64,000 bases of DNA from Nitrospirota bacterium. GTDB taxonomy: Bacteria > Nitrospirota > UBA9217. Position numbers and translations under genes: made by a program. Positions 1 to 64,000 of this stretch are shown piece by piece (within the stretch, counting starts at the first letter, position 1; each line of letters opens with the position of its first letter). The stretch is taken from the NCBI GenBank assembly GCA_029858565.1, contig JAOUEV010000009.1:10853-74852 (forward strand). Reading direction: 5' to 3'. The notes under the pieces are model-generated. The model made no database searches, had not been told where the DNA came from, and saw only the letters and a list, made by a program, of their open reading frames with translations.

Positions 1-2
1 TC

Positions 3-827
3 CAGACCGACGCGGCCATCAACCCCGGAAACTCCGGCGGCGCGCTGATCAACGCACGGGGAGAGCTGGTCGGGATCAATACGGCCATCGTGTCGCGGAG
101 CGGCGGGTATCAGGGGATCGGCTTCGCCGTACCGAGCGGCATGGCACGGCAGGTCATGGAGAGCCTGATCAAGTACAAGAAGGTCGTCCGCGGCTGGCTT
201 GGCGTGAGCATCCAGGAGGTGACCTCTGATCTTGCCGAGGAGTTCGGCGCAAAGGACCTGAAGGGCGCGCTGGTCAGCGGGGTAATGAAGGGAAGTCCTG
301 CCGAGAAAGCGGGCATCCGGCAGGGGGATGTGATACTGAGATACAACGGCAAAGAGGTGGAGGACACGGGCCACTTGCGGAACATGGTCTCCCAGACGCC
401 GGTGGGGACGCGGGTGTCCGTGAATTTGCTGTGCAATAAGAAGGAATCGACCATCGAGGTCGTGATCGCGGAGCTTCCCAAAAAGATCGGCGACGCGGCA
501 GGGAGCGATGAGCAGAACAGTGAAGAGCCTGAAGAGAGCAATGCGCTCTCCGGCCTGACCGTGCGCGAACTGACGCCGAGCCTGGCGAAACGCTTCGGTC
601 TGCATGAGACCGAAACGGGGCTGGTGGTGGTGAAGGTCGATCCGGGCAGCAGCGCGTTCGAGGCCGGGATCCGCCCGGGCGACCAGATCCTCCAGATCAA
701 TCAGCAGGATATCGCGACCATGAACGATTACCGGAAGATCATTGGCAGGACCAAGGCAAAGGACCGGATGCTCATGCTGATCCGCAGAAAAGGCGAGGAC
801 CTTTTCGTAACGATCAAGCCCAGCTAG
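3..827 (+). CDS. htrA: DegP/HtrA-family serine protease with two PDZ domains (5' end outside window)
   Basis: Frame reads [15 protein letters not shown] (catalytic Ser motif) from position 3, followed by two PDZ-like repeats. Confidence 0.93.
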
Positions 828-909
828 TGGCAGCGGGTTCCGGTGCGGGCCGTACCGGAACCGGCGCGCAGATCCATATATCCTGTACAGGGAAGGGAGG
901 TGAAGATAC

Positions 910-1917
910 ATGGGACTGATAATCATTCGTATGCTCTTTGTGGGCGTGGGCACACTGCTCGGCTATTACGTTTCCACGCAGCTCGACGAGGTGGTGAGCA
1001 AGCCGGAAGGCATGGCAATCGGGTTCTCTGTCGCCGTCGCGATCATATTTTCGGAACTTCTGTTCCGGCGCGTGGCGCTCAAGGTCATTATCGGCGGCAT
1101 CCTTGGATTCATCATAGGTCTTACGTCGGCCAACATCATCGCCACCCCGCTCAAGCTTGTACCCCTCGAAAGGAGCATCGTCAATTTCCTGGTCCTGCTC
1201 CTGAACGCCTTCTTCGGCTACATGGGCGTCACGATCGGGATCCGCGAAGGCGAACGGTTCAATCCGGCGAACATCAAGAAGCTGTTCCGCGGGGGGATCG
1301 AGGAGAACCTCAAGGTCCTGGATACCAGCGTCATCATAGACGGCAGGATTGCCGATGTATGTGAGACCGAGTTCCTTGACGGGACGCTGGTGATACCGCA
1401 GTTCATCCTGCTGGAGTTGCAGCATATCGCCGATTCCTCGGATTCGCTCAAGCGGGCGCGGGGACGGCGGGGGCTCGACATCCTGCACCGCATCCAGAAA
1501 ATGAGCCATATGGAGGTGCGGATCACCGAGGACGATTTTCCCAAGATCCGCGAGGTGGACAGCAAACTGATCGCCCTGGCGAAGCGCAACGGCGCCAAGA
1601 TCATCACCAACGATTTCAACCTCAACAAGGTCGCGGAGCTGCAGGGCGTCAAGGTGCTGAACATCAACGACCTGTCGAACGCGGTGAAGCCGGTCGCACT
1701 TCCCGGCGAGACCATGCGGGTCTTCGTGCTGAAGGAAGGGAAGGAAGCCGGCCAGGGGGTCGCCTATCTGGACGACGGGACGATGATCGTCGTGGAGAAC
1801 GGCCGCCGGTTCATCAATAAGAACGTGGAGGTCGCTGTCACGAGCGTGCTTCAGACCGCGGCGGGGAGAATGATCTTCACGCGGCTCAAGGATGAGGAAG
1901 AGCACGAAGTGCAATAA
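910..1917 (+). CDS. Membrane-anchored PIN/TRAM-domain protein (YacL family)
   Basis: N-terminal TM helices, PIN motif [18 protein letters not shown]-terminal TRAM ([14 protein letters not shown]). Confidence 0.92.
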
Positions 1918-1933
1918 TTATCAAGGAGGTTTC

Positions 1934-2686
1934 ATGTCGGGTCATTCGAAGTGGGCTACAACAAAACGGAAAAAAGCGGCGATCGACTCCAAGCGCGGGA
2001 AGATCTTCACGAAGATCACCAAGGAGATCACCGTGGCGGCCCGGATGGGCGGAGGAGATCCTGACGGGAATCCCCGGCTTCGCACGGCCGTTGACAAGGC
2101 GAAATCAGTGAGCATGCCGGCGGACAACATCAAGCGGGCAATCCAGAAGGGTACCGGCGAACTGCCCGGCGTGGCTTACGAGGAGACAACGTACGAAGGC
2201 TACGGCCCGAACGGCGTCGCCATCATCGTCGAGGTCATGACGGACAACAAGAACCGCACGGTCGCCGAGCTCAGGCATATCATGGAAAAGCTCGGCAAGG
2301 GCATGGGCGAGAACGGCTGCGTGTCCTGGATGTTCCACAAGAAGGGCTACATCGTCGTGGCCAAGTCAAAGGCCGATGAAGAGAAGCTCATGAGCATCGC
2401 GTTGGACGCCGGCGCGGAGGACATGCAGCCCGAGGATGATAATTTCGTCATTACATCGGCAACCTTCGATTTTGACAAGGTCAAAAAGGCCCTGGATGCC
2501 GCCGGTATCGCCACGGAGGTTGCGGAGGTGACCATGGTCCCGCAGACCTACGTTACCCTGGAAGGCCAGAAAGAGGCTTCGCAGATGCTGCGTCTTATGG
2601 AGGCTCTGGAAGACAACGATGATGTGCAGAACGTTTACGCGAACTTTGATATACCCGATGCAGTGATGAATGCCATCGAGGAGTAG
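1934..2686 (+). CDS. yebC: YebC/PmpR family protein
   Basis: MSGHSKW start after AGGAGG RBS; YEGYGP and DDVQNVY motifs; upstream of ruvC. Confidence 0.96.
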
Positions 2687-2757
2687 GAGCGTCCCGCCGC
2701 AGCGCGCTGGAGTCCAGCGGCCAGCGGCAGGGCCGGCGGTATCAACAGGGGGATTCG

Positions 2758-3294
2758 ATGCGGGTACTGGGGATTGATCCGGGGACGCTCACGAGCGGAT
2801 ACGGCATTGTGACCGAGGAAGACCATAAGCTCTTCCACGTTATTTCGGGAGGGATCAGCCCTTCAGCGAAGCAGCCATTCCCCAAGCGGCTGAAGAAGAT
2901 CTACGAAGAGCTTGAAAAGGTCATTGAAAAGTACAAACCCCAGGTCGTGGTGATCGAGGACCTCTTCGTATCGAACAATATTAAAGCCGCGCTCAAGCTG
3001 GGCCATGCCCGGGGCGTTGCGATCCTTGCCGCGGTGAATGCGGGCCTTCCGGTGTTCGAGTACGCGCCTACCGAGGTGAAGCAGGCGGTCGTGGGCAGCG
3101 GAAAGGCGGATAAAAAACAGGTCCAGCTTATGGTCAAGGTCCTGCTGGAACTTCCCAAGACGCCCCATCCCGCTGATGCTGCTGACGCGCTCGCTGCCGC
3201 TATCTGTCATATCCATTCCTCCCGCATGCGGGAGATGCTCAAGAACCCCTCGTCCTTCAGGCAGGGGGCACGTTCCTCGGTCAAACTGCGATGA
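2758..3294 (+). CDS. ruvC: Holliday junction resolvase RuvC
   Basis: LGIDPG, KLGHARG, DAADALA motifs; synteny. Confidence 0.97.
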   Translation: MRVLGIDPGTLTSGYGIVTEEDHKLFHVISGGISPSAKQPFPKRLKKIYEELEKVIEKYKPQVVVIEDLFVSNNIKAALKLGHARGVAILAAVNAGLPVFEYAPTEVKQAVVGSGKADKKQVQLMVKVLLELPKTPHPADAADALAAAICHIHSSRMREMLKNPSSFRQGARSSVKLR

Positions 3295-3896
3295 TCGCAT
3301 GGCTCTCGGGAAGAATAGTGCGGAAATCCCCGTCCGCCGTTGTCATCGATGTCGGCGGCGTGGGGTACGAGGTGGCGGTCCCGCTGTCCACGTTTAACGG
3401 GATTCCCGAACCAGGCGCGGACGTGAGCCTGCATGTGCATACCCATGTTCGCGAGGACTCGCTAAGCCTCTTCGGGTTTTCCACGGAGCTTGAAAAAGAA
3501 CTGTTCGAGCTCCTGATGGGGGTATCGGGCATCGGTCCGAAGCTGGCGCTGACCGTCCTGTCGAACCTGTCGGTCGAGAATATCATGCAGTCGCTGAACA
3601 CCGCGGACGAAGCCGCGTTGTGCCGCATCCCGGGGATCGGGAAGAAAACAGCGGCGCGGCTTTGTCTGGAGCTCAAGGACCGGATCGCCAAGCTCAGACC
3701 GGCTCTGCCGACTTCAGGCCAGTACCGGCCTGCTGGTGGTGAAGGACAGCTGGAGGATGCGGTCTCCGCACTGGTCAACCTGGGGTATAAGCGGCAGCAG
3801 GCAGAGGATGCCGTACGGACAGCCATGCGCGGCAGACCTGATGTGCCGATGGGCGAACTTATCCGCGAGTCGCTGAATCTACTGCTGAAGCGGTGA
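3291..3896 (+). CDS. ruvA: Holliday junction DNA-binding subunit RuvA
   Basis: [17 protein letters not shown], HhH motifs GIGPK/GIGKK. Confidence 0.97.
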
Positions 3897-3918
3897 CAGG
3901 AGACCGGGTGACGAATTC

Positions 3919-4938
3919 ATGAGCGACCGGATCATTGCCGGGGAACGGAACGAGGACGATATTCAGATCGAACGGAGCCTTCGGCCGAACCGTTTTGACG
4001 AGTTCGTGGGCCAGGACCGCATCCGCGACAATCTGTCCGTGTTCATCCAGGCCGCGCGCGGCCGGGGAGAGGCCCTTGACCATGTGCTTTTCTGCGGACC
4101 TCCCGGGCTGGGCAAGACCACGCTGGCGAACATCATCGCCCACGAGATGGGTGTGGGCATCAAATCGACCTCGGGGCCGGTCCTGGAACGGGCCGGTGAC
4201 CTGGCCGCGATCCTCACCAACCTCCAGCCCGGCGATGTGCTGTTCATTGACGAGATCCATCGGTTGAACCGTGTGGTGGAGGAGGTCCTCTATCCCGCCA
4301 TGGAGGACTTCCAGCTCGACATCATCATCGGCCAGGGGCCCGGCGCCCGTTCCATCAAGCTCGATCTTCCCCGGTTCACGCTTGTGGGAGCAACGACGCG
4401 GACCGGCCTGCTCACGTCGCCGCTGCGCGACCGCTTCGGGATCATCGACCGCCTGAACTTCTATGCTCCGGGGGAACTGCAGCGGATCATCACCCGCTCT
4501 TCGGAAATTCTTGGCGTCACCGCTGCGCCGGACGCGGCGGAGGAGATCGCGCGACGTTCGCGCGGCACCCCGCGGATCGCGAACCGCCTGCTGCGGCGCG
4601 TGCGGGACTTCGCCCAGGTTGCGGGAGAAGGCGCCATCGACCGTAAGGCCGTTGAAAAGGCGATGGACCGGCTCGAAGTGGACAGCAAGGGCTTCGATGA
4701 GATGGACCGGAGGCTGCTTCTTACCATCATTGACAAGTTCGGGGGAGGACCGGTGGGTCTGGATACCCTGGCCGCGGCGATCAACGAGGATAGGGACACG
4801 CTCGAGGATGTCTATGAACCCTTCCTGATCCAGGAGGGATTCCTGGACCGTACGCCGCGGGGACGGCTGGCCACGAAACTGTCCTTTGAATATTTCGGCA
4901 GGAAAAGAACATCGCCGGCCCAGGAACACCTGCTCTAG
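3919..4938 (+). CDS. ruvB: Holliday junction branch migration ATPase RuvB
   Basis: [27 protein letters not shown] motifs. Confidence 0.98.
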
Positions 4939-4968
4939 GCCCTGCTGCGCGGCGCGGTCCCGTCCAAC

Positions 4969-5376
4969 ATGCGAACGATACTTTCCATACTCATCCTGCT
5001 GGCCCTGACAGCGTCGACCGTCCACCGCAATACCGCCTGGAATACCCTGTTGTCCCTGTGGGAGGATTGCGCCGCAAAGTCCCCGGACAAATCACGGACC
5101 CACAATAATCTCGGGAACTGCAACCTGCTGCTCGGAAGGTATTTTCCCGCGATCGAGGAATACCGGCGGGCAGTTGCGCTTGATCCCGCGAATATGGAAG
5201 CCTACTACAATCTGGCGACCACCCTCGATATCGCCGGGCTCTCGGTCGAGGCGATCGGGCCTTACAGCGTTTTTTGCAGGGAAGCGCCGCGCAATTACGC
5301 GGTGCAGCAGCAGCAGGCCTGCGAGCGGTTGCGGGGGCTTATCGCCGGATCAGGGAACGCGGGTACGGGGAAATGA
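4969..5376 (+). CDS. Small TM-anchored TPR protein (TMTC C-terminal-like)
   Basis: Hydrophobic N-terminus, RNxxWxxxxxLW motif, TPR HNNLG/AYYNLA. Confidence 0.75.
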   Translation: MRTILSILILLALTASTVHRNTAWNTLLSLWEDCAAKSPDKSRTHNNLGNCNLLLGRYFPAIEEYRRAVALDPANMEAYYNLATTLDIAGLSVEAIGPYSVFCREAPRNYAVQQQQACERLRGLIAGSGNAGTGK

Positions 5377-5945
5377 ACCTCCTTCTCCATATGTGCTGCG
5401 CACCCTGCGCGATCTACCCTCTGGCGCGTCTCGCGGCTGCGGGCTTCAGCACGACCGGACTTTTCTACAATCCCAATATTCATCCCTATCAGGAATACGG
5501 AAAACGGCTTGAAACGGTCAGGGAACACGCTGTCCGGACCGGTCTGCCGCTGATCGTCCTGGACCACTACGACCTGGAATCGTTCCTCGCGGTCACCCTG
5601 GGCCGGGGCAGCGGAAGATGCGAACAGTGCTATCGCATGCGCCTCGATGCCGCTGCGGGGGAAGCGGGCAGGAGGGGATTTGGTCTGTTCTCTTCCACGC
5701 TGCTGTACAGCAAATACCAGAACCACGACCTGATCGCCGGTGTTGCGCGGGAGATGGCCGCGGAGCATAAGGTGGAATTCCTGTACGAGGATTTCCGCGA
5801 CGGGTGGAAACAGGGCATCGAGGAATCAAAGGCGCTGGGTATGTACCGCCAGCAGTACTGCGGATGCATCTTCAGCGAGCGGGAGCGGTATGCGCCAGGC
5901 TTCCGGAAGAAGTCCGCGAACGCTTCCGCTGAAAGAAAGGGATAG
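5373..5945 (+). CDS. queH: Epoxyqueuosine reductase QueH (DUF208)
   Basis: LLLHMCCAPC, FYNPNIHP, YRQQYCGCIFS motifs. Confidence 0.93.
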   Translation: MNLLLHMCCAPCAIYPLARLAAAGFSTTGLFYNPNIHPYQEYGKRLETVREHAVRTGLPLIVLDHYDLESFLAVTLGRGSGRCEQCYRMRLDAAAGEAGRRGFGLFSSTLLYSKYQNHDLIAGVAREMAAEHKVEFLYEDFRDGWKQGIEESKALGMYRQQYCGCIFSERERYAPGFRKKSANASAERKG

Positions 5946-5949
5946 CCCC

Positions 5950-6561
5950 GTGTTCTCCTGGTCCCTGCAGACGTTCAGATTCACGCTGATCTCCCTGGTC
6001 CTGTGCTTTCTGGGGGTCGCCTCGTTCGCGCGGAACGCGGTGTGGAGTGACGGTGTGTCGCTGTATGAGGACGTGGTCCGGAAAACCCCGAACAAGTCCC
6101 GCGCCTGGGATCATCTGGGCGTCGCCTTCTATCTCCGGTCCGATTATCCCAATGCGATCGCGGCCTATGACCGCGCCATCAAGCTGGATCCCTATCTGTC
6201 GATCAATCCCTACCGCAACCTCGCGCGTCTTTATGTGGATATCGGGGAATACGACCGGGCCGTCCAGCTCCTGACCTGGGCAATGTCCATAGATGCGGGC
6301 AATTACGAGCTCTATACCACGCGCGGCATGGCATACCACAAGAAGAACGAGTTCCCGCAGGCCATAGCGGACTTCTCCCGGGCGCTCGATCTCGAGCGGA
6401 ACAATCCCGCGATCTATGTTGACCGCGGTCTGGCATACGAAGCGGCAGGCCGCATCAGAGAGGCTGTCAGGGATTTTGACGAGGCCTGCTCGCGCGGGCG
6501 GTCAGCTGCCTGTGAAAAGTCCCGGGCGCTTCGGCCGGACGGAGGCCGTCCATGGCGGTGA
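5950..6561 (+). CDS. TM-anchored TPR protein (TMTC C-terminal-like)
   Basis: GTG start inferred; TM helix, RNAVWSDGVSLY, about four TPRs. Confidence 0.75.
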   Translation: MFSWSLQTFRFTLISLVLCFLGVASFARNAVWSDGVSLYEDVVRKTPNKSRAWDHLGVAFYLRSDYPNAIAAYDRAIKLDPYLSINPYRNLARLYVDIGEYDRAVQLLTWAMSIDAGNYELYTTRGMAYHKKNEFPQAIADFSRALDLERNNPAIYVDRGLAYEAAGRIREAVRDFDEACSRGRSAACEKSRALRPDGGRPWR

Positions 6562-7685
6562 TGGCGCCACGTTCTGCCGGGATCCCATTTTCGATTCGCG
6601 GACCGGTCAGGCATTGTTCGTTTATCCTTGCTGTCGGAGCGCTGCTCTTCGCCCTTTCTGCCGAGTGTCTTGGTGCTGCCCGCATCCGCGTGGCCATTGC
6701 TGATTCGTCAACACAGGTGGTTCTCCAATCACCAGCAGGGCTCACGATCGGCCGCGGGCGGACAGCTAAGGTTCGCCGCACAATCACCCTGACGCCCGCG
6801 GACCTGGGGACCGATCCGATCCTCGTCCGCTCCCGGGGCAGCAGCATCTCGGTGAACGGCAAGAAGTACCGGGGGACGATGGAGGTGCGCAGGAACGGGA
6901 TAGGCCGGATCCGGGTGATCAACGATCTTGATCTTGAGGACTATCTCAAGGGCGTTGTGGCGGCCGAGATCCCTCATGAATGGGAAATGGAGGCGCTCAA
7001 GGCCCAGGCTGTCGCATCGCGAACCTATGCCTTGCATCAAAAGGAAGCATCAGGCGGACGTTCATACCATCTGCTGGCGACGGTAGACAGTCAGATGTAC
7101 GTGGGGATGGAGGGAGAGCGTCCGCGGGCTGTCCGTGCGGTGGATGATACCCGGGGTGAGGTGCTGCAGTACGAAGGCAGGTTGATCTCGGCCTATTACC
7201 ATTCCAGCTGCGGAGGACACACCGAGGACGCGCTCGAGCTCTGGGGGATCGACGCTTCCTACCTTCGCGGCGTTGATTGTGACTGTCAGCGCATATCGAC
7301 CTACGGTCCGTGGGAAAGAAAATTTTCCATCCCCGAGGTCATCGGGGCGCTCCGGCGGGAAGGTTACCCGATCACCGATATCGCGGCGGTGGAGAACGGG
7401 GATATCACCCCTGCGGGCCGCGTCAAGCGCGTCCTGTTCAGGTCGTCGCAGGGGATGATTTCCATCCCTGCGGAATCGCTTCGTTCCATCCTCGGCTATT
7501 CCCGATTCCTGAGCGTGTTCATAGAGCCTGAACTGGTTGACCGGGAGATCGTGATCTCGGGGCGGGGACGGGGGCACGGCGTCGGGCTATGCCAGTGGGG
7601 TGCTCAGGACCTGGCGCTGCAGGGCAAGGAGTACCGGGCCATACTGGAACATTATTATCCCGGAACAAAGATCGTACGGCGATAG
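6552..7685 (+). CDS. SpoIID/LytB-domain lytic transglycosylase
   Basis: EDYLKGVVAAE, ALKAQAVASRTY, GHGVGLCQWGA motifs; start uncertain. Confidence 0.92.
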   Translation: MAVMAPRSAGIPFSIRGPVRHCSFILAVGALLFALSAECLGAARIRVAIADSSTQVVLQSPAGLTIGRGRTAKVRRTITLTPADLGTDPILVRSRGSSISVNGKKYRGTMEVRRNGIGRIRVINDLDLEDYLKGVVAAEIPHEWEMEALKAQAVASRTYALHQKEASGGRSYHLLATVDSQMYVGMEGERPRAVRAVDDTRGEVLQYEGRLISAYYHSSCGGHTEDALELWGIDASYLRGVDCDCQRISTYGPWERKFSIPEVIGALRREGYPITDIAAVENGDITPAGRVKRVLFRSSQGMISIPAESLRSILGYSRFLSVFIEPELVDREIVISGRGRGHGVGLCQWGAQDLALQGKEYRAILEHYYPGTKIVRR

Positions 7686-7753
7686 GGCCGGAGGAGCGCT
7701 GGGCCGACCATTCTGCTTGACAGGCGGCCGTGCCAGCCGATACAATGGGTTCG

Positions 7754-8557
7754 ATGAAAAAGAAAACTGCAAGAACAAAGACACAGCAAGCGCCATCGCC
7801 ACAGGTCAAAGCACAAGTGCCTCAGGATCCCTTCCTGGTATTGACAGCACTTGCTCTTATGGCGTTGTTCATTGCCTCCCTCACGACTGCAGCACTGCTT
7901 CGCAACAGGATCTATGAAACGGGACTGTCGGTCTGGAAAAGCATGGTCGAAAGTTCGCCTGACAAACGCCGGCCCCATGAGAATTACGGCCAGGCGCTGT
8001 CAACAGCCGGCCGTTTGCAGGAGGCCTTGCAGGAGTTCAAGACCGTGCTCAGTCTGCCTGATGACGGCAGTGTACCTCTCCGGGATGTATATCGCGAGAT
8101 CGGCGTGGTCTATTTCCGTCTCGGCCTTTTCGACGAGTCCATTACCGCGTGGAAGACCGGTTTGGTCCATGCTCCGCTCGACGCGGGATTGCTGAACAAT
8201 ATAGCCATTGCCCTGCTCAAGCAGCAGCGCTATGACGAGGCGGTCTCACACGCGGAAACAGCCGTGCGGGCGAACAATACGATGCCTGAACCGGTCAATA
8301 CGCTGGGCGAGATCTACCTTGCCAAAGGGGAGTTTGCGCGGGCAGCTGAATTCTTCAAGCGGTATATATACCTTCGGCCCGAGGACCCCCGTGGGTCCTG
8401 GAATGTAGCGATCGCGCTGGCTCGCGGCGGAAGATATGAAGAGGCCTATCAGCATGTCAATCGCTTCCTCGCGTCGGAGCTCGATCCCCGCGAGCGGGCC
8501 GGTGCCACTGATCTGCTTAATTTCATCAATGAAAGTATGAATAAAAAGAGGCACTGA
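7754..8557 (+). CDS. TM-anchored TPR protein (TMTC C-terminal-like)
   Basis: TM helix, RNRIYETGLSVW...SPDKRRPHENYG, multiple TPRs. Confidence 0.8.
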   Translation: MKKKTARTKTQQAPSPQVKAQVPQDPFLVLTALALMALFIASLTTAALLRNRIYETGLSVWKSMVESSPDKRRPHENYGQALSTAGRLQEALQEFKTVLSLPDDGSVPLRDVYREIGVVYFRLGLFDESITAWKTGLVHAPLDAGLLNNIAIALLKQQRYDEAVSHAETAVRANNTMPEPVNTLGEIYLAKGEFARAAEFFKRYIYLRPEDPRGSWNVAIALARGGRYEEAYQHVNRFLASELDPRERAGATDLLNFINESMNKKRH

Positions 8558-8836
8558 TGGCGTGTCTGACGGCTTTCTGCTTTAAGCAATCCATTATAAT
8601 TTGGTAGTCGCAGGCTTTCGCCCGGGATATCAGCCGGTTAACAGAGTTGTAGCGTTTGGGGCTATGCAAAACTACCCTTTTGGGTAGTTCCCATGCTGCC
8701 TCTCTTGTATATGTATGCTCTTTCCCTATAATTCCTTGTGCATATTCCAACAGGATGAGCATAAATGCGCATACTGTTGGAATGATTTAGCGCGCACCAG
8801 TTTTAAAATGCATTTTAAATTCAACATGTTAGGGTA

Positions 8837-8852
8837 TGGCATAAGCGTTGCA
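8837..8852 (+). promoter_or_regulatory. Sigma54 (-24/-12) promoter of the tetraheme cytochrome gene
   Basis: TGGCATAAGCGTTGCA, exact GG-N10-GC spacing, AT-rich upstream region. Confidence 0.8.
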
Positions 8853-8991
8853 ATATCAATGGATAATTACTAGCATCAACCGCATTATCCAATTACCACT
8901 ATTTTGCGAAACTGTATGTAATAATATGGATTTCTAAATTGAGCGTCGCAATACGCATCAATTATTTCACATGAGGAGGAAGGAGAAGAAC

Positions 8992-9639
8992 ATGAAGAAG
9001 CTTCTAGTAGTAGCAGTTGCAGTATCCATGGTGTTGATGGCGACCTCCGCGTTCGCACTCATCGCTGGTTCAAAGCACGACCTGTCTTTGACCACCGGTG
9101 GATCGAACTCGGTACATGCCGACAACACCACGCTTTCGTCCTGTCAGTTCTGCCACACCCCGCACAATGGCGTTGCCGTTGCCGGAGCACCGCTCTGGAA
9201 CCGGACTTTGCCGAACACGACGTACACGTTCTACGCTACCGCAGCAGCCTCGACCACGGCGTTTGATGGTGGTCTTGGCCCGAACTCGCTCACCTGCCTG
9301 AGCTGCCATGATGGTACGGTCAGCGTCGGCGATGTGCTCGTGGGAACCGATGGTGTTTTCACCGCAAATGCAAATGTTAATGCTGATGGCACGTTGGGTG
9401 CAACCCAGTATAATCTCGGCACCGACCTGACGAATGACCACCCGGTCGGCTTCGTGGTTGACGATCAGAGCGGCAAGGCCGGTCTGACGAATATTGCTGC
9501 GATGCAGACTGCTGGTGCCAAGTTCTACACCGGCCGCATGGAGTGCGCGACCTGCCATGATCCGCATCAGACGACCTATGGCAAGTTCCTTCGCTGGAGC
9601 GGTGGTTCCATGTGCTCCGATTGCCACGCCCTGAAGTAG
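8992..9639 (+). CDS. Secreted tetraheme cytochrome c, OmcE-like
   Basis: Signal peptide; four CxxCH (CQFCH, CLSCH, CATCH, CSDCH); KHDLS, HTPH, PLWNR, NLGTDLxNDHPV blocks as recalled from Geobacter OmcE. Confidence 0.85.
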   Translation: MKKLLVVAVAVSMVLMATSAFALIAGSKHDLSLTTGGSNSVHADNTTLSSCQFCHTPHNGVAVAGAPLWNRTLPNTTYTFYATAAASTTAFDGGLGPNSLTCLSCHDGTVSVGDVLVGTDGVFTANANVNADGTLGATQYNLGTDLTNDHPVGFVVDDQSGKAGLTNIAAMQTAGAKFYTGRMECATCHDPHQTTYGKFLRWSGGSMCSDCHALK

Positions 9640-9676
9640 GTTTAAGTCAGGATAGGCATAAGGGAATTGAATCATG

Positions 9677-9716
9677 AACGAGAGGAGGGGTGAAAGCCCT
9701 TCCTCTCGTTTTTTTT
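9677..9716 (+). terminator. Intrinsic terminator after cytochrome gene
   Basis: AACGAGAGGAGGGG / CCCTTCCTCTCGTT stem followed by T-tract. Confidence 0.9.
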
Positions 9717-9895
9717 CAGGGATCATTGTGCATTCTTCGAAGCATAGCTCAAAGTGTCCGATCAGTATGTTCTGTTCTTTCCGGGGCGGAAGGTAAGAAG
9801 CACATTAATATCTATTTGCAAGATTGATCTTCCTGTCCAGGGGGCAACCGGCAATGTTAATATCGTGGTAGTACCAATGTATAAAAGACCATCAT

Positions 9896-10007
9896 TGAGC
9901 ATCCGATGAGCAGTTGATCACAAGATCAACTGGTGCACATCTTTGAGTCAGGTAGTACCGCCTGAAATCTCTGTTAGTTCGCGAGTTCGGGGATCACAAG
10001 ATGATCA
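9896..10007. promoter_or_regulatory. Array of 17-bp TG-N13-CA-like boxes on a 19-bp pitch
   Basis: Boxes start at 9896 (TGAGCATCCGATGAGCA), 9915, 9934 (TGCACATCTTTGAGTCA), 9972 and 9991 (GGATCACAAGATGATCA). Confidence 0.55.
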
Positions 10008-10154
10008 GCACTATTCATGCTGGCGGGTTCGCATTAATCAAGTTTATTCCTTACGGAGATCCTCTAAAATCGCTTTGACTTACCCTTGCGCTCCATGGTA
10101 AATTGGCTCATATCCAGGCAACAAAAATCCGCGACTGATAAGGGGAGTTCCACT

Positions 10155-11240
10155 ATGATGCGCAATTTCCTGCGTCTACTCGTCATTATGACGCTCGCAA
10201 TCTCTGTTCTTATCGGATGTGCCTCGACACCAGGGAAAAAAGAGCGGGTCGTTTTCTGGCCAGATCCTCCCGAGGAACCGAGAATATCCTATATAAAGAG
10301 CTACCGGACGGAGACCGATTTTCGCGGTAAGAGCTTCTTTGATATGATATTTGGTGTTTCTAATATAGCGCTTTTCAGCAAGCCCTACGGTGTTTACTCA
10401 GACGGTGGTCTGATCTATGCGACTGATACCGCGAGCGGTGGTGTTCTTGTATATAATCCGCTGGATAAAAAAATGCGGTTTATCATGGGTGACAAGGATA
10501 AGCTGCAGCGGCCGGTTGGCGTTGCTACGGCAGCTGACGGCACGGTCTTTGTTTCAGACGCGAAGCAGTCAAAGATCTTTGGCTATGACAACCAGGGGAA
10601 ACAGGTCATGACCATCGGCAGCAGGGCCCAGTTGAATAATCCTGCCGGAATTGCCATTAACAAGGACCTCGGCCGCTTGTATATAACTGATAGCAGGGAA
10701 CATAAGGTTTTCGTATTCTCTGTTAAGGGGGAGTTCCTTTTCTCCTTTGGCCAGCAGGGAACGGGGGATGGAGAATTTATTGCACCCACGAACGTTGCCA
10801 TAGATAGGCGGAACGGCACCGTGTATATCGTGGATACGCTCAATTGCCGTGTGCAGGTCTTTGACAAGGATGGAAAGTTCCTCAGAAAGTTCGGAGAACT
10901 CGGTGATTCGCCTGGTTCTTTCACACGGCCAAAAGGGATCGGTGTGGACACGGAAGGTCATGTGTATGTAGCTGATGCCGCATTCGATAACTTCCAGATC
11001 TTTGATGAGAATGGCCAGATACTTATGTTCGTGGGATCCGCAGGCCGGGGGCCGGGTCGCTTTTCCCTTCCTGCAGGCATGTACGTTGATGAGAATGATG
11101 TGATCTATGTGGCAGACCAGGTGAACCAGCGGATACAGTTGTTCCAGTTCCTGAGCGACAAGTGGAAAAAAGACCACCCTGAGGAATATCAAAAGATCCT
11201 TGCGCCCAAACAGGAACAGGAAAAATCCGGAGAGAAGTGA
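10155..11240 (+). CDS. NHL-repeat six-bladed beta-propeller lipoprotein
   Basis: Lipobox LIGC; WPDPPEEPRI leader; repeated PxGIA...YVAD...R(V/I)QVF NHL units. Confidence 0.9.
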   Translation: MMRNFLRLLVIMTLAISVLIGCASTPGKKERVVFWPDPPEEPRISYIKSYRTETDFRGKSFFDMIFGVSNIALFSKPYGVYSDGGLIYATDTASGGVLVYNPLDKKMRFIMGDKDKLQRPVGVATAADGTVFVSDAKQSKIFGYDNQGKQVMTIGSRAQLNNPAGIAINKDLGRLYITDSREHKVFVFSVKGEFLFSFGQQGTGDGEFIAPTNVAIDRRNGTVYIVDTLNCRVQVFDKDGKFLRKFGELGDSPGSFTRPKGIGVDTEGHVYVADAAFDNFQIFDENGQILMFVGSAGRGPGRFSLPAGMYVDENDVIYVADQVNQRIQLFQFLSDKWKKDHPEEYQKILAPKQEQEKSGEK

Positions 11241-11249
11241 TCGGCTACA

Positions 11250-12209
11250 ATGGCGGCAAAACGTGTCCTGATAATTGCTGGGCTGACCGGTGTGCTCATT
11301 TCGACCATCGTCCATGGTCAGGCCGACATCGCGGCAAGGGTCAACGGAACGGTGATACCTCGTGCGCTGCTCGAGGAAGCGGTCGATGAGATAATCCCGC
11401 GGGCCACATTTCACGGAGCGTTGTCCGATGACCGGCGGCAGGAGTTGCGGGAAAAGGCTCTTGAAGCTTTGATCATCGCCGAACTGCAGTATCAGGATGC
11501 GCTTGCACTGGGTATGAAAGTGGATAGCGGTCTTGTCAAGGACCAGATGAAACGGGTCCGCGACTCATTCCGTTCCTCCAAGGACTATCAGCTCTGGCTG
11601 GAAAAGAAACGGATGAGCGAGGACCAGTTGAGGGCTCGTATTGAACGGAGCCTGCTTGTCCGAACCGCTGTTGAAAAACACGTGGAAGAACCCTCCCGCT
11701 TGAGCGAGCAGGAACTGCGGGATTTTTATGACGCCAATCCGGAGCATTTCAAGGAAACGGAAAGCGTTCATGTCAGGATCATTTCTACCAAGAGTGAGAC
11801 CAAATTGAACGATATTCTCGGCAAGCTCAAAACGGGTGAGGATTTCGGTTCAATCGCGTCTCGAATGTCCGATGATGGATACCGCGTGAAAGGCGGGGAT
11901 ATCGGTTTTGTGAAACGCGGTATGATCTACCCCGCACTTGAGGAGCGAGCCTTTTCATTGAAGCCCGGAAACAGAAGCGATGTTCTCATGGTCGATGGCA
12001 CGTTCTATCTTGTTAAAGTTGAGGAGTATCGCCCGTCCCGGATTATACCGTTCAGCGAGGCGAGAGAAGATATTAAAAAGGACCAGGAGAAGAAGCGCAG
12101 GTCTGTGTTACTGGACAAGTGGCTGACGTCTTTGCGCGCAAAGGCGGACATTCAGGTAATTATCGGTGATATTGAAACGAAGAATGACAGTAAGAATAAG
12201 CTGCATTGA
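11250..12209 (+). CDS. SurA/PrsA-like parvulin (PpiC) foldase
   Basis: Signal peptide, ARVNG SurA-N domain, GEDFGSIA...GGDIGF rotamase motif. Confidence 0.88.
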   Translation: MAAKRVLIIAGLTGVLISTIVHGQADIAARVNGTVIPRALLEEAVDEIIPRATFHGALSDDRRQELREKALEALIIAELQYQDALALGMKVDSGLVKDQMKRVRDSFRSSKDYQLWLEKKRMSEDQLRARIERSLLVRTAVEKHVEEPSRLSEQELRDFYDANPEHFKETESVHVRIISTKSETKLNDILGKLKTGEDFGSIASRMSDDGYRVKGGDIGFVKRGMIYPALEERAFSLKPGNRSDVLMVDGTFYLVKVEEYRPSRIIPFSEAREDIKKDQEKKRRSVLLDKWLTSLRAKADIQVIIGDIETKNDSKNKLH

Positions 12210-12452
12210 TCTGAAAGCATCCTGACGTAGATAAGTATTTCACACTAAAGAATCACAACTAATTGTTTTATCGTGAAATTTACCATAGTGTAATAATACT
12301 CAACTTTAGAGCGATATTGCTCATCACCTCTTTTTTTAATTACCTTTCTTTCAAACAACACATTGATAATAATAGAATTTAATACGGTTCTTCTGGGCAG
12401 GTTTATTGCATAAAAAACATTATCCAGTAGTACGCCTTTTGGAATAAAACAA

Positions 12453-14360
12453 GTGTTAAATAGTAATAAAATAAAAATAATCCTTTGCTCGGCAATGCTA
12501 TTCATTCTGGCTATGCCTGCTTCCTCTGCGTATGCCTACTACTACGTATCTGGCGTGGTCGATTTTTCTTATACCTCCTATACAACCAAGATCGGAGAAA
12601 AGAAAACAACGGATACTTCCTGGACCGAGCATTATGGTGTTACGCTCGGAACAGCGGTCATAGATCCCCGTTTCCTCCAGTTGACCGCAGGCGTAAGCTA
12701 TCAGAAGAGCCATTTATACAAGACGCCTGACCAGGATATTATGTCGTACAGCATCAATGCTTCCTTCTTTCCAGGCAGGATGATCGCCTGGACACTTTTT
12801 GGAGCAAAGAGCATATTGAATGTCCCGAGCACATATAACCTTGCCGGTTATGATGTGGAGTCTTCGTCTTATGGCGGGACCATGTACTTGAAACTGAGCC
12901 TGCTTCGCAGGAAATCAGGCAATAATAATTTTTATAACAACAACAGAAATTACAACAACAACAATAATAATAATAACAGGAGGGGTGCGTCGTTTGCTTT
13001 GCCGGACCTCACTCTGTCCGCCACGCATGCCGACGTTCAGTCGATGAATGTAAACTTTCCCCTTCATGAAGCCCGGGACAATGTGTCAGCCCTGATGCTG
13101 TACCAGATCACGCCGTCGATCAATCTGAATGTGGATGGCAGGCGGGAGGAGTACCAAAATCTTCTGAATAATAGTACCTATACGTTTACCACGCTGGACA
13201 TGGTATCGAATGTTCACCTTGCCCGGAGCGGTGAACTCCGCCTGACCGGCCGCACGACTGAGCGGGCCTATGACAATATTGGCGGATCAACAGGCACAAT
13301 CAGCACCTACCTTGTGGGCGCCCAACTCGACCTGCAGCCGAAAAAGAGCATCTCCCAGTCTTATCGCACCAACTACGGACGTGTGGAGTCCATGGGTGCA
13401 GAGATCATCAGCAAGGATGCACGGGCACAGATCCAATATGCCATGCTTCGGGAACTCTCATTCAAATCGGCCATTTCCTATGGCGAGACGGACTACCGGC
13501 GCGATGCCACAGCTGCTACACCAGCAACACACAGCAATATTAAGACTGGGGCATTGTCGGTCGGAGCCCACTACCTGAAGGAGTTCAAACCCGAGATGCT
13601 CGATCCGTTCATCGTGCGGGCTGGGTATGATTTCGATACCGGATTTACGGACATCACCTACGAGTCCGGGCAACAATCCAAGGGGAAATTCTATCAGAAT
13701 CAGGCAAGTCTTGGTCTGCTCAGTTCCGGTTGGAGGTTCGAGACCCTTGAGTTGGGGTATAGCTACGTGAGCAGACGGGATAATTCGCTGATGAACCAGA
13801 ACTTGCTGAGCGAAAACTATTGGCTATCTATGAGCACGCGGCGCATTCCCAGATCAAGGTTGAACGCATCGGTCAAATATTCCTTAAGTACGACCAATAC
13901 CGGTCCTTCACCAGATCCTTTTGTGTCCCAGCAGCCTGAAACAAACAGGGATGCGCGGTTTTTGCAGTATAACGCCAATTTCGAGCATGACATATCCTCG
14001 AACCTGAGCTTTATATCCGGGGCGAGCCGGGCAAAGACAAATTCGAACTCTGCCTACACCCTGGCGACGGTTCCATTATATGGCGCCTCGGATGTTACTT
14101 CAGAAAGGTATTTCGCGTCCTTGAACGGGAATTATCCACTGGGACGGGCATTGCAGCTGCGCTGCCAGGCTTCCGAGGAATGGTCGAATACCGAGCCCAA
14201 TGGTTCGCGGTTACAGTCCCATTTGCTCAGTGCGGGTATCGACTGGCGTCTCAGAAAGATATTTATCAACGCCGATTATCGGTGGCGGCAGGATATGCGT
14301 GAGGCGAGCCCAACGATACAACAACAGTATTTCTTTGTCAAGGCGGTACGTCCTTTCTAA
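12453..14360 (+). CDS. Putative large outer-membrane beta-barrel protein
   Basis: Signal peptide, Tyr/Ser/Thr-rich alternating beta-strand pattern, C-terminal Phe (FVKAVRPF). Confidence 0.72.
   Translation: MLNSNKIKIILCSAMLFILAMPASSAYAYYYVSGVVDFSYTSYTTKIGEKKTTDTSWTEHYGVTLGTAVIDPRFLQLTAGVSYQKSHLYKTPDQDIMSYSINASFFPGRMIAWTLFGAKSILNVPSTYNLAGYDVESSSYGGTMYLKLSLLRRKSGNNNFYNNNRNYNNNNNNNNRRGASFALPDLTLSATHADVQSMNVNFPLHEARDNVSALMLYQITPSINLNVDGRREEYQNLLNNSTYTFTTLDMVSNVHLARSGELRLTGRTTERAYDNIGGSTGTISTYLVGAQLDLQPKKSISQSYRTNYGRVESMGAEIISKDARAQIQYAMLRELSFKSAISYGETDYRRDATAATPATHSNIKTGALSVGAHYLKEFKPEMLDPFIVRAGYDFDTGFTDITYESGQQSKGKFYQNQASLGLLSSGWRFETLELGYSYVSRRDNSLMNQNLLSENYWLSMSTRRIPRSRLNASVKYSLSTTNTGPSPDPFVSQQPETNRDARFLQYNANFEHDISSNLSFISGASRAKTNSNSAYTLATVPLYGASDVTSERYFASLNGNYPLGRALQLRCQASEEWSNTEPNGSRLQSHLLSAGIDWRLRKIFINADYRWRQDMREASPTIQQQYFFVKAVRPF
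12921..12977 (+). repeat. AAT/AAC trinucleotide tract encoding poly-Asn
   Basis: Encodes NNNFYNNNRNYNNNNNNNN in frame within the barrel gene. Confidence 0.9.
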
Positions 14361-14584
14361 CCGATCTCTCACCAGGGATTCCGGCACTTTTCCTTTCTAA
14401 CCCATTTAGCGCCAGTAACTTGTTCGCTTGATAATATTTGTATCATGAAAAAAGAGGTGGGATGGTCCATTCGACTCCTGGTTAACAAGGTGTAAAACGA
14501 GTCATCTCCATGGCGGAGTCTTCGAATGCCTTGTGTCGGGGAGCATAGATGCCAGGAGAAGTGATCGAAGTTTGGTAAAACAGG

Positions 14585-14618
14585 AAAGCCCGGAATGCTA
14601 ATGGCACTCCGGGCTTTT
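14585..14618. terminator. Probable bidirectional terminator between convergent genes
   Basis: AAAGCCCGGA...TCCGGGCTTTT inverted repeat. Confidence 0.7.
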
Positions 14619-14646
14619 GGTGTTTACGCTAGAGATCAGCTGGAGC

Positions 14647-15447
14647 TTATTGGACCTTTTTAGGAGGCGCGGTCGTGATGGGAATAGGCTTCTGCTGGGG
14701 ACCGGGCGGCGGGGCCGTTGTCGTTGCTGAAGAACTGGCGACTGCCGAGGGTTTGGCAGCTGCTTGTGGCGCAACAGCAGGCATGTCCTGTGTGGCCGCT
14801 ACGGGAGGCGAGATGACGATGATCGTTTTCTGGTCCTTGATCTTGAATCCGCGATCAGGCAGTTTCGCAGGATAGGATGATGCCACCAGCAGTTCCTCTG
14901 ATACTCCGTTCTTGACAAGGTACTTCACCAACTCGCCGGACCGAGCAGCTGCAATGGTCCTGCCATCTTTTGCCGGTGTCTTTTTGCGGCCCCTTCCCTG
15001 AGCTGGAACAGACTGGGTCATATTTCCGATCAGGATCTCCTTATCCTTGAACTCTTTGAGCAGGGAAGCAAGGTTTTCCAGGACCGCGATGCTGCTCTTG
15101 CCTCCGAAGGTCACCGAGCGGGGAGTGAAAAGCAAAGACTCCGTTATGTTCAGGACGATGCGGTTGTCCACAACTGTTATTTCAGCCTTGCCTTCGGATA
15201 TCTCTTTTTCAAATCCTTTTTTCAGGAGATCTGTCGCCGGAGCGATCCACGCTGTTTCCTGCTTGATCCTGGACTCGCGCTCTTTAAGTTTTTTCAACTC
15301 TGTGCGGGTCTTGTCAAACTCCGGTTGAGCGGCCTTGAACCTGTCCAGGTCTGCTGACAGTGGTTTGTATACAGCCATATAGAAGTACCCAGCGCCTGCA
15401 AGGCCTGCGACCAGCAGCCCGATAAGGATATACGCGACGATCTTCAT
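14647..15447 (-). CDS. MotB/OmpA-C-like membrane-anchored protein (degenerate)
   Basis: N-terminal TM, coiled coil, OmpA_C-like region (LLF...AAARS..LVKYLVKNGV), Pro/Ala-rich tail. Confidence 0.65.
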   Translation of the reverse strand: MKIVAYILIGLLVAGLAGAGYFYMAVYKPLSADLDRFKAAQPEFDKTRTELKKLKERESRIKQETAWIAPATDLLKKGFEKEISEGKAEITVVDNRIVLNITESLLFTPRSVTFGGKSSIAVLENLASLLKEFKDKEILIGNMTQSVPAQGRGRKKTPAKDGRTIAAARSGELVKYLVKNGVSEELLVASSYPAKLPDRGFKIKDQKTIIVISPPVAATQDMPAVAPQAAAKPSAVASSSATTTAPPPGPQQKPIPITTAPPKKVQ

Positions 15448-15517
15448 GATACCTCCCTCAACACGGATAGTTTCCGCGCTATTTCAGAATTTCTTCCTGA
15501 GAAGAACGGATCCCCTC

Positions 15518-16717
15518 CTACTTTAGCTTTGCAAGTGCTGTTTCCATTCTATCCATGCCCTTGGTGATGGTTTCCAGGGAAGTGGCATAGGATAAGCGGA
15601 TATAAGCATCCGCACCGAAGGAGTCGCCGGATACAAGAGCAACCTTGGCCTCTTCAAGAAGATAAGCGGCCATATCGCCGGAATTTCCGATCACCTTGCC
15701 TGCAGCAGCTTTCCCGTACAGCTTCGCCACATTTGGAAATGCGTAGAATGCCCCGACCGGCATGATGCACGATGTTCCCGGCATTTTGTTCAGGCGCTCT
15801 ACCATATATTTCCGGCGCTTGTCGAATTCCTTGTTCATGACCGGCAGGAAATCCTGGGTGCCTTTGAGCGCCTCGAGAGCGGCCTTCTGGGAGATCGATG
15901 TCGGATTGGACGTGCTCTGGCTCTGGATGTTCGCCATGGCCGTGATGACGTCCTTGGGCCCTGCCGCGTACCCGATGCGCCAGCCGGTCATGCAATGGGA
16001 TTTTGAAACACCGTTGACCACGATCGTGAGGTCCTTGATCTCCGGACCAAGGGAGGCGATGCTGGTGTGGGTGAAACCATCGTACACCAGTTTCTCATAG
16101 ATCTCGTCGGAGATCACATATATCTTATGCTTCACTGCGACCGCGGCGATCGCCTCCAGTGTCTTGCGGTCGTAGGCAAGGCCGGTCGGATTCGACGGGC
16201 TGTTCAGGATGATCGCCTTGGTCTTTTTGGTAACAGCTTTTTCCAATTTTTCCGCTGATATCCTGAAACCCTCGGCTTCGGTCGTCTCGACGATCACCGG
16301 CGTCGCATCGTTCAGGAGGACCTGGTCGGGATAGGACACCCAGTAGGGCGAAGGGATGATGACCTCGTCACCGGGGTCGAAGATCGCTTCGGCAATATTG
16401 TAAAGGCTGTGTTTTGCCCCGCAGGAGATCAGGACCTGCGATTTTTCATAGGAAAGTCCGTTGTCCTTCTTGAACTTTTCAACAACAGCATCCTTGAGCT
16501 CATCAGTGCCGCCGGCGGGCGTATATTTGGTGAATCCCGCCTCGATCGCCTTGATACCGGCCAGTTTCACATTCTCCGGAGTGTCGAAATCCGGCTCTCC
16601 GACACCGAAATCGACTACATCGATGCCTTGGGCCTTCATGGCCTTTGCTTTTGCGGCCATTGCCAGAGTTGGTGACGGTTTGATCGCCTGAGCACGTTTT
16701 GCAATTCCGATTGTCAT
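15518..16717 (-). CDS. aspC: PLP-dependent aspartate aminotransferase (class I)
   Basis: GEPDFDTP, NSPSNPTG, SDEIY, SKSHCMTGWRIG motifs. Confidence 0.93.
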   Translation of the reverse strand: MTIGIAKRAQAIKPSPTLAMAAKAKAMKAQGIDVVDFGVGEPDFDTPENVKLAGIKAIEAGFTKYTPAGGTDELKDAVVEKFKKDNGLSYEKSQVLISCGAKHSLYNIAEAIFDPGDEVIIPSPYWVSYPDQVLLNDATPVIVETTEAEGFRISAEKLEKAVTKKTKAIILNSPSNPTGLAYDRKTLEAIAAVAVKHKIYVISDEIYEKLVYDGFTHTSIASLGPEIKDLTIVVNGVSKSHCMTGWRIGYAAGPKDVITAMANIQSQSTSNPTSISQKAALEALKGTQDFLPVMNKEFDKRRKYMVERLNKMPGTSCIMPVGAFYAFPNVAKLYGKAAAGKVIGNSGDMAAYLLEEAKVALVSGDSFGADAYIRLSYATSLETITKGMDRMETALAKLK

Positions 16718-16940
16718 ACTGAGGGAAACCTTTCTCGCATGGAATGAGTTGAAATTCTTTCGTTTTTAACATGGCCCGTCGGTATTGTCAATTGATTTTT
16801 GTTGAACCCGGGTTGCAGGAACAGGGTTCGAAGGAGCGGATAATGTTCATTCGCGCAGGCTTGTCATCTGTGCGAACATCTTGCGAAGCATATGCGCACC
16901 ATGGTATAGTTCCTTGTCATCCAATCCCAGGAGGATATTT

Positions 16941-18422
16941 TTGGATCTGCTGCTGCTTCTCGGTTATCCACTGGTCCTGGTCGCCGGTCTTGAGATCCTG
17001 CTCGCGGTACTGCTTCTCTACCAGAACCAGCGCCAGAGCCGCGTGAACCGGGCTGTTGCGGCATTTTCTTTCATTTCCGCAGCCTTTTCCCTGAGTACGT
17101 CGCTCATGTACCTTTCTGCAGCAGCAGGTCTTGATCATATCCTGTTCGCGCGTTTTAACTGGATAGGCTGGCTCAGCATCCCGGCCTCGCTGCAATTTAT
17201 CTTCTATCTTCGCGATGAGAACAGTTCAAAGGGACATTTTGTGGGCTGGGCCCTCTACGCTTTCTGGACAGTGGTGCTCGGCATCGCGCTTTTAACGGAT
17301 CTTATCGTTACCGATCACTATAGGCTGATCCCTTTTGAGAACCGACCTGGTCCCCTGGAAAATCCACTGCGCTTTCTGGGTGGTGCACTTATCGTGTGGC
17401 TGATGGTCGAGATCGTGAAACTGCGAAGGGAGGTTTCAGGTGTCAAGCGGGCGCAACTGAACTATTTCTTTCATGGCACGCTCATATTTGCCACGATGGG
17501 ATCGTTGACCGCAGGATTCCTGCAGGTATTCGGAGGATTCGGGTTCGAACCAGGACTTGCTTCGTACTTCAGCTTTCCCTGGGTGGTGCTGACGTTCTAT
17601 GCCATTACGCGATATCGGTTGTTCGATATTCGCATCGTCATATCGAAAGCGCTCAGCGTGGCGCTGCTGTTTGTCCTGTTTGCCTGGGCTCACGTGGTCC
17701 TGTTCCAGGTGCTGACCCCCATTTTGGGGAGTTCCCTGGCTGTACTTGTGTCGCTCACGCTCACGGTGCTCGTATTTTTCGGGACCCCCTTCAGCAGCAG
17801 GGTGCGGGAACTTGTCCAGCGCACCATCCTGCAGGACAAATATCTTTACCAGGACGTTCTCAAGGAATCGGTCAAGGCGATCGTCACGATCCTGGACTTT
17901 GGTGAACTCCTGGACTACATCGTTGACACGATCAGGAAGAGCCTGCAGGCCGAGAATGTCGCATTGTTCCTCAAAACACCTGAAGGGACCTATGCGCTTC
18001 GTCACGGCATTGGCAGTGCGGTGCTGATGCGAGAAGAATGCATCCTGGACCCGGGGGTCATCGAGCTTGTTCAGCAGGCAGGCCAGGCCGTAGTGCGTGA
18101 GGAAGTGGAGCGGATCCTCCCGGATGATGTCTTTGGTACTCTCAACAGGTCGCTCCGGGATATCGACGCCGAACTGCTGCTTCCCCTGCGTTACAAGGGA
18201 CAGCTCCAGGGCGTGCTCACCGTAGGGAAAAAAGGGAGCGGAGAGCATTATCTGCAGAGCGACATCGATCTGCTCGATGCTCTTGCGGGGCATGCCGCGG
18301 TCGCCATCGAGAACGCCCGTCTCTATGAGGAGGCGAAGCTCGCGCACGAATCACTGCAACAGAGCGAGGCGCGCCTCTCCGCCATGGCCGAGCATTCTAT
18401 CGGCAAATATCTTTCCCGCTGA
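16941..18422 (+). CDS. Multi-TM (HisKA_7TM-like) plus GAF sensor protein lacking an output domain
   Basis: TTG start after AGGAGG; many TM helices, YAITRYRLFDI motif, GAF ending AIENARLY, stop soon after. Confidence 0.75.
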   Translation: MDLLLLLGYPLVLVAGLEILLAVLLLYQNQRQSRVNRAVAAFSFISAAFSLSTSLMYLSAAAGLDHILFARFNWIGWLSIPASLQFIFYLRDENSSKGHFVGWALYAFWTVVLGIALLTDLIVTDHYRLIPFENRPGPLENPLRFLGGALIVWLMVEIVKLRREVSGVKRAQLNYFFHGTLIFATMGSLTAGFLQVFGGFGFEPGLASYFSFPWVVLTFYAITRYRLFDIRIVISKALSVALLFVLFAWAHVVLFQVLTPILGSSLAVLVSLTLTVLVFFGTPFSSRVRELVQRTILQDKYLYQDVLKESVKAIVTILDFGELLDYIVDTIRKSLQAENVALFLKTPEGTYALRHGIGSAVLMREECILDPGVIELVQQAGQAVVREEVERILPDDVFGTLNRSLRDIDAELLLPLRYKGQLQGVLTVGKKGSGEHYLQSDIDLLDALAGHAAVAIENARLYEEAKLAHESLQQSEARLSAMAEHSIGKYLSR

Positions 18423-18523
18423 ACAGCGGGCGTCGGGAAGAATCTCCTTGTCAGGAGTTCAGTTCCCGCAGTCCATAGGATTACTTGCGTGATATCACTA
18501 CCCGTTCTCCGGATGATCCGCCG

Positions 18524-19738
18524 ATGAGTCAGCCTTCCGAGCCCTCTGCATCTTTCTGGCGCCGCGGTCTGTCGCGGAACGTTGTGATACTGGGCTTTGT
18601 CAGTCTCCTGAACGATGCTGCCTCGGAAATGATCTATCCCCTGCTTCCGGTGTTCCTTACGTCAGTGCTTGGCGCGGGACCGGCGGCGTTAGGGATCATC
18701 GAAGGAATCGCTGAGTCCACGGCTTCGTTCTTGAAGCTTTACTCCGGCTACCTCTCCGACCGGTTTCGACGCAGAAAAGCCTGGGTCGTCATCGGCTATA
18801 CCCTTTCGAACATTATCCGTCCGCTCATTGCCGTTGCCGGTTCCTGGTTCCAGGTCCTGACGCTTCGCTTTGCCGATCGGGTGGGGAAAGGTCTCCGGAC
18901 CTCTCCTCGGGACGCGCTGATCGCAGATTCGACGCCTGAGGAAATGCGGGGTGCGGCCTATGGGTTCCACCGGGCCATGGACCATGCCGGCGCTATCGTG
19001 GGACCGCTGCTTGCAACAGGCCTCCTGCTCCTGCTGCATGACAGTATCCCGACGGTATTTCTTCTGTCGGTCATCCCGGGCACGCTGGCCGTGGTCCTGC
19101 TGCTCGTCGGGCTCCGGGAAAAAGAGCGGGAAGCGCCGAAGCCAGGCGTTCGTTTCCAGTTCGGGACAGCATGGGACGAAATGCCGGGATCCTTCCGAAA
19201 ATACCTCCTCATCCTTTTGCTCTTTACGCTCGGGAACTCCACGGACGCATTTTTGCTCGTACGGGCGCAGTCCCTCGGCGTTCCGGTGGCGCTGCTTCCG
19301 ACAATCTGGGTAGCCCTGCACGTCGTAAAAATGCTTTTTTCCGTGCCCGGCGGGATGCTTTCGGACCGCGTCGGCAGGAAGTCCGTCATAGTCGCGGGAT
19401 GGATCATCTACGCCGCCGTGTATGCCGGTTTCGGCGCAGCCAGCCAGGCATGGCATGTCTGGGTGCTGTTCGCGGTGTATGGTGTTTACTTCGGCCTGAC
19501 CGAGGGGGTGGAGAAGGCGTTGGTTGCCGATTTCGCACCTGCTCATCTTCGGGGCTCCGCGTTCGGCCTGTACCATCTGACCATGGGGATCGGCGCGCTG
19601 CCGGCTTCCCTGCTCTTCGGTTTTATCTGGCAGTCCTTTGGACCGGCCATGGCATTCGGAATGGGAGCGGCGCTCGCTCTTTTTGCCGGCCTGCTTTTGG
19701 CGTTCCTGCCGGCGGTCAGGAAAGCGCCTGCAACGTAG
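18524..19738 (+). CDS. MFS transporter
   Basis: About 12 TM helices; GYLSDRFRRRK and GMLSDRVGRK motif A; RVGKGLRTSPRDAL. Confidence 0.92.
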   Translation: MSQPSEPSASFWRRGLSRNVVILGFVSLLNDAASEMIYPLLPVFLTSVLGAGPAALGIIEGIAESTASFLKLYSGYLSDRFRRRKAWVVIGYTLSNIIRPLIAVAGSWFQVLTLRFADRVGKGLRTSPRDALIADSTPEEMRGAAYGFHRAMDHAGAIVGPLLATGLLLLLHDSIPTVFLLSVIPGTLAVVLLLVGLREKEREAPKPGVRFQFGTAWDEMPGSFRKYLLILLLFTLGNSTDAFLLVRAQSLGVPVALLPTIWVALHVVKMLFSVPGGMLSDRVGRKSVIVAGWIIYAAVYAGFGAASQAWHVWVLFAVYGVYFGLTEGVEKALVADFAPAHLRGSAFGLYHLTMGIGALPASLLFGFIWQSFGPAMAFGMGAALALFAGLLLAFLPAVRKAPAT

Positions 19739-19831
19739 CGATCGCACCTGCGCGTTTACGGCAGTGCTCCCGGCTTGTCCGGGGCCTGCTCGAGATAGTG
19801 ACAACAACCCACATTAGGAACGGAGATATTC

Positions 19832-20431
19832 ATGGGGATCTATACAATCGGGATAACTGGCGCCAGCGGATCGGCCTATGCATTGCGGCTCTTGCAGATA
19901 CTGGTCCAGGGGGGACATAATATCTATCTCTGCATCTCCGGGGACGGGCTCAAGATCATGAATGATGAGTCCGGGATCCTGCTCAAGGGATCGGAAACGG
20001 ACATCCAATATGCCTTTGAGCGGCATCTGGACGCCAAGGATGGCCAGATCCGCTATTTCGACGAGGAGAATATGTATACCCCGATCGCCAGCGGTTCCAC
20101 GCATGTGGATGCCATGGTGGTCGTGCCCTGCTCCATGAAGGCCCTTGGCTCCATCGCGAACGGCATCGCGTCCAACCTTATCGAACGGGCAGCGGATGTC
20201 ACGATCAAGGAAAAACGCAAGCTCATCATGGTCCCGAGGGAAACGCCGCTTTCGGCTATCCATCTCAGGAATATGCTGACCCTGGCTGAGCTGGGGTGTC
20301 ACATGGTCCCGGCTATGCCCGGCTTCTATCACCATCCGAAACATTTGCAGGACATCGTTGATTTTGTCGTGGGAAGGGTGCTGGATACGATGGGGATCGA
20401 GAACGAGATATCGCCGAGATGGGGACTGTAA
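19832..20431 (+). CDS. ubiX: Flavin prenyltransferase UbiX
   Basis: GITGASG, IASGS, PCSM, PRETPL motifs. Confidence 0.95.
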   Translation: MGIYTIGITGASGSAYALRLLQILVQGGHNIYLCISGDGLKIMNDESGILLKGSETDIQYAFERHLDAKDGQIRYFDEENMYTPIASGSTHVDAMVVVPCSMKALGSIANGIASNLIERAADVTIKEKRKLIMVPRETPLSAIHLRNMLTLAELGCHMVPAMPGFYHHPKHLQDIVDFVVGRVLDTMGIENEISPRWGL

Positions 20432-20887
20432 TTACGCGTTATACTCCGTTCCTCCGCCTTCGCCGAGGTTCTTCATCCACTGGTCAATAGTGGACTGGTC
20501 CTGCTTGGCAAGGACCTCCTCCTGCACGAAGATGGGCGCGCTCATGCGTATGGCGAGGGCGATCGCGTCGCTGGGACGGGAATCGATATGGAACTCCTTG
20601 CCGTTCTGGAGCAGGTAGAGCGAAGCATAGAAGGTATTCTCGATGAGATCGCTCACCACGATCCTGGCGACCTCGATTTCCAGGCGGTCGAAGATCGAAG
20701 CGATCAGATCATGGGTGAGAGGGCGGCTCGCCTTCATGTTGCTCATGGCAAGGGCGATCGAGTTCCCTTCCGCGGCGCCGATCCAGATCGGGAGAATCTT
20801 TTTGCCGGTCTCATCCTTCAGCACAACTATATAGCTGCTGTTCTTGCTGTCGAAAAGGACCGTATTGACGGTCATCTGTATCCACAT
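20432..20887 (-). CDS. Bifunctional nuclease family protein (DUF151)
   Basis: LPIWIG, RPLTHDL, IDSRPSDAIALA motifs. Confidence 0.93.
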   Translation of the reverse strand: MWIQMTVNTVLFDSKNSSYIVVLKDETGKKILPIWIGAAEGNSIALAMSNMKASRPLTHDLIASIFDRLEIEVARIVVSDLIENTFYASLYLLQNGKEFHIDSRPSDAIALAIRMSAPIFVQEEVLAKQDQSTIDQWMKNLGEGGGTEYNA

Positions 20888-20987
20888 GTTCTTTCCCGCC
20901 TATTGATTTACATTACCACACTCCCCATACCATGTAAACCCTGATATTGCCGCGACGGTCCCGGACGGGCAGATGATCCGGCGGATA

Positions 20988-21012
20988 ATACTTGACAAAA
21001 TTAGTCAGGTTT
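20988..21012 (+). promoter_or_regulatory. IscR type-1-like operator overlapping a -35 TTGACA
   Basis: ATACTTGACAAAATTAGTCAGGTTT closely matches the IscR type-1 consensus ATASYYGACTRwwwYAGTCRRSTAT, directly upstream of iscR. Confidence 0.8.
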
Positions 21013-21053
21013 GTTAAGTTACGTTTATGCAAGAGGCTTGTCCGGGATAGGTC

Positions 21054-21527
21054 ATGAAACTGTCGACAAAAGGAAAATACGGTGTCCGGGCTCTTTTTGA
21101 GATAGCGCGCCAGTACGGTCAGGGGCCGCTCTCCATTAAAGAGATATCGGAACGTCAGAAGATATCCCTTTCCTATCTGGAGCAGATTCTGCATCGACTG
21201 GGAAAAGCCGGCATCATTGAGAGCGTGCGGGGGCCTCACGGCGGATATGTTCTTGCCCGGCGACCCGCCGAGGTTACGATCGGCGACGTTGTACGTGCGC
21301 TCGAGGGACCTATTGCCCTGTCCCATTGCCTCGAGCCCGGGTTCGGATCGGAGTGTTATCAAGCCGATGACTGCGTGGCCCGGATGGTCTGGACCAAGGT
21401 GGGGGAAAAGATAGAAGAAGCGCTGGACAGCATCAGTTTTGAGCATCTCCTGCAGCAATACCACGGCAAGGATCGGGAACTGGTTCCAGGAAAAAAACGG
21501 GCCGTGGCAGGGAAAGGGGCATGTTGA
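21054..21527 (+). CDS. iscR: Rrf2-family Fe-S regulator (IscR-like)
   Basis: MKLSTKGKYG, YLEQI, SVRGPHGGY, three C-terminal Cys; precedes desulfurase and scaffold genes. Confidence 0.88.
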   Translation: MKLSTKGKYGVRALFEIARQYGQGPLSIKEISERQKISLSYLEQILHRLGKAGIIESVRGPHGGYVLARRPAEVTIGDVVRALEGPIALSHCLEPGFGSECYQADDCVARMVWTKVGEKIEEALDSISFEHLLQQYHGKDRELVPGKKRAVAGKGAC

Positions 21528-21529
21528 TC

Positions 21530-22714
21530 ATGCGAAAAGTATACCTCGATCATGCGGCCACAACGCCGGCGCATCCCAAAGTGGTGGAGGCGATGCTGCC
21601 CTACTTTACCGGAAAGTTCGGAAACCCCTCGAACCTGCACGATCCGGGACGGGAAGCCAAGAACGCGGTTGAAGATGCCCGTGCCAAAACAGCGGCATTG
21701 ATCAATGCAAGACCGGAGGAGATATTCTTCACCTCCAGCGGCACGGAGTCGAACAACTTCGCGATCAAGGGTCTTGCCCAGGCGAATAGTCAGAAGGGCA
21801 ATCATATCATAGTATCTCAGGTGGAACATTTCTCCGTGCTCCATCCGGTCAAGACTCTTGAAAAGGCGGGATTCAAGGTCACCTCCATCTCACCTGACAA
21901 GGAAGGATTTATCGATCCGGCGGAAGTTGCGAAGGCTATCACCAAGGAGACCGTCCTCGTCTCGATCATGCATTCCAACAATGAGATAGGAACGCTCCAG
22001 CCTATTGAAGAGATCGGCAAGATCACCAGGGAAAAGGGCGTTCTGTTCCATACCGATGCTGTTGCGTCGGTCGGTTGGGTTCCGGTGGATGTCGCGGCCC
22101 TTGGCGTGGATGCACTTTCGCTATCCGCCCATCAATTTTACGGTCCCAAGGGCGCGGCTGCGTTGTTTGTCCGGAAGGGCGTGCGGATCAAACCGCAGAT
22201 CGAAGGGGGCGTTCAGGAGGACGGCAGGCGGGGCGGGACGGAGAACGTTCCCGCTCTTGTTGGCCTTGGCAAGGCTGCTGAGATCGCCGCGGTGGATCTT
22301 CCCGCAAGGATGAAGCAGATTTCCTCACTTCGGGACAAACTGTTAACGGGGATGGGTGAGCGAATTCCCGATATGATCGTTAACGGCCACCCGACACGAA
22401 GGCTTCCGAATAATGTCAACGTATCCTTCCTTTACGTGGAAGGGGAGTCCATGCTGCTTTTTTTGAACATGGACGGAATTTACGTATCGAGCGGATCGGC
22501 GTGCACCTCCCGGTCGCTCAAGTCTTCTCATGTGCTGTCATGCATCGGCACGGACGCAGCCGCGGCGAACGGCACACTGCTCATGACCCTGGGCACCGGG
22601 ACCTCGGGTGAGGACATTGATTATGTCCTGGAAAAGCTGCCGCCCATTGTGCAGCGTCTGCGCGAGATGTCGCCGCTCTATGAAGATGTGGTGAAAAAAC
22701 GGAAAACTTCCTGA
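21530..22714 (+). CDS. nifS: Cysteine desulfurase NifS/IscS
   Basis: YLDHAATT, HTDAV, SSGSACTS; the PLP motif reads SAHQFYGPKG. Confidence 0.92.
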   Translation: MRKVYLDHAATTPAHPKVVEAMLPYFTGKFGNPSNLHDPGREAKNAVEDARAKTAALINARPEEIFFTSSGTESNNFAIKGLAQANSQKGNHIIVSQVEHFSVLHPVKTLEKAGFKVTSISPDKEGFIDPAEVAKAITKETVLVSIMHSNNEIGTLQPIEEIGKITREKGVLFHTDAVASVGWVPVDVAALGVDALSLSAHQFYGPKGAAALFVRKGVRIKPQIEGGVQEDGRRGGTENVPALVGLGKAAEIAAVDLPARMKQISSLRDKLLTGMGERIPDMIVNGHPTRRLPNNVNVSFLYVEGESMLLFLNMDGIYVSSGSACTSRSLKSSHVLSCIGTDAAAANGTLLMTLGTGTSGEDIDYVLEKLPPIVQRLREMSPLYEDVVKKRKTS

Positions 22715-22724
22715 GGAGGGGAAT

Positions 22725-23153
22725 ATGGAACAGTATAGTTCGAAAGTGATGGAACATTTCGCTCAACCGCACAACGTGGGCGAGATCGAGAATGCCGACG
22801 GGGTGGGGACCGTGGGAAATCCCGTATGCGGCGATGTGATGCGCCTGTATATCAAAGTGGACAATAACACGATCACGGACGCCAAGTTCAAGACCTTTGG
22901 ATGCGGCGCGGCCATTGCGACGAGCAGCATGGTCACGGACCTGGTGAAAGGCAAAACGATCGATGAGGCGCTCCAGATATCGAATGCCGCGGTCGCCGAG
23001 GCCTTGGGCGGGCTTCCCAAGGTAAAGATGCACTGCTCGGTCCTGGCCGAGGAAGCGCTCAAGTCCGCGTTGGACGATTACTACAAGAAAAAAGGCATTC
23101 CGTCGCCGGTGAAGATGCCGGCCGAGAGCGGCCATGAGCATGAGATGGAGTAG
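22725..23153 (+). CDS. nifU: Fe-S scaffold NifU-N/IscU
   Basis: GNPVCGDVM, FGCGAAIA, LPKVKMHCS motifs. Confidence 0.93.
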   Translation: MEQYSSKVMEHFAQPHNVGEIENADGVGTVGNPVCGDVMRLYIKVDNNTITDAKFKTFGCGAAIATSSMVTDLVKGKTIDEALQISNAAVAEALGGLPKVKMHCSVLAEEALKSALDDYYKKKGIPSPVKMPAESGHEHEME

Positions 23154-23189
23154 TTCGATTGCGGATTTCAGATTGCGGATTTCGGATTG
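23154..23189. repeat. Heptamer tandem repeat (GATTGCG/GATTTCR)
   Basis: ttcgattgcggatttcagattgcggatttcggattg immediately after the nifU stop. Confidence 0.75.
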
Positions 23190-23238
23190 AACGTCGAGAG
23201 ATCCTGCAAAGATAATTCGGATAATCGGAGAAATCCCC

Positions 23239-23481
23239 ATGGACGTGAAGGACATTAAACCGGATGAAGTGCTGGACTGCGTGGGGCTGGCCTGCCCTAT
23301 GCCGATCTTCAAGACCGCGAACCGGATCAAGGAAATGCAGCCGGGCCAGGTCCTGGAGGTGCAGTCGGACGACGACGGCATCAAGAAGGACATGCCCGCA
23401 TGGTGCAACAAGACAGGCCATGAGTTCCTCGGCCTTGAGCAGCAGGGCGAGGAGTACCGCGTGTTCGTGCGAAAAAAGTAG
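23239..23481 (+). CDS. tusA: TusA-family sulfur carrier
   Basis: LDCVGLACPMP motif, 80 aa. Confidence 0.9.
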   Translation: MDVKDIKPDEVLDCVGLACPMPIFKTANRIKEMQPGQVLEVQSDDDGIKKDMPAWCNKTGHEFLGLEQQGEEYRVFVRKK

Positions 23482-23638
23482 CAGGGAACGGACAAATCCA
23501 ATAAAATCAATACCCGGCACGCACAATGTCGGGTATTGCTGTTTCAGGGGGGGAATTAGCTGTTGATTTTCCCCTGGACCGCGGTTAATATATGCCAGTT
23601 TTATGCAACACCCATTTTGTTGAAGGAGGACTAGCAGC

Positions 23639-23824
23639 ATGATCATGGTGAACATCGACCTTGCCAAATGTGATGGGGACGGCACCTGCGCGAACCTTTG
23701 CCCGCAGGCGGTCTTCAAGGTCAATAACGGCAAGGCTGAAGCGGTCAATATGGCCGAGTGCATCAACTGCCAGACCTGCGTGGAGAACTGCCCGCAGAGC
23801 TGCATTACCGTCACCGAGATGTAA
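23639..23824 (+). CDS. Dicluster ferredoxin (CxxDxxC plus CxxCxxC)
   Basis: CDGDGTCANLCP and CINCQTCVENCP; RBS AGGAGG. Confidence 0.92.
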   Translation: MIMVNIDLAKCDGDGTCANLCPQAVFKVNNGKAEAVNMAECINCQTCVENCPQSCITVTEM

Positions 23825-23844
23825 TCATCCGAGAACGGCAAACT

Positions 23845-23885
23845 AAAAAGGGACCGGTTCAATGAACCGGTCCCTTTTCTTTTTT
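23845..23885. terminator. Bidirectional intrinsic terminator
   Basis: AAAAGGGACCGGTTCA / TGAACCGGTCCCTTTT flanked by A- and T-tracts between convergent genes. Confidence 0.9.
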
Positions 23886-23901
23886 CATGGGTTGCACAAA
23901 T

Positions 23902-24681
23902 CTACTTTGGCTTGTCCTGGGGCATGGAGAAGGCCCGCAGCAGGTCGATCGGCAGCGGGAAAACGATGGTGGTGTTCTTCTCGGTCCCGATCTCGGTCAG
24001 GGTCTGCAGGTACCGAAGCTGGAGCGCGGTCGGGTCCTTGCTGATGATCGCCGCGGCCTCGCCCAGCTTGGTGGATGCCTGGAGTTCTCCTTCGGCGTGG
24101 ATGATCTTGGCCCGACGTTCCCGCTCGGCCTGGGCCTGGATGGCCATGGCCCGCTGCATCTCCACGGGCAGGTCCACGTTCTTCACTTCCACTGCCGTGA
24201 CCTTCACACCCCAGGGTTCCGTCTGATCGTCGATCACCTTCTGGAGCTCGGCGTTGATCGCCTCGCGGTTCTAGAGCAGGTCGTCCAGGGAGTTCTGGCC
24301 CAGGATGCTCCGGAGCGTGGTCTGGGAGATCTGGGATGTGGCGTAGAAATAATCCTCCACCTCGATGATCGCCTTGCGCGGATCAATGACACGGAAGTAA
24401 ATGACCGCGTTCACCTTGACCGTCACGTTGTCCTTGGTCACCACGTCTTGCGACGGCACGTCCATGGTCACGGTCCGGAGGCCGACGCGCACCATTTTCT
24501 GGATGCCTGGAAGCAGGATTATGAGCCCGGGGCCTTTGACGCCTCCCACATCGGGAACACGCCCGAGGGTGAAGATGACCCCGCGCTCGTACTGTTTCAG
24601 GATCTTGAGCGTGTTGAACAGGAACCATGCAACGATGAAAACAAAGATCATGAAACCAAGACCAAATGCCTGTGCGCCCAT
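23902..24681 (-). pseudogene. SPFH/band-7 (stomatin/slipin) gene with internal in-frame TAG at 24271-24273
   Basis: ORFs 24271..24687 and 23902..24237 are in the same frame and join as ...[29 protein letters not shown]; downstream of nfeD. Confidence 0.85.
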
Positions 24682-24756
24682 AACCAACCTCCCTGGTGTC
24701 GTGATACCGCGAATCTCAAGGAAACCGATGCCTGACGGTCGCCCCGGTTCCGTGGG

Positions 24757-26112
24757 TTACTTCTGAGATCGTGTTACCTTCAGCCGAAGACCATCCACTG
24801 CGACGACCGAGACCTTCTCGCCCTTCATGATCGATTCGTCGCTCCAGGCGTTCCAGTACTCGCCGCGCACGAATATCTGTCCCCTGTCGTTTTCGCTGAT
24901 GTTCGTTCTCGCCTCGCCGATCAGGCCGACAAGACCCTCCTTGCCCGTGTCAACCTTGGACCGCTGCGCGCGGATGGCCACGGTCAGCGTCACAATGAAC
25001 AGGAGCGCTGATGCCGCAACAACGGGGGCGATGACGGTCCAGGATATCTGGAGCGCCGGTTCAGGCGAGTCGATCAGCATCATGGAACCGAATGCCATGG
25101 CAATGGCTCCTCCCACGCCGAGCACGCCATGGCTGGTGATAAAGGCTTCGGCAATGAACAGGACGATACCCAGTATGATGAGCATGAGTCCGGCATAGTT
25201 GATCGGCAGGGTCTGGAGCGCGTAAAAAGCCAGGATCAGCAGGATCGCTCCTACCACGCCCGGGAAGATGGCGCCGGGATTGGAGAGCTCGAAATAGAGG
25301 CCGTAAAAGCCGAGGATCATCAGGATATAGGCGATATTCGGATTGCTGATGATGCCCAGGATCCTGTGGCGGAAACTCATATCGTATGTTTTTACAGTTG
25401 CAGAGGACGTATGCAGGGTTTTCTTCCCCATGACCGTGTCTACGGTCTTCCCGTCTATCTTGGCGAGGAGTGTCTGGATGTCCGGCGCAATAAGATCTAC
25501 CACTTTGAGCTTGAGCGCCTCGGTCTCGGTCGCGGAAACGGCCTTGCGCACCGCTTCCTCGGCCCATGCGGCGTTCCTGTGACGTTTTTCCGCGATGCCC
25601 CGAACCATGGCGGCAAGATCATTGGTGATCTTCTTTGCCATGGTCTCGTCCATCTTCCCTTCCATCTGGACCGGTGACGCGGAGCCGATCCGCGTGTTCG
25701 GCGCCATGGCCGCGATGTTCGCGGTCAGGGTGATGAAGACCCCTGCGGAGGCGGCACGTGAACCGTCGGGGGCCACATAGACCACCGTAGGAACCTCAGC
25801 GGCCAGCATCTTCTTTACGATCTCCCGTGTTGATTCTACCAGGCCGCCCGGGGTGTCCATCTGGATGATCAGGGCTTCGGCTTTCATTTCCGTAGCTCTA
25901 TCAATGGATTTTATAATGTATTCAGCGATCACCGGAGTAATGGGATCGTCGATCCTGATCAGGAGAACAAAAGGTTTCGGCGTTTCTGATTGAACGGTCG
26001 TGGTCGGTTTGCTGTCTTCCTGTTCCGGAGCGGACAGGAGCATTCCTGCCGTGCCGGTCAATGCCAGGAGCAGGAAAAGTGAAAGAGCTATCCAGCGGCC
26101 AAATGTTCGCAT
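24757..26112 (-). CDS. nfeD: Long-form NfeD (ClpP-class membrane serine protease)
   Basis: MDTPGG, RAASAG, TM region, C-terminal OB fold (VRGEYWNA); paired with SPFH. Confidence 0.93.
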   Translation of the reverse strand: MRTFGRWIALSLFLLLALTGTAGMLLSAPEQEDSKPTTTVQSETPKPFVLLIRIDDPITPVIAEYIIKSIDRATEMKAEALIIQMDTPGGLVESTREIVKKMLAAEVPTVVYVAPDGSRAASAGVFITLTANIAAMAPNTRIGSASPVQMEGKMDETMAKKITNDLAAMVRGIAEKRHRNAAWAEEAVRKAVSATETEALKLKVVDLIAPDIQTLLAKIDGKTVDTVMGKKTLHTSSATVKTYDMSFRHRILGIISNPNIAYILMILGFYGLYFELSNPGAIFPGVVGAILLILAFYALQTLPINYAGLMLIILGIVLFIAEAFITSHGVLGVGGAIAMAFGSMMLIDSPEPALQISWTVIAPVVAASALLFIVTLTVAIRAQRSKVDTGKEGLVGLIGEARTNISENDRGQIFVRGEYWNAWSDESIMKGEKVSVVAVDGLRLKVTRSQK

Positions 26113-26269
26113 GGGAAATAGGGTCTCCTAGGGGTGGGCGGGGATGACAACCGTGCGACTCTACGACAAAATTATAACGGTTAGACGCCGCGCTGTCAAG
26201 AAAGGTACCCACGGGGAACAATGCTTGACTTGAACGGTCTTTTTCTGTAGCATCGTTCCACGGATCATT

Positions 26270-26824
26270 ATGCGAGTTACCGGAGGAACAGGAAGAGGAA
26301 AGCGGCTGAGGGTCCCGGCGGGAGACCGCGTCCGTCCCACATCTGACAAGGTCAAGCAGGCCCTGTTCAATATCCTGGGGGACCGGGTCACGGGAACGGC
26401 GTTCCTCGATCTTTTTGCGGGCGCCGGCGGAGTGGGTATTGAGGCGTTGAGCCGGGGAGCCAGCCGCGTGGTGTTCGTGGACGACGACCGGAAATCGCTC
26501 AAAGTGATCCGGCTGAACGTCGAGGATTCGGGGTTCGGGGATCGGGCCGAGGTCATTGCGGCCAAGGCCGAATCCTTTATCAGGAAATCGGAGGAACGGT
26601 TCGCTGTTATTTTCCTGGACCCGCCGTACAGCCTTGAGATCAGGCCTCTGCTGGAGCAGATCGCTGATTCGGACCTGCTGGAGCCTGATGCTGTCGTGGT
26701 CGCAGAGCATTTCAAGAAGCAGTCGTCGCCAGCGCAGGCGGGAATGCTCACCCGATATCGCGAAGCTGTGTATGGCGATACGGTGCTGGCATTCTATAAA
26801 AAAGAAACAGGCGGTAAGGGGTAA
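26270..26824 (+). CDS. rsmD: 16S rRNA m2G966 methyltransferase RsmD
   Basis: RPTSDKVK, LDLFAGAG, FLDPPY motifs. Confidence 0.94.
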   Translation: MRVTGGTGRGKRLRVPAGDRVRPTSDKVKQALFNILGDRVTGTAFLDLFAGAGGVGIEALSRGASRVVFVDDDRKSLKVIRLNVEDSGFGDRAEVIAAKAESFIRKSEERFAVIFLDPPYSLEIRPLLEQIADSDLLEPDAVVVAEHFKKQSSPAQAGMLTRYREAVYGDTVLAFYKKETGGKG

Positions 26825-26849
26825 AGGGTGAGGGGTGAGGAGTGAGGAG
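26814..26849. repeat. Heptamer tandem repeat (GTRAGGR)
   Basis: GTAAGGG GTAAAGG GTGAGGG GTGAGGA GTGAGGA overlapping the rsmD stop. Confidence 0.75.
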
Positions 26850-26914
26850 CAAAACCGCGCCGTCCTCGCGAACTTCACGCTGTTCAGACTATCTAAGCCT
26901 TTGGAGGGCCAGCA

Positions 26915-27421
26915 ATGAAACGCATAGCCGTTTATCCCGGAACCTTTGATCCGGTAACCTATGGTCATGTTGACCTGACCGAGCGGAGCCTTCGCATGTT
27001 CGATAAGGTGATCATTGCGATCGCGGCCAATCCCAAGAAGGCGCCGCTGTTCACCCTGGAAGAGCGTATAGACATGTTCCGGCGTGCCATTGGCAAGAAA
27101 CATAATGTGGAGATCGAGGGATTCGATTGTCTTCTTGTTGATTATATGAAGCGGAAGAGGGCGGTTGGCCTGATCAGGGGTCTCCGTGCCGTGTCCGATT
27201 TCGAGTATGAACTTCAGATGGCCCTGATGAACCGGAGACTTGACAGCTCTGTGGAGACCGTGTTCCTGATGCCGAGCGAGGAGTATTCCTTTATTACCTC
27301 GACGATCGTGAAGGAGGCGGCGAGCTATGGCGGCGATGTTTCGAGCCTCGTGCCGAAGACCGTGGTTGAGAAGTTGAAGCGGAAGTTCGGGAACAAGCAG
27401 AAGTGCTCAGCCGGATCATGA
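26915..27421 (+). CDS. coaD: Phosphopantetheine adenylyltransferase
   Basis: YPGTFDPVTYGH, RGLRAVSDFEYE motifs. Confidence 0.97.
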   Translation: MKRIAVYPGTFDPVTYGHVDLTERSLRMFDKVIIAIAANPKKAPLFTLEERIDMFRRAIGKKHNVEIEGFDCLLVDYMKRKRAVGLIRGLRAVSDFEYELQMALMNRRLDSSVETVFLMPSEEYSFITSTIVKEAASYGGDVSSLVPKTVVEKLKRKFGNKQKCSAGS

Positions 27422-28237
27422 TCCTGAAGAGCGCTGGCGCAGCGCTTCGTAGAGAAATACAGCTACCGACGTCGCCGCATTCAAGGACTCGATGGTCTCT
27501 GCCATGGGGATGCGGACCCGGTGATCGGCTTGAGAGGTGATTTTTTCCGGCAATCCAGCCCCTTCCTGTCCAACGATCACCACCAGCGGCTTTCTCATAT
27601 CTAATTCATAATGCGTTATCCCACCACCAAGGGTCATTGCAGCTGTTTGGAGTCCATTATCGGCGCATTTCTTGACAAAAAGCTCTACATCTCCCACTTT
27701 TACCACTGGTAGTCGAAGAATACTGCCCATGGATGCGCGTAAGGTCTTTGGGTTATATGCATCAACAGTATTTCCGGCAATTGCTACGCCCGATGCACCG
27801 GCTGCTTCCGCTGTTCTTAAGATCGTGCCGAGGTTCCCGGGATCCTGAAGCTGGTGGCACAGGACAATGAGCTTTGAGCTATGGGCAATGAGCTGTTCTT
27901 CCGTATGAGCCGGCATCTCCACAAGGGCCATTACCGGCTGGGGTGTTTTGCTGTCGCTCAGCTGGTCCATCAGGCGGTCCGAGATCCAGAGCAGAGGAAC
28001 ACCGCTCTTTTCCGCCAGATTGATCACTCCCTTGCCATGATGTTGGGTCAGCGAGGTCGCGGCAATGACCTGTCGCACCCCGGTCTTATCACGTAGCGCT
28101 TCCTCGACCATCTTGACGCCTTCGATCAGGAAAGCCTGCTCCTTTTTCCGGACCTTGGCATCGGATAAGGAAGCGAGGAACTTATATGCTTTATTCTCTT
28201 TGCTGCTGAGCGGAGTATGAGGGGACGTGCGATCCAT
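27416..28237 (-). CDS. TrmH/SpoU-family RNA 2'-O-methyltransferase
   Basis: QDPGNLGTILRTA, GQEGAGL, IPM..ESLNAA SPOUT motifs. Confidence 0.93.
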   Translation of the reverse strand: MDRTSPHTPLSSKENKAYKFLASLSDAKVRKKEQAFLIEGVKMVEEALRDKTGVRQVIAATSLTQHHGKGVINLAEKSGVPLLWISDRLMDQLSDSKTPQPVMALVEMPAHTEEQLIAHSSKLIVLCHQLQDPGNLGTILRTAEAAGASGVAIAGNTVDAYNPKTLRASMGSILRLPVVKVGDVELFVKKCADNGLQTAAMTLGGGITHYELDMRKPLVVIVGQEGAGLPEKITSQADHRVRIPMAETIESLNAATSVAVFLYEALRQRSSGS

Positions 28238-28359
28238 GGGCAGGAGTATACCATGGCAGGCATGCAGGGGAAATGGGAAAATGGGATTATTTTATTGACT
28301 TTTTCCATGTATACGATATACTGACACGCTTGTAACGTGCGGAGAATATACGGAAATCA

Positions 28360-30033
28360 ATGAAACAGACACTAACGGAGATCCTCCTTCAGGCCCTGCG
28401 CCGGGCAAAAGATAAAGGCGAACTGAAGCTCGAAACCCAGCCGACCATCACGCTGGACACCCCGAAGGACAAGAACCACGGCGACCTCGCCACGACCATG
28501 GCCCTGGCTATGGCCAAGGCAGAAGGCAAGCCTCCCCGGAAGGTCGCCGAGACCATCCTGGCGAACATTCAGGATGAGGAAGGCATCATCGCGAAGACCG
28601 AGATCGCGGGGCCGGGGTTCATCAACTTTTTCCTGAAGCAGGATAGATGGCGTAAGACGCTCTTTGACATCGACGATCAGGGCCACGAGTTCGGGTTCAA
28701 GGACATCGGCAAGGGCGAAAAGGTCCAGGTCGAGTTCGTGAGCGCCAACCCGACGGGACCGCTCCACGTAGGGCATGGTCGGGGTGCCGCTGTTGGCGAC
28801 GCTCTGGCGAACCTGCTGGCCGCGGTCGGTTACGATGTGCAGCGGGAGTTCTATATCAATGATGCCGGGCGGCAGGTCAAGCTCCTTGCTCGATCGGTGT
28901 ACAGCCGATATCGGCAGATGCACGGCAAGGATGAACCTTTTCCAGAGGACGGCTATCACGGCACGTATATAAATGAAATTTCGGCATCCGCATCAACATC
29001 GGCATCAGTCGGACTTGAGTATATCGATAGATCCTTTGAAGAAAGCGAGCGGGCCTTTGCTGAATACAGCAAGGACCAGATGCTTGCGGACATCAAGAAG
29101 GACCTGGAAGATTTCGGTGTCCGCTTCGATGTCTGGTTCAGCGAGAAAAGCCTGCTTGCGGACGGTTCAGTTAAAAAGTCGATCGAGGAACTGAAGGAGC
29201 GCGGTTTTGCCTACGAACAGGACGGCGCGCTCTGGCTCAAGTCCACGGCCTTTGGCGATGACAAGGACCGGGTGATCATCAAGAAGGACGGCGAGTACAC
29301 CTACCTTGCCACGGACATCGCCTACCACCGCAACAAGCTGGCCCGGGGGTTCAGCCAACTCGTGAACATCTGGGGCGCGGACCATCACGGATATATCCCT
29401 CGCGTACAGGCCGTGATACAGGCTTTTGGCCATCCCAAGGATTCGCTTCATGTCATTCTGATCCAGCTGGTGGCCATTCTGCGCCACGGCCAGCCGGTAC
29501 CCATGTCCAAGCGCGCGGGCACCTTTGTGACCTTGCGTGACGTGGTGGCTGACGTAGGCGCTGACGCGGCACGGTACATTTTCCTGACGCGGAAGACCGA
29601 CAGCCACCTGGACTTCGATCTCGATATTGCGAAAGAACAGTCCCGGGAGAACCCGGTCTACTATGTGCAGTACGCTCATGCGCGCATCTCGAGCATCTTC
29701 CGCGAGACCGAGTCCCGGGGCATAAAGATCCCTGCGCGGGAGACCGTGCAGATAGATCTCCTTGACCTTGAAGAAGAACAGAACCTGATCAAGGCCCTGG
29801 CCCGGTTCCCTGAGATGATCGAGGAAGCGGCCCTGGCATATGAACCGCACCGTTTGACGTTCTATCTCCAGGACCTGGCCGGCACGCTGCATAATTATTA
29901 CTACAAACATCGCGTTATTGACGCTGAGAACCCGGCAAAGACCGGCGCGCGGCTCTTCCTGATGAAACAGATCAGGATCGTCATCCAGAGCGCTTTGAAA
30001 ATACTCGGTGTTGCAGCTCCTGAAAAGATGTAA
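28360..30033 (+). CDS. argS: Arginine--tRNA ligase
   Basis: SANPTGPLHVGH, WGADHHGY, MSKRAG, YVQYAHAR, C-terminal PEKM. Confidence 0.98.
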   Translation: MKQTLTEILLQALRRAKDKGELKLETQPTITLDTPKDKNHGDLATTMALAMAKAEGKPPRKVAETILANIQDEEGIIAKTEIAGPGFINFFLKQDRWRKTLFDIDDQGHEFGFKDIGKGEKVQVEFVSANPTGPLHVGHGRGAAVGDALANLLAAVGYDVQREFYINDAGRQVKLLARSVYSRYRQMHGKDEPFPEDGYHGTYINEISASASTSASVGLEYIDRSFEESERAFAEYSKDQMLADIKKDLEDFGVRFDVWFSEKSLLADGSVKKSIEELKERGFAYEQDGALWLKSTAFGDDKDRVIIKKDGEYTYLATDIAYHRNKLARGFSQLVNIWGADHHGYIPRVQAVIQAFGHPKDSLHVILIQLVAILRHGQPVPMSKRAGTFVTLRDVVADVGADAARYIFLTRKTDSHLDFDLDIAKEQSRENPVYYVQYAHARISSIFRETESRGIKIPARETVQIDLLDLEEEQNLIKALARFPEMIEEAALAYEPHRLTFYLQDLAGTLHNYYYKHRVIDAENPAKTGARLFLMKQIRIVIQSALKILGVAAPEKM

Positions 30034-31242
<1,209 letters not shown>

Positions 31243-31276
31243 TGAAGTTCCCCCTGATTCAGAAGCAAAAGCATTC

Positions 31277-31366
31277 TCTCACGAAGGCACGAAGACACGA
31301 AGGAATGCTAAAGAACAGACGCAGATTCGACGTTTCTCCTTTGCGGGCTCCGTGGCTTCGTGCGAT
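31277..31366. repeat. Inverted nonamer-period element (CACGAAGRC type)
   Basis: cacgaaggcacgaagacacgaag ... ctttgcgggctccgtggcttcgtg. Confidence 0.65.
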
Positions 31367-31422
31367 ACATAGATTTTTGATTCTAGTTTAAATGTTTGAA
31401 TAAATTCCAAGGAGGAACATCC

Positions 31423-31761
31423 ATGTTCGTTTCAATAGCACACGCAATGGGCGCGCCGGGCGGCGCCGCAGGACAGCAGGGCGGAGGAGGGTTCTCGGGT
31501 CTCATCATGATGGCCGTTATCTTCGGCATATTCTACTTCATCCTGATCCGTCCCCAGCAGAAGAAGATGAAAGAGCACAAGAAGATGGTCGACGAACTCA
31601 AGAAGGACGACAAGATCATCACCGGCGGCGGCATCTACGGCGTGGTCAAGGCCACGTCGGAGAACACGGTGACCGTGGAGATCGCCGACGGCGTGCGGGT
31701 GAAGCTCTCGCGCGGGTCGGTCGCCCATGTGCTGACGAACGAAGAAGCCAGCAAGGAATAA
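31423..31761 (+). CDS. yajC: Preprotein translocase subunit YajC
   Basis: YFILIRPQQKK, GGIYG; tgt-yajC-secDF synteny. Confidence 0.96.
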   Translation: MFVSIAHAMGAPGGAAGQQGGGGFSGLIMMAVIFGIFYFILIRPQQKKMKEHKKMVDELKKDDKIITGGGIYGVVKATSENTVTVEIADGVRVKLSRGSVAHVLTNEEASKE

Positions 31762-31849
31762 TGCAAAATCCAGAATGAAAAATGTAAAATGACGGCGAGC
31801 GCGAAACGCTCGTCCGGTATTTCGCATTTCGAACTTTTTGTTTTGCACT
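31761..31849. repeat. Inverted heptamer repeat element (AATGYAA type)
   Basis: atgcaaaatccagaatgaaaaatgtaaaatg ... atttcgcatttcgaactttttgttttgca. Confidence 0.65.
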
Positions 31850-31868
31850 TGATCTGAGGAGGAATTCC

Positions 31869-33440
31869 ATGAAAAAAAGCATTCAGTGGCGGCTCGGCCT
31901 GATCCTGCTGTCGGTGATCGTGGCGCTGTTCCTGTTCCTGCCGTCCACGCCCATTGGGGCGAAGCTGCCTGATGTGTGGAAACAGAACGTGTCGAAGATC
32001 GCTCTGGGGCTCGACCTCCGGGGCGGCAGCCACCTTGTCATGCAGGTGGAGACGGACAAGGCCGTGGAAGCGGCGGTGGACAACATCATCGCGGACCTGC
32101 AGACCACTGCGGCGTCGCAGCAGGTGAAGGTGGTCTTTACGCGCAGCGGCCAGGACATCACCGCGAAGTTCGAGGAATCCCTGGAGGAAAAGGTCCGGGA
32201 TTTCGTGACAAAGACCTATGCCGTGCTGAAGGAAACGTCCCGGGGCCGCGGCGAGCTGATGTTCGCGCTCGATCCGGTCCGCGCGACCGAAATGAAGGAT
32301 GATGCGGTCCGGCAGGCCAAGGAGCGGACCGAGCGCAGGATCAACAAGTTCGGCGTTGCCGAGCCCAATGTGTACAAACAGGGCAGGGACCAGCTGGTGA
32401 TCCAGCTGCCGGGCATCAAGAACCCCCAGGAGGCGATCTCCTTCATGAAGACCGCCGGCAGGCTCGAGTTCAAGCTTGTGGACACCGAGTCGGACCTGCA
32501 GAAGGCCCTGTCCGGAAAAGTGCCTGACGGCCGGGAGATTCTGTACAGCGAGGGAGTGGGCGAGTCGGGCAAGATATCCCGCCAGCCCTATATTCTGCAC
32601 AAACAGACGCTCCTGACCGGCGACCGGCTGAAAGAGGCCAAGGTCGGCATAGATGAATACGGCAAACCGTCGGTGAGCATCACCTTCGACGGCGATGGGG
32701 CCCGGGTGTTCGAGCGCATCACCGGGGAGAACGTGGGCAGGCAGCTGGCCATCGTGCTTGACGGCATCGTGCATTCCGCTCCGCGTATCAAGGACCGCAT
32801 CTCCGGCGGCAGCGCCCAGATCACCGGCAGTTTCACCCATGACGAGGCAGCGAAGCTGGCTATCGTGCTGCGCGAGTCGCTTCCGGCACCCATGAAGGTC
32901 GTGCAGAACGTCACGGTAGGACCGTCGCTTGGCCAGGATTCGATCAACAAGGGGGTCCGGGCGGCGCTCATCGGCGGGCTGGTCGTGGTGGTGTTCATGG
33001 TCGTGTACTACGGCATGTCCGGCATCATCGCGGACTACGCCATCGTTCTGAACCTGGTGCTGCTTCTGGGCGCCATGGCCTTCCTGAACGCGACGCTGAC
33101 CCTGCCGGGCATCGCCGGCATCATCCTGACCGTCGGCATGGGCGTGGACTCGAACGTGCTGATGTTCGAGCGCATCCGCGAGGAGATCCGGGCGGGCAAA
33201 CCTCCGCGGCCTGCCATCGACTCGGGTTACGACAAGGCGTTCCTGACCATCCTGGACTCCCATGTGACCACGCTGATCACTGCCGCCATGCTGTTCATGT
33301 TCGGCACCGGCCCTATCAAGGGCTTTGCGGTCAGTTTGAGCCTGGGGATCATGATCAATCTCTACTCGGCGCTCGTCGGCACCAAGGTGATCTTCGATAT
33401 CATCAACGCCAAGTGGAAGCTGGAGAAACTGAGCATTTAA
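31869..33440 (+). CDS. secD: Protein translocase subunit SecD
   Basis: LGLDLRGG, VGPSLG, VDSNVLMFERIREE motifs. Confidence 0.97.
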   Translation: MKKSIQWRLGLILLSVIVALFLFLPSTPIGAKLPDVWKQNVSKIALGLDLRGGSHLVMQVETDKAVEAAVDNIIADLQTTAASQQVKVVFTRSGQDITAKFEESLEEKVRDFVTKTYAVLKETSRGRGELMFALDPVRATEMKDDAVRQAKERTERRINKFGVAEPNVYKQGRDQLVIQLPGIKNPQEAISFMKTAGRLEFKLVDTESDLQKALSGKVPDGREILYSEGVGESGKISRQPYILHKQTLLTGDRLKEAKVGIDEYGKPSVSITFDGDGARVFERITGENVGRQLAIVLDGIVHSAPRIKDRISGGSAQITGSFTHDEAAKLAIVLRESLPAPMKVVQNVTVGPSLGQDSINKGVRAALIGGLVVVVFMVVYYGMSGIIADYAIVLNLVLLLGAMAFLNATLTLPGIAGIILTVGMGVDSNVLMFERIREEIRAGKPPRPAIDSGYDKAFLTILDSHVTTLITAAMLFMFGTGPIKGFAVSLSLGIMINLYSALVGTKVIFDIINAKWKLEKLSI

Positions 33441-33445
33441 AGACG

Positions 33446-33503
33446 GTAGGGGCGGCCCTGCGTGGCCGCCCGGGTCAGGGCAACCACACAGGGTTGCCCC
33501 TAC
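33446..33503. repeat. GTAG-family REP doublet, copy 1
   Basis: GTAGGGGCGGCCCTGCGTGGCCGCCC ... GGGCAACCACACAGGGTTGCCCCTAC. Confidence 0.85.
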
Positions 33504-33536
33504 ATCAAAATGACAAAAACGGTTTCGGAGGCAACA

Positions 33537-34445
33537 ATGCTGCAAATACTGCATAAGACCAACATCAATTTCATGGGATGGAAGAACCTGTCCTTCTCGA
33601 TCGCGGCGGTCATGATCTCGCTCGGGCTTCTCGCGCTGGTCCAGATCAGCCGCGGCAAGGCGAACATGGGCATTGACTTCGTCGGCGGCACCACGGTGCA
33701 GTTGAGCTTCAAGGACCGCCTCCCGATCGACGAGGCGCGGACCGCGCTCGACAAGGCCGGGTACCAGGGGTTCACTCTCCAGGAGTTCAGCGACGGCAAC
33801 AAGATCCTGATCCGGCTGAGGGAGCATGAGGGCGTCGCCGAGAAGGTCGTGGGAACCATCAAGACCGCATTTCCCGCCAGGCCGTTCGAGGTGGACAGTA
33901 CGACCGAGATCGGGCCGACGATCGGAGCGGATCTTCAAAAGGACGCGCTGCTTGCCGTGGTCTTTTCGGTGATCGCGATCATCATCTATATAGCTATCCG
34001 GTTCGAGTTCAAGTTCGGCGTGGCAGCGGCCATCGCCACGATCCATGATGTCTGCGCGGTGCTCGCAGTCTTCTGGATCATGAACAAGGAGATCAACCTC
34101 CTGATCGTAACGGCTCTCCTGACCCTGGCAGGTTACTCCCTGACCGACACGGTCGTGGTCTTTGATCGCATCCGGGAGAACCTCAAGAAAGCGAGAAGGG
34201 AGCCGTTGCCGCAGCTCGTGAATGACAGCATCAACGAGGTCCTGTCCCGGACGATCATCACCTCGCTCACCGTGGTGCTCGTGCTGGTGCCGCTCGTCAT
34301 GTTCGGCGGGGAGGTCCTTCACGACTTTTCGCTGGCATTGCTGCTCGGCGTAATGGTCGGAACGTACTCCTCGGTGTTCGTTGCAAGCCCGATCCTGGCC
34401 GTGTGGCACGCGAAGGCCGGCGGTCAATTGATCAGGAAAAAATAG
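33537..34445 (+). CDS. secF: Protein translocase subunit SecF
   Basis: GIDFVGG, IGPTIG, DTVVVFDRIREN, GTYSS motifs. Confidence 0.97.
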   Translation: MLQILHKTNINFMGWKNLSFSIAAVMISLGLLALVQISRGKANMGIDFVGGTTVQLSFKDRLPIDEARTALDKAGYQGFTLQEFSDGNKILIRLREHEGVAEKVVGTIKTAFPARPFEVDSTTEIGPTIGADLQKDALLAVVFSVIAIIIYIAIRFEFKFGVAAAIATIHDVCAVLAVFWIMNKEINLLIVTALLTLAGYSLTDTVVVFDRIRENLKKARREPLPQLVNDSINEVLSRTIITSLTVVLVLVPLVMFGGEVLHDFSLALLLGVMVGTYSSVFVASPILAVWHAKAGGQLIRKK

Positions 34446-34484
34446 TCCCACGGGCGCCAACAGAGAACCAAGGAATATATCCGG

Positions 34485-34517
34485 TCCCCTCCCGTTACGG
34501 GAGGGGATTCCTTTTTG
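34485..34517 (+). terminator. Intrinsic terminator after secF
   Basis: TCCCCTCCCG-TTA-CGGGAGGGGA followed by TTCCTTTTT. Confidence 0.8.
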
Positions 34518-34566
34518 GCGCCAGGGAAGAGCGGGTGAAGCAGGATAGCACCGTACGAGAAATACT

Positions 34567-35241
34567 ATGAAGAGAAAGACCATACGCATTGCCGGCAGTG
34601 ATTCTGTTGCCATGGAAATGAACGACCCTGTCGGTCTCACCTGCGGCGTCGCGGGCTGCGACGCGAACTGTTGCAAGAACGGGCCGCACATCATCCTGAA
34701 TCCCTATGAGATTGCGCTTATCTGCTCGGCGAGCGGCCTCTCCTACGAAGATCTGCTCGATGTGGTGGAAACGGACCGTGTGAACGGATTTCCGCTCGTG
34801 ATGCTGCCACGCGATCCGGCCTGTCATTTCTGGACAGAGCAGGGGTGCAGCATCTATGCTGCCCGACCCCTTGCCTGCAGGCTCTTTCCCCTGGGCAGGG
34901 TTTTTGACCATGGCCGGTCCTTCTTCGTCACGCCGGACCGGAACCTATGCAAAGGGCTGGCGCAGGCGCCCAGTCGTACTCTGGCCCAATATCTTGACGA
35001 GCAGGACACGAAAACGCAGATCACCATGGCCGACCGGTGGATCGAGTTCGTCACTGAGATGGAGCAGCAATCCTTTCCGGATAAGCCGGTGACCTCGGTC
35101 GCGTTCCATATGCTCGTATACAGTCCGGATACGCCCCCATCTTCCGATTCTGCGCAATCACCCGAATCTCCGGAAGATCGGTTCCTTCTTCGCATGGACA
35201 CCGCGAGACGCAAGCTTCCCCAATTTTTACGGTCCTCTTGA
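34567..35241 (+). CDS. YkgJ-family cysteine-cluster protein
   Basis: CxxxxCxxxCC and CHF...CSIYAARPLACRLFP motifs. Confidence 0.88.
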   Translation: MKRKTIRIAGSDSVAMEMNDPVGLTCGVAGCDANCCKNGPHIILNPYEIALICSASGLSYEDLLDVVETDRVNGFPLVMLPRDPACHFWTEQGCSIYAARPLACRLFPLGRVFDHGRSFFVTPDRNLCKGLAQAPSRTLAQYLDEQDTKTQITMADRWIEFVTEMEQQSFPDKPVTSVAFHMLVYSPDTPPSSDSAQSPESPEDRFLLRMDTARRKLPQFLRSS

Positions 35242-35289
35242 GCAAGAAGGTCTCTTGACAGGCCTTCCATGCCTCTATAATATAGACCT

Positions 35290-37785
35290 ATGTGGGGACA
35301 GTATATCCTATTGAGCGCTTACCGCCGAACGTTTCCGGCTGCGATTACCGCCTGCCTGGTCTGTTCAACGGCGCTTGTGCTCGGAACAGGATGCGCGACC
35401 ACGGCTGTTAACACTCCGCCCCCTGCCACCGCCATATATCATCATATGGCGTCCCATACAGCAGCGACCGCTGCCTCCACGCAGTCCCCAATATCCATGC
35501 CCGAGATCGCCGATCCCGGAACAGGTTTTCGCGCTGCCATGGATGCCTTTGCCGCAGGCGACCACGAACGGGCCGCGCTTTTGTGCCGCGGTATGATGGA
35601 ACGCTATCCGGAAAGCCCCTGGAAGCGCCGCTCGCACTTCCTGCTGGGGCGGACATTCCTTGCCCGGAACATGACCGCTGATGCGGAAGAGGCCCTGCAG
35701 CGCGTGGCGGCGGAATATCCTGATTTTGCAGACTACGCCTTGTTCCTGCTGGCAGAGCATCTGCGGACCCGGCAGCGGCCTGCGGATGCGGCGGCGATCT
35801 GGCATCGGCTGGCCACCCATTATCCGTCGAGCCTGCTCGTTCCCCGGGCGCTCACGCTGCGGGCGCAGGCGTTGATGGAAGCGGGCCTGCACAAGGAAGC
35901 AGTATCGGCCTTTGAGCAGGTCCTGCGCGAATACCCCCGGTCGGACGCCGCGGCCGATGCCGCGTTCGGGCTCGGGACCGCGCGCGTCGGCGCCGCGGAC
36001 CTGGCCGGAGCCGCACAGGCGTTCCAACTGGTGAAGATCAAGTATCCTTCTCCGGAGCGGGACCAGACAGCGGACCGCGCGATCGCCCGACTGGCGGATT
36101 ACGGGATCGAGGCGCCGCGGATGACCGCAGAAGAACTTCTCGAGCGTGCGCGGAACCTCTATCGTTCAAGTCAGTTCGATCGCGCGCAGATCTCCTACCT
36201 GGCTGTCCTGGACCGCGATCCGGCGCATTCCCAAAAGGCTGAGATACTGCTCCGGAGCGGCATTGCCCTTTACAATATCGGGAGGCGCGTGGACTCTGCC
36301 GCAGTGCTGGAGCGGCTGCTGAAGGCGAAACTGCCGGACTGCAGATGCGCCGAAGCACTGCACTGGCTCGGCAAATCCTATAGCAGGCTTGGTATGCGCG
36401 AAGAGGCCGTGCGCACCTTTCTCCGGCTCACGCGGGACCATCCGGACAGCGACTGGGCCGATGATGCGCTCTATCTTGCCGGGAACGTGTACCGCGACGC
36501 AGGGGACATGAATAAGGCGCTGGTCTACTACCGGAGATTGACTGCGGAATATCCGGAAAGTTCTTTTGCCGACAGCGCCCTCTGGTGGGAAGGCTGGAAC
36601 GCCTACAGTGCCGGTGAATACTCAAAGTCCATCAGCGTTCTGCGCGAGATCGTACGCCGCTATCCACGGTCCTTTCTCGTGAACCAGGCGCTGTACTGGA
36701 TGGGACGGTCCGCGGACGCCTCGGGTGACCAGGCGGCCGCTGCTGCCCACTATCGCCGCGTTCTCAGCCACGGGCCGTATACCTATTACGGAACGCTTGC
36801 CGCGCAGCGTCTTGAACGGTCGTTTTCCCTGATGCCCGCTTCTCTCGACCTGCACGATGGGGCGGAGGAGCAGGATTCGGATCAGACGGAGGATGGGGAA
36901 GTTGACGATGACGGGCTTCTGCCCCAAGGAAGTCCTCCTGCATGGACCGAGGACGCCATTGAAGCGCTGTCGAGCAATCCCTCGTACCGCCGGACCCTCG
37001 AACTGATGTATCTCGGCATGAAGAAAGAGGCTGCTGCTGAACTCTGGTCGCTCCTGGACCTGATGCCCGGCAGGTCGGGCGCGGTCCTGGGACTTTCCAA
37101 GGCCTTTTTCGAACTGGGCGACTATCACAGTTCCATCATCATCGTCCTGCGGAACTTTGAGCGGCTTCTGGAGAGGCCTTCGGAGCGGTTGCCCGAGGAC
37201 CTCTGGCGGCTTGCTTATCCCCAGGGTTTCTGGCCGAACATTACGTCAAGTGCGAAGAAATACGGACTGGACCCCTATTTTGTCGCTGCCATCATCCGTG
37301 AGGAGAGCCAATTCAGGCCTGACGCGGTCTCTCCGGCAGGCGCCCGCGGTGTCATGCAGGTCATGCCGTCGACCGGAGAATGGATCGCACGGAATACGGG
37401 TATCTCCGGGTTCGAGCGCTCCCGGCTGTTCGAGGCCGAGACGAACATCAGTCTCGGTGCCTGGTATCTCGCACATCTCATGAAGAAGTTCAACGGGAGC
37501 CTGACCCTCGTGAGTGCGTCCTATAATGCAGGACCGGAGCCGGTGATGGCGTGGTCAGCAAGACCGGGGGGAACTGCTGATCCCGCGGTGTTCGTGGAAA
37601 TGATCCCCTATGCAGAGACGCGGGGGTACGTAAAAAAGGTCCTCAGGAACTACGCTGAATACCGCAGACTCTACGGTACTGCCGGCCAGGCCATGCTCTC
37701 TCCTGCCGGTTATCAGGGCAAGGCCGGCGTTCCGTCCGCGCTGCACGAGAATGCTCGGTTGTGCAAGGCGGGGGGCTGCCCATGA
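35290..37785 (+). CDS. TPR-containing soluble lytic transglycosylase (Slt-like, probable lipoprotein)
   Basis: Many TPRs; C-terminal SLT motifs IIREESQF, GARGVMQVMP, ASYNAG, ETRGYVKKV. Confidence 0.9.
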   Translation: MWGQYILLSAYRRTFPAAITACLVCSTALVLGTGCATTAVNTPPPATAIYHHMASHTAATAASTQSPISMPEIADPGTGFRAAMDAFAAGDHERAALLCRGMMERYPESPWKRRSHFLLGRTFLARNMTADAEEALQRVAAEYPDFADYALFLLAEHLRTRQRPADAAAIWHRLATHYPSSLLVPRALTLRAQALMEAGLHKEAVSAFEQVLREYPRSDAAADAAFGLGTARVGAADLAGAAQAFQLVKIKYPSPERDQTADRAIARLADYGIEAPRMTAEELLERARNLYRSSQFDRAQISYLAVLDRDPAHSQKAEILLRSGIALYNIGRRVDSAAVLERLLKAKLPDCRCAEALHWLGKSYSRLGMREEAVRTFLRLTRDHPDSDWADDALYLAGNVYRDAGDMNKALVYYRRLTAEYPESSFADSALWWEGWNAYSAGEYSKSISVLREIVRRYPRSFLVNQALYWMGRSADASGDQAAAAAHYRRVLSHGPYTYYGTLAAQRLERSFSLMPASLDLHDGAEEQDSDQTEDGEVDDDGLLPQGSPPAWTEDAIEALSSNPSYRRTLELMYLGMKKEAAAELWSLLDLMPGRSGAVLGLSKAFFELGDYHSSIIIVLRNFERLLERPSERLPEDLWRLAYPQGFWPNITSSAKKYGLDPYFVAAIIREESQFRPDAVSPAGARGVMQVMPSTGEWIARNTGISGFERSRLFEAETNISLGAWYLAHLMKKFNGSLTLVSASYNAGPEPVMAWSARPGGTADPAVFVEMIPYAETRGYVKKVLRNYAEYRRLYGTAGQAMLSPAGYQGKAGVPSALHENARLCKAGGCP

Positions 37786-38075
37786 TCGGCGTCCGGCAGG
37801 GACGGGGAGGGGCAGGCGGAGGCGATCTGCGAGCGAGGCTCGCGGAAGTGGAGCAGCGGGTCAAGAACATTGTCCTGGACAATCGGCAGCTGCGTTCCCG
37901 CGTACAGGAACTTGAGCAGGAACTGGGCCGTGCGCAGGCGGAACTTCAGGGCCTGCAGGTCGCAAAGAAGAAGCACAGTGATGTCCGCGGCCGGCTCGAG
38001 CGGATACTTGCTGTTATCGAGTCCCTGAAAAGCCGGGACAGGGAAGATAACCCGGAATCCACGCCGCAAGAATAG
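37782..38075 (+). CDS. Small coiled-coil protein (ZapB-like)
   Basis: Heptad coiled coil, 97 aa, start overlaps the upstream stop. Confidence 0.6.
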   Translation: MIGVRQGRGGAGGGDLRARLAEVEQRVKNIVLDNRQLRSRVQELEQELGRAQAELQGLQVAKKKHSDVRGRLERILAVIESLKSRDREDNPESTPQE

Positions 38076-38303
38076 CATTGCATCGCTCTGCAGTATTATG
38101 CAAAAAAAGGATATCAAGGCCAAGTGTTTTGAATTACGGCAATTCTAATAGAAAAAAGTGTGGCAAAAATGTCAATATGGTTCCATTTAGGTGAAAATAA
38201 AAGAGAATTGGCCAATGCGTATATTACGGAATTACACCTTTACAGCAGGCCACTCAGTGGCATATACTCGTAGCTAGTAAATTCTGTACAGAGGATATTG
38301 GTT

Positions 38304-39314
38304 ATGAACGATAATAATACCGGTTCCCAGGAAAATGCGTTGGCTGAGTTGAGTAAGCACACTGGAGCGTTTGTTAAAAAACTGCTGCAGATTGAGCAAA
38401 GCATCAATCAAAAAGCTGATGAGTCCGAGATGACTGCTCAGATCGTTGAAGCGGCCGGTATTATGGAAAAACAGTGTGATGAGTTTGAAAGGGCTGTAGC
38501 ATATGATAAAGACATAATTAAGAGCGCCCAGGCTCGGTTCAGAGCCGATACAGACATCATTTTCCTGAAAAGCTATTTTTTGCTGCGAGCCCGCACGTGG
38601 CCGGCAGGGAATGCAGGAGATCACGAAACAATTGAGTCAATATATAGAAATGCACCACTATCGTCTGGAATCGGACGTATTCTGGATCAGCTTTTCCTGA
38701 AATCAACGCTTGCAATGGCCGTAAAAGAGAGAAAGGAAGTCATAAAGCAATTACTCAAGCGGGAAATAAAAAAAAGAAACGAACCCAAAATGCTCAATGT
38801 GGCAAGCGGTTCCTGTCGCGAACTTGTGGAAATAGCGCAAGATATAAAAACATCCAACACCCATCTCATATGTGTGGACATCAGTTCTCAAGCCCTTGAA
38901 GCCGCTTCCATGCGTTTATCATACGCCAACCTCGGGACTGACCAGGTGCAATTCAGAAAATACAATGCGCTAAAAATGATCAGCTCCGATCGAAACATCA
39001 AGGAATTCGGGAAGCAGGATATCATTTACAGCATAGGGCTTTTTGACTATCTGAGCGATGACATGTTGGTGCGCCTGTTGAGCGCTTTATATGATTGCCT
39101 TGAGCCTGGCGGCGTCCTAATAACATCCTACAAAGACAAGGAACATTACAAGTTGTTCGATTATCACTGGCTCACTGATTGGACAAGCTTCTACCAGCGC
39201 TCAAAAGAGCACGTGCGTCAGATATATGCGTCAACGAATATTCCAGCAACGAATGTTGCCTATGAAAAAATGAATTTGCCGGCTATCTACTTTATTCTCG
39301 CGACAAAACCATAA
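38304..39314 (+). CDS. Class I SAM-dependent methyltransferase, PhcB-like
   Basis: RARTWPAGNAGDHETIESIY block, LNVASGSCRE motif I, IYSIGLFDYL motif IV. Confidence 0.72.
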   Translation: MNDNNTGSQENALAELSKHTGAFVKKLLQIEQSINQKADESEMTAQIVEAAGIMEKQCDEFERAVAYDKDIIKSAQARFRADTDIIFLKSYFLLRARTWPAGNAGDHETIESIYRNAPLSSGIGRILDQLFLKSTLAMAVKERKEVIKQLLKREIKKRNEPKMLNVASGSCRELVEIAQDIKTSNTHLICVDISSQALEAASMRLSYANLGTDQVQFRKYNALKMISSDRNIKEFGKQDIIYSIGLFDYLSDDMLVRLLSALYDCLEPGGVLITSYKDKEHYKLFDYHWLTDWTSFYQRSKEHVRQIYASTNIPATNVAYEKMNLPAIYFILATKP

Positions 39315-39335
39315 ATTTCAAACGAAAGAACATTG

Positions 39336-41501
39336 ATGATGCAACAACTCAATAAAGCCGCTTCCAGAACTCCCCGTGGTCAATACATGCGGGAGCAAAT
39401 GGAAATTAAATTACAGTATTGGACCGGCAATGTGATGATTATGGGGATCATCTTGTTTCCGCTCATATCAATTGCCGACTATTTCCGGACGAAAAGCGAG
39501 TTCGCCACGTTCGCGGGGTACAGAGCCGCCGTAACGCTGATATTGATACTTACCTACTATCTGAACAAGATCAAAAGAAGTCTTCAATATCAGTATTCGC
39601 TTATTATCATTGGCACCATCGCATCGGCGGTTACCATAGAAGCAATGATACTTTCCCTGGGTGGCCACCAATCCTCATATTATGCAGGGATGAGTTTGCT
39701 GGTGATCGGAGTGATAGGGCTGATTCCCTATGACATATATGTGGCTGTTCTGATGGCGGTAATCATCTACGCAATATACCTGGTGCCGATCCTCGTGCTG
39801 GATCCGATCACGAACAGCGCATTATTTGTGGAAAACAACGTATTCTTGTTGTCCACCATTGTCATTACATCAACGTGGCGCTATATCTTTCAGCGAATTA
39901 TGCTGAATGAAATGAGTTTGCAGTACGAGCTCACGGAGGATCGAGATAAACTCGAACGCGAGGTTCAGCAGAGAACTCAGGACCTGTATCAGTCGGAGCT
40001 TTGGCACCGCTCGCTGTTCGAGAATGCGACTGACGGGATTATGGTCCTCGACAAAAGCGGCATCATTGTGAACGTCAATGCAAAAGCATGCGCAATCTAC
40101 GGTTTCCCGCAGGAAGCCATGATAGGAACGCAAGTTGCGCTGCTGGCTGCCGAAGAAAAGGACCAAGTGGCAAATCGCCTTCACAAAATACTTGACGGCG
40201 AGACCATGTACTACGAGGCTGAGCACTACCGCCGGGACGGGAAGCGCATTGCGGTCGAGATCAGCGCGAAGGCGATCAAACTGGGAAACGAGACCTACAT
40301 CCAGTCATTCCAGCGCGATGTTACGGAAAAGAAAAAGATCCAGGACCATCTGGTCCAGTCCCAGAAGATGGAATCCATCGGCATACTGGCCGGAGGCATT
40401 GCCCACGACTTCAACAACGTTCTGACCGCCATCCTCGGCTTTATCGGATCGATCATGAAAGAGAACATCCAGAGCGAGAAGATACTGAAACGTCTGCGGG
40501 TCATGGAGCGGACCGCTCAGAATGCCTCGCGGATGGTATCACAGCTCCTGGGTTTCGCGCGGAAGAGCGAGATGAAGTTCGTTCCCCTGAACCTCCGGGA
40601 CATCATTCTGGACACCTCAAAGCTCCTCGAAGGGTTTATGGAAAAAACGGTAAGACTCGACCTGCAGATCGACCGAAATCTGCCGATCATCAAGGGGGAT
40701 ATCGCTCAACTGGAGCAGGTATTGATGAACCTCGTCATGAATGCGCGCGACGCCATGTCCGGAGGCGGGATTGTGACGATCAAGGCGGAAGCGGTCCGGG
40801 CGGGCGCCGGCACTCCGCACATCCCTCCGTATATTCCCGACGGCGAGTATGTCGAGCTGACCGTATCCGACACGGGTCGCGGCATCCCCGAGAACATCAA
40901 GGACAAGATCTTCGAACCCTTTTTCACGACCAAGGACCGGGGAAAAGGGACCGGACTCGGACTTTCCATGGTGTACGGCTCCGTGACCGACCACCAAGGG
41001 TATATCACGGTCAGAAGCAAGGTAAACAAAGGAACGACATTCACCATCTACTTCCCCGTATGCGGAGAAGAACTGCCGACAGCGGCGGTGGAGAGCGGTC
41101 ACCCGGTCCCGGCGAAGCTTGCGGGGAGCGAGACTGTACTGGTCGTGGACGATGACGAGAACGTGCTGACCTTTGTCAAGGACACGCTCGAGTCCAACGG
41201 CTACCGGGTTCTGGCCACCAGCAGTCCCATGAATGCAATCGATCTGTTCACCAAGATGCACGAGGAGATCGACCTGGTGATCACCGATGTGATCATGCCG
41301 CTCATCGACGGCGGCGAGCTCATGCGGCAGGTCCGGGCGGTCAAGCCGGATGTCAAGGTGCTCACCATATCGGCCTACCGCGATTTCGGCGACCGTGCGG
41401 ACGATATTCGCTCAACTCCGTTCCTCCAGAAACCCTTCAACGGCTCCCATCTTCTCGCGACGATACGGAATATGCTCGACACCGGAAAAGTATCCGCCTA
41501 G
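39336..41501 (+). CDS. Membrane hybrid histidine kinase (multi-TM, PAS, HisKA, HATPase, REC)
   Basis: About six TM helices, PAS, AHDFNN H-box, NARDA, DTGRGI, GTGLGL, receiver DD...D...KP. Confidence 0.93.
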   Translation: MMQQLNKAASRTPRGQYMREQMEIKLQYWTGNVMIMGIILFPLISIADYFRTKSEFATFAGYRAAVTLILILTYYLNKIKRSLQYQYSLIIIGTIASAVTIEAMILSLGGHQSSYYAGMSLLVIGVIGLIPYDIYVAVLMAVIIYAIYLVPILVLDPITNSALFVENNVFLLSTIVITSTWRYIFQRIMLNEMSLQYELTEDRDKLEREVQQRTQDLYQSELWHRSLFENATDGIMVLDKSGIIVNVNAKACAIYGFPQEAMIGTQVALLAAEEKDQVANRLHKILDGETMYYEAEHYRRDGKRIAVEISAKAIKLGNETYIQSFQRDVTEKKKIQDHLVQSQKMESIGILAGGIAHDFNNVLTAILGFIGSIMKENIQSEKILKRLRVMERTAQNASRMVSQLLGFARKSEMKFVPLNLRDIILDTSKLLEGFMEKTVRLDLQIDRNLPIIKGDIAQLEQVLMNLVMNARDAMSGGGIVTIKAEAVRAGAGTPHIPPYIPDGEYVELTVSDTGRGIPENIKDKIFEPFFTTKDRGKGTGLGLSMVYGSVTDHQGYITVRSKVNKGTTFTIYFPVCGEELPTAAVESGHPVPAKLAGSETVLVVDDDENVLTFVKDTLESNGYRVLATSSPMNAIDLFTKMHEEIDLVITDVIMPLIDGGELMRQVRAVKPDVKVLTISAYRDFGDRADDIRSTPFLQKPFNGSHLLATIRNMLDTGKVSA

Positions 41502-41620
41502 TCCGCTGTACAACCGCATTCGGAAAAAGATCCGCTGTTCCGGCGACCATCAAGCTGCGTGTCTGATCTGCGTCTCCTCTCAGGTAATTTCTGTTTATCA
41601 TTTCATCAGTTGATTAATAA

Positions 41621-42616
<996 letters not shown>

Positions 42617-42619
42617 GCA

Positions 42620-42768
42620 AGGAATGCGGAATGCGGAATCCGGAGTGCGGAATGGTAATGAAAAACAAATTCGCGCAGAGGTAGGAGACGCGGAGAAATG
42701 ATAGCCTGACAGCTTTGCCGTTAAGGAAAATGAATCAACCCGGCGCTCTCTGCGTGCTCCGCGCGAGA
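42620..42768. repeat. Heptamer (GGAATGC) array plus nonamer inverted element between nifH and nifD
   Basis: ggaatgcggaatgcggaatccggagtgcggaatg; tcgcgcagag...ctctgcgtgctccgcgcgag. Confidence 0.7.
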
Positions 42769-42818
42769 TAGCATCGGATTGTCAATCGCTTCCGGTTCGT
42801 CCGGGTTAGGAGAAAATC

Positions 42819-44246
42819 ATGAGCGCAAATATCAAAGACACGCAAAGAATGATCGAAGAAGTCCTGGAAGCCTACCCCGAGAAGTCGAAAAAGGACCGGG
42901 CCAAGCACCTTGCTGCGAACGATCCCACAGGGCAGTGCAGCGCCTGCCAGGTGAAGTCGAACATCAAGTCCCGGCCCGGGGTCATGACCGTGCGCGGCTG
43001 CGCGTACGCGGGCGCAAAGGGCGTGGTCTGGGGACCGGTGAAGGACCAGATCACGATCAGTCACGGTCCTGTGGGCTGCGGCCAGTATTCCTGGTGGTCA
43101 CGCAGGAATTACTATAACGGCCAGACCGGCATAGACGCCTTCGGCACGATGCATATCACCACCGACTTTCAGGAGAAGAACATCGTTTATGGCGGAGACA
43201 AGGGGCTGGATGCGGCAATCAAGGAGCTGCATGGCCTGTTTCCGCTCGGCCGGGGTATCGGCATCCTGTCCGAATGCCCTGTAGGCCTTATCGGCGACGA
43301 TATCGAGGCGGTCTCGAAGCGTGTGGCAAAGGAGATCAATATCCCGATCGTTCCGGTGCGGTGCGAAGGGTTCCGCGGTGTTTCCCAGTCCCTGGGCCAC
43401 CATATCGCGAACGACACGATCCGCGACTACGTGCTTGGCAAGGGTACGCTTGAAAAGACCACTCCCTACGACGTGAACCTGATCGGCGACTACAATATCG
43501 GCGGAGATGCCTGGGCGTCGCGCAAGATCCTCGAAGAGATGGGCTTGCGCGTGATCGCCCAGTACACCGGCGACTCGACGATCAACGAGATCGGGATAGC
43601 GACCAAGGCGAAGCTGAACCTGATCCACTGCTACCGGTCCATGAACTACATCTGCCGTCACATGGAAGAGACCTACGGTATACCGTGGATGGAGTTCAAC
43701 TTCTTCGGACCCACGAAGACGATAGACAGCATCAGGAAGATCGCGGCCAAGTTCGACGAGAAGATCCAGAAGAACGCCGAGGCGGTGATCGCGAAATATC
43801 AGCCGCTTATGGACAAGGTGGTTGAGCAGTATCGGCCGAAGTTGGAAGGCAAGAAAGTGATGCTCTATGTCGGCGGTCTGCGGCCGCGCCATACCATCGG
43901 CGCCTATGAGGATCTTGGTATGGAAGTCGTGGCCTCAGGTTATGAGTTCGGCCATGGCGACGATTACAAGCGAACCTATCCTGAGATGAAGGAAGGCGCG
44001 GTGATCATGGATGACGCGACGCTGTACGAGCTTGAGGAGTTCACCCGAAGGCTCAAGCCCGACATGGTGGGTTCGGGCATCAAGGAAAAGTATTCCTACC
44101 ACAAGCTCGGGGTGCCGTTCAGGCAGATGCATTCCTGGGATTATTCGGGGCCTTATCACGGATTCGACGGGTTCCCGGTCTTCGCGCGGGACATGGATAT
44201 GACCGTGAACAGCCCGACGTGGGGATTAATCCGAAGGAAGAAGTAG
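42819..44246 (+). CDS. nifD: Nitrogenase MoFe protein alpha chain
   Basis: P-cluster Cys (RGCAY, VGCGQ, SECPV); FeMo-co ligands IHCYRS and MHSWDY. Confidence 0.98.
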
Positions 44247-44294
44247 GAACGAAGAATTAAGAAAAGAAGCTCGAAAACAAAAGACAAAGCATCT

Positions 44295-44390
44295 ACCGCT
44301 GAGCCGCGGAGACGCAGAGAACGGCGATTATATAGAAGTTTGAAAGAAACTAATTCGGTTTTCCTCGGCGCCTCGGCGTCTCTGCGGTGA
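44295..44390. repeat. Inverted nonamer-period element between nifD and nifK
   Basis: accgctgagccgcggagacgcagag ... ctcggcgcctcggcgtctctgcggt. Confidence 0.7.
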
Positions 44391-44409
44391 AAAAAGTCTG
44401 GAGGATTCT

Positions 44410-45918
44410 ATGAAGATCAGAGACCATAGCGAGTTGTTCAAACAGCAGGATTACCAGGAGCAATTCCAACGCAAGAAGGAATTCGAGAACGGCTGGCCCG
44501 CGGAGAAGGTGAAGGAGGTCTCCGAGTGGACCAAGACCAAGGAGTACCAGGAGCTGAACTTCAAGCGGGAGAATATCAAGATCAATCCCGCGAAGGCCTG
44601 CCAGCCCCTGGGAGCGGTGTTCTGCGCATCAGGATTCGCCGGCGCCATGCCTTTTGTGCAGGGAGCGCAGGGATGTGTTGCCTATTTCCGCAGCCATCTT
44701 TCCCGCCACTTCAAGGAGCCTTTTGCCGCCATTTCCACGTCCATGACCGAGGACGCGGCGGTCTTCGGCGGCCTGAACAACATGCTGGAGGGCCTGGAGA
44801 ACGCCCATACGTTGTATAAACCGAAGATGATAGCGGTCTCCACGACCTGCATGGCCGAGGTGATCGGCGATGATCTGAACGCCTACATCAAGACCGCGAA
44901 GGAGAAAGGCGTCATACCGCAGGACCTTCCGGTGCCTTTCGCGCATACCCCGAGCTTTGTGGGCTCCCACATCGTGGGCTACGATAACATGATGAAGGGC
45001 ATACTAAAGACACTTTCGGCGGGAAAGAAAGGCGAATCAAACGGGAAAGTGAACATTATCCCCGGATTCGACACCTACACGGGCGATTATCACGAGATCA
45101 AGCGTCTGATGGGCTTGATGGGAGTAGAGGCCACGGTGCTTGCCGATGTGAGCGACACCTTTGATTCTCCCAACACCGGTGAATACAAGCTTTACCCCGG
45201 AGGCACGCCGCTCGATGCCGCAATGGACGCGGTGAACGCCGTCGGATCGATCGCGCTTCAGAGCTATTCCACGGCAAAGACCATGGATTTCATTGAGAAG
45301 GAATGGGGCCATCAAAAAAGGCTGTCCATAACCCCTATCGGCGTAAGAAATACCGATAAGTTCTTTGAAGAACTGAGCAAGCTTACCGGCAAGGCAATGC
45401 CGGCTGCAATCGAGGCAGAACGGGGCAGGGCTGTTGATGCTATGGTGGATTCGCACCCCTATGTTCACGGCAAACGCTTTGCCCTGGTTGGCGATCCGGA
45501 CATGCTGCTCGGCATGATCAGCCTGATCATGGAAATGGGCGGCGAGCCCGTGCATGTGGTCTGCACGAACGGGGACAAGAAATTCGAGGCCGAAGCAAAG
45601 GAACTGCTCGCATCGAGTCCCTTTGGCGCCAATGCCACGGTATACGCGGGCAAGGACATGTGGCACCTCCGGTCGCTCCTGTTCACGGACCCGGTGGACC
45701 TTCTGGTCGGGAACTCCTATGCAAAGTTCCTGAAGCAGGATACGGGAACGCCCCTGGTGCGGTTCGGTTTCCCGATCTTCGACCGGCACCATCTGCACCG
45801 TCAGCCGGTGATCGGGTATCAGGGCGTGATCAATCTTGTGACCATGCTGGTGAATACGGCATTGGAGGAGCTGGACAAGAAGACCGAAGGGTCGGCGAGC
45901 TTTGATGTGATCAGATAA
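44410..45918 (+). CDS. nifK: Nitrogenase MoFe protein beta chain
   Basis: NPAKACQPLG, QGCVAYFR, TTCMAEVIGDD, HTPSFVGSH, GFPIFDRHH. Confidence 0.98.
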   Translation: MKIRDHSELFKQQDYQEQFQRKKEFENGWPAEKVKEVSEWTKTKEYQELNFKRENIKINPAKACQPLGAVFCASGFAGAMPFVQGAQGCVAYFRSHLSRHFKEPFAAISTSMTEDAAVFGGLNNMLEGLENAHTLYKPKMIAVSTTCMAEVIGDDLNAYIKTAKEKGVIPQDLPVPFAHTPSFVGSHIVGYDNMMKGILKTLSAGKKGESNGKVNIIPGFDTYTGDYHEIKRLMGLMGVEATVLADVSDTFDSPNTGEYKLYPGGTPLDAAMDAVNAVGSIALQSYSTAKTMDFIEKEWGHQKRLSITPIGVRNTDKFFEELSKLTGKAMPAAIEAERGRAVDAMVDSHPYVHGKRFALVGDPDMLLGMISLIMEMGGEPVHVVCTNGDKKFEAEAKELLASSPFGANATVYAGKDMWHLRSLLFTDPVDLLVGNSYAKFLKQDTGTPLVRFGFPIFDRHHLHRQPVIGYQGVINLVTMLVNTALEELDKKTEGSASFDVIR

Positions 45919-45921
45919 TTC

Positions 45922-45979
45922 GTAGGGGCGGCCCCGCGTGGCCGCCCTATGCAGGGCAACCACATGGGGTTGCCCCTAC
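45922..45979. repeat. GTAG-family REP doublet, copy 2
   Basis: GTAGGGGCGGCCCCGCGTGGCCGCCC ... GGGCAACCACATGGGGTTGCCCCTAC. Confidence 0.85.
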
Positions 45980-45991
45980 GGAGAGAATCTT

Positions 45992-48622
45992 ATGACCACG
46001 GCAATCGACAAATACACGGCAGACGGATGCGCCACCGACGACAAGCACAAGGTCTGTCGTTCCCGGGGCGGAGAATCCTGCGCTTTCGACGGTGCGATGA
46101 TCGTGCTCCAGCCGATAAAGGACGCTGCACACGTGGTCCACGGTCCTATCGCCTGCTGCGGCAATTCATGGGAGGGCAGGGGCACACTGTCGCGTTCCGT
46201 GAATGCGGCCGAGTTCCCCCTGGTCCGCATGGGCTTCACGACCGACATGACGGAGATTGACATTGTTTACGGAGCTGAAGAAAAGCTCTACCGGGGGATA
46301 CTGAAGACCGCGGCCCGGGTGAAGCCAAAGGCCCTGTTTGTCCACGCAACCTGTGTGAGCGGTCTGATCGGCGAAGACATAAACGCTGTCTGCAAAAGGG
46401 CGCAGCTTGAACTCGGCATCCCGGTGATCCCGGTCAATGCTCCGGGTTTCACCGGTCCCAAGAACCTGGGCAACCGGATCGCCGGGGAGGTGCTCCTGGA
46501 CCATGTCATCGGTACTGACGAGCCTCCTGTGCAAACGCACTTCGACATCAACCTTATCGGCGAATACAATATCGCCGGCGACCTTTGGCTGGTCGAGCCG
46601 CTACTGACAGCCGCGGGTATTCATGTCCTGTCAAGGATCACCGGAGACGCGACCTTTGAAGAGATCACCTGGGCGCACCGGGCAAAGCTTAATGTGGTGG
46701 TCTGCGGCAGAGCGCTGATCAACGTTGCCCGGGAGATGGAACGGAGATATGGCATTCCTTTTGTGGAAGTGTCGTTCTTCGGCAGCACCGAAATTGCCAA
46801 GGCACTACGGGCTATCGGCAACAAACTGCAGGAGTCGGGATGCGCGGGCCTCCTCGATGTCGTAGAAACGCATATTAAGGTCGCTGAAAAGAAGCTCCAG
46901 GAAGAACTAAAGCCTTACAGACACTTGCGCGGCACGAAGGCTGTGCTTTACACGGGCGGAGTAAAAAGCTGGTCGTTCATATCGGCGCTCCGGGACCTGG
47001 GTATCGAGGTCGTTGCCGTGGGAACGAAGAAGAGCACGTTCGAGGACGAGGAGAAAATGAAAGAACTTCTCGGGCCGCAGGCGCCTCTCATTGAGGACGT
47101 TACCCCGAAGAACCTGCTGCGGCTCTTGAAGGAACACAAAGCCGATATGCTGATCGCGGGAGGAAGGAATCAGTATCTGGCTGTCAAGGAAGGGTATCCT
47201 TTTGTTGATGTGAACCAGGAGCGCCATACTGCCTACGCGGGATATGATGGACTGGTCAATCTGGCGGAGCAGATCAGCAATGGCATGCGGTTCTACAAAG
47301 GCAGTGCGAAGTGCGAAGTGCGGAGTGTGGATTACGGAGCAAAGACGACCACGGCCAAAGAACTAAATTCCGCACTCAGAATCAATCCCCTGAAGCATTC
47401 TCCCGCCATTGGTGCTGCCATGGCGATCCAGGGCATCCACAACGCGCTGCCGATTATCCATGGAGCGCAGGGTTGCGGATTTCTCGGCAAGGTATTGTTG
47501 ACGAAACACTTTCGGGAGCCTGTCGCGCTTGCCACATCCAAGCTTTTTGTCGAAGACGTGGTGATGGGCAGCGAGGAGCGGTTGATCAATACCGTGAAGG
47601 ATTTCATGGAAAAGAGTTCGCCTGACCTGATCGCCGTGCTTACCTCGGGGCTTTCGGAAGTGAAAGGGGACGATGTTCAAGCAGTTGTCAGGAAGCAGGA
47701 AGCAGAAGCAGGAAGTAACGGAAGGAATACGTCGATCATTCATGTATCGACACCGGACTATGACGGAGGACTTGAATCGGGCTACGCAAAGGCAGTAGAG
47801 GCAGCTCTGGAAATTGCGGTGCGCGAAGTGCGGAGCGCGGAGTCGGATCAAATCAACGTTCTAGCGGGTTCACACCTGACGCCCGGAGATATCAACGAGC
47901 TGCGTGACATTGTCGAGTCCTTCGGACTGCGGCCGATCATTCTTCCTGATCTGTCGTCGCTCGACGGCAGCAGGCAAGGCTTCTCGGGTCTTTCCAAGGG
48001 AGGAACACAGTTAACGGACATCCGGTCCATGGGTTCTTCACTCCGGACGTTCGCGATCGGCAGAAGCATGGAGCGGGCGGCCGGAATTCTCCGGGACCGC
48101 TACGGTGTCGCCGCTGTTCTTCTTGATTCTGTAGCCGGACTGGAAGATACCGACAGGTTGCTGCATGAACTGAGCCTTGTCAGCGGCCGTCGGATACCGG
48201 AACGTTACCAGCGGCAGCGCAGGATGCTTGTGGACGGAGTGCGGGACGGACAGTTCTATTTCGGATCAAAGAGGGTCTGCCTGGCGCTGGAACCGGATCA
48301 CTCCTTGCAGATGTCCCGGTGGCTCAGGGAGACAGGGGCGACAACGGCATTGAGCATCATTCCAACACTGAGCAACGCAGCGGATCACATCGAAGCGGAG
48401 CATGTGGAGATCGGAGACCTCTTCTCGATCCAGGGAAAATACGATCTGATCATCGCGAATTCTCATGCTCAGGAAAGCGCGGAGCAAATGAGGATCCCGC
48501 TCTATGAAGCGGGGTTTCCAGTCTTTAAATCGCTGGGATATGCGCAAAAGGCGATGGTCGGGTATCGAGGAGCACTTGCCATGGTGAATGAGATCGGGAG
48601 TTTGTTAATGCGGGGGCATTAA
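45992..48622 (+). CDS. nifEN: Fused FeMo-cofactor scaffold NifE-NifN
   Basis: NifE half (CAFDGA, HGPIAC, NQERHTAYAGY) then NifN half (NPLKHS, HGAQGC, HFREP) in one ORF. Confidence 0.95.
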   Translation: MTTAIDKYTADGCATDDKHKVCRSRGGESCAFDGAMIVLQPIKDAAHVVHGPIACCGNSWEGRGTLSRSVNAAEFPLVRMGFTTDMTEIDIVYGAEEKLYRGILKTAARVKPKALFVHATCVSGLIGEDINAVCKRAQLELGIPVIPVNAPGFTGPKNLGNRIAGEVLLDHVIGTDEPPVQTHFDINLIGEYNIAGDLWLVEPLLTAAGIHVLSRITGDATFEEITWAHRAKLNVVVCGRALINVAREMERRYGIPFVEVSFFGSTEIAKALRAIGNKLQESGCAGLLDVVETHIKVAEKKLQEELKPYRHLRGTKAVLYTGGVKSWSFISALRDLGIEVVAVGTKKSTFEDEEKMKELLGPQAPLIEDVTPKNLLRLLKEHKADMLIAGGRNQYLAVKEGYPFVDVNQERHTAYAGYDGLVNLAEQISNGMRFYKGSAKCEVRSVDYGAKTTTAKELNSALRINPLKHSPAIGAAMAIQGIHNALPIIHGAQGCGFLGKVLLTKHFREPVALATSKLFVEDVVMGSEERLINTVKDFMEKSSPDLIAVLTSGLSEVKGDDVQAVVRKQEAEAGSNGRNTSIIHVSTPDYDGGLESGYAKAVEAALEIAVREVRSAESDQINVLAGSHLTPGDINELRDIVESFGLRPIILPDLSSLDGSRQGFSGLSKGGTQLTDIRSMGSSLRTFAIGRSMERAAGILRDRYGVAAVLLDSVAGLEDTDRLLHELSLVSGRRIPERYQRQRRMLVDGVRDGQFYFGSKRVCLALEPDHSLQMSRWLRETGATTALSIIPTLSNAADHIEAEHVEIGDLFSIQGKYDLIIANSHAQESAEQMRIPLYEAGFPVFKSLGYAQKAMVGYRGALAMVNEIGSLLMRGH

Positions 48623-48657
48623 GAGACCGGAAGGGGTAAGGGGGAAGGAGGAACGTC

Positions 48658-49050
48658 ATGAAGGTCGCATTCGCTACATCCGACGGGAAAAATGTTGATG
48701 AACATTTCGGCAGAGCAGGGAAGTTTGCGGTCTATGAGATGAACGCAAGCGGTTTCCTGTATCTGGAAACGAGGACCTTTGCCGAAGGACTGGACCTGGC
48801 AGTCACATCCACAAAGGACAAGGGGCAGGCGCATGAAGACGCTGTGCAGGCAAAGGTGGAAAAACTCGCCGACTGCAGGCTGATCTATCTGACGGAGATC
48901 GGCGGACCGTCAGCCGCGCGTCTGGTCCGTAAGGGCATCATGCCGATGAAGGTCAAGGAATCCGGGCCCATTGAGATAGAGCTTGACCGTCTCTCGACAC
49001 TCATAAGGACATCGCCGCCGCCGTGGTTGAAAAAGTCGATAAACAATTAA
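48658..49050 (+). CDS. nifX: FeMo-co precursor carrier NifX
   Basis: MKVAFAT...VDEHFGRA, IGGPSAARL, PPPWL motifs. Confidence 0.92.
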   Translation: MKVAFATSDGKNVDEHFGRAGKFAVYEMNASGFLYLETRTFAEGLDLAVTSTKDKGQAHEDAVQAKVEKLADCRLIYLTEIGGPSAARLVRKGIMPMKVKESGPIEIELDRLSTLIRTSPPPWLKKSINN

Positions 49051-49065
49051 GGGAATATCGCGAAT

Positions 49066-49122
49066 TTAGGGGCGGTCCTGCGTGGCCGCCCGGGGAGGGC
49101 AACCACATAGGGTTGCCCCTAC
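49066..49122. repeat. GTAG-family REP doublet, copy 3
   Basis: TTAGGGGCGGTCCTGCGTGGCCGCCC ... GGGCAACCACATAGGGTTGCCCCTAC. Confidence 0.85.
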
Positions 49123-49152
49123 TTAATATCTGAGGAACGAAGGAGGCATGCA

Positions 49153-49470
49153 ATGAAGATGATTCGAGCTTTTATCAGGCCGGAAAAAGAGCAGGAAGTG
49201 GTGTTGGCGCTGGATGGTGCGGGCTTCCCCTCGCTCACCAAGATGCCGGTGTTCGGAAGGGGAAAGCAAAAGGGGCTCACCGTCGGGCCGGTCCATTACG
49301 ACGAGTTGCCCAAGACGCTTATTATGACCGTTGTCGAGGACAAGGACACCGACAAGGTCATTAAAGTGATCCAGGACAAGGCAAAGACCGGTTTCATCGG
49401 CGACGGCAAGATCTTTGTCAGCCCGGTGGAGACCGCTTTTACGGTCAGAACCGGCGAAGCAGTGCTGTAA
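49153..49470 (+). CDS. nifI1: P-II family nitrogenase regulator NifI1
   Basis: MKMIRAFIRPEK, VFGRGKQKG, YDELPK, GDGKIFV. Confidence 0.9.
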   Translation: MKMIRAFIRPEKEQEVVLALDGAGFPSLTKMPVFGRGKQKGLTVGPVHYDELPKTLIMTVVEDKDTDKVIKVIQDKAKTGFIGDGKIFVSPVETAFTVRTGEAVL

Positions 49471-49554
49471 GAAGTGTGGAATGCGAAGTGCGGGGTAAGA
49501 AGCGAATCCATCACCGCTCTTCTGCGGCAATATATTTAATTTGGAGGTTTCAAT

Positions 49555-49971
49555 ATGAAGGAAATAACTGCCATCATTCGACGGGACAAGCTTCCCGAGA
49601 CCAAGAAAGCCCTGGACGACCTCGGCTATCCATCGCTCACGATCCAGAGCGTTGAGGGCCGGGGCAAGCAAAGGGGCGCCATGTGCGGGGAGATGGATTC
49701 GGAACTGCCGGAAAGCTTCTGTACCACGGCAAAGCTTAAACCCACACCGTCCGCTTATGCGCTGGAGCATACGCTCCCCAAGGTGGCGCTCTATGTGCCC
49801 AAGCGGCTCCTGACCATCGTGGTCCCCGACGACGTGGTCACGACCGTGGTCAAGTCGATCGTGAAGGTGAACCAGACAGGTAAAGCAGGCGACGGCAAGA
49901 TCTTCGTGGCGCCCGTGGAGGGTGCACTGCGGGTCCGGACCGGGGAAAAGAACGGGGAAGCAATAGCGTAA
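49555..49971 (+). CDS. nifI2: P-II family nitrogenase regulator NifI2 (long T-loop)
   Basis: MKEITAIIR, VEGRGK, VPKRLL, NQTGKAGDGKIFV. Confidence 0.88.
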   Translation: MKEITAIIRRDKLPETKKALDDLGYPSLTIQSVEGRGKQRGAMCGEMDSELPESFCTTAKLKPTPSAYALEHTLPKVALYVPKRLLTIVVPDDVVTTVVKSIVKVNQTGKAGDGKIFVAPVEGALRVRTGEKNGEAIA

Positions 49972-50056
49972 AGAACGTGGCCGGTGGCCCGTAGCCTGGA
50001 AGTGCGAATTCCCGGCTCCCGGCTACCGGACCCTGGTCCCATTTTGGGAGGTTGTT

Positions 50057-50335
50057 ATGTCTCAAATAATCGGAACCACCCGGGGCGGGAAGTCCTGGAA
50101 ACCCCGGTTTATCGATGCCATTGTAATGGAAAAGTGCATCGGCTGCGGACGCTGCTACAAGGTCTGCGGTTTCGATGTGCTCGAGTTGATCGAAAAGCCT
50201 TTTGAAGGTGAAGACGAATACGGCGATGACATGGGCAACAAGGTCATGTCCGTGGCGCGGCCGGAGAACTGCATCGGCTGTGAAGCCTGCGCCAGGACCT
50301 GTACGAAGAAATGTCACGTACACGTTGAATTGTGA
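50057..50335 (+). CDS. fdxB: nif-specific ferredoxin III
   Basis: TRGGKSWKP, CIGCGRCYKVC and CIGCEACARTC. Confidence 0.9.
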   Translation: MSQIIGTTRGGKSWKPRFIDAIVMEKCIGCGRCYKVCGFDVLELIEKPFEGEDEYGDDMGNKVMSVARPENCIGCEACARTCTKKCHVHVEL

Positions 50336-50342
50336 GCTGCCA

Positions 50343-50861
50343 ATGCCTGGATCGGACGCAAAGAACCGGCTCCATGGCGCTCCATCAGCGGTTCCGGGAC
50401 TGAGCAGGGGGGAAATCACGGTCAGACCGGCGCGGCCGGGGGATATTCCCCGAATGGCGGAACTGCTTGCGGACCTCTTTGCCCTGGAGTCGGATTTCAC
50501 GCCCCAACGGGAACAGCAGATCGACGGCTTGAGCTATCTGCTTGCAGACCCTATCGGCAGGACGCGGGTGTTTGTCGCTGAACACGCCTGTACGGTTGTG
50601 GGCATGGCATCGGTGCAGATGCTCATTTCGACGGCCGAGGGCGGCAGGGTCGGCATCGTGGAGGATGTTGTTGTGGAACTCAAGTACCGGCGGCGAGGCA
50701 TCGGAGCGCTGTTGCTCAGGGAACTCGTTGACTGGAGCAAACAAAAAGGGCTTCGGCGACTTCAGCTGCTTGCAGATCACGATAACCGCAGGGCGCTCGA
50801 TTTTTACCATAAGAACGGGTGGGTCGGTACAAATTTGATCTGCCTGAGAATGATGCTCTGA
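50343..50861 (+). CDS. GNAT-family acetyltransferase
   Basis: VEDVVVELKYRRRGIG acetyl-CoA motif, N..ALDFY. Confidence 0.87.
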   Translation: MPGSDAKNRLHGAPSAVPGLSRGEITVRPARPGDIPRMAELLADLFALESDFTPQREQQIDGLSYLLADPIGRTRVFVAEHACTVVGMASVQMLISTAEGGRVGIVEDVVVELKYRRRGIGALLLRELVDWSKQKGLRRLQLLADHDNRRALDFYHKNGWVGTNLICLRMML

Positions 50862-51032
50862 CCGTGAGCCGGATATTCAAGACGAACGCCTGACCTGACC
50901 ATGAGTTGCCTAAGAGAACGATGAGCCTGAATCTCTCCATGATCTGCTTAATCCTTGAGCAGGTGCTTCAACCCATGCATAAACATCCCCGCAGCTGGAT
51001 CGCTATCCGCTTGTAAATCCGCATCAATGATC

Positions 51033-51048
51033 TGGCAGCGTAATTGCT
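51033..51048 (+). promoter_or_regulatory. Sigma54 promoter of nifB-modABC
   Basis: TGGCAGCGTAATTGCT; upstream boxes at 50945 (TGCTTAATCCTTGAGCA) and 50964. Confidence 0.85.
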
Positions 51049-51086
51049 ATGTAGCTCATCAAGATAAGTGAATCGAGGTGACGACC

Positions 51087-51968
51087 ATGGCAAAGAGCAA
51101 TCAGGACATACTGAGCACCCATCCCTGTTTCAATGTGAACGCTCATGGATCCTTCGGCAGGATCCACCTTGCCGTAGCTCCGGCGTGCAATATCCAATGC
51201 CGCTATTGCGAACGCAAGTACGATTGTGCCAATGAATCGCGGCCCGGTGTCACGAGCAGGGTCCTCGATCCCGGGGAAGCGGTGGAGCGGGTCGGAACGT
51301 TCCTGGAACGGAACAGCAGGGTGAGCGTGGTCGGCATCGCGGGTCCGGGCGATCCGCTTGCGAACGACGCGACCTTCGAGACCCTGCGGGCGATCCACGG
51401 GAAATTCCCCGAGCTTACGCTCTGCGTTTCCACGAACGGCCTGCTGCTCTCCGAACGTCTCTCGGACCTGGTTAGTGCCGGCGTCAGGAGCATAACGGTC
51501 ACGATCAACGCGGTATCACCGGCCGTGGCTGAAAAAGTATATGCCTGGGTATCGTACCGGGGACGGAAATTATCAGGTGTTCAGGCAGCCGAAACGCTGG
51601 TGCGCAATCAGTGGCAGGGACTGATCAATGCGATCGAAGCGGGGCTGCTGGTGAAGGTCAATTCAGTGTACATCCCCGGCGTGAACGGCGATGAACTTGT
51701 CAGGATAGCGCGGCTTGCCGGGAGCTTCGGCGCGGATATCATGAACGTTCTGCCGCTCATTCCCCAGGCATCGTTCAAAGAGTTCAAGCGGCCAGGTTAT
51801 GAAATGCTCCATGCGAAGCGTGACGAGCTTCGGCCTTTTATCAGCCAGATGTCCCACTGCCGCCAATGCCGGGCTGATGCCTGCGGTACCCTGGGCGAGG
51901 ACAAGGACATGGATACCGAGCTGCTCATGGCGCGGATCGGCGAGGAATATACGGAGTCGGTCGTCTAG
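51087..51968 (+). CDS. nifB: Single-domain NifB radical SAM enzyme (no NifX domain)
   Basis: HPC, CNIQCRYC, ESRPG, AGPGDPL, TVTIN, CRQCRADA motifs all present. Confidence 0.93.
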   Translation: MAKSNQDILSTHPCFNVNAHGSFGRIHLAVAPACNIQCRYCERKYDCANESRPGVTSRVLDPGEAVERVGTFLERNSRVSVVGIAGPGDPLANDATFETLRAIHGKFPELTLCVSTNGLLLSERLSDLVSAGVRSITVTINAVSPAVAEKVYAWVSYRGRKLSGVQAAETLVRNQWQGLINAIEAGLLVKVNSVYIPGVNGDELVRIARLAGSFGADIMNVLPLIPQASFKEFKRPGYEMLHAKRDELRPFISQMSHCRQCRADACGTLGEDKDMDTELLMARIGEEYTESVV

Positions 51969-51978
51969 GTGGTTCGCG

Positions 51979-52146
51979 ATGGTTATCCTGCTTGGCGTAG
52001 CATCTTTCGGGATCGTGGCCTTTGTCCTGTCCTTGGCGATGGGCAAACGGACCAAGAGCGCCGATCAAAGCGAGGTCTCCGCTTCGGTTCTCCTGGTATC
52101 CTGGGATGAGATGCTTTTCGGCATGTATCTCATGCGGTTCTCGTAG
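51979..52146 (+). CDS. Putative 55-aa single-TM protein
   Basis: AGGTGG before ATG; hydrophobic N-terminal helix; fills the nifB-modA gap. Confidence 0.4.
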   Translation: MVILLGVASFGIVAFVLSLAMGKRTKSADQSEVSASVLLVSWDEMLFGMYLMRFS

Positions 52147-52193
52147 CGGTCGGCGAAGGCGGTGCTGTTGCACACCGTTCGCGAGGAGGTTCT

Positions 52194-52967
52194 ATGCGCG
52201 CATTCGAGAAATTGATCATCGTTATCGCAACGATCCTTTGCTGTACCGCCGGGGCCGCATGGTCGCAGCCGGGACAGGAGTTGACCGTGGCGGCAGCGCT
52301 CAGCCTGAAGAGCGCATTCGAGGAGATCGCTGTCCTGTACGAGGAGAAATACCCCGGAGAGCGCATAAGGTTCAACTTCGCCGCATCCGGTGTGCTGCAG
52401 CGACAGATCGAGGCTGGAGTGCCGGTGGATGTTTTTGCTTCGGCAGCATCCCGCGAACTGGACGAACTGGAGCGTAAAAAACTGCTTGCCGATGGTTCGA
52501 GAAGGAGCTTTGCCCGAAACCGGATCGTTCTGATCGTTCCTGCCGGCGTAACGACCAGGATTCATTCCTTCGCGGACCTTGCGGATATTGCGGTGAAGCG
52601 GCTCGCCATGGGTAATCCCGCCACCGTGCCCGCGGGAAAATATGCAGATGAGGTTCTGCGGCTGAGTGGTATGCGTGACAGGTTATCCGGCAGACTGGTC
52701 CTTTGCGAAAACGTGCGGCAGGTGCTGGATTACACCGTCCGCAACGAGGTGGATGCCGGGATCCTCTTCGCGACCGATGCCGCTGCCGTTCGCGGGGTCG
52801 TGGTAGCTGCGACAGCCCCTGCGGGAAGCCACAGCCCGGCGGTCTATCACGCTGCGGCCTTGAAGGACGCTAAACGCGGGGCTGCCGCACGAAACTTTAT
52901 CGATCTGCTGCTTTCCTCGGAGGGGCAGGCGGTGCTGAAGCGCAGGGGATTCCAGGCTGCTCAATGA
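52194..52967 (+). CDS. modA: Molybdate ABC transporter substrate-binding protein
   Basis: AAALSL, FAASGVL, GNPATVPAGKYA, ENVRQVL. Confidence 0.94.
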   Translation: MRAFEKLIIVIATILCCTAGAAWSQPGQELTVAAALSLKSAFEEIAVLYEEKYPGERIRFNFAASGVLQRQIEAGVPVDVFASAASRELDELERKKLLADGSRRSFARNRIVLIVPAGVTTRIHSFADLADIAVKRLAMGNPATVPAGKYADEVLRLSGMRDRLSGRLVLCENVRQVLDYTVRNEVDAGILFATDAAAVRGVVVAATAPAGSHSPAVYHAAALKDAKRGAAARNFIDLLLSSEGQAVLKRRGFQAAQ

Positions 52968-52977
52968 AGGAGACACT

Positions 52978-53643
52978 ATGGAATCGTCAACCCTGTTTTC
53001 GCTCAGACTCTCCCTGCAGGTCGCGGCGGTGGCCACGATTCTCATCTTCGCCGCAGGCGTGCCGATTGCCTATCTGCTGGCCCGTGGGGTCTTTCGCGGC
53101 CGCGAGGTTGTGGATGTGCTGATCACCCTGCCGCTTGTGCTTCCTCCCACGGTAACGGGCTATCTGCTGATCGTGCTCCTGGGCAGGAACGGCATCATCG
53201 GCGGGACGCTGTACCGCTGGACAGGCTGGTCGATCATGTTCACCTGGCAGGCCGCGGTGATCGCCTCTTTCGTGGTGGCGCTGCCGCTCATGGTCAAAAC
53301 AGCCCGCGCCGCCATCGAGACCGTGGATCGGAACCTTATCGACGCATCCGCGACGCTCGGCCATTCGGAACTCTGGACCGTTGTCCGGGTAACGCTGCCG
53401 CTCGCGCAACGGGGCATTGTGGCGGGTCTGGTGCTTGCTTTTGCCCGGGCGCTTGGCGAGTTCGGCGCAACGCTCATGCTCGCGGGCAATATCCCGGGTA
53501 GGACCGATACCATGCCGATCGCCATGTATGCGGCAGCGGCCTCAGGGGATCGGTCCGGCGCCAATGTCATGGTGCTGTTGTTCACGGCCATCTCGGGAGC
53601 ATGTCTGTACGCGGCGAACCGGCTGGGAAGGAGGACCGCATAG
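52978..53643 (+). CDS. modB: Molybdate ABC transporter permease
   Basis: LPLVLPPTVTG, ARALGEFGAT. Confidence 0.95.
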   Translation: MESSTLFSLRLSLQVAAVATILIFAAGVPIAYLLARGVFRGREVVDVLITLPLVLPPTVTGYLLIVLLGRNGIIGGTLYRWTGWSIMFTWQAAVIASFVVALPLMVKTARAAIETVDRNLIDASATLGHSELWTVVRVTLPLAQRGIVAGLVLAFARALGEFGATLMLAGNIPGRTDTMPIAMYAAAASGDRSGANVMVLLFTAISGACLYAANRLGRRTA

Positions 53644-54431
53644 TGGGCCTGTCGGTCTCGATCAGCAAGAAGCTGGGAACATTCTCCCTTGACGCGGAGT
53701 GGGCCGTTGATGACGAACTCGCGGTCCTGTTCGGCTATTCGGGATCGGGCAAGTCGCTGACGCTCCGTGCCGTAGCCGGACTCCTGATACCTGACAGGGG
53801 GACGATCGAGCTGAACGGTCAGATCCTGTTCAGCGGAGATGACGGACGTGTCGTACCCACGCAACTGCGATCCATCGGGTTTGTGTTCCAGGACCTCGCT
53901 CTGTTCCCTCATATGACAGTGGAGGAAAACATCCTTTACGGCGGTCACGGAGTCAGCAGCCGGGAGCGGCAGGAGCGGTGCAGGGACATGGTGCGGCGTT
54001 TTCGGTTAACCGGTCTTGAACATCGTCGTCCCGTGGACCTTTCCGGAGGGCAACGGCAGCGGGTAGCGCTCGCACGGACGCTCATTCGGCGACCGGCGGC
54101 GCTTCTTCTTGATGAACCCTTTTCCGCACTTGATGCCCCTCTTCGGCGTGAGATGCGGGGGCTGCTCCGGGAGGTGCAGCGGGAGCTGCGCATCCCGGTC
54201 GTGCTCGTGACCCATGATCTGACGGAAGCGCTTGAGCTTGCCGACATGCTGATCCTCTATGTCGACGGCAGAGTGGAACAGTGCGCTACGCCTCGCGAAG
54301 TCGTCAAACAACCGGCATCGGGATCCGTGCGCAGGCTCATCTCACCTGAGCTTTTTCAGCACAGGGATAAGCATGACGATAACCAGGAACGAGCGGCAAG
54401 TATACTGCCTATCTGCTGTGCAGGTGCCTAG
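53643..54431 (+). CDS. modC: Molybdate ABC transporter ATPase (no TOBE domain)
   Basis: GYSGSGKS, LSGGQRQR, LLLDEPFSALD, VTHD. Confidence 0.9.
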   Translation: MGLSVSISKKLGTFSLDAEWAVDDELAVLFGYSGSGKSLTLRAVAGLLIPDRGTIELNGQILFSGDDGRVVPTQLRSIGFVFQDLALFPHMTVEENILYGGHGVSSRERQERCRDMVRRFRLTGLEHRRPVDLSGGQRQRVALARTLIRRPAALLLDEPFSALDAPLRREMRGLLREVQRELRIPVVLVTHDLTEALELADMLILYVDGRVEQCATPREVVKQPASGSVRRLISPELFQHRDKHDDNQERAASILPICCAGA

Positions 54432-54492
54432 GAAATGGTCCGGCGGAACCCTTTCAGCTGGAATAAGCTGTTGATTTAGCTGGCCACCGGAT

Positions 54493-54508
54493 TGGCAGCC
54501 TTATTGCT
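54493..54508 (+). promoter_or_regulatory. Sigma54 promoter of the NifB paralog
   Basis: TGGCAGCCTTATTGCT; boxes at 54406 and 54425. Confidence 0.82.
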
Positions 54509-54538
54509 TTTCTCAGGGAAAGGATCCCGGGAGGCAAT

Positions 54539-55216
54539 ATGGTACATGCAAACAGCACAGCGAAAAATTATCCCTGTTTCTCGAACAAAGGGCTGCGGAG
54601 TGATGCTCTGCGCCTGCGGCTTTCCTCGGGATGTAACCTGCAGTGTGCCCGCTGCGCGACAGCTACCGAGCAGGCCGTCAGGCGCTCGCTCGACCGCGCA
54701 GGTATGACGCTTATGACCGAGGCCGGCGCTTTCGATCTCGTCCGGTCCCGCATGGAGGGCAAGGATCGTCCGGCCGTAGTGGAAATCGCAGGCCCCGGCG
54801 AACCGCTTCTCCATGCCGGCACGTATATGTTGATGAGGCAATTGAACACGGCCTATCCCGACCTTCCGGTCTCACTATGGACGAACGGCGTTCTGCTTCC
54901 CGACCGTCTCAAGGAATTGGTAAGGTCGGGATTAAGAAGCATTGTGCTGACCATGAATGCCGTGAGCCAGGATACGGCAGACCGCCTGTACGAATCGGTC
55001 ATCTACCGCGCGAGACGTTACGCAGGCAGGGACGCATCGCATCTCATCTTGCGGCAGCAATGGAGCGGACTTGCGAACGCCGTCGAAGCCGGCATAGCGG
55101 TGACTGTATATGGTGTACGCGTGCCCGGCATCAACGACCACGAAATCGATCGGATCGAATCCAGGGCTCGTTCCCTGGGTGTCGATCAGATACTGATCGT
55201 TGATGCCGATCTCTGA
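54539..55216 (+). CDS. Divergent, shortened NifB-like radical SAM protein
   Basis: CNLQCARC, AGPGEPL, TNG, QWSGL..A.EAG shared with the nifB upstream; lacks ExRP and C-terminal CxxC. Confidence 0.8.
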   Translation: MVHANSTAKNYPCFSNKGLRSDALRLRLSSGCNLQCARCATATEQAVRRSLDRAGMTLMTEAGAFDLVRSRMEGKDRPAVVEIAGPGEPLLHAGTYMLMRQLNTAYPDLPVSLWTNGVLLPDRLKELVRSGLRSIVLTMNAVSQDTADRLYESVIYRARRYAGRDASHLILRQQWSGLANAVEAGIAVTVYGVRVPGINDHEIDRIESRARSLGVDQILIVDADL

Positions 55217-55529
55217 TCCGATCCTGTCTTCCTGTTCCGACGGCTTCATCGGGAGCACGCTGCATGGCATGATATCCCCTGATCCCCATTCTGTCATGCA
55301 GTCGTGCTCTCCTCCCTTCTCCAGGTCAGATCTCATGAATGAAAAGATCAATAATGTAGAACCAATGTGAAGCGCGATATACGCGAGTTATCGCTTCTGC
55401 ACGTTATTTCATCACATGACCAAGAATGATGCTGAAACGGGCGGCCTTTGTGCAGGCTGAAGTCGATGAAATGAACTCCCTCGGACAGAACGCATTGAAA
55501 CTGCGGGGGAACCATCGCGGCGCGCTAAT

Positions 55530-55545
55530 TGGCATAGGCATTGCT
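55530..55545 (+). promoter_or_regulatory. Sigma54 promoter of the porin-like gene
   Basis: TGGCATAGGCATTGCT; boxes at 55398 and 55417. Confidence 0.85.
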
Positions 55546-55671
55546 ATATGTCTAGGCAAGGAAGTTGTTCCAGGCAACATGCAGAAAGACTCCGGAGGTC
55601 TTTCAATTTATGCGGTACTGGACGCGTGAGCGGCCGAAAATAAATCCCGAGGGGACATGAGGAGGATGAAC

Positions 55672-56427
55672 ATGAAGAAGATAGCATTGGTAATGGGTTT
55701 TGTGCTGCTCTGCGGCACCGCGGCGTTCGCAACGCCATCAACGCAGATCTGGATCCCGTCCACGGACATCCAGCCGTTCAAGAAGGTGCATTTCGGTTTT
55801 GATCAGTACATCAAGACGCGGAAGATCGACGGCGCCACCCGCGAAGCGAACGTGATCAACAACGGTATTACGGTAGGGGTGCTGCCCTTTGAAAAAGTGC
55901 AGATGGAGGTTGGTATCGATCAGCGGGCCTATGGCGTGGAGCCGGCCGATTCAGCACCGTACTATTTCAATGCCAAGATCGGCGTTCCCGAGGACGCGAT
56001 GTTCTCCAACTCGCCTGCGGTTGCCGTTGGCGGCTATGATTACGGCACCAAGAAGTTCGATGCGAACACGGGCTTCGGCACGGACTATAACATCACCTAC
56101 GGCCTCCTGGCAAAGACGCTCGGCAAGGCAGGCAGGTTCTCGGTGGGGTACTACCAGGGCAGCGACAAACTCCTGCTCGACAAGACCGGCCAGAAGGACA
56201 GCACCGGGGTGCTCGCTTCCTGGGACCGGACCCTCTCGGAGATCTCGGACAAGCTTTGGGTGGCCGTCGATTACATGGGAGGTGAGAACGGCTACGGCGC
56301 GCTGTCCTACGGCGCTGCCTGGAAGTTCGCGCCGAACGTGGGCGTGATCCTGGGAATGGACAAGTACAACAACGACAATTTCAAGTCGACCTACACCGTG
56401 CAGGTTGATATCGACCTCGATCTGTAA
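55672..56427 (+). CDS. Putative outer-membrane beta-barrel (porin-like) protein
   Basis: Signal peptide (AAFA), Gly/Tyr/Asp-rich amphipathic strands, C-terminal strand YTVQVDIDL. Confidence 0.7.
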   Translation: MKKIALVMGFVLLCGTAAFATPSTQIWIPSTDIQPFKKVHFGFDQYIKTRKIDGATREANVINNGITVGVLPFEKVQMEVGIDQRAYGVEPADSAPYYFNAKIGVPEDAMFSNSPAVAVGGYDYGTKKFDANTGFGTDYNITYGLLAKTLGKAGRFSVGYYQGSDKLLLDKTGQKDSTGVLASWDRTLSEISDKLWVAVDYMGGENGYGALSYGAAWKFAPNVGVILGMDKYNNDNFKSTYTVQVDIDLDL

Positions 56428-56627
56428 TAAATGGGGGATGCATCGCAAGGCCGGTGCATCCCCCTAGCATGATGAAATCCCGGGCATCTGACTCGGATCG
56501 GAAATTATGCCTAAATAGAAGGCACATGAACAGGAGCTGGTCACGGGCACGTTGTTCGGCGGAAAGCGTTGGTAGTTGTTGGCTGAACAAACAGATGAGA
56601 ATCAATGCATTGCACGTTTAGTTCCTA

Positions 56628-56643
56628 TGGCACGTGTGTTGCA
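56628..56643 (+). promoter_or_regulatory. Sigma54 promoter of amtB-glnK
   Basis: TGGCACGTGTGTTGCA, near consensus; boxes TGCCTAAATAGAAGGCA (56508) and TGAACAGGAGCTGGTCA (56527). Confidence 0.9.
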
Positions 56644-56692
56644 AATACACTCGTAATAGCGACAGGGGAACCTGAGCAAGGAGGATCTTGTT

Positions 56693-58045
56693 ATGAAAAA
56701 GTCTATTCAAGGAATTCTGTTTGCGGCAATGGCGGTCATGCTGTTCATGGTCGTCATGACTCCGTTCATCGCAGGCGCCGAGGAAGCAGCGGTACCGGCT
56801 GCCGCGGCTTCCGCGGCAACACCGGCACCGGCTCCGCCGAAGCTCGACACCGGCGACACTGCATGGATGATCGTTGCAACGGCCCTGGTGATGCTCATGT
56901 CCATCCCGGGACTGGCGCTCTTTTACGGCGGCCTGTCCAAGCGCAAGGACTCATTGAACACCATGGCCATGACCTTCGTGACCTTCTGTCTCGCGAGCCT
57001 GCTCTGGGTGATCTACGGCTACAGCATGACCTTTGGCACGGATATCGGCGGGGTGATCGGCGGACTGGAGAAGGCATTTCTCAAGGGAGTCGGAACAGCG
57101 AGCTTGTCCGGTACGATCCCGGAGTTCATCTTCATCGTGTTCCAGCTTACCTTTGCCGCGATCACCGTTGCCCTGGCTTCGGGAGCTTACATCGAGCGCA
57201 TGAAGTTCTCTGCCTGGGTGCTCTTTTCCATCCTTTGGTTTACCCTGGCCTACGTTCCCGTGGCACACTGGGTCTGGGGCGGCGGTTTCCTGATGAAGAT
57301 GGGCGCTCTTGACTATGCCGGGGGAACAGTGGTGCATATCAATGCCGGTATCGCGGCTCTCGTTGGCGCCCTGATGCTCGGCAGGCGCAAGGACAAGGCG
57401 CTCATCCCGGGTAATTTGACCCTTGTGGTGACCGGCACCGGACTTCTGTGGTTCGGATGGTTCGGGTTCAACGCGGGAAGCGCATTGGCTGCCAATGGCC
57501 TTGCAGGCGTGGCCTTCATCAACACGAATACCGCTGCCGCGGTAGCGGCGCTTTCCTGGATGTTCGTGGAGTGGATGCACTCGGGTAAACCTACGGTCCT
57601 TGGTCTTGCTTCAGGCGCGGTTGCCGGTCTCGTGACCATCACCCCGGCTGCCGGATTCGTGAACATTTCCGGCGCCATCATCATGGGGATCCTGGCCGGC
57701 GTTGTTCCGTTCTTCTCGGTCGCCTGGATGAAGCCCAAGTTCAAGTATGACGACACGCTGGACGCTTTCGGCATCCACGGGGTTGGCGGGATACTCGGCG
57801 CGGTGCTGACCGGAGTTTTCGCGGACCCGGCCATCAATGAAGCCGGTAAGGGTCTCTTGTACGGCAATGCCGGCCAGCTCTGGACACAGATCGTCGCGTC
57901 ACTGGTCACGATCGCCTACAGCGGAGCGGTTACGCTCATCATCTTCCTGGTGCTCAAGTACACGGTCGGCCTCCGGGTGGATGCTGAAGAGGAGACCATG
58001 GGCCTTGATGAGAGCGAGCATGGGGAGAGGGCGTACAACATCTAA
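56693..58045 (+). CDS. amtB: Ammonium transporter AmtB
   Basis: DYAGGTVVHINAG, WFGWFGFNAGS, DDTLDAFGIHG (twin-His intact). Confidence 0.97.
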   Translation: MKKSIQGILFAAMAVMLFMVVMTPFIAGAEEAAVPAAAASAATPAPAPPKLDTGDTAWMIVATALVMLMSIPGLALFYGGLSKRKDSLNTMAMTFVTFCLASLLWVIYGYSMTFGTDIGGVIGGLEKAFLKGVGTASLSGTIPEFIFIVFQLTFAAITVALASGAYIERMKFSAWVLFSILWFTLAYVPVAHWVWGGGFLMKMGALDYAGGTVVHINAGIAALVGALMLGRRKDKALIPGNLTLVVTGTGLLWFGWFGFNAGSALAANGLAGVAFINTNTAAAVAALSWMFVEWMHSGKPTVLGLASGAVAGLVTITPAAGFVNISGAIIMGILAGVVPFFSVAWMKPKFKYDDTLDAFGIHGVGGILGAVLTGVFADPAINEAGKGLLYGNAGQLWTQIVASLVTIAYSGAVTLIIFLVLKYTVGLRVDAEEETMGLDESEHGERAYNI

Positions 58046-58051
58046 AGAAGT

Positions 58052-58467
<416 letters not shown>

Positions 58468-58495
58468 GTCGCAGGAGCATACAATAAGTGCGAAG

Positions 58496-58538
58496 AAAAA
58501 GCGCCCGGGAGGATTATCCTTCCGGGCGTTGCTTTTTT
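58496..58538. terminator. Terminator between glnK and the convergent gene
   Basis: AAAAAGCGCCCGG...CCGGGCGTTGCTTTTTT. Confidence 0.8.
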
Positions 58539-58652
58539 GCATCATAAAATAGACGGATTTGCCGCAGGATGCACGAGTATACTCCTGAGATTCTTTCTGT
58601 GCATTATATGGCTGTTGGTTTTCTTGAAACTTACAGGCGGGAGGATTCGGTC

Positions 58653-59096
58653 TCACACTTCGATCTTGATGATGATCTTGTGGATCTCGCGGTCGGAGAT
58701 CAGCGGAAGGTGGGCATCGGAGGGGTAAAATACCGTGAAGGCGCCGGGATTGACCGTGATCCAGGAGTCGGGCTCATCATCAAAGAACCGGATGTCCTTG
58801 TCAGCATCATAGGGTCCTGCGGGTCTTGTGCAGGTTGCTGCGGGTCTCCAGCCCATTTCATCCTTGCCGGAAATCACATACTGAATGTCAATGTACCGCT
58901 GGTGGGTTTCTAACTTGCCTTCGGACCGTTTTCTGCCGGGACCTTTGGAGCAGATGGCATAGATCCTGTCGCCGTCGATTTCGTGCCTTCCTGCAGGGAG
59001 GTCAGCAAGATCAGGCCGGGCCAGGAAAGCGAAGGCTTTCCTGAAACCGGCCTGGGAAGTGTAACGATCGGAGTTGCTCAGGGTATCAAGGACCAT
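58653..59096 (-). CDS. YhcH/YjgK/YiaL (NanQ/TabA-like) family protein
   Basis: ETHQRYIDIQY, YDADKDI, FYPSDAHLP motifs. Confidence 0.92.
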   Translation of the reverse strand: MVLDTLSNSDRYTSQAGFRKAFAFLARPDLADLPAGRHEIDGDRIYAICSKGPGRKRSEGKLETHQRYIDIQYVISGKDEMGWRPAATCTRPAGPYDADKDIRFFDDEPDSWITVNPGAFTVFYPSDAHLPLISDREIHKIIIKIEV

Positions 59097-59109
59097 AGGA
59101 AAAGAGTTC

Positions 59110-59595
59110 CTACATCCTGGATGCAACGAGCTTGGAGATGGCTGTAAGCTGATCAAAGGGAATGAGCGTTTTGCTCTCGTTCTTCGGGTCCAGATGGGTC
59201 GTCACCGCGGCGTAGTAGTTTCCCTTCACGAAATTGATGGTGTACTGGGGCGGATAGACCGGGCTGCTGAATGCGTCGCTGCCGATGCCGGGAACGGCGC
59301 CTTTGTTGTATTCCGTGTCAGCCTTGAACTGGTCGTAGACAAAGGCGGGGCGGAACTGGATCATCAGGATCGGCTGGCCGTCGCTTCGGACGAAGTTGAT
59401 GTCCCCGGTCAGGAGTTTGTTCTCGGTATATCCCGGAGCGGCCTTGTCGCGGGGAACCTTTTTCACGCCTGTGAGGCCGGTTGCTTTTTCCACGTCAGCA
59501 GCTGAAATGATATTGTCGAACTGTCCCGCGGAAACGCTGGAGAACAGACCTGCCAGGCAAACGATGATGACCGCACTGATGAGCCGTTTAAGCAT
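59110..59595 (-). CDS. Hypothetical secreted protein
   Basis: Signal peptide, RBS, 161-aa ORF in operon-like spacing. Confidence 0.7.
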   Translation of the reverse strand: MLKRLISAVIIVCLAGLFSSVSAGQFDNIISAADVEKATGLTGVKKVPRDKAAPGYTENKLLTGDINFVRSDGQPILMIQFRPAFVYDQFKADTEYNKGAVPGIGSDAFSSPVYPPQYTINFVKGNYYAAVTTHLDPKNESKTLIPFDQLTAISKLVASRM

Positions 59596-59732
59596 TCCTT
59601 CTCTCCCCCTTGGACCTGTGAAGTGGATTGATCTGTACCGCTTTTGCGTCGGAAGATAACACGTTCTGACAGGATTTGCAACGGGGAAAAAGGCGGGGTG
59701 TAGTCAAGTGCCGGCGCGGCCGGCCGGGAACA

Positions 59733-60737
59733 TCAGCCGCGGATGAGGATCTCGCGCAGCCGGTCGGCATATGCCGTGCTCGCGCTGTCGCCGGTCCTGA
59801 TCTCGATGTCCTCAGGCCGCGTGACGCCAAGACCTATCTCCGCCGCCCGGGCGATCTGCTCCTGTTCAAAGATCTTTCTGGTCATGATCTCCCTGGTGCT
59901 GCCCAGGTCCTTGAGCATGGCAACGCCGACCGCGTCAATGGCAACGCGGTCCGATCCCGCAATGATCGCATCTGCCCGCTTGCGCGCGCCCCGGCCCGGT
60001 CCGCCGTCGACAAAGGCTTCGATGGCATCGAGGACAACGAGAGCCGGGGTGTAGGCCTGGTTGATCTCGGCGATCATGTTGCGCATGCTGAGGAAGGAGG
60101 AATGCAGCTCGGCCATGTTCCGTTTTCTGGTAACGCCCACGGAGAGCTTCAGGGACATGGTGAATACGCCGCCGTAGGCATGGGTCTTGAGGCAGCAGGT
60201 GGTCACGATGCACGGGGACTCCATGACCGGCCGCGCAACGTCGAATCCGTTCAGCCAGCTGCTCTGCTCCGGTTTGACGCGCACCCAGTCATGGTCCGCC
60301 AGGTCCTCGAAGTTGATGATGTCCACGCCGAGCTTCCTGCACAGATCGTAGACCCCCTTGTCCGCCATCACTTCCGCCGTGTCCGGAGGACCGCTCCGTT
60401 CGCCGATGGTGATATGTTCGGCGCCCATGCGTTTCAGGTGGTTGATCAGATGGGCCAGGGTGTCGTTGTGTGTTGAACCGGGATAGGTGTCGGCGGTATT
60501 GAAGTTCGGTTTGAGAAGGACTTTTTTCCCCTTGACCGGGTTGATCTTGAGAAGGTCAATGGCAGATGCAATGCCTGTCGTGCGGTCTTCGGTCTTGACC
60601 AGAGAAATGACCGCTTTTTGTCCGCTCTTTTCCTTCTTCGATGCCATAGCGCTCTCCTGTTCTTTCGGTGCTCCTGGCCCTGCGGCAACAAAAGCAGCTC
60701 CGGCTGCAAGGGTTATCAGAAAATGCCGTCTGTTCAC
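59733..60737 (-). CDS. DUF362-family protein with Tat-like signal
   Basis: NRRHFL twin-arginine leader; VLLKPN, LKTH, SLKLSVG, DRVAID DUF362 motifs. Confidence 0.88.
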   Translation of the reverse strand: MNRRHFLITLAAGAAFVAAGPGAPKEQESAMASKKEKSGQKAVISLVKTEDRTTGIASAIDLLKINPVKGKKVLLKPNFNTADTYPGSTHNDTLAHLINHLKRMGAEHITIGERSGPPDTAEVMADKGVYDLCRKLGVDIINFEDLADHDWVRVKPEQSSWLNGFDVARPVMESPCIVTTCCLKTHAYGGVFTMSLKLSVGVTRKRNMAELHSSFLSMRNMIAEINQAYTPALVVLDAIEAFVDGGPGRGARKRADAIIAGSDRVAIDAVGVAMLKDLGSTREIMTRKIFEQEQIARAAEIGLGVTRPEDIEIRTGDSASTAYADRLREILIRG

Positions 60738-60949
60738 GGATTCTTCCTGAGTATGACCGCTCCTGCCCTCCAGTATAACATGACCAGTGCCTTGTATCAT
60801 GGCATGCTGCGGTATCCTGCCCGTATTTTACGCATATGCCTAAAAGAACGCCATGGATGACCGCCAAATGAGCAGGTCAGCGAGCTTTGTCCCGGGCAAG
60901 AACAGCGATAAATCAATGTGTTCACTGCTGATGAATAATTAGTCTTTTG

Positions 60950-60965
60950 TGGCATGTGCTTTGCT
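60950..60965 (+). promoter_or_regulatory. Sigma54 promoter of the second amt
   Basis: TGGCATGTGCTTTGCT; boxes at 60818, 60837 and 60858. Confidence 0.85.
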
Positions 60966-61009
60966 TAGAAAATAGCGTTGTGATGATTTTACGCTCACTT
61001 GCAGGAGGG

Positions 61010-62338
61010 ATGAGGAAGATGTTCCGATCGAGAATGAACCGGTCGTTGATGATCCTTGGGGCGCTGATGTTGTTCCCGGCCATGGCATGGGCAGAAGGGG
61101 CTCCAGGTGCTCAGAAGATCGACTCCGGCGATACCGCCTGGATGCTCATATCCACGGCGCTGGTCATGCTCATGACGCCGGGTCTGGCGCTGTTCTACGC
61201 CGGCATGGTGCGAAGGAAGAACGTGCTTGGGACGCTGATGCACAGCTTTATCGCGATAGCTCTGGTGAGCGTCCAGTGGATCCTGATCGGTTATTCCCTG
61301 GCTTTTGGACCGGATGTGAAAGGGATCATCGGCAGCCTGGACTGGGCCGGACTCTCCGGTGTGGGACTCGCACCGAACCCGGATTATGCCGCCACGGTGC
61401 CTCATCTCGCGTTCATGGCCTACCAGATGATGTTCGCGGTGATCACGCCAGCGCTGATCAGCGGTGCTTTTGCCGAACGGATGAAATTCTCGGCCTACCT
61501 GGTCTTCGCTCTTCTCTGGACCACGCTGGTCTACGATCCGGTGGCTCACTGGGTCTGGGGAGTCGGAGGCTGGATGCGCCAGATGGGCGCCCTCGATTTC
61601 GCAGGCGGCATCGTGGTCCACGCGACCTCGGGATTCTCGGCTTTGGCGGCCGCGCTCTTTATAGGAAAGCGGAAAGGGTTCCTGCAGGAGGCAATGCCGC
61701 CCCATGATCTGCCCATGACCGTTCTTGGCGCCGGTCTTCTCTGGTTCGGCTGGTTCGGATTCAATGCTGGAAGCGCGCTCGCCTCCGGCGAACTGGCTGT
61801 CATGGCCTTTGTAACGACCCATACGGCCGCTGTCGCCGGCACGCTCACCTGGACGGTCGCTGAATGGGTCCATCGCGGCAAACCGACAATGTTCGGCGCC
61901 GCGACCGGCGCCATCGCCGGACTGGCCACCATCACGCCGGCGGCAGGTTTCGTCGGCCCCATGCCCGCGCTGGCCATCGGCGGAGCGGCCGGGATCCTGT
62001 GCTACACGGCGCTGAACGCGAAAACAAAGTTCCGTTATGACGATTCACTTGACGCATTCGGCGTTCACGGCGTTGGAGGCACGATCGGCACGGTGATGGC
62101 CGGAATGTTCGCCTCTGTTGCCATCAACCCAGCAGGAGCGAACGGGCTCTTCTTCGGCAACAGTCATTTGCTTTCCGTGCAGGTACAGGCGGTCTTCCTG
62201 GTGGCAGCCTATTCATTTATTGTGAGCCTGGCGCTGTTCAAGATCATCGATATGACTATGGGCATCAGGGTGACGAAGGACGAGGAGACCGAGGGGCTGG
62301 ACCTGACGCAGCATGGGGAAGCGGGGTATACGCACTAA
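61010..62338 (+). CDS. amt: Second ammonium transporter (Amt family)
   Basis: DFAGGIVVH, WFGWFGFNAGS, DDSLDAFGVHG. Confidence 0.96.
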   Translation: MRKMFRSRMNRSLMILGALMLFPAMAWAEGAPGAQKIDSGDTAWMLISTALVMLMTPGLALFYAGMVRRKNVLGTLMHSFIAIALVSVQWILIGYSLAFGPDVKGIIGSLDWAGLSGVGLAPNPDYAATVPHLAFMAYQMMFAVITPALISGAFAERMKFSAYLVFALLWTTLVYDPVAHWVWGVGGWMRQMGALDFAGGIVVHATSGFSALAAALFIGKRKGFLQEAMPPHDLPMTVLGAGLLWFGWFGFNAGSALASGELAVMAFVTTHTAAVAGTLTWTVAEWVHRGKPTMFGAATGAIAGLATITPAAGFVGPMPALAIGGAAGILCYTALNAKTKFRYDDSLDAFGVHGVGGTIGTVMAGMFASVAINPAGANGLFFGNSHLLSVQVQAVFLVAAYSFIVSLALFKIIDMTMGIRVTKDEETEGLDLTQHGEAGYTH

Positions 62339-62340
62339 TT

Positions 62341-62504
62341 AGTGCGGAGTGCGGAATGCGAAGTGCGGAGCGAGACCGAACAACAAGATCGAAAGACCAA
62401 AATTCCTCTCCTGTCAAGGTGAGAGGTTGGGTGAGGGGTGGTAACGGGTTTGGCATTTGTATGTAAATTCCGCACTCCGAACTTCGCATTCCGCACTCCG
62501 CACT
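62341..62504. repeat. Large inverted heptamer element (AGTGCGG / CCGCACT) between convergent genes
   Basis: agtgcggagtgcggaatgcgaagtgcggag ... ttccgcactccgaacttcgcattccgcactccgcact, near-perfect complementary arms. Confidence 0.85.
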
Positions 62505-62507
62505 GAT

Positions 62508-63095
62508 TCACTGGCATCCCGCCTGCTGCTTCATTGCTTTAAGATACTCGTTCTCGGGATCAGGGTCTTTCACGGGAGTCTCTGACGCGGCCGCGAGGGC
62601 TTTCTGGTGTTCCGAATGGTTGGAGATGCTCAGGTCAAAGGCTTCGCAGGCTTCGGGCATATTATTCATCAGCAGGAACGTCTTTGCCATGCCTGCGTAC
62701 ACCTCGGACAGGGCGTCAAAGCGCCGCAGTTTCGCGAACAGGACCTCGGCGGCCCTGAGATAGCGGATGGAGTTCTCGTACCGCGCGTCAAAGGCGGCAT
62801 CCCGGTCCAGGAAACCATCATCCCGGTAATGGGCCTCGAACCTGCCCACGGCCGTTGATCGGAAGAAGAGGCCGTATTGCCGGTAGGATTCGGCGAGGCC
62901 GGCAAGGTCCTTTCTCGTGACCGCAATGGTCATGGCATCACGGATAAGCTGTTCAGCATGTACCGGATCGCTTTCACTGCTGTAAAGTTCTGCGGCCTGG
63001 CGCAGCATGAGCGCGGGATCGTCTGAAGATCGGCTCCCGAGCGTGGCACAGCCGGCCAGTGAGATAACAAGAAAAATGACGGGGAATTTTCTCAT
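62508..63095 (-). CDS. Hypothetical helical (TPR-like) lipoprotein
   Basis: Lipobox LAGC; alpha-helical repeat-like sequence. Confidence 0.72.
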   Translation of the reverse strand: MRKFPVIFLVISLAGCATLGSRSSDDPALMLRQAAELYSSESDPVHAEQLIRDAMTIAVTRKDLAGLAESYRQYGLFFRSTAVGRFEAHYRDDGFLDRDAAFDARYENSIRYLRAAEVLFAKLRRFDALSEVYAGMAKTFLLMNNMPEACEAFDLSISNHSEHQKALAAASETPVKDPDPENEYLKAMKQQAGCQ

Positions 63096-63300
63096 GGGAG
63101 AAGGCAGCCTTCTTTAAGGCTTCTGGAGGAGTGTACCTCCCATTCTCAGGGAATGCAAGCTGAATAGAAAATGGTGAACAGAAAATGGTCACCTGCTCAA
63201 AGTCAGGGCCGGCTTGCACCGGCATGGAGGGCGTTTATTTTGATCATGCAACAATACCTAATGCTGTCAGGATGTTAGATTCGATGTGTTTTGGCCGATG

Positions 63301-63316
63301 TGGCATTGGACTTGCT
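63301..63316 (+). promoter_or_regulatory. Orphan sigma54-like promoter facing the 3' end of the EamA gene
   Basis: TGGCATTGGACTTGCT with boxes TGAACAGAAAATGGTCA (63175) and TGCTCAAAGTCAGGGCC (63194). Confidence 0.6.
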
Positions 63317-63340
63317 TGATCAATAGGAGATGATAGCTTT

Positions 63341-64000
63341 CTAGCTTCGCTTTTGCTGGACAAGGGCAACGCCGACGAGAATGGATATGCCGCCGGCGAT
63401 CTGGGAAAGAGTAATGCGTTCCCGCAGGAAGACCGCGGCAAAGGCGACTGCAGCGAAGGGCATGAGGTAGTGATATACCACGGTGCGGGTGACGCCGATC
63501 CGTTTTACGCCGTCATACCAGAGCGTGTGGGCGATCCCTCCTGCAACCACTGCGGCGAAGAGGAACGCGGTCCATGATCCTGCGGAGATGGCGCTCCAGT
63601 TCTGGTTTCCCAATTCCCGCAGGCTCACCGGGAGCAGCATAATGCTGCCGGCGATCATGGCCCAGGCGGTTACCAGCGACGGCGGATACTTGGCGAGCAA
63701 GGGCCGTGCATTGATGGTGTAAAGCGCCCAGAGGACCGAGGCGCCCAGTGTTATGAGGTCGCCCAGGAAGGCGGACGAGGTGAACGAGAATCCCCGGCCG
63801 CCGCTTCCGATGATCACCAGGGCGCCGAACGTTGCCAGGGCAAGGCCGCTCAGCATCCTGTTGCTGATCCTCTCCTTTCCTGTCGCGGCCATGATAAGCG
63901 CGGCGAAGAGGGGCGACAGGGAGATGAACAGGGCCGAGTGGGATGCCGATGAATAGTGCAGGCCGTACATGAAAAGGATGTTGTAAAGCGTGATGCCGAT
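63341..64000 (-). CDS. DMT/EamA-family transporter (5' end outside window)
   Basis: SPLFAALI...GKERI, GDLITL...LWALYT, LRERIT...GG EamA repeats. Confidence 0.9.
   Translation of the reverse strand: MGITLYNILFMYGLHYSSASHSALFISLSPLFAALIMAATGKERISNRMLSGLALATFGALVIIGSGGRGFSFTSSAFLGDLITLGASVLWALYTINARPLLAKYPPSLVTAWAMIAGSIMLLPVSLRELGNQNWSAISAGSWTAFLFAAVVAGGIAHTLWYDGVKRIGVTRTVVYHYLMPFAAVAFAAVFLRERITLSQIAGGISILVGVALVQQKRS

Follow-up and report, generated by a model that had tools for sequence, protein, structure and literature searches.

Two adjacent genes in the 64,000-nucleotide stretch of Nitrospirota DNA analysed here (the window) are, by sequence comparison, true but distant homologues of PhcB and PhcS, the methyltransferase and the sensor kinase of the Phc system of Ralstonia. 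The genes probably form a small operon of their own, a Phc-type signal module, and since both are specific relatives of PhcB and PhcS their products would be expected to make and to sense a lipid methyl ester. They lie upstream of nifH, a position that is best read as incidental when the loci of relatives are compared. To our knowledge, work on Phc signalling has been confined to Ralstonia and Cupriavidus, and these are the only genera in which the phc system is stated to be intact in an earlier study (PMC5995829).

Homology to PhcB and PhcS

As a reference we used a locus of Ralstonia syzygii in which the gene for a 464-aa methyltransferase precedes that for a 442-aa kinase with its phospho-acceptor at His 230. 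This kinase was taken as PhcS because its His230 matches the published position of the PhcS phospho-acceptor (PMC11960443). In BLASTP comparisons, the window methyltransferase is 26% identical to R. syzygii PhcB over 226 aa (E 2e-18). Transmembrane (TM) residues 18-208 of the window kinase align with residues 9-199 of PhcS in an ungapped 192-residue match at 23% identity (E 2e-9), and the kinase cores are 30% identical (E 7e-26). A plasmid operon of Paraburkholderia graminis, which encodes a methyltransferase, a kinase and two response regulators, gave a similar picture against the window pair. This phc-like operon came to light through a search of a plasmid collection; for the window methyltransferase itself that search yielded 17 records, none of them closely related (<30% identity throughout).

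Profile searches were run in both directions. An HMM built from 55 PhcB proteins of Burkholderiales and one from 20 PhcS TM domains were searched against the 15,849 ORFs of at least 70 aa in the whole genome. The PhcB HMM matched the window methyltransferase with an E of 2.7e-19 over HMM positions 184-433, the next ORF in the genome scoring 0.021. The PhcS-sensor HMM gave three matches, to the window kinase (1.2e-13) and to two paralogues (2.4e-12 and 1.9e-8). Conversely, an HMM built from 10 Nitrospirota TM domains produced 80 matches among 3,313 ORFs from 80 Burkholderiales loci. These fell in 78 of the 80 loci, included R. syzygii PhcS over the full domain (E 4.4e-20), and in 69 of 80 cases started directly after phcB. 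NCBIfam contains no PhcB or PhcS model. A sequence-only reading of this DNA had proposed a PhcB/PhcS-like pair of synthase and receptor, and the homology of both genes together with the conserved linkage described below supports it in that respect; the quorum-sensing role that it attached to the pair is one that we infer.

The other Phc components were searched for in the same genome. No phcR-like gene was found by tblastn with the ORF downstream of R. syzygii phcS, a putative PhcR that has no Pfam match, and the search for PhcQ returned generic receiver matches only (29-37%).

Organisation of the locus

The first gene was called as an ORF at 38298-39314 on the forward strand, with its likely ATG at 38304, and encodes a short-form PhcB-family SAM-dependent methyltransferase of 336 aa (38304..39314), with a helical N-terminal cap and a Rossmann domain, whose sequence is identical to one database protein. 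It is followed on the same strand, after 18 bp, by a gene for a 722-aa hybrid sensor histidine kinase with a PhcS-type membrane sensor (39333..41501). The sequence-only reading had put this spacing at about 20 bp and had singled out the strings RARTWPAGNAGDHETIESIY and SIGLFDYL, both present in the methyltransferase, and GGHQSSYYAGM, present in the multi-TM PAS-hybrid kinase. A sigma-70-like promoter candidate, TTTACA-18-TATACT (38239..38268, forward strand), lies about 35 bp before the methyltransferase ATG; its 10/12 fit is a consensus match only, in a region with 6 such sites against 4.0 expected.

The kinase stop at 41501 lies 223 bp (previously estimated at about 220 bp) before a sigma-54-type promoter match, TGGCAT-N5-TTGCT, which fits the pattern perfectly (41725..41740, forward strand) and stands 36 bp upstream of the nifH ATG at 41777. 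The nifH gene (41777..42616, forward strand), which begins 275 bp after the kinase stop, and the following nifD (42819-44246) belong to 90% clusters that the source names NifH and NifD. After nifD come nifK (44410-45918) and an ORF at 45938-48622 that is a putative nifE-nifN fusion, both read from their translations.

The methyltransferase

Pfam assigns class I SAM methyltransferase domains to the 336-aa protein (Methyltransf_12, Methyltransf_20 and Methyltransf_25, all above cut-offs). The P-x-G-Y-A-G-D block that had been named as a mark of PhcB is real: P-[LM]-G-Y-A-G-D-Y is present in every one of the 55 PhcB sequences extracted from Burkholderiales. The window protein keeps the invariant P, G, G and D of this motif and has N103 and H107 in place of the two Tyr residues, a residue of the N103 type being found in 1 and of the H107 type in 4 of 58 family sequences. 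Across an 18-sequence alignment, P100, G102, G105, D106, R143, G169, E173, D192, Y242, G245, D248, Y249 and others are invariant and common to the window methyltransferase and PhcB. Alignments also indicate that the window protein has no counterpart of the ~180-aa N-terminal domain of PhcB: it aligns from PhcB residue ~178-207 onwards, preceded by some 60-87 residues of its own. The idea that this PhcB domain is a divergent version of the PilZ carried by the ~426-aa homologues was unsupported (hhalign probability 0.2%; no PilZ match in Pfam).

An AlphaFold2 model of the protein (mean pLDDT 92.9) predicts a class I methyltransferase fold of the small-molecule type, capped by helices, the motif loop 101-104 being the sole low-confidence part. 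No close solved structure was found in the PDB by sequence or by Foldseek. The best Foldseek match was PDB 3ocj (E 9.9e-12, TM-score 0.58-0.64, 16% identity), which is also the second-best profile match by sequence (E 2.8e-4). This is an uncharacterised 'possible exported protein' of Bordetella parapertussis and adds nothing on the substrate. Next in rank come C-, O- and N-methyltransferases with many different specificities, and with such mixed neighbours the fold is silent on which atom is methylated. An exhaustive search (E up to 1e-10) found 1,204 members of the methyltransferase family among representatives of clusters formed at 50% identity.

The sensor kinase

The kinase begins with about 210 hydrophobic residues, followed by PAS, HisKA, HATPase_c and Response_reg domains. 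The PhcS-type sensor (aa 1-215; 39333..39977) includes the G-x-QS-x-YYAG block and has about six TM helices, a count made by eye from the sequence; a crude hydropathy scan gave fewer. No Pfam family matches it above threshold, MASE8 being seen at a sub-threshold E of 9.3, and the corresponding sensor of the P. graminis kinase matches MASE8 at E 0.0044, again sub-threshold. Pfam places the PAS domain at aa 226-333 (40008..40331), the kinase core at 40386..41060, with HisKA at aa 352-411, including His358, and HATPase_c at aa 455-576, and the C-terminal receiver (REC) at aa 602-711 (41136..41465), all encoded on the forward strand.

Two further kinases with a PhcS-type sensor are encoded in the genome, and no methyltransferase gene lies beside either. 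We considered whether a domain had been swapped with one of them; this was rejected, the relevant paralogue (C108) being 42% identical evenly over its full length. A 241-aa ORF before that paralogue was likewise rejected as a decayed methyltransferase (hhalign probability 0.1%).

Conservation of the pair and long-form operons

In the 64 genomes of this Nitrospirota family, the methyltransferase is present in 43 and the PhcS-type sensor domain in 49. Among 46 near-full-length methyltransferase copies, 13 lie at most 300 bp upstream of a kinase with such a sensor on the same strand, one lies at 1.2 kb and 21 lie 4.3-7 kb away, so that the two genes are linked within 7 kb in 35/46. The other 11 have no PhcS-type kinase on the same contig, and most of these are near a contig end. 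The pairing, on whose conservation the sequence-only reading had made its proposal depend, is conserved. Next to the pair, neither a response regulator gene nor an Hpt gene is conserved.

We inspected 18 of the 21 wide gaps (3 + 15). A ketoreductase (KR), a ketosynthase (KS), a second ketosynthase and an ACP were encoded in 18/18, with a FabA-like dehydratase match in 17/18 and an FAD oxidoreductase in 15/18; one further locus, cut by a contig end, carries the same cassette genes according to Pfam. The placement of this KR-KS-dehydratase-KS-ACP cassette between methyltransferase and kinase ties the methyltransferase to acyl chemistry and points to an acyl substrate. In the window genome the dedicated cassette is absent and only housekeeping fab genes were found (31-44% identity), so general fatty-acid synthesis would supply the substrate.

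Acyl chemistry and a membrane sensor fit equally well with a homeostatic circuit, in which the methyltransferase acts on an internal, unreleased lipid or metabolite and the kinase monitors the membrane or the lipid pool. The long-form acyl-chain synthase with its CrtI-like oxidoreductase looks like specialised lipid production, and the N-terminal PilZ domain of many family members suggests intracellular control by c-di-GMP. Against this, a synthase gene directly before the gene of its cognate membrane sensor kinase is the usual layout of autoinducer systems. Moreover, the sole studied members of both families are an extracellular signal synthase and its receptor (PMC13532016 and PMC11960443). 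We regard such a circuit as unlikely, if the best placed of the alternatives to a Phc-type signal module.

Base composition and evolution of the pair

As the sequence-only reading had noted, the methyltransferase gene is AT-rich. GC content is 0.42-0.47 over 38000-40000, compared with 0.56-0.68 in flanking windows, and a segment of low GC and low GC3 (38100..40190, forward strand) takes in the promoter region, the methyltransferase, the TM sensor and the PAS domain, its right edge being approximate and near kinase codon 280-300. GC3 is 0.49 in the methyltransferase, 0.60 in kinase codons 1-280, 0.77 in the rest of the kinase and 0.70-0.79 in neighbouring genes. The same bias recurs in the family: in each of the 10 loci measured, the methyltransferase had a lower GC3 than the kinase core (by >0.05 in 9), and in 6 of the 10 the sensor half lay below the core by >0.05. 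This recurrence weakens low GC3 as proof of recent transfer and suggests a habit of the family that may reflect codon usage.

Pairwise identities among 27 pairs, uncorrected for phylogeny and excluding one with a truncated kinase (L139), gave rho values for the methyltransferase of 0.50 against the TM sensor, 0.63 against PAS and 0.50 against the core; for the TM sensor they were poor, 0.29 against PAS and 0.20 against the core. These values do not show that methyltransferase and TM sensor evolve as one swappable unit. A bolder proposal is that the low-GC3 segment of about 2 kb is a horizontally exchanged 'signal dialect' cassette, set on a resident kinase core, that would provide a private lipid-ester channel; the N/H motif variant would mark a different signal, and landing before nifH would couple the channel to nitrogenase in one lineage. 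We consider this quite unlikely.

Adjacency to nifH

The link to nitrogen fixation, the feature that had singled out the window, is not supported by comparison with relatives. The pair could in principle make nitrogen fixation dependent on cell density, through a phosphorelay to a nif regulator or through transcription running on into nifH. In favour of this, the kinase stop and the nifH start are 275 bp apart on the same strand, and a simple scan showed no terminator-like site between them. However, none of the 24 other family genomes that carry both the methyltransferase and nifH has the two within 100 kb on one contig, and the only same-contig case elsewhere in the family has them about 190 kb apart. 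No nif gene occurs in the methyltransferase loci of 12 relatives (stretches of 4.5-20 kb). When 22 nifH upstream regions, 3 of them <1.3 kb, were scanned with the sensor HMM, the PhcS-type sensor was found in the window's own region only.

In the family genome G020, which has the closest pair in the family to that of the window, other genes precede nifH. In G001, of the same genus, nifHDK are 77-89% identical to those of the window and a different, unrelated kinase lies upstream, while the 48 nt compared between promoter and RBS of the window nifH match the G001 nifH upstream region at 85% identity. The G001 kinase is only 29% identical over PAS and core, and on this ground the idea that the window kinase core is the remnant of an ancestral nif-linked kinase with a replaced sensor was rejected. 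The nifH gene, moreover, has its own perfect sigma-54-type promoter match, and the methyltransferase does not track nifH, which is carried by 25 of the 43 genomes with the methyltransferase and 11 of the 21 without it. Taken together, these data leave density-dependent control of N2 fixation, as earlier suggested from adjacency, very unlikely, the adjacency being confined to the window genome.

Proposed mechanism

We hypothesise that, by analogy with PhcB, the methyltransferase most likely forms a methyl ester, with SAM as the donor, on a carboxylate derived from a fatty acid, a candidate being a 3-hydroxy fatty acid, for example, drawn from ordinary fatty-acid synthesis. The product would be a hydrophobic, diffusible ester. 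The kinase, having a PhcS-type sensor domain, would most likely detect this ester in the membrane, autophosphorylate on His358 and transfer the phosphate to its own receiver domain, which may pass it on to some phosphotransfer partner. From the Phc analogy we infer substrate and ester product, release and sensing of the ester, any cell-density function and the output; at 23-30% identity to PhcB and PhcS, neither substrate nor signal can be transferred with confidence.

Several observations count against the Phc-type reading. In the proteins these are the replaced motif Tyr residues, the missing PhcB N-terminal domain and the additional PAS and REC domains; in the genomes, the lack of PhcR and of a conserved response regulator or Hpt, and the two paralogous kinases without a methyltransferase.

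CheR enzymes methylate chemoreceptors. That the window enzyme likewise has a protein substrate, perhaps the kinase itself, and so tunes the sensitivity of the sensor is scarcely credible. The tight genetic coupling and CheR matches in the PhcB-type proteins of P. graminis and R. syzygii, weak and sub-threshold (E 0.001-0.005), speak for it, but CheR is not among the Pfam families reported at E up to 0.01 for the window methyltransferase, the fatty-acid-synthase-type genes inside long-form operons argue for a lipid substrate, and PhcB is assigned a small-molecule product in PMC13532016.

Both core Phc parts are thus found again, though altered, in most genomes of one Nitrospirota family. We found no publication on such PhcB/PhcS homologues; Supplementary Data 10 of PMC5995829 may bear on the range of phc. 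If the proposed chemistry is true, signals of the lipid methyl ester class would be widespread among uncultured sediment bacteria. The short form, fed by general metabolism, and the long form, which has its own acyl synthase, would then make a natural series in which to determine signal structures.

Comparison with known systems

The alpha-hydroxyketone systems CqsA/CqsS of Vibrio and LqsA/LqsS of Legionella likewise place a synthase gene beside that of a multi-TM kinase which detects a hydrophobic, acyl-derived autoinducer. Their likeness to the window pair is one of logic only; the CqsA and LqsA synthases are PLP-dependent enzymes unrelated to PhcB-type methyltransferases.

The Phc system of Ralstonia shares with the window the gene order, methyltransferase and then membrane sensor kinase. 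PhcB and the window methyltransferase both have a P-x-G-x-x-G-D block, a GLFDYL block and a helical region joined to a methyltransferase core; PhcS and the window kinase have TM sensors of equal length that align collinearly and both contain the YYAG block. Identity is nevertheless only 23-30%. PhcB has about 180 N-terminal residues and two motif Tyr residues, whereas the window protein lacks the former and has N/H for the latter. In PhcS (~442 aa) the sensor is joined directly to HisKA, with His230, whereas the 722-aa window kinase has an inserted PAS, an added REC and His358. The genes for PhcR and PhcQ lie downstream of phcS; in the window nifH follows the kinase and neither is adjacent. 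The signal that PhcB makes is methyl 3-hydroxypalmitate or methyl 3-hydroxymyristate, and the Phc system controls the LysR-type master regulator PhcA. The hosts differ too, a betaproteobacterium in the one case and an uncultured Nitrospirota bacterium from sediment in the other.

Closer in sequence are the PilZ-methyltransferase fusions (~426 aa) common among the nearest database homologues, whose names indicate Nitrospirota, Thermodesulfovibrionales and Nitrospinae as their sources. They are 42-48% identical over the whole window protein and have an N-terminal PilZ that it lacks. The long-form operons of the same Nitrospirota family differ from the window locus, which is of the short form with 18 bp spacing in a genome without the synthase cassette. 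They share with it the methyltransferase family (36-43% identity), strand, gene order and kinase architecture, with identities to the window kinase of 32-45% in the TM sensor and 33-55% in the kinase core.

A methyltransferase and a sensor kinase precede nifH

The sequence-only reading had placed a SAM methyltransferase and a membrane sensor kinase ahead of nifH, an arrangement borne out by the ORFs, the Pfam domains and the spacing to the nifH promoter. The methyltransferase (336 aa, + strand) runs from an ATG at 38304 to a stop at 39314, with TTG 38298 as the start in the ORF listing, and carries a class I SAM methyltransferase domain. The kinase (722 aa; 39333-41501, + strand) follows after 18 bp and contains PAS, HisKA, HATPase_c and receiver domains, in that order; no Pfam family exceeded threshold over the ~210 hydrophobic residues before the PAS domain. 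All quoted peptide strings, two for the methyltransferase and one for the kinase, are present in the translated ORFs. A sigma-70-like site lies upstream of the methyltransferase, and positions 41725-41740 match the sigma-54-type pattern perfectly (TGGCAT-N5-TTGCT), the distance being 223 bp from the kinase stop and 36 bp to nifH (ATG 41777).

On the + strand, nifH is followed by nifD, both in 90% clusters that carry the source names NifH and NifD, and then by nifK and a probable nifE-nifN fusion, names that are our reading of the translations. A source name in the nifD cluster points to an uncultured Nitrospirota bacterium, and the one sequencing run to contain the DNA in full, a sediment metagenome, may be its origin. 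The last is a single 894-aa ORF directly 3' of nifK (45938-48622), with a NifE/NifD-like N-terminal half and a NifN/NifK-like C-terminal half, and looks from its sequence like a fused nifE-nifN. The nifI genes are absent between nifH and nifD in the window. Across the whole window, the pattern TGGCAY-N5-TTGCW, with at most one mismatch, was found 12 times against 4.5 expected, a count reached in 0/100 shuffles. All matches bar one are on the + strand, those downstream of nifHDK including 51033, 54493, 55530, 56628, 60950 and 63301, and they may point to several consecutive sigma-54 operons around the nif genes. On the other side of the pair, a 104-aa ORF with a predicted coiled-coil (37761-38075) overlaps the end of a TPR/SLT transglycosylase gene and stops just ahead of the AT-rich segment; its family matches are weak and sub-threshold.

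The pair is homologous to PhcB and PhcS

The closest database homologues of the methyltransferase are at most 52% identical and, where the source gives an organism, mostly from Nitrospirota; many bear an N-terminal PilZ domain, and several have the KEGG name of PhcB, the Ralstonia signal methyltransferase, given by JGI. An exhaustive search of its family returned 3,417 cluster representatives at E<=0.001; 1,204 of these reach 1e-10 and 108 reach 1e-30, and identity is 46% at most. Searching plasmids by tblastn identified a Paraburkholderia graminis operon of a methyltransferase (468 aa), a kinase (445 aa) and two response regulators. This methyltransferase shares 64-92% identity with 120 proteins among the matches listed, many from Cupriavidus and several named PhcB by their sources. 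A genome contig scan with a Cupriavidus methyltransferase as query then gave a reference set of 80 named Burkholderiales loci, including one from Ralstonia syzygii, which belongs to the R. solanacearum species complex. Here the kinase after the methyltransferase has 442 aa and its phospho-acceptor His at residue 230. Given that this agrees with the H230 published for the membrane sensor kinase PhcS (PMC11960443), we take the locus as phcB-phcS.

The window methyltransferase matches R. syzygii PhcB with 26% identity over 226 aa (E 2e-18), spanning the block ahead of the SAM site and GLFDYLSD. Residues 18-208 of the kinase align gap-free with PhcS residues 9-199, YYAG block included (23% identity, E 2e-9), and the kinase core is 30% identical (E 7e-26). 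Among all 15,849 ORFs of the window's genome, an HMM built from 55 Burkholderiales PhcB proteins matched this methyltransferase alone (2.7e-19; next 0.021), and an HMM of 20 PhcS sensor domains matched only the window kinase and two paralogues. In reverse, an HMM of 10 Nitrospirota sensors gave 80 matches in 78 loci among 3,313 ORFs of the 80 Burkholderiales loci, 69 of the 80 beginning directly after phcB. The PhcB motif given in the earlier reading proved real, P-[LM]-G-Y-A-G-D-Y being present in 55/55 PhcB proteins; the window protein retains the P, both G and the D, with N and H replacing the two Tyr residues, and is alone among 58 family members in having N at the first. Together, BLAST, the HMMs and the family genomes make the proposed homology to PhcB/PhcS and the gene linkage secure; the chemistry, secretion, sensing and output of the pair are inferred.

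An AlphaFold2 model of the methyltransferase (58-sequence alignment, mean pLDDT 92.9) has a three-helix N-terminal cap over a Rossmann domain, with the motif loop 101-104 disordered. Foldseek ranked the uncharacterised 3ocj best, ahead of small-molecule methyltransferases with many different specificities, and no close solved relative was found by sequence. The modelled fold fits a small-molecule enzyme without naming its substrate.

Neither of the two paralogous kinases with a PhcS-type membrane sensor (C108:7995-10214, locus L147:4996-7215; C142:64498-66264, locus L148:5499-7265) adjoins a methyltransferase. One has the TM-PAS-kinase-REC layout of the window kinase, is 42% identical to it and precedes the era GTPase gene; the other has several PAS domains, and its locus runs off the contig after a PAS kinase and a receiver gene. 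The two may serve as orphan receptors that respond to foreign signals. On a plasmid of Pseudanabaena sp. PCC 7367 (L034), the gene for a class I methyltransferase of 24% identity converges on those for a HAMP histidine kinase and a response regulator, next to a Tn3 transposase; this may be a further methyltransferase-kinase association on a mobile element.

Short and long forms of the module

The 64 family genomes carry the methyltransferase in 43 cases, the sensor domain in 49 and nifH in 36. For the 46 near-full-length methyltransferase places, we measured how far away a same-strand PhcS-type kinase lies. The kinase lies within 300 bp in 13, at 1.2 kb and with internal stops in one, and at 4.3-7 kb in 21; in the remaining 11, most of them near a contig end, the contig lacks such a kinase. 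Eighteen of the 21 wide gaps were examined, and all 18 contain a ketoreductase, two ketosynthases and an ACP, with a FabA-like dehydratase match in 17 and an FAD-dependent oxidoreductase in 15; a further locus, cut by a contig end (L031), has the same cassette genes by Pfam. None of these genes lies between methyltransferase and kinase in short-form loci. Short and long are two forms of one module, and through the genes of the long form the methyltransferase is linked to acyl chemistry. The window's genome has the short form only: no cassette copy was found in it, nor any match to the presumed response regulator PhcR, and no further gene is conserved beside the short-form pair in the loci compared.

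The long-form order (L027-L029, L031, L132-L146) is methyltransferase, ketoreductase, ketosynthase, FabA-like dehydratase, second ketosynthase, ACP, usually the FAD enzyme, and sensor kinase. The FAD enzyme is CrtI/amine-oxidase-like, and its match is absent in three loci, whose gap is shorter. The family also shows signs of turnover of both genes. Relative G013 has a second, split methyltransferase copy in tandem (L021:11298-12366); internal stops occur in methyltransferase copies of G060 (C8) and G073 (C13), and in kinases of G008 (C12) and G057.

Adjacency to nifH and base composition

Density-dependent control of N2 fixation had been suggested from adjacency, and the family genomes do not bear this out. 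No nif genes lie near the methyltransferase in the 12 relatives' loci first compared, and it is within 100 kb of nifH in 0/24 other family genomes carrying both. Nor is the methyltransferase commoner where nifH is present, nifH being found in 25/43 genomes with the methyltransferase vs 11/21 without. Other genes precede nifH in G020, which holds the family's closest pair; in G001, of the same genus, the kinase upstream of nifHDK is unrelated; and a PhcS-type sensor is present in just one of 22 nifH upstream regions (three being very short), that of the window itself. In our reading the adjacency is incidental. Transcription could still read through into nifH, since the scan showed no terminator-like site.

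Several relatives have divergently oriented large genes ahead of nifH, one kinase-like (733-794 aa) and its neighbour of 484-535 aa (L152 and L156 in G051 and G049; L157 and L159 in G064 and G059), possibly a pair of regulators dedicated to nif. For the 484-503-aa ORF, the window's genome has its best counterpart on another contig (C82, 58% identity). The CxxCxxCC-domain and TPR/SLT transglycosylase genes at 34567-37785 are syntenic in G002, G004 and G005 (L123-L125), with different content downstream; given this divergence past the transglycosylase, the pair and nif stretch may be an insertion relative to these genomes. G004 and G005 have a weak homologue (28-30% identity) of the window gene 53601-54431, 1.3-1.5 kb past the syntenic genes.

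The region is AT-rich, as had been claimed, and the bias extends to synonymous sites: GC3 is 0.49 in the methyltransferase, ~0.60 in kinase codons 1-280, 0.77 in the rest of the kinase and 0.70-0.79 in neighbouring genes, the low segment starting at the promoter and ending near kinase codon 280-300. That this AT-rich patch is a swappable cassette is unproven. The TM sensor evolves out of step with the PAS domain and core (pairwise-identity rho 0.2-0.3, uncorrected for phylogeny), and by the same uncorrected measure the methyltransferase is coupled no more closely to the TM sensor (0.50) than to PAS (0.63). GC3 of the methyltransferase is below that of the kinase core in 10/10 loci measured, and that of the sensor half in 6/10, so low GC3 is a family trait. 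No donor is visible, all relatives being at a similar distance from the window pair (32-57% identity); the paralogue in its own genome is evenly 42% identical to the window kinase end to end.

Comparison with the known Phc system

Our literature search for PhcB-like or PhcS-like genes outside Ralstonia and Cupriavidus found no account, and the portions of PMC11960443, PMC5995829 and PMC13532016 consulted describe Phc in these two genera only. Annotation pipelines have already put the PhcB name on some homologues. The known system is Phc, and judged by homology and linkage the pair described here would be an altered version of it in Nitrospirota.
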